Shown one piece after another: positions 1 to 25,189 of a stretch of 25,189 bases of DNA. A program made the translations under genes and the position numbers. The notes beneath the pieces were generated by a model, which worked only from the letters and a program-made list of their open reading frames with translations, was not told where the DNA came from and did no database searches. The stretch lies in assembly GCA_000182565.2 (NCBI GenBank), contig KQ257465.1. One strand, given 5' to 3'. Source of the DNA: Spizellomyces punctatus DAOM BR117 (taxonomy: Eukaryota). How positions within the stretch are numbered: the first letter of the stretch is position 1; each line of letters opens with the position of its first letter.

Positions 1-212
1 AAGTCTTCAAAGACAGGTGTCCGCGTGAGTTCCTCGTGCACTTTGGGTGGCCATTCTGGATGTTCTTGGGAACATCGTCTGCCTTCCTTTACCTGTATTC
101 ATACTTTTTGACAAATCATTGTAATCTTCAGTTGCTTATTCGTGGCAGTTTGACGACTTTTCCTCGACGTTCAATTGCCGAAACGCCGATTACCATATAA
201 CATTCTGTCCAG

Positions 213-2894
213 CGGCCGAGTGCGGGAAGGAAGCAAATGGAAAGGAGTGTCCCAACAATGCATGCTGCTCTTCATTCGGGACCTGTGGAGTCACAGAGAC
301 AGAATGCGGTGACGGGTGTCAGTCCAACTGTAACAGCTTGGACGATTTCCCTGGCCCTGGAACATGTGCGTCACCTCCTTTGACCATTGTTGTCGGGTAC
401 TATAGCAATACGGCGTACGGACGAGGGGAAAACCTGCCCAACTGCAAAGGGACGTTGAAAGCGATGGCCCCGGAAGACCTCCGACCGACCGGTTTTACTC
501 ATCTGAACTATGTAAGGTTACTTATTGATGTGGATTCCACAGAGCATAATCAGATCTGTGTGAGTCTCTCTCTGACAGACTCGTCTTCCACATTTAGGCA
601 TTCGGTGCGATATCCGTTGACTTCAAGCTTACCACCACTCGAAACGAGGATGACGATCTCATCAAGAGGTTCAATGGACTCAAGAGTTCGAACGGGAACT
701 TGAAGACCTTGTGGTCAATTGGTGGATGGGCCTTCAATAATCCAGGATCTGGGACGGAAACACGATTTTCCGACATGGTCTCGTCTCCGGCCAATCGAGC
801 CACGCTCATTGGCGATATTGTGCGGACAATCCCTGGACGTGGATTCGACGGAATTGACTTTGTACGTTGATTCGTCCTGTCGTCAATGCTCATCACTCTC
901 TACTGTCTTAACAGTGCCCCTTTCTTCTGCGTCTTGGAATTAATAGGACTGGGAGTATCCAGGCCCGGCGCGGGGTGGTAGGGATTCTGACCCCGCAAAC
1001 TTTGTGCAATTTCTCAAGGAACTCCGTCAGGCTTTTGACCGCAGCAATCTCAAACTGATCATTACTGTCACGGCTCCCCCAACTCAATTGAACCTTGCTG
1101 AATATGATCTGAAGACGTTAAAAGAAAATGTTGACTGGATCAACTTGATGACCTACGACTTTCATGGAGCCTCTCCCGCCGTTAACCAACCGGCGAATCC
1201 CGTCGACAATCGGCCACCACCCAATGCGTGGGGCAGCGAATCCTTGGGCGTCCAGCCGCACGCTAACAAATTTGATATCGACAATGCTCTGCGAGCGTAT
1301 CTCAAAGCCGGTGTTCCACGGGAAAAACTTGTCATGGGAATTGCGTTCTACGGTCGTTCGTACACGTTGATGCGTCCTGATTGCATCGACCCGGGATGTC
1401 CGTATTCCAGTGCCGGGAAACCGGGCGTGTGCACTAACGTCCCTGGGTTCATCAGTTACTCCGAGGTGCAGGCCCTCGATCGGACGCAAACTGCGGTAGA
1501 CAAAACTAGCATGAGCGCCGTAGCAAGTTCTGGTGATCAATGGATCTCGTAAGCAGACGATCTGATCGTTGTTCTAGATGTGGATTTAAGTTAACCAACT
1601 TTCACTAACTCACCATGCCGTCCTTTATAATATGCACCTCCGGCCTTTCACAGATATGAAAACCACGAAACAATTCAAGCAAAGATGGGCATCGCCGCCA
1701 AACAATGTCTCCCAGGTGTCGCCATTTGGTCTCTCGACCTCGATCCGGATGGTGTATTGCTTCTCTCTGTTACAGGCAATGCCAATACAGAGACTCCCAA
1801 TACAGGGTTTTGTACCGCTGACGGCCGCTGGAGAACGACCGCAGCTGGGCAGACGAGTTCCTACAATTGCCCATACGGAGAAGGATCGATAGTGCGACAC
1901 TGCGGCTCAGACGGCCGCTGGGGAGACGTGGTCAACAATTGTGCCGATGTCCATACTGGTGCGTGCTAGCAAGGTGTGGGGCGCGGCTGCTTCTTTTCGT
2001 GTTCTGATCTGACTTTCTACGGATGGATTCCGCTGCGAACATCCATTCCTGCCCTATTTCAGAGCATTTTGCGGATGATTTCAAGAATTGCAAAAATGGT
2101 CCCGATGTGGGCTCAACTATCGCATCTCTCAATTTGAATGACATTACAGTGGGTGCTGGAAGTAGCGGTCTTACTCGACGTCAGAGGCCTGGAGTGGCTG
2201 CTTTCCGAAACTCTACATCTCTCACGTCTGGCGATAATTTCCCAAACTCTACCGCAGCCATCACTCATGACCAGCCACTGAATGCTACAGCATCCCGTCC
2301 TCCAACACCCGGAACCGCCCGGGTTGCGGCAGCTGCCCTTCCAGTGCGCGTTGCCGATGCCCCCGCGCCTGCGAGCACCTTAAAGGATCTGTGGGATCTC
2401 ATGAAATACAACCCAGCGGCAGTCGACCTTCCGTATGCAGCTGGCATCTTTGCCAACACGCCAGCCACGCCTCCCTCGACAACGATTCACACCATTCTCC
2501 CACCCACTCAGAAACCTACAGTAGTTCCTCCGTCATCTACTACCAGTGCAGGTCATACTGCCACTCCCTCGGCCACGACGACGACCATACCATCACCTCC
2601 TTCAAATGGGGAATGCCGTTCTACTAATTGCGGAGTATACGATGGTAAGGATGCTCAGAAGGCGTTTTCCTCGTTTATTTTGATGAAAAATGGTTACTCA
2701 ATGTTCTGTTCGTTCCCGGCTATCGTCCATACTTCTTCTGTAATCATCGGGGTTACCATATAGTAACACAATATGTATGCTGTGATGGTCAGCTATGTCC
2801 AAACGTTGCTCCGAGACGTTGCGGGCCGGCGTGCTACGATCCGGCCATTTATACTTGCTGCAACAGTCAGCTGCAACCCAAGGGAACCTGTTAG
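213..2894 (+). CDS. GH18 chitinase with N-terminal CBM18 (hevein) module, Cys-rich module, Ser/Thr/Pro linker and C-terminal CBM52-like module; 5' end unresolved
   Basis: Manual splicing at GT-AG introns (~512-597, ~862-946, ~1549-1653, 1959-2062, 2645-2763) gives one frame. It contains hevein motif [36 protein letters not shown], intact catalytic FDGIDF|DWEYP (DxxDxDxE), [22 protein letters not shown] and WSLDLD, then CTADGRW...CGSDGRWG. The final exon reads [10 protein letters not shown]...[14 protein letters not shown] with stop TAG at 2892-2894. The signal-peptide exon was not resolved (a GTGAGT donor at 25 suggests the gene starts upstream of the window). Confidence 0.9.
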
Positions 2895-3028
2895 ACAGGA
2901 TCACACGCGATTGAGACACGACATTGTTATATCCGCTCAGGTTACAAGTGTGTGATGCTTAGTACTTTCGGGCATAGATTTAGTAGAGATAGAAATGCAA
3001 GACGTAGACTTTGGAAATGCTTCTGTTT

Positions 3029-3205
3029 NNNNNNNNNNNNNNNNNNNNNNNNNNNNNNNNNNNNNNNNNNNNNNNNNNNNNNNNNNNNNNNNNNNNNNNN
3101 NNNNNNNNNNNNNNNNNNNNNNNNNNNNNNNNNNNNNNNNNNNNNNNNNNNNNNNNNNNNNNNNNNNNNNNNNNNNNNNNNNNNNNNNNNNNNNNNNNNN
3201 NNNNN
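3029..3205. other. Assembly gap (run of N)
   Basis: 177 consecutive N. Confidence 1.
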
Positions 3206-3341
3206 ACCCGTTGTACCTAAAGGTTTCCAGGAGCGATGCAAAATGATGTCCCTTCATAACTCGCTGTTTACACATGCGTTCGATTTGCCTTGTGGTGATC
3301 CGGATGGGCGAACAATTGTTCGCCATTTTTCGGAAACTATC

Positions 3342-4974
3342 TTACGATGAAGAGTGGATTCTCGGATACTGTTTCCAAACAACATAATCAGATGGAATGG
3401 CCCCAGATCGCTTGCCGTGCTCGTCCCGATCATAGATTTTAGCAACCACAAAAAACCCGTCTTTGTGGGAGGAATCGTAGGGGATGTCGAAGTAAAGCCT
3501 TTGCCTGTGCATAGGCTCTATGATCTGGCATCTTCTCCGGCGTATATTTGGGCTGAAAAGCACGGTGCCGTCCACGGTTGGAAACAGCATGGGGGCAGCG
3601 GGACTTTCGTATTCGTCATCGTCCTCGTCGTCCCCGTCATCAAATGACTTTTCATCCTCCAAACCAAACGGATCTTCAATCGTGGCAACTTGTTGTAGAG
3701 AAATAAGATCGAATACTGTAATGTTTTCTGACGAGTGAACGAATAAATGTGTTCGCGTCATGTGATACCCATTATCGGGGGGTAGTTGAATGCGATGCTC
3801 TGGATGAACCAATGCGTACTCGTCAGACTCGGCAATAAGGTAATTATCGGCGATGCGAACCAGACGAAAAATGTCCTCTCCGTCAGCATCTTGAGTAACG
3901 TATCCCAGCATTTTCTCGTTGAATGCAGCGGGTGTGGCAGATGGTACTTGAAAGAGCTTCCGAAGATAGTATGTTGGTGGACCGGAGGGAGACGGCGGCG
4001 TGTCTGATGCAGAGACAGCTTCGCCGGGAGTGATAGGGTTGCCGACTATTTCCCACACGTCCAGCGGGCCCAATTGAGTGTCCCGTCTACGAGTTACACA
4101 TATTCGTCCACAAACGCTTGCAAACGTGTTGGCCGCCGTGTTGATTTTGTGAGACCAGCTAGAGGCATGGACCAGGTATTCCTGCCCTCTCATATCGTCA
4201 AGTACGAAAAAGGGGCTCGCCAGAGACGGTACTAGCGTGGTCACCGGAGTGTGTCGTACAGATCGGGATAGCTCCGCTAGATTCAGCTGCCATGTTTTTG
4301 TAGCTGAGATAGCATGGCAGAATGCCCGACGACACAAAAGAGTGAAGGGCCTTTCAGCTTCAGCTTTAAAAGAAAAAGAACCGAAGTGACCTCAGCGGCT
4401 TACGCTCAAAAGGGTATGATGTATGCACTACGGAGCTGCCCACAACATGGAAGCGAGCATGCGAGTCTTCCACCGGCTGACGATGAAACGCTCCGACGCA
4501 CGTTACTGCCTTTCCACACGGGCCCGAAACGGGAGGTAAATTCTTTTTGCATACACCAGTATGAGTGGGAAGTGGGGTCTCCGGCCAAGGACGCGACCAA
4601 GCACCGGAAGACAACACAAGATCCCTCCATGTCTCGTTGACGTCGTAGAGATCCGGGGCAGTGCCGGGAAAGAAGGTAATGTGCAAGAGACGTTTCCAAA
4701 TGTGAGCTTGACCAACGGGCCCGCGGATCAGCCCACACCAGCTCACGGAAACCTGTTCACAGACAAGCAGATCTGACCAGCTGCAGAAAGCAAAGATCCG
4801 GAGTAGCACATCTGTGGAGCTCACTACCGCCTGCCCTTGCCCTTTTCTTGACCCCATTGTTGAATCGAATCGAAAGTGCGGTTTGAGAAGAGTGTGCGGT
4901 GTGTTTCCCGCGGTCTCATTCTGTGTCATAGCTCCAGCTTTAGATAGATGAAGACCGTCGGGTCCGCTGTGCAT
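3342..4974 (-). CDS. F-box domain protein
   Basis: ORF 4366-4974 has the F-box pattern TDVLLRIFAFCSWSDLLVCEQVSVSW...IWK. It is followed on the same strand by the beta-rich ORF 3342-4337, probably joined by a short intron near 4350-4390. The start codon is uncertain (4974 or 4857). Confidence 0.75.
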
Positions 4975-5347
4975 CCTTGCATGTCCATTCCAATATGTAC
5001 GTAATCAATAGTGTCTTGGCAAGAACTAGTGTCACACACAATACACCAATGTGGATTGAACCACTGGATAACCAGCCCTTAAAGCCAACTAGCTAACTCC
5101 TTACAAGTAACAAACTATCACTATGTCTCCCACCTTACTAAGACGCATACAAGCCACCCCCGACCCCCCGACCCGCACCGCTGACCAGGCGGGCATCTTA
5201 CAATCGCCGGCCCAGATAGTGCCCCAAACGTCGATCTAACAGAACGTAAGGATCCCTCCCAGCGCTGCGATTTAGTAGTAGATTGGGACCTAGTAGTAGG
5301 ATATAGCAGAAACCCATGTGTACCCCCGCATTATACTAAGAACCGTG

Positions 5348-5364
5348 AACCCTAACCCTAACCC
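5348..5364. repeat. Short interstitial telomere-like (CCCTAA)n tract
   Basis: aaccctaaccctaaccc in the F-box/GPCR intergenic region. Confidence 0.6.
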
Positions 5365-5580
5365 ATTGAGGAAATGGATCAGAAGATGGTTTAGCTCTAC
5401 CAACAGTGGTTGAGCTCTACTGACTGCGATCTCATCTGAAAGTCCTTACATTCCAGTCGCACTCTGGAAAATTTCACCATTGCATCCATTCCTAGTGACA
5501 TCTAGTTATGGGCATCCCTGCCCACTCAATACCCAATCATGTCTGTACTGCTATACTATCGAGTGAGCATACTTCTCCTC

Positions 5581-8500
5581 TCAGACCTCAGAGTCATCTA
5601 ATGTGCTCTTAGCTGCTTTGCCGTTCTCGGCAAAACCACTGATACGACTCAAAGACCCAGGCCCATGCACCTTGGGAATTACCTTGTTCGATTTTTCGCT
5701 CTGATTTGTTACAGAACCGGGATTGCTTGATGCGGGTCTGTTAGCCCTACTATTGGGAATCACATCGGATGTACGACGGCAAAGTTTGGCGATCAACGTG
5801 GCCCATTCCTCCAGTTCTTGCGCTGATGGGACTCGGACGGTAACACTCGAGGCTGGATCAGTGGAATGGCGGAGGCGGAGGGTGTAAATGCCCTCGGACT
5901 CTTCGACTTGGGTGGAGAACTCGTAAGTTAAAAGTGGAAAGTAGCGACACGTCTGGAATTGGGGGCGAGGGGGTGTTAGATAGCTTAACTCCAGGACATG
6001 AAACTATCGTACCGTTGCTGCATGCTTCTTTGCACCTCCGGCGAGCAGTGCAATAGCTTTATCTGCATAGACAATAAGTGTCCTTTCGGCCCAGAAGGAA
6101 ACCATTGATTGACGATCAGACACCCAAACTTTCCCGTACTTGGTCTAACATTTGAACCGTGAGCGCCGAGGTAGGTTTAAGGTAGAAAACGACAATGCAG
6201 CCTACCGCCGTTTTGGAAACCGAGTTAACCGCCCAACTATCCGTCGTTGGATCCTTTTTCTTTCGAATTCCACTTCGCAAAAGATCATTGTTGCTCCTAT
6301 TCGCCTGGCGCGATTGCCACAGTTGAAATAATTTGTTTCCGAACAAGATACCAAGCGTGAGAAACACGGCTGCGTATGTGGCAATGACCTTGATGATCAA
6401 GTATCCAGAGTAGGAGATATCGAGAAGGAAGAGTATGGGGAGGACAAAAATCATGATTCCGCTGTAAGCGTAGAGAACGTACCCCAAAGATTTGCTCTCG
6501 CTGAACTGTTTAGGAAGGTTACGGGTGGCGAAGGCCATAAAGCCTCCGGCAATGAGCAGAAGGACTGTGTATCCGAAGAGGATGCCTGTGATTATAGAGG
6601 CGTTGGATGTCAGACGAAGCAGAGCATTGCAGCACAACAGGTATACGCTACCGCACCCTGCACAGCCCATTGTCGAGGACCCGTTGAGGAAGCGCAGAAA
6701 GCCCGGGACTCTACCAAACTGGGGCTAATGATATTGTAAACTTCTTTCTGTGGACGCGGTGGGTCTACAATGGTCCATACTAGAACAATGACCTAATTGC
6801 AGCAATCGTTACTCCTACATCAACAGCTGGCCGACCCTGCATTTTTGGCGACGTACCACATAAATGCCAGCTACAGTGGCGAGCCAGGAAAACATGTGCT
6901 TGTTTGTGGTACCGATCTTTCTTGCGCCTTGTCTCCTGAAGATTGCGAAAAGACGGAAAGTTTTTACAAGCAAACTGCCTAGAACGAGACCCAGGCCACA
7001 AGGGATGAGCCAGGCAGCAGCAACGCAAGCCGCCTGAGATGGTTCTCCCAGGAGAGTTACTGGGTAGAAGGTGCCAGTCAAAATACCGATGAGTGTAGTG
7101 GCTAAAATTGGCGGACTGTTTGCCTGTTCGTTCGCCGAAACAGAGTGGGTGAGACGTGCTGAACGGCTCATCAATGACTCGGCCCACCTTGAAAATTGGG
7201 TTACTCCATTCGTTCGCCAAGATAACCATCACTAATAAAATAGCAAGCACAGCAATGGCACACAGAACAATAGTAAAGGTACCCATCCCGTCATGGACAT
7301 CGACCGTGGTCAACAGCGTGGTGACTTGCAATACATCCGAAGGCCTCATTGTACCCCCGTTGAAATATACGGGCTCCGCATAACGTGTGACGTAAGTGGC
7401 CTTTTCCCCTGCCTTATCCCATGTGCCAAACGGAATCCAGGAGTCAGTACCATAATCATAGTATAATATATCCATGGCTGCAAGTCGGTCGCCGTATTCA
7501 TCCAGTGCCAGCGAGCCGGTGACACCTTGTTTCTCCGGAAAGGAGAAATCTTCTGGAACAGTAAACCTAAATCCACTGGTGTGTATATCAGCGAGATCCG
7601 AGAAGGTGACTGTGTTACTTTTCAGAAGCTTGTCAAAGCCGTAGACCATCATCTCGAGACTATTAAGGAGAAGCGATTGATTAAGAACCGGGCATTGTCA
7701 TTCAGATGAGAGGAAATGTACCAGCCGGCGAAAAACATAGCATAGCTCGTGGGAGATGCCGACATATCGCCATTGGCATATTCCATTTGCCAGGCAGGAA
7801 GAAAGGTATTCTTATAAATGTCTCCGGAAGCTTCGCGAGGGTAAGGCTGCCAAACACCGTGCCATAGTCGAAGCTCAGCAGGTTCAAGGCCGCCCGCATC
7901 TGGGTTGTTCGGATCCATAGCATGGATAAGAGACGGATCACTGTACGCAATCCACTGATAGTCGGTAGACACCATTCCACGTTTCTCGGCCTCTTTCAGA
8001 ATACCCGTCAACCCCTCAGGGGCGCCGAAATAGACCAGAACCGTCGCAGCAGACTCAATCACTTTGCTGACGAGAAGGGAGAAGTCGTCATTGTCCGGAT
8101 AGAATGTCTGCACGGTGGCGATGTCAACCTTCATGAACTTCGCATACTCGATCGCCCTTGTAAGTAACCCCGTGCCCATGTTGTCAGTCGGAGCGATGAA
8201 ACCTATTTGGAGACGTTCAGCTTTGAAAATCAGTCATAATACATCATATCGCTTCCCCTTACTTACCCAACCGGGTCCAGGACGTGTTCAACACAAGGTT
8301 GATTGTCGCCTCAGCAGCCAAGTTATCATTCGGAATGGTACGAAAGAAGTTGGGATAATCATTCCTGCTCGACAGCCCAGCATTCGCGGACGAACCATCG
8401 CAAACAGGCATTCCGAAAAAGTTTGCCGCCGCAGCCAGACCCTTTGTGGCATCAGAGTATCCGGCACCGATGACTGCCGTTACTCCATCAATCAAGGCCA

Positions 8501-8866
8501 GATGAATGGCCGAATTGATTGAGGTTGAAGCAGTCGGAATCAGGACATCTGGATCTGGATCCCAGTTGTCGTTCACGATGAGCTGAATGGGGGGGGGAGG
8601 TTGGGTCAACGAGCTTCAGATCCTGATGAATATCCGATTGGCTCAGAAGCTGGGTAAGCCGGAGGTTGGTGACATTGAGGACCTTGAAACACCAGTCTTG
8701 GTCCGCACCGTAAAAGTCCAGACTAAATGGAGAGGTGTTAGTAGGGTGTCTGCCATTGGAAAACAGGACGCGCTGCCTACCTGATACCGATTCTGATGCT
8801 CGCAGGAGTAGCAGAAACCAACGCAAGAAGCGGAAGACCAAGTAGAAAAAGACAAAGCGAAGGCAT
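5581..8866 (-). CDS. Class C (GABA-B/mGluR-like) GPCR: signal peptide, ANF-receptor/Venus-flytrap domain, 7tm_3 domain, PH-like tail
   Basis: ATG 8866 begins MPSLCLFLLGLPLLALVSA (signal peptide). VFT motifs are AVIGAGYS, LSSRNDYPNFFRTIPND and GVTGSLALDEYGDR. 7tm_3 motifs are GLVLGSLLVKTFRLFAIF and AFATRNLPKQFSESKSLG. There are several GT-AG introns and the stop is at 5581-5583. One +1 frameshift lies in a 9-nt homopolymer at 8589-8597. Confidence 0.88.
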
Positions 8867-9105
8867 CTTTGATTGTTAACAGATCGGTACGTTGATATAG
8901 TAAGTGTTATCTGAACAAACACAGCAAGACTTCTTAATATACGGGTTATGGATGGGTTTCAGGAATGTGGGAATTTTGAGGACAACGATATCTATTGTTC
9001 GATAGCCGTGATCTATTCATACGAGGCCTAAGTAACCCTCATCCACCGACGTCACATTTTTAGGCCTAACCCTTTACATTACATTAACCTTTGCTCATCA
9101 TTCAT

Positions 9106-9127
9106 TAACCCTAACCCTAACCCCTAA
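9106..9127. repeat. Short interstitial telomere-like (CCCTAA)n tract
   Basis: taaccctaaccctaacccctaa. Confidence 0.65.
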
Positions 9128-9329
9128 GTTCAGCTCAATTGTTATAAATAAACATTACGGGCGGATCGAGCTGCATTGTTTGGGAACAATCAACCTTGGT
9201 AATAAGTACGCGTTACCAGCAGATGGACCTGCATTGTTTGCGAACAATACACCATAAAGGGAGGCGTTGCATGATAGCGACAAAATATTGAGCTGAACTA
9301 GACTGGCTTATTGTTACCAAACAATGCTG
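9127..9329. repeat. 13-bp inverted repeat (possible MITE) plus three ATTGTT-N4-AACAAT motifs in a divergent intergenic region
   Basis: agttcagctcaat (9127-9139) pairs with attgagctgaact (9287-9299). ctgcattgtttg(g/c)gaacaat occurs at 9171-9190 and 9229-9248, with an inverted copy at 9310-9329. Confidence 0.6.
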
Positions 9330-9580
9330 CACATAATTCCATCCGTCAGTAACATTGTGCTTAGTGCACCTCGCAACTTTTTGTGAACGGGAATAGTAAG
9401 AGGCAATCTGTCAATACAGTAAAACCTTTCTACCAAGACGATGCAAACATTGTTAACATCGGATGGCGCACTTCTTATTTTTTTGCATCAAATGCACATG
9501 CGTACCTTGCGGTAGACAAATAGCCACATGCGTATCCCACTCCCGACCTCAGAAATGCTACTGCTGAAGGCACAAAAATC

Positions 9581-10662
9581 ATGCCATCCCAGGATCGTAC
9601 AGCTGAAGATCTTACCATCGCTTTTGCCGCCATCGCGCTGGCCGTGCAAATAAGGTTGCATTTAGATCTTCCTTGACGCTCGAAATACGAAGTTTAACTC
9701 CCCTTCCCCTAGAAACTGTTACTACGCGCTTGGCTGACTTCGCGGCCAGCGCACGCCCTTCACCGTCGCACTTACCGTTGAATCCCTTTTGTATTTGGCC
9801 TTTGCTATATCCAATGTTGTCCGTGCGCAGAAACCGTACTTCAATGACGCCGTGAGCAACGCTTGCGCAGATTTCTTCTGGAATGCGGGATGTTTGATTC
9901 ATGTCTTGCTGGTGTTGTTCAGGTTTCGACTGTTCAATACGAACTGGTACAATCCGGTCATTGATCGAACCATGGTTGTGGTAAGTGGAGAGAAAGATGT
10001 GGGCTCTGATGTGGGCATCTCAACAGTAACTCCTTTACAAAAGGCCACGGGGGTTTTCTGGATGATCACTTCATTTCCAGGACTTCTGATGACTTTTTAC
10101 CAGGCAGCAAAAGAGCCTGTAATCGGAACGGTCGACAATTACGAAGGCGGCTTTCCTTTCGAGAGAGTAGAATCAGGCCTCTACGCAGCTTTCATTCTTT
10201 ACCTGCTCAGTCTTGACACCGTTATACCGATTCTTATATACAAACGGCTGTTAAAGATCAAACGAGAAAGCTCATGCGGGGCTGAGGCGCAGATAGTGAA
10301 TGATCAAGCGCATAGACGATCAATTTACGCCATGGCTGGATTAATCTGGTAGGTTTGCTGTTCTTTGCAAGTCACGCAAAATGTCTGAAAAGCTAATTCC
10401 TTTTGTCGTGACAGCGCGAGCTGGATTGGCCTCACCGTCTACATTGTCAAGTCCATCCCAGGAGTCGTCCCGAATGAGTTGGAACCGAACCCTAGCGCAA
10501 CTGGCCTATGTCTTCGGTCTGACGCACATGTCGTTCTCTGCCATCTTCCTTGTTGCAGTCAAACAGGTACTAAATGGATATTCAAAGCAAAAGAATGGTA
10601 GCTCTGTTCCAGTTAGCAGCAGCACGCGTAATGTCAACACTAAGGGTTCTAGAGAGGGTTAG
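9581..10662 (+). pseudogene. Multi-pass membrane protein gene (possibly receptor-like) with premature stop and frameshift
   Basis: ATG 9581 (MPSQDRTAEDLTIAFAAIALAVQI). Intron 9655-9712 leads in frame to TGA 9735-9737, then several hydrophobic segments (ORF 9789-10352). After the intron at ~10349-10414 a one-base shift near 10480 is needed to reach LAQLAYVFGLTHMSFSAIFLVAV. Confidence 0.6.
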
Positions 10663-10746
10663 GGTTAGGATCAAGGTTGGTGTCTATTACATGGGTTAGG
10701 GTTGAGGGTTTTTTTTCCAAATTTTTTAGTGTTAGGGTTAGGGTTT
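10655..10746. repeat. Cluster of telomere-like (TTAGGG)n tracts
   Basis: agggttagggttagg, gggttagggttgaggg and gttagggttagggttt within ~90 bp. Confidence 0.65.
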
Positions 10747-11266
10747 AAAGTTCTTATTCTTAGTGCGGGGTTACAAATGCATTCTAATCTACTATTACTA
10801 CCATATCCTATCATATGTAACCCAACTAGAAAGCATGAGTGTGTTGATGCGGGTTCAAGTCTAGGAAACCTTGCAAATGCGTTGCTCGTGTCAGGAATGC
10901 CTGGAAAGCCGAACCCACGCCCGCAGAGTTTGTAAATACAAATCGGTAGCTTTTGGGGAATCTCTCGGAAAACAGAGATCCATCAAAGAGCGCCACATTA
11001 CTTGTGTAACTGTGGAAATTTTCCGGTGGCCTAGCCGTCTGACTGGATGCCCAAGCCTGCGCTGGCTGCCTTGTGCGTGGCCTCCTGCATTGCCTGGCTG
11101 GAACGGATGGATATATTTTCGATTTGCTTTTGATTATCAGAATAATACTGGGCTCTCCATGCTGTACAGGCACATCTTTCAGCAGGGTGTTTCTCGTGCA
11201 CAATCGTCATACCAGAAAAGATACACTACGCTGCCACAACTCAATACTACACCGCCGACGCCAACC

Positions 11267-11866
11267 ATGTCCAATCTCTCCCGATCACATCCTCACATTA
11301 CAGCATTTACTCTTCATCCATTACTGACTTCAAATGAATGCCGATCACTCATTGCTTACACAGAATCCAAAGGCTACATTCCAGCCCTGCTAAATAACGG
11401 CACAGGAGCAGAAAAATACGCCCCAAACATTCGAAAATCCTCGCGATGCATCATCGACTCCTGCGAATTATCAACCCAGATCTGGTCTCGAATCCAACCT
11501 TTTCTGCAAAACAACATTCCACTGAACATAGATAAGAACAGTCTATCACTCAATCCTCGCTTGCGGTTCCTAAAATATCAGCCCAAGGATTTTTTTCTGC
11601 GGCATCGGGACGGATCTCATGTGTCTCCCTCGGGTGCAGTTTCCAAGTATACTCTGCAAATTTGGTTGACTGATGCTTCCGAATATCATGGTGGACAGAC
11701 AGCATTTTGGTTTGGGAAAGGGAGAGAGAGGGAGATGGTTGAAGTTGTTGGAAAAGTTGGAATGGCGGTGGTTTTTGAGCAAGAGGTTCTGCATGAGGGA
11801 AGAGAGGTGGAGATAGGATGTAAATTTGTGGTTAGGACGGATATCATGGTTGGGGATTGTGTATAG
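11267..11866 (+). CDS. 2OG-Fe(II) oxygenase (prolyl-4-hydroxylase-like), intronless
   Basis: LLTSNECRSLI...RKSSRCIID...LNPRLRFLKY...FLRHRDG (HxD), GGQTAF, VLHEG (distal His), KFVVRTD. ATG 11267 is in frame with ORF 10871-11866. Confidence 0.9.
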   Translation: MSNLSRSHPHITAFTLHPLLTSNECRSLIAYTESKGYIPALLNNGTGAEKYAPNIRKSSRCIIDSCELSTQIWSRIQPFLQNNIPLNIDKNSLSLNPRLRFLKYQPKDFFLRHRDGSHVSPSGAVSKYTLQIWLTDASEYHGGQTAFWFGKGREREMVEVVGKVGMAVVFEQEVLHEGREVEIGCKFVVRTDIMVGDCV

Positions 11867-11927
11867 GCATAAGGGCATGTTCGCCAATTCCAAATTTGAA
11901 AGGACTTTTGAAATTTGGCATCCACAC

Positions 11928-12020
11928 TAGTGATGGCAACGGCTCACTCGGTTCGGCTAACAGCTCGCTCCAAGCCAAACCATGAGCTGACCCCTTAGAG
12001 CCAAGCCGAGCTGCAGCTCT
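11928..12020 (+). mobile_element. Probable orphan hAT-like transposon terminus
   Basis: TAGTGATGGCAACGG resembles hAT TIRs and is followed by clustered GGCTC/GAGCC/AAGCC subterminal motifs in both orientations. No matching opposite end was found in the window. Confidence 0.4.
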
Positions 12021-13001
12021 GCGTGGCACAGGTGGCACAGATATCCCAAATAAATGATATATGATACTGGAATCATATCCTGCTATAAATACTGTCCACC
12101 AGAATTCTTTTACTAAAAAATATAATAAGCATACTTGTAGGTAGTGTGGCGACAGGAAATGCCTAGGGATGTCGCTAACTAGCCAGATGAGGGCACGTGG
12201 ATGTTTATTTCGGTTTCTGAAGACGGAAAACGCGGCTACCGCGACCAAGAAACAGGGCGTGGTGCCTGCAATTATCGCAACTCAACCTTTCTTAGTATAT
12301 TTCGTACAACCCGGAAAGAATCAGTATCGCTACCAACAGATCAGTTGTAGTGACACTGTAGTTTTAGCATAGAAAAATCATCCGAGAATCTTGTATATTA
12401 GAGTATATCAACAGAGCAACGTCGCCAGGCAGAAGCCGTAGCGACACTAAATCCCCATAACTAGCTTCTCAACTCTCACTTTAGGTCTACAGGAACCAAA
12501 CAGCATCCTTCAACAGCTTGATCACCCACTCGGAAGCCTCTAAATCCTGCTCAGTTCATATTAACCGAATCCCTTGCCTCTCGCTCCCTGTCCCCTCATG
12601 GCTATATATAAGCAAATTACCAAGGCACGCCCAGTTATTCTCTTGTATTATAAGATGATCACCCATTTATGGCACACATCAACTGAGATTGGGATGTGTG
12701 GAGTGATTGCACTAATGTAATGCACTATAACATACTGCGACATTGCTTTCATATCGCTTGGGTTTATTAAAAAGACACATATGTCCACAAGAGCCTATAT
12801 GAGAGCGCCGCCATGAAGAATGTTGTTATATGTACGGATAACGCAGCAAATGCAACACAAATGTCTATAGTGGTTTACGACCCTATACACCGTCAACTTT
12901 TGTGGGGTCAGAAAACCGCGACATTCCCAAGTAATCCGTTCTTTGTATGGTGAAAACGCAAAGAAAGGAGGGAAGAACGCAGTATGACACTGCGATCACA
13001 A

Positions 13002-13295
13002 CTGCTCAGCAGCCTGCCTCAGGTGAGTGCCTCTCAAAGTCCATTGCTCGTGTTGCCGTACTAAACCAGAATATGTGCGGTTGGCAGCCATCGTCGTTGC
13101 TGCTGCACACCAGCCGAATGTTGCCCCCCCTAGCAGCAGCCGCTCAGCAGCCCGCCCCAGGTGATTGCCTCACAAAGTCCATTGCTCGTGTTGCGTCCGT
13201 ATGCTATGCGCATGGCATACTAGACCGAATTCTTTGCTCGTAGCTGCCACCGCCTCAGCCCCTACTCCTCTGGCAAAAATTGAGCAAGAAGAAGG
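13002..13295 (+). repeat. Detached copy of the microexon/intron 3' region of the 17264-18218 gene
   Basis: Near-identical to 17965-18190: ctgctcagcagcc(t/c)gcc(t/c)cag|gtga.tgcctc.caaagtccattgctcgtgttgccgtactaaaccagaatatgtgc. Intron-like units at 13023-13087 and 13161-13243. Confidence 0.85.
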
Positions 13296-14079
13296 CACAT
13301 CCTATTCCGCTGCATTTCCCTCAACCACTGCGGCCTGCGCTGTCTCCTCTGGGGTGTGCTTCGCGGGATTGTCTTCAGCCTGATGGGTCCGGGAACGAAA
13401 GTCATGCTGACAAAGTAGGCTTATGACATGACGCCAAGGTGCAAAGGGGCAGCTCTTTCTTTGGTTTATTCGCGACCGAACTCATCATGTAAGGAGATAG
13501 CTGCCGAAACTGGTATCGCCAGTGCTTTTGGATTCTCTATAAAATATCATGCAAAATCAAAAACCTGTGGAGCTCTCAGTATCGGTAGCTGTGTCGTCGC
13601 TGGGCGATGCAGCTCCATTGGACGAGCCTTGACTGCTTTGCTACCATACGCCCTTCTGGTGTTTCTCTCACCGCAACTATGGCCACCATTGCGTGCAGAG
13701 CTAACACCAGAAGAACGCATGGAATGTTAACCCAACCTACTTTTATAGTCTGAAGTGTCGATATCACCATTGTTGACTTCCACGTCGGCCCATGAAGTGC
13801 CTGCCGCATTGTCGTTGCTACATTCTCAAGTGCGCCCATGGTTGCGTCTGGACTTTGCCAACTTCTAACCCAACCTACAATTATCCTCTCCAAATATTTT
13901 CTTATTTGTTGTCCCCCGGACTGGCAGGTAGTAAACAGGGTTATTACAACTCTTATCGAGTATGTGATGGGACACCACACAGCGGTTTGGATATTTGTAA
14001 TTTCTTCCATTGTGGGTTCGTGTGGTTGCATTCATTCAACGCACTATTTCATAGCAATTGCTAAGGCGGTATGGCCATG

Positions 14080-14127
14080 CCATCAATCCTGGTTTCCATC
14101 AATCCTGGTTTCCATCAATCCTGGTTT
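14080..14127. repeat. Perfect tandem repeat, 3 x 16 bp
   Basis: ccatcaatcctggttt at 14080, 14096 and 14112. Confidence 0.95.
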
Positions 14128-15104
14128 AACGCATGCGCTGCTGTGTTTGTGCTGCGTACCCGTTATCTGTCCCATCATATATTCGATACGAGCTGTACTG
14201 GATGATGGCATTCTGTCATATGATCATTGAAGATCAAGGAAGTGCAAGTCTAGTTGATATTGCTACCGACTTGTCTTCTATCACAATTACACCGGCAGAA
14301 ACCAGAGCTCAGGTTAAGCTCACCATAGTACACTGGCATCAAATATTCGAAGAACAAGAATGTTGTGCGATTCTGTAAATCATCATCAGGTACGTGCAGA
14401 TCTTATATAGAGCATTTATGGACATGGAAGGGGCAGATAAGTACAGCATTATGATTACAGTAATGGACTACGTGGCTGTATAATAGATAGCGCATGATAA
14501 TTTGATCAATGTAATATAATTTACAACATATACTACTAGTAAAACTTTGTCTACAAGAATTCCTTTTCTATAATATATAGTCCACCTGAAGCTCCGATTC
14601 CTGGAGTTCTGATTGGCACATAATGACAGTCAATTCTTCCTCCTTTAGAGTTTCTTCTTCGAATCCAAGTCATGTAATGCCCTAGCATAATAGGGATTAA
14701 GTGCGTCTAAAAGATGGCTCTGTTAGGAACTATGCCGCTGCCATTTCAGTGTTAGAGCTTTATCTCTAGGAACGTTGTGCCCAGAGAGTAACGAAACCAA
14801 GCTGACTTTGACCTCTAATTTTGGGCGCATAAGATGGCTAACTAAAACAGTAACATGACAAGGTTGTAGCGATCCAGGGCTTTTCAGAACCGTTGTGGTC
14901 TTGCCAATAACTCATTGACTAACTTGCAAGAGGTTATATTTACGAAGGAGACAACACTCCCAAATTTACTAAATACAAATATACAGAAATGCTGACAAAA
15001 AGCAATTTTTCAAAAACGCCGTAGCATCCACAAGGATATGTTAGCGTTTGCAATCATCAACAACCTCCATCTGATAGACATGCCGCTCAAATGGGTGTGG
15101 CTTC

Positions 15105-17066
15105 TTACGAAGCGGCAGATGGGCCTTCAATGTCGTCATTGACGCTATATTCCGACTCAGTAGCGGTATTGGATTCCGACTCATTAGCGGCATTGGATTC
15201 CGACTCCTCATCGCTCTTGTTCTCATATGTATCATTTTCTTCTTCCACTTCATCTTGTTCATACGAGGAGTCAGCGTCGTGTGACGACGGTTCCATATTA
15301 TCTGAATGTCAGAGCCAGTACAGGGGACAACAAGAAGGAACATATTGAGAGAGGGTATGGAAGTTGGGCTAAAGTATGCACCTTACCACTCCGGCTGTTA
15401 TCGACATTGTCATTGCTGCTGGGCAGCGCGGTTTTTGGCTTTTGGTTCTTTGGCCTCGGCAGGCTCATGCGGGACACCCGCTCTAGGAATTGTTCGAGCG
15501 GGATGTCTTTACCCGGGAAACGACCCCAGAGCGGGGAGAGTAATTTGAGGACATCGGGGCTTCCCAACGCACGCCTTGCGGTTTCCTTCGGTTCCGCATT
15601 ATCTTTCAGCTGCGACAGGAGCTTGACCTGCTCGTGCTTTCCCATTCTCTGAAACGCTCTATGGGAAAACTCGCTCCCGTTTTGATATATCAGAACGCCA
15701 GGGCCCACAAGGGCCGCCAAATGGGCGAGGAACTCGCCAGACATGACAACTTTACTCAGGGGTAACTTTCCTCCACTGACGGCCCATTTCACAAAAGAGT
15801 TGAATTTATCTACGATTTTCAGCACCCTTTGGCTAAAATGATCGTTAGGGTTAAAAGTTGTAAGGTTGAGTTTACAAGGTTTACCTACCGCCAGCACCTC
15901 ATATGAAGAGCCTCATCGGGGTATGTCTCTGACGGTCGCGGCTTCTCGATCCTTGGGGATGTTCTGGGCCCGAGGCCTTTGGGCCATCCAGTTTTGTTAT
16001 AAAAGTCGTACAGTGCCAATGAGGCATGATGGAACGCCGCATAAACGCAGGCCGATCGCAAATTTGCGAAAGATTCAGCAGCTGCCAATACAGCAAGAGA
16101 ATTGTCATATTCCCCCATGGCATATGTCAGATTGTAAATGGCCTGAGTAAACTCAGGCGAACTAGGGCCGAGTTCCTTGGCCACACGTGCTTCCAACTCC
16201 TCTTGCTGCTGACGGTTCAGCTTGCAGACAGGTGGCTTTTTAATGCGCTTGACAGCGGTGAGTGACTCCTCAAAGGATTCACGATTCACTTCCGCAAACT
16301 TCTTTAGCATCACTTCAGCTACATAGGAGGTGCGACCAGATCAGTCCATGAACCAGGTATGAAGTTCAACATGCCTCTCCACTTACCTGGCGACAGTTCC
16401 GGTTCTCGCTGCGGAGCAGCAGCACGTTTACCAGATCTGCGGTTTGGACGCTCAGGGGCGGACGCCTCTGGGCTAGGCGAAGCCTCTGTCCCCTGGTGCT
16501 GTTGCTGTCTCCGACGTCGCGGCCTCTTCGCCTGCGAATCTTCATAATTAGCTACCGACCGCTTGCGCAGCGGACGTACCGCCTCATGCGTTTCAGACTG
16601 CTCCGCATCTTGGCTGACGGACGTAGACGCTTCCATGTTTCTCAAGTCCAGACGGAATTCGGGACCCGGTCCCACGATCTCCGGGTCGAGTTTTGCCAGG
16701 CAAGTATTGCTTTCTGGGGACAACAGCCACGAACCGTACTTGAGACCGCTGGTGGCGACCGCGGCTAAAACCGCCATACCTGTCTTCAACATTCCGGCGG
16801 CATTGCCGCTTTCGATAGGGGAAAATAACGCTTTCACGTCACGAAACACATTGATGCTGTTATCATCCAAATCCACTTGCCGGGATCCAGCAGCATCTAA
16901 GTCTACAGGTTAGAGCCTGAATGTAGACACTGTCATGAGACTCAACTGGGACCCTCACTGGGTAGCTCTTACCGAAACTGTTACTAGACGGGAAGGTTCC
17001 CGGAGAAGGATGCTGCTCGGTAATCTCAGTGCCGTCGTTTTGCATTGTTTTTGGGTTGTTATACAT
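15105..17066 (-). CDS. Five-exon protein of unknown function (basic NLS-like patch, helical core, acidic tail)
   Basis: ORFs 16863-17066, 16319-16876, 15885-16313, 15298-15897 and 15105-15296 are linked by GT-AG introns (donors ~16972, 16386, ~15888, ~15386), several with CTAAC/CTGAC branch sites. KRPRRRR patch and Asp/Glu-rich C-terminus. Confidence 0.7.
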
Positions 17067-17165
17067 TAAAAGAATTTCGATGGAAATTTTCGTATGTTTC
17101 CGATCGCGAATAATCAGCTAGCCACGCTTTGCGCCTTTAGTAAGGTGATCTGCGAAGTTTATTTT

Positions 17166-17179
17166 GTTGCCATGGCAAT
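17166..17179. promoter_or_regulatory. RFX X-box-like palindrome in a bidirectional promoter
   Basis: GTTGCCATGGCAAT matches the X-box GTTGCCATGGCAAC at 13/14 positions and lies midway between starts at 17066 (-) and 17264 (+). Confidence 0.45.
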
Positions 17180-17263
17180 AGGGTCTTTTAACCGCGCGGG
17201 CGTCAAATTTAACTTACCGGCGAAAACTTGCCAAAACCACAAAACCTACTTTTCACTAACAAA

Positions 17264-18218
17264 ATGCACGATATCTGGCTCGGTAGGTCGCATTCTGTCC
17301 TCAATGAGGGTAACAAGGCTACTCATTCACTGTGTTCTGGCATTTTGCCAGGAATCAAAACCATCATCCTTTACCAACCGCTGCCCGCGCAGCGCAATAC
17401 ATAGATGATTCTGCTGACTACGACCAATGGGCAGCCGCGCACGCAGCTTTGGCTGGGAACTACACATCGTTTCGCGCTGCGTACGCAGCCGCCAGAGGAA
17501 GGGCGACCAGCGTACGTCTCGATAAAGTTGGGTGGCCCGCCTAACGTCGATCCAGTCAATTTGACTTTTGCGGCTCCGCCGCCACAGCCAGCAAGAACTA
17601 TGGTATTGGAACGACACCGAACGGCGTCGTTTCTTTCCGCGACCGCGTCCCTCTCGCCCGCGGTTGCGGGCGGACCCCAACAGTTCGTGGTGAATTTGAC
17701 CATAACTGGCGACGACGCCGTTCGTCGGGCAGGCGGAAAAGATAACGTCCCAGCATTCTCCTCCACCCTCGCACGGTGGCTGATCAATCAGCGTTGGGAC
17801 TTCGTATATTCACAAGGACCGTCGCCGTTGAATATGGTCGGACCCGGAGTGGCGCCGATTAATCTGGTCTCACCCCCTCCGCCTCAGTTTGGGTTGCCAG
17901 TTGGGAAGGGCCGTGTCTTATACATACCCAAGCTTAACACTAACCCAATTTTTTGGACTCGAAGCTGCTCAGCAGCCCGCCCCAGGTGAATGCCTCACAA
18001 AGTCCATTGCTCGTGTTGCCGTACTAAACCAGAATATGTGCACTTGGCAGCCGCTGCCATTGCAGCTGCTCCGCAGCCGGCTCTCGGTGAGTGCCTCAGA
18101 ACGTCCATTGCTTGTGTTGCTTGTGTTGCTTGTGTTGCGTCCCTATGCTATGAGCATGGCGTACTAAACTGAAGGTGAACAAGAAGAAGGGGAAGCTCCC
18201 GCGGAGCCAGCAGAATAG
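17264..18218 (+). pseudogene. Pro/Ala-rich unknown protein gene with microexons; in-frame stop
   Basis: ATG 17264 and intron 17283-17351 splice in frame to TAG 17402-17404, then ORF 17405. Microexons 17965-17985 and 18051-18086, last exon 18175-18218. The donor of the intron ending at 17964 is not clear. Confidence 0.55.
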
Positions 18219-18525
18219 GATGTGCTCCGTCGGAGCGGATGTAAGCTGTCGCTATGCATCGGAAATAGCAGATCCAGCAAGGAAATATAGGAAAGAAAGG
18301 AAATAGCAAGGAAATATCGAATAGAAAATGGTGTTTTTTTAGTTTTTTTTTGCAATAAATTGATTGCTGTGCCATTTGTCCTGATCCAATTGATACCACT
18401 GCAATGTTGCAACCCGACGTACCTACAAATTGACCCTGTTTTCCGCTACGTTTCAACATAGCATATACTGGTTGAACATGCTTTAAAAATGCAGCAAAAC
18501 AGGCGGGGTATTTTTCTATGCATCT

Positions 18526-18610
18526 AATGATAATTTCGTATAGTGCGGAGCCGATGGGCATTGGCACTAGCGCACCAGGGATTGAACCGGCGACAACCGG
18601 TTCGGAAAAG
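18526..18610 (-). ncRNA. Fanzor omega-RNA: 70-nt scaffold (18610-18541) plus flank-derived guide (from 18540 downward; guide length assumed)
   Basis: The minus strand reads CTTTTCCGAACCGGTTGTCGCCGGTTCAATCCCTGGTGCGCTAGTGCCAATGCCCATCGGCTCCGCACTA|TACGAAATTATCATT and starts right after the ORF stop. GAACCGGT can pair with ATCGGCTC, and GTGCG or TAGTGC with the terminal CGCACTA. It closely resembles the Spizellomyces punctatus SpuFz1 scaffold as I recall it (not verified by alignment). Confidence 0.82.
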
Positions 18611-19625
18611 CTAATCTAACCAATCTACGCTACGCTCGGCTGGAACACTCCTCCTGCTGAACACTTCTGGTCTACAGTGCCCATCCAACATTGATCTCAC
18701 AATCATTAGCATATTGCAGGTGCTCAGCGTATCTCGATTCTAGTAGCGCATCGTCCAGGCTTGCTGCAAACAGTTAGGGTTGGTACAACCCAGCAATCCG
18801 TGGACTTTTTCAATCTTGCCTTCACGTTGCTGCCAAGGTCTTGAATGAGGTCATGTTTTGAAGCCTTTCTCAACGTCAGAGGATGACAGTGAGGGCAGAC
18901 AGATGAGGTTTTATACTCGTCGAGCAGGAAACAATCAATGTGGTAGTGCTTGAAAACCGTGCGCCAACCTTTTGTTTTTGATGACATCTGAAATCTCGCA
19001 GCATCACTCCAATCACCCATCACAATGTTAAAGTTTTCACTGTACTTGTTGTGCATGTTGGATATGAGGTTTGACTTGCTCTTCTGACGGTTTATAAATG
19101 CATGCCACTTCCACTGCGTGTGGGCAGGATGTGAGTAGAACTCCTTTTGACAATCCGAATTTGCATGGCAAATGAGAAGGTAGTGAGTAAAGTCCATGAG
19201 GTTCATCATCTTCTGAGATGGTATTCGTGACTCTATGTGATCAATTCCCGCTTTCTTCGTCATCTGCTGCCATTGCCTTTGCTGTCAACGGCTTCCAGTC
19301 TCCATGGCTCGTTGGTTGGTGGTGTAGCAAAATGTCGTACCACTGCTGTCTTGGCAGTAGAGAATGTCGCACTTGTTTGGGTCAACAACAATGATGTTCT
19401 CTGCTACTCGACAAGCAGACAAGTTTTTCTCCATGTATTGTGCTTTAACTTTGTCCTCTAAACTCTTTGCTGACTTTCTTGCTCCACGCTTTCCATACTT
19501 GTCGGCATCAGGGTGTTTCAAGTAAACTGACACCGAGGTACCATCTGTCATGATCGAGCCTTCAAAACACATTCCATGACGAGATCTAAAGGCTTTGATA
19601 CTTAGATTACAGACGCGCAAGTGAC
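18541..19625 (-). mobile_element. 5'-truncated Fanzor1-encoding transposon remnant (right end at ~18541)
   Basis: A decayed Fanzor ORF is immediately followed by the omega-RNA scaffold ending CGGCTCCGCACTA, then unrelated AT-rich flank. No matching left end was seen in the window. Confidence 0.85.
18611..19625 (-). pseudogene. Fanzor1 (TnpB-derived RNA-guided RuvC nuclease), C-terminal half, inactivated
   Basis: Across frames: FEGSIMTDGTSVSV, RuvC-I IIVVDPNK, WKWHAFINRQKS, VMGDWS, RuvC-II LLDEYKTSSVCPHC, zinc-finger partner VHGLLGCTNPNC, RuvC-III Y*NRDTLSTCNM, RPEVFSR, stop 18611-18613. Contains internal stops and frameshifts. Confidence 0.92.
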
Positions 19626-19660
19626 CAGGAATCACAGGACAAAGCAAACCACCAGTGCAT

Positions 19661-19714
19661 TCATGTAAAAGTATCAAAGATAATTTGTCATGTAAAAGTA
19701 TCAAAGATAATTTG
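19661..19714. repeat. Perfect 27-bp tandem duplication near the Fanzor truncation junction
   Basis: tcatgtaaaagtatcaaagataatttg x2 (19661-19687, 19688-19714). Confidence 0.95.
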
Positions 19715-19791
19715 GCCAATATCTACCACAGGACAGTTTTTCAAACAACACGATGGCGCCATCACAAAATCTTTGTACATATCTACAACGG

Positions 19792-22063
19792 CTAACCTTG
19801 GCTTCGACGACGCTTTTCCTTCGTCTTCGTCTCCGGAGTGAGCGCATCGGGAAAGACTTGGCGTAGGTCTCGAAGAAGTCCATGTTTATCAGGAGTAATG
19901 GGGTAGTTGGGCGCATCTTGAAAGGTATGGCGGGCCCTTTGACTGCAAAGACGCTCTCCACTCGCTTTCAAAATCTCTTTCAAGCGGCGAAAACCAGCAA
20001 TGCAGCGAGGGAGATTTCCAACATTTTCCAATGAATTAACAATCGGGATCTTGCCTAGTTCGACGCAGAAACACAAGCCTTCATAAATCTGGACATTATA
20101 TATGTGGAAGACTGCGCCGTCTTGGTGTTTGTGTGTCAGTAAAAGAATCTCCAGAGGCAAGATCATGTAGAAATACCTGGTGCAATTGCGGTAATCAGCT
20201 GCAGAGGAGTTTGCCCCCAGTCGTATTCTAACATATCTTTCTTCACTAATTTCATTGCACGTTCCAGCCCATCAGCTAACTGCAAGTTTCGCTGGGTACT
20301 GGTTGCATGGGGTGACTTCAGTTCCGCAACAAGGACAATGCGATCCATAGTTTTGATAGTGATATCTGGATGCTTTCTGTCATTCATTACAGTGTCGCTG
20401 ACAGAAGCATCAAAGATAAGTGTTACTTAGCATGAAAATTGGGGTGGATGAACTTACATATATAGCTTCCATCTCGGAGATAATAGACGGCTGAAGTGTG
20501 GAGTGACATATTTGCCAGTATATGACGGTTCGTGCTCAAAGGCTGGAGCGTCGGCGCCGACATAAGGATATCTAGCAAAACCATTCAGTATAAAGCTTCC
20601 GCATGTATGCTACACACTTCACTGACATGGCTTCGAGTGGTATTGCTTCATCCCTAGCTAGTTCGGAGAATGTCATATCGTCAGGGGAATCTTCTGTCTC
20701 TTCCTCGACAAGCTTCCTAATTTCGAACTTGTGTGTGGCCGCTGCTATAGCCGGTGGCGCCACCGCAGCTACGGCATCCCAAAGAGTCTCATGGGCAATA
20801 CTATGGTAGAGTTTGGCCCAGTTTCTAGTATCCAAATATTTCTCATATGGCTCCGGAAGATGCCGGGTGACTAAAATACCACCTTTCAATGTACTATACA
20901 CAGTATAAGCATCTACATGGGGTACTGTCATTAGAACGGACTGATTAAATTTTTGATCGCCTTCCGGTTTCTGCATGTCCAATAAAACATCACTCAAAAC
21001 TTGGCGTATCAACTGCGAACAATTGATATTTGCAACAATCACCTACAGAATTATAATTTTAACTGCTGTATCATTTCGAAGAAAAGGGGAATAACTTGGG
21101 AACTTACATCATGCTCCAATTTTAGATTCGCTCCTTTCAATACCTCTTGCAGGCCCGCAATCTCCTCTGGCGGAACCGATCCCTCTTGCAGCACCGTGAT
21201 CTCTTCGAGCGGAACAAATTCTTCTTCCAGCCCGGTCGGCTCCGGACCAGCAGTATCTTCTTCGAGCAAGAGTCTTGCTTTTTTGCGTTTATGGGAATCC
21301 AGGGAACACTGGTTATCAGGCTTGTCGACGATTTTCACGAGCGTTTGATGTGCCTCTGAAGCTGCAAAAGGGCAAGATTCCTGTGTGCATTGATTAGCTG
21401 ATCCACTCTATTCTGTTCTCGATGCTGCTTTTCTTGGATTTAGCAGCGGATCTTCTGGCGATAAGAAAAGAATTTGTCTCATGTTCCGGGCTGAAAAAAT
21501 ATGTGTAAGTCGCCTACGTGACAATTCTTGCTCGCACACACACAGTATGATTCTTCGAAACCTTCCTTCAATCACAATGTACCGAGATAGCCTAGCTGGG
21601 ACAGCTCTCGCTTCATCGGCGGAGGTTGAATCCCTCGGAGAGGGGATTTCACTCCCAACCATATCTGATGGATCTTCTGCATCATGGTCCCATTGTGACA
21701 TTGGGAAGGTTTAAGACCGGGATAGCTTAGCTGGGATAGCTCTTGCTTCACTGGCAGACTCGTGCACATCTGCAACAGGAGTACCGAGCCAGGGGTGACC
21801 CCCAATCGTCGTGATGTGCAAACTGCAAAACTGCCGACACGCAGGCTCTATGTGCAGACTACAAACAAACTAAAAACGAAAAGGAAACTCACTCCTTTCA
21901 AATTGGCAAGTTGCAAGTAATGCTTCTGTTGTCTTGCTAATCGGGTTTCCGGAAAGCCAGCCAAGAGCTCCTCTATGCGAGCCACCCAGTCTTCCCAGCC
22001 GGCATCCGGGTTTTTCTCAACAAAATCTTCGATTACAGGCTGCGGCGGGAGATAGTTCCTCAT
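19792..22063 (-). pseudogene. PD-(D/E)xK restriction-endonuclease-fold protein (Crinkler/CR-REase-like architecture), disrupted
   Basis: Short helical N-terminal exon (21893-22063), acidic/basic linker, and a C-terminal domain with RKHPDITIK...VLVAELKS then FCVELGKIPI...RRLKEIL. In-frame TAA at ~21711-21713 and a one-base shift at ~20577-20580 (T run). Confidence 0.65.
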
Positions 22064-22416
22064 CGTGAGAAAATGGACTTGCGGTGAAGAGAACGGGGAA
22101 GAGTCGCGTTCCTGCGCGTCCAGCCTTACGTGCTATTTGTGCCACCCGTGCCACCAGCGCTGTCATGTGACACGCAGAAGGCCCCATAATCAGTAACTGT
22201 GCGTGTGCGAGTGTATAGACTATAGACTATGACGACACACTGCATCTCACATTGCAACCATACAATTAACGTGACTTAAATGATGTGGGCAGTCACTGCT
22301 TGCAATTGATTGGATTATTGCATTGTAACTTAGGCATTAGACACCAGTGTCTGTTATACTTGTAAAGGGGAGCACTCCTTGCTTCTGATTGGCGCAATTT
22401 TGCGCACTTCTGAAGA

Positions 22417-22436
22417 ACGCGTCCACGCGTATATAA
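22417..22436 (+). promoter_or_regulatory. Two MCB (ACGCGT) boxes abutting a TATA-like element
   Basis: ACGCGT at 22417-22422 and 22425-22430, TATATAA at 22430-22436, ATG at 22484. Confidence 0.45.
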
Positions 22437-22483
22437 GGAACAGAATACCTCGTCGCTCACCCTTCGCGTTTGGCCGTCTCGCG

Positions 22484-24843
22484 ATGAAAAAGAAAATTGA
22501 CCAAAAGAAAGCGGAAGAGTTAGTGCAAGCATATTTGAAAAGTGGACCCAAGTGCCCTTCCTACCGCGGGTTTCTGGACCACTCTTTGTTCGCCTTTCGT
22601 GGTCTGGAGCGCTGGGATCAAAGGTATGCGAACGGCCATCTTTGGAAGGCCTTCAAGGACAGTGTAGGCCCAGCCGCGGTTTACAACAAAAAGGTAATTA
22701 CCTCTATCCTTTCACGGCATGGGACACTTGGCCATTACTACTGGACGAAACACTACGCTGCACAAACCCGGGTTGTCCTCCATGAACTGAGGTGGAAACC
22801 GTGGTAGCTAGACTTTCTGACACGCTAATGGTTGTCCCTCTCTCGCCGTGTTTCTCTGTGACCCCGTCAAGCGCCAGCTATGTTGACCAAAGCAGCCTAA
22901 TCTTCATCGTATTCGCTGCGGGGAATGTGAACGTTGTATGGTGCAAAAGGAAACTTATGCACCGCCAAGTTGGCAACTTGATGGAGATACAAATCCTTTG
23001 TGAGGCGCTGTGTCCCTAGGATTTTGCTATTACTCGGCCAATACCTCGTTCGCCTCCCATATGGAGGACCGGCAACTAATAAAGGCTGCATATTGGGAAG
23101 CTGCAATCTACTGACCATCATTTGTCCTTTTATGTCATCACATGTACGTGTTTTATAAAGGACGTTGGAACGTTTTGGCGGGAGGTAAGTCGATTCCAAA
23201 GGGTGCATTAATGGCTTGATATCCTCCAACATACTTCTGATCTTTTCATAGATGTTTCCCAGGTCACTCTTTGTTCGAGGACCTTTCACGCTAGACCACA
23301 GCGTGAACGCGCCAGTCAGTGTAGGACATAGTCAGGGGCACATTACTGGTGTAGATCAAAGCCGCCAGAACGTGTATTGTACCAAACTCAACCAGAAAAA
23401 GCGCACCCTATCACCGAGTCCTGAGGTGCTGCAGAAACGCATCCGGGCCTATTCTCCCGCGTCAGATTATGACGACACGCTGTCCGAGGATGGATTTTCC
23501 GAGCCGGACTCCCTCTTCGACGTCATCGCGCCATCTGGGCTCCCCGCCGAAGAGAGAGTTTTCGATGGTGATCAGCCTCTTCCATTCGCTCTTTTGTCAC
23601 CGACAAATCTTTCTGCACAGCTCGAGAATATCTTGGAGTCTCAATTGGGATTGTCGGGAACAAAGGAGCAAAAACGTGATCCCTTTTTGCATCGAATCGT
23701 TGACCTTACTGGATCAATTATAGGTCAACCCCAATCTGTATCCAGCCACCTTTCAAATGACATGAAAAAATCTGTGAAGGATATCATTGGTGCAGTCCTA
23801 ACCCGTGCGGAATGGCAACAGGTCGACAGTGACGTGAACAGTTTATTCAATGTGATGAAGCATGTAAGTGCAAGTGCACTGTACTGTGAACTCTACTGCT
23901 AGCATGCTAACTTCTTATTTAGATACCTGCCGATGAGTTGGTTCGCCTAGGTCGAGAATCTAAAGTCGAAGGTTTCCGCAAAACACTTACAGACATGTTG
24001 GAAATGGACGAGGGGCTGACGGCACCCACCAAGAATGGAGGCTTCATTCGCAACTTGTTAACTTCAGTGACGGCATCCAAAACGGCATCCAAGAAGGTTG
24101 CGACCTCTGTTGCCATTGACAACAAGGATGTCCAATATGTGTTGAATCTCTTGTATGAGGTTTCAGAATTGTCTGTCACTGCAAGAAGCGAGCGTGACCT
24201 TGACATTGACGTCCATCAACACTTGCTGTTGTGCCTCCGAGGTGTTGTGGACAAGCACTATGGAGAACTCGAGTCGCGTGCCTCCCGGGACAGGCGTATC
24301 AGGACTGGTGGAAAGACAAGGGGTGCATCTCTAGACTGGCTGTTTACCAGCCATGCCGCTGACTCGAGCACAACATGGGGTGTGGAATTTGGGGCCGCTG
24401 CCAACATTGGGTCAAGCACAGTTGGTCGAAAACCAGTAACAGACAGATGCGGCTTATACATAATTTTACGTGACATTCATATTGCAATGTCGCGACGCAT
24501 CCTCGATATCCGCCGTTTTGACGACACAAATGCTGTGAGGAAAGCTGTGGCTCAGCTCCCTGTTCCAGGCATCATTCTTCACAATTTCCGTTATGTCTTG
24601 GTGGCGGTTGTGTACTTGGAGGGGGGATGGTATGTCACGGAGCAACTTGGAGTTTTTGAACTCCCAGTCTTTGCTATGAAGAATAACTTTGGTGCACAGC
24701 TGGTAGCTGCTGCTCGGCAGATGCTACACTTCCGGAACATCTTGCGATCATTAAGAGACGCTTACTTTCAACTAATTGACACGGAGGTTAAAATAGCTGC
24801 AGATCCATTTGATGGTAGCAAAGCTTGGATCACACCGGCTTAA
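22484..24843 (+). CDS. Restriction-endonuclease-fold protein of the fungal GE-S-AS-RR/G-D/E-G type, interrupted by an insert
   Basis: ATG 22484; introns 22792-22871 (weak donor) and 23864-23922 keep frame. The C-terminal domain reads SERDLD...YGELESRASRDRR...GASLDWLF...VEFGAAANIG...ILRDI. A 394-bp insert lies at ~22901-23294. Confidence 0.65.
22901..23294 (+). mobile_element. 394-bp insertion with Helitron-like ends carrying an antisense open frame
   Basis: Begins TC after an A, ends CTAG, with hairpin AGGTC(A)CTC-N7-GAGGACCT (23261-23284) 10 nt from the end. Removing it restores the host frame. Confidence 0.35.
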
Positions 24844-25189
24844 GAATAAATACATATATGCCTTTGTTGCGAGTCAGTAATTGTTATCTATTCTTCTAAC
24901 ACTGCAGTAATGTTTTGGCCAGCCTTTGTTGTTGTCCTATGAAGTATCAGCTACGGAACTATCACCTATGATGGATTTTTTCCTTGAGTTGCTGTGGTGG
25001 ACGATACTTTTGATCCCATTTGTACTGTTCAACTTGCTGATCCAGGCCAATTTGCTCACTTTCAAAGCTGCCATCCGCTTCTGGAGTGCAAAGCCAAGCT
25101 CCCCGTTTCTGCCTTACTGTATTTGGAATGGATCCAGAGTGCTATGCGTCAACCCGCTGATATTCCGAGATACCCAGATATGAGAATAA

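Follow-up and report, generated by a model that had tools for sequence, protein, structure and literature searches.

Is a Fanzor1 copy with a dead protein and an intact right end still a source of guide RNA, or is it a fossil? This question is raised by a locus on contig KQ257465.1 of the chytrid fungus Spizellomyces punctatus DAOM BR117 (GenBank assembly GCA_000182565.2). The whole stretch of DNA analysed, 25,189 nucleotides long, is called the window here. An earlier note, made from the letters alone, described a Fanzor1 RNA-guided nuclease locus with a dead protein and a recognisable omega-RNA, and proposed that this copy could supply a guide in trans. The name Fanzor was reportedly given in a 2013 paper, and a structural paper on Fanzor is said to date from 2024.

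The note also supposed that this genome hosts an SpuFz1-like family. This is an understatement: S. punctatus DAOM BR117 is the strain of the published family (Saito et al. 2023, PMC10432273). In the parts of that paper and its supplement used here, 42 Fz loci, full-length (19) or partial, and 134 ghost loci are reported. The Spu-1 element, a transposon-like unit that carries SpuFz1 together with its omega-RNA, has 30-nt inverted repeats; the left one is preceded by CA, and the target motif is CATA. The omega-RNA of SpuFz1 consists of a 75-nt scaffold and a 14-15-nt guide beyond it. Ghost omega-RNAs are active with SpuFz1, and the extra guide loci are suggested there to act in trans. All proposals of the earlier note are thus already in print for this genome, as far as these parts of PMC10432273 go.

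The descent of the locus is clear from its protein remains. When SpuFz1 was searched against the window by tblastn, two collinear segments were found with a joint E value of 5e-144. Residues 304-551 correspond to 19620-18886 in frame -2 (181/248 identical, 73%) and residues 553-636 to 18886-18638 in frame -1 (72/85 identical, 85%). Similarity to known Fanzor proteins, on which the reading as Fanzor1 depends, was also examined with a 333-aa read-through translation. Among PDB chains (phmmer), it matches 8GKH (SpuFz1) with E 1.3e-120, Parasitella Fanzor1 with 1.9e-15, and Guillardia Fanzor1 with 3e-07. SPPG_07727 (P0004, 638 aa) matches 8GKH at E 0 and is the SpuFz1 protein. The read-through translation is identical to SpuFz1 at 252 of 326 aligned residues (77%). 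The 16 best relatives of the longest open piece are all Fanzor-like, and 13 of them are named S. punctatus DAOM BR117, with 57-76% identity. The other three are environmental sequences, and Fimicolochytrium relatives are more distant.

The active-site residues are also kept. D383, N385, E541, and D606 of RuvC are all retained in the read-through translation, in the minus-strand motifs VVDPN (D383), LLDEYKTS (E541), and NRD (D606). Both pairs of zinc-finger cysteines, CPHC (C548/C551) and CTNPNC, remain, with the frameshift lying between the two pairs. The RuvC and cysteine motifs that the note had read across stops and frameshifts were therefore all found again. Of 77 invariant columns taken from an 11-member family alignment, 71 are kept and six are lost. 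A Pfam scan gave 0 families for the remnant fragments, and the same Pfam copy gives 0 for SpuFz1 itself. The protein relatives of the remnant carry the precomputed label PF26935, a family that this Pfam copy did not report.

The gene is broken in many places (Table 1). A full-length Fanzor1 ORF has about 600-640 aa; what is found here is residues 304-636 only, with three stops and three indels. The indels were placed by visual comparison with the DNA of SPPG_02855, a close paralog. The 1-nt deletion removes the normal stop, and therefore the frame continues to the TAG that abuts the scaffold. In sequencing run X2, one contig has the letter that is missing here. Among the residues that PMC10432273 names as RNA contacts in the text used here, five are altered: R387C, R419Q, R531H, R550H, and R572Q. 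Judged by its sequence, the remnant is a member of Fanzor1 (SpuFz1 family) by descent, not a working one. With tblastn, phmmer, the lesions, and the scaffold fold (below) in agreement, the description as a Fanzor1 locus with a dead protein and a recognisable omega-RNA stands.

Table 1. Coordinates of the Fanzor1 remnant, its lesions, and the adjoining sequence in the window.
Feature	Position	Strand	Remark
Would-be guide, 15 nt	18526-18540	minus	TACGAAATTATCATT; flank directly past the right end
Right-end 30-nt inverted repeat of Spu-1 element	18541-18570	minus	28/30 identical to canonical SpuFz1; unique in the window
Omega-RNA scaffold, 70 nt	18541-18610	minus	stem-loop 1, linker AAUCCC, stem 2 closed by UGGUGCG...CGCACUA
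TAG closing the shifted frame	18611-18613	minus	abuts the scaffold
1-nt deletion	between 18637 and 18636	minus	normal stop gone
Fanzor1 pseudogene	18638-19620	minus	SpuFz1 residues 304-636; part of WED, RuvC, NUC/zinc finger
In-frame TAG	18740-18742	minus	at W603
In-frame TGA	18851-18853	minus	at R564
2-nt insertion (frameshift)	18884-18885	minus	directly past CPHC; frame change between the tblastn segments
9-nt deletion	between 19000 and 18999	minus	takes out G511-T513
In-frame TGA	19285-19287	minus	at R415
Junction zone	19621-19722	minus	weak, doubtful homology to residues ~257-303 of some paralogs
Host gene SPPG_07653, 3' exons	19795-21407	minus (same strand as remnant)	adjoins the remnant upstream

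Annotated paralogs carry a comparable trace of frameshifting. Three S. punctatus proteins of 580-585 aa (P0001, P0003, and P0013) end in ...DCWVVPTLTVCSKPGRCATGIEIR, which reproduces the out-of-frame tail of the ORF at 18724-19284. Thus these proteins are frameshifted Fanzor genes misannotated past the shift. Their annotation is without the third RuvC aspartate.

The remnant is also truncated. No homology to residues 1-303 of SpuFz1 was found within the 25-kb window by a deliberately loose tblastn search (best E 0.83), and the 30-nt right-end repeat has no partner at three or fewer mismatches within the window. Spu-1 is defined by 30-nt inverted repeats at both ends; here only the right one is found. 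The promoter region and the first ~300 codons are therefore missing from the window together with the left repeat. The account in the earlier note is correct for the features of the remnant, but it overlooked this loss of the N-terminal ~300 codons and of the left end. Weak alignments to paralogs extend as far as 19722; they are poor and cross a 27-nt tandem duplication. This duplication is perfect (TCATGTAAAAGTATCAAAGATAATTTG twice, 19661-19714) and lies exactly between the 3' flank of the host gene and the start of the Fanzor homology. It may be a repair scar of the event that removed the left half of the element.

Upstream of the junction is an ordinary host gene. Its exon at 19795-20121 matches SPPG_07653 of S. 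punctatus DAOM BR117 (589 aa) with 100% identity, and an ortholog in Borealophlyctis nickersoniae shows 64%. The stop of SPPG_07653 is located ~70-170 nt upstream of the Fanzor remnant. Other neighbours in the window are host genes as well: a GH18 chitinase fragment (947-1552), a class-C receptor-like gene with 7tm_3 and ANF_receptor domains (6116-8233), and a 2OG-Fe(II) oxygenase (10865-11866). One ORF of the window has a 100% match as well as an 85% match in another Spizellomyces species, which agrees with the origin of the window given by the SPPG_07653 exon. On the other side, a few hundred bases past the right end of the remnant, two 57-nt direct repeats (84% alike, 101 nt apart, 17963-18140) adjoin a short run of CAAGCAACA-type repeats. 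An N run at ~3030-3230, seen as an X stretch in the ORF listing, is an assembly gap.

The missing half could have been parted from the remnant by a large insertion and could now lie beyond the 25-kb window, so that the element would be split and not truncated. Such a history has parallels, since PMC10432273 reports 11 Fz loci whose inverted repeats enclose further genes, and one 33.8-kb record of its supplement has only the N-terminal 232 codons annotated by the left end. Also, the window extends just 5.5 kb upstream of the remnant. However, what abuts the remnant is the 3' end of the intron-containing SPPG_07653 with its 64% ortholog, not a Ty3-type or other insert, and those 5.5 kb hold no N-terminal Fanzor homology. 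The tags SPPG_07651-07655 do not appear in the readable locus files of PMC10432273 either. A split element is therefore highly improbable, and the remnant is treated below as truncated.

The same search bears on whether this copy has been catalogued. Neither the tags SPPG_07651-07655 nor six 10-residue peptides of SPPG_07653 gave a match (0 each) in the eight readable supplementary files of PMC10432273; two PDF supplements lay outside the search. The supplementary records carry annotated flanks and the tags are absent from them, so the remnant is probably unlisted, and by this comparison of tags and peptides it may not be among the 42 published loci. A candidate Fz record on a guessed supercontig in the same supplement was rejected, as it is a different, 33.8-kb locus. 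This 'locus with Fz' in Supplementary Data 1 has 33,826 bp, with ~31 kb between its ends. It holds intron-poor genes of unknown function, one of ~4.3 kb and one coding for 667 aa with a GxxGKT motif, and its Fanzor annotation, at the left end, is confined to the first 232 codons. The record has the look of a large insertion or cargo.

While the left half of the element is gone, the right end is whole. By eye, against the supplementary GenBank text, the right-end repeat is 29/30 identical to the right end of SPPG_02855. The right-end 30-mer and a 25-nt stretch of stem-loop 1 each occur once in the window and not at all in 100 shuffles. Folding the scaffold yields stem 1, of 8 bp, and stem 2 (z = -2.95); none of 200 shuffled sequences reached an equally good fold. 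As the earlier note had it, the 70-nt scaffold directly follows the stop and runs into the flank that would provide the guide. The border between scaffold and guide, aligned by eye, is the same as in canonical SpuFz1. No second good match to the would-be guide exists in the window; the only other match has three mismatches, which 15 of 100 shuffles equal. A likeness of stem 1 to a tRNA T-arm was suspected by eye. It was dropped, as scans of the window gave 0 tRNAs and 0 Rfam families.

The scaffold can be compared with the published RNA position by position. The last 75 nt of the SpuFz1 locus in the Supplementary Data of PMC10432273 were taken as the canonical scaffold. The nucleotides that the paper names in the text used here fit this numbering: U16, G17, U18, C19, G20, G22, A29-C34, U35, and G37, as well as C40, G70, A72, A75, and the guide nucleotide U76. 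All comparisons with canonical and ghost scaffolds were made by eye. The remnant is identical to the canonical scaffold at 66 of 75 positions, with five deleted and four substituted; the changes are G1C, G10A, loss of G22, loss of 42-45 (4 nt), A57G, and C62U. A10 still pairs with U26. No change is seen in the linker AAUCCC or in the closing helix UGGUG/CACUA. The 4-nt deletion, A57G, and C62U all fall within C40-G70, the distal part of stem 2. This part is described in PMC10432273 as disordered, and it could be trimmed without loss of activity. The internal deletion and the change in the long stem had been seen correctly in the earlier note, but its worry that they may make the RNA non-functional is mostly misplaced, since C40-G70 is dispensable. 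The list of differences there was also incomplete: the loss of G22, G1C, and G10A, all in stem-loop 1, had been missed.

These three states are not private to the remnant. C1, A10, and the absence of G22 are all present in one ghost locus, while another ghost has G1 and G22; the states are therefore polymorphic in the family. The stem-loop 1 of the remnant is in the ghost state and is joined to an Fz-type stem 2. No indel is listed for the RNA reads across stem-loop 1. Conservation of 18541-18610 among copies, on which the note had made its reading depend, is found both with canonical SpuFz1 and, for the stem-loop 1 states, with a ghost. From this comparison the 70-nt scaffold, if made, would probably still bind SpuFz1. 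A point against its competence is that G22, which it lacks, is listed in PMC10432273 among the nucleotides in contact with the protein.

A scaffold that may be competent leads back to the opening question. The remnant could act like a ghost locus: its right end would be transcribed and processed, and an intact SpuFz1 encoded elsewhere would load the RNA with the guide TACGAAATTATCATT. The 134 ghost loci without protein, whose omega-RNAs work with SpuFz1 according to PMC10432273, are a precedent for such a donor. The parts of the scaffold that contact the protein differ from canonical only by G1C, G10A, and the lack of G22, all found in a ghost locus. Moreover, SPPG_07653 is located upstream on the same strand, and read-through from it could in principle reach the scaffold. 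Against this stand the missing left end and TATA-like-box region, as well as the RNA data.

Four sequencing runs were aligned on 18380-18979 (sampled words present 0.17-0.34). Run X5 consists of raw RNA reads, of which ~6% were read; it is an ordinary paired cDNA library with no small-RNA selection. Its depth reaches ~1,600-1,900 over 18580-18619, but 2,431 of 2,443 aligned reads match over only part of their length. The ends that do not match correspond to flanks of left ends, to canonical right ends that retain the extra 4 nt, and to flanks of the ghost type. Two positions tell the remnant from its paralogs. At 18559, the letter of the locus, C on the plus strand, is found in one of 157 X5 reads, against a paralog scaffold depth of ~1,900; at 18741, it is found in one of 15, and the other 14 show the letter of the intact paralog. 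In the guide bin, 18520-18539, one read direction has a depth of 3.85 and the other 0. In the flank (18380-18519), depth is 0 in all seven bins of X5. No read or contig in any of the four runs crosses from the scaffold into the guide or the flank past it, and the only flank signal in these runs is a trace of 0.63-2.51 at 18460-18519 in X2. Therefore X5 captures the scaffold RNAs of other loci and essentially none from the remnant.

X1 and X2 have contigs over the pseudogene body, and some of these are free of mismatches. At 18559 and 18741, all depth in these two runs carries the paralog letter, so their contigs do not show presence or transcription of the locus. Nothing aligned from run X7, whose kind was guessed as RNA; this is no proof of absence. 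First mates of X5 lie on the minus strand over the scaffold and the gene body. Upstream of the scaffold, X5 depth stays between 0 and 2.2 from 18820 to 18979; little read-through thus arrives from that side.

In one RNA library, of which ~6% was read, the locus appears not to be transcribed into omega-RNA. X5 would not reveal an omega-RNA that this locus made in small amounts or only under certain conditions. It is reported, in the part of PMC10432273 used here, that omega-RNA expression was observed at only four Fz loci. The claim that this copy supplies a guide in trans is hence unsupported, given one locus letter in 157 reads at 18559, no reads into the flank, and a lost left end with its TATA-like-box region. 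The remnant is quite unlikely to be a guide donor.

The X5 reads also say something about the family as a whole. Hundreds of them have in common with the locus only a 42-nt core, 18573-18614, which comprises stem-loop 1, the linker, and the start of stem 2. Reads that part before 18573 number 406 and those that part after 18614 number 1,075, with other sequences on both sides. The upstream loose ends of the 42-nt-core reads resemble a ghost-locus sequence. Therefore ghost-type scaffolds seem to be the most abundant class in X5.

The low depth upstream of the scaffold also bears on a use that needs no nuclease. By its position alone, ~70-170 nt past the stop of SPPG_07653 and on the same strand, the remnant or its structured RNA could have been taken over as part of the 3' UTR or as a terminator of the host gene. 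However, X5 has almost no depth over 18820-18979, and stops and indels have accumulated freely. The chance of such a co-option is practically negligible.

The best explanation is that the locus is a molecular fossil of a Spu-1 element. It is very probably a 5'-truncated, multiply broken copy of SpuFz1 with its right end whole, and it is apparently silent. An intact Spu-1 copy measures ~2.1 kb, and its nuclease gene is driven by a promoter close to the left inverted repeat. An RNA of ~90 nt is formed from the last ~75 nt of Spu-1 and 14-15 nt of flank; it loads into SpuFz1 and leads it to DNA that matches the flank beside a CATA motif. The remnant no longer has the left repeat, the promoter region, or the first ~300 codons, and stops and indels break the half-gene that remains. 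The truncation presumably arose by deletion or incomplete repair, and the loss of the promoter would be the reason for the silence. There is no sign of use, so the remnant is an ordinary genomic fossil.

A wider role for such fossils may be imagined. Promoter-less Fanzor remnants behind host genes might feed the omega-RNA pool by read-through, and the mixture of ghost and Fz parts in the scaffold might be a record of recombination or gene conversion. This is a speculative idea with little chance of being right. If read-through feeding were true, the catalogued loci would understate both the size and the fluidity of the guide repertoire of SpuFz1.

Relatives of the remnant were also looked for in metagenome contigs. 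A scan with a degenerate scaffold motif as an exact pattern gave 0 matches. A protein-profile scan gave four loci. In one of them (L003), with an Fz fragment 52% identical, the right end has a 7-bp stem 1, the linker, and a stem 2 closed by UGGUGCG...CGCACUA (z = -3.4). Aligned to the window, it preserves 7 of the 8 stem-1 pairs, and in two of these both partners have changed. This would independently confirm the two-stem design of the scaffold, as anecdotal support from one informative sequence. Two further loci (L001 and L002) are one locus in two metagenomes, with a similar 5' part of the scaffold. They were dropped as scaffold evidence: their right end could not be placed, and their folds (z -0.21 and +0.38) are no better than those of shuffles. 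L003 has another feature. A left-type inverted repeat (2849-2874) is found only 515 nt from the right repeat (3390-3415), and the last ~150 Fanzor codons and the complete scaffold lie between them. From this arrangement, 2849-3417 of L003 looks like a mini-element, and internal deletion of this kind would be a route to ghost-sized elements.

The consequence of these results for the biology of Fanzor is small. In the parts of PMC10432273 used here, the family, its RNA, target motif, and structure, as well as partial and guide-only loci, are all published for the S. punctatus genome, so the kind of locus is already known. What is added is a precise decay map of one SpuFz1 copy. In addition, the flanking tags are absent from the published locus files that could be read, so the tally of remnants in print may fall slightly short. 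Lastly, the scaffold changes that had caused concern sit where the RNA tolerates them.

How does the remnant compare with known systems? With the intact Spu-1/SpuFz1 elements (PMC10432273, PDB 8GKH) it shares the genome, the protein family, the right-end repeat, the layout of the omega-RNA, and the border between scaffold and guide, as far as these are given in the sources used. Unlike an intact Spu-1, it lacks the left repeat, the promoter region, and residues 1 to ~303, and it carries three stops, a 2-nt insertion, and 1-nt and 9-nt deletions. Its scaffold has 70 nt instead of the 75 nt of Spu-1, and the X5 data hold no locus-specific RNA from it. With the ghost Spu-1 loci it has in common that it is a guide-RNA module without a working nuclease gene, and it shows the same C1, A10, and missing G22. 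Ghost loci, however, are units of ~550 nt with both inverted repeats and a conserved interior of their own that includes a TATA-like box. The region of this box in intact and ghost copies is absent from the remnant. Ghost loci also have a different stem 2 and different repeats, whereas the remnant has an Fz-type stem 2 and repeat, half of a dead gene, and no left end.

The more distant comparison is with TnpB and its omega-RNA (reRNA) in IS200/IS605 elements such as ISDra2. Both systems have a RuvC nuclease and a guide RNA encoded at the right end of the element and extending into the flank. TnpB-type families often contain decayed and guide-only copies. To our knowledge, no TnpA partner is known for Spu-1. 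Unlike TnpB, the remnant derives from a eukaryotic Fanzor1, which has larger REC and RuvC parts, and the omega-RNA of SpuFz1, as described in the part of PMC10432273 used here, has neither a pseudoknot nor an overlap with the ORF.
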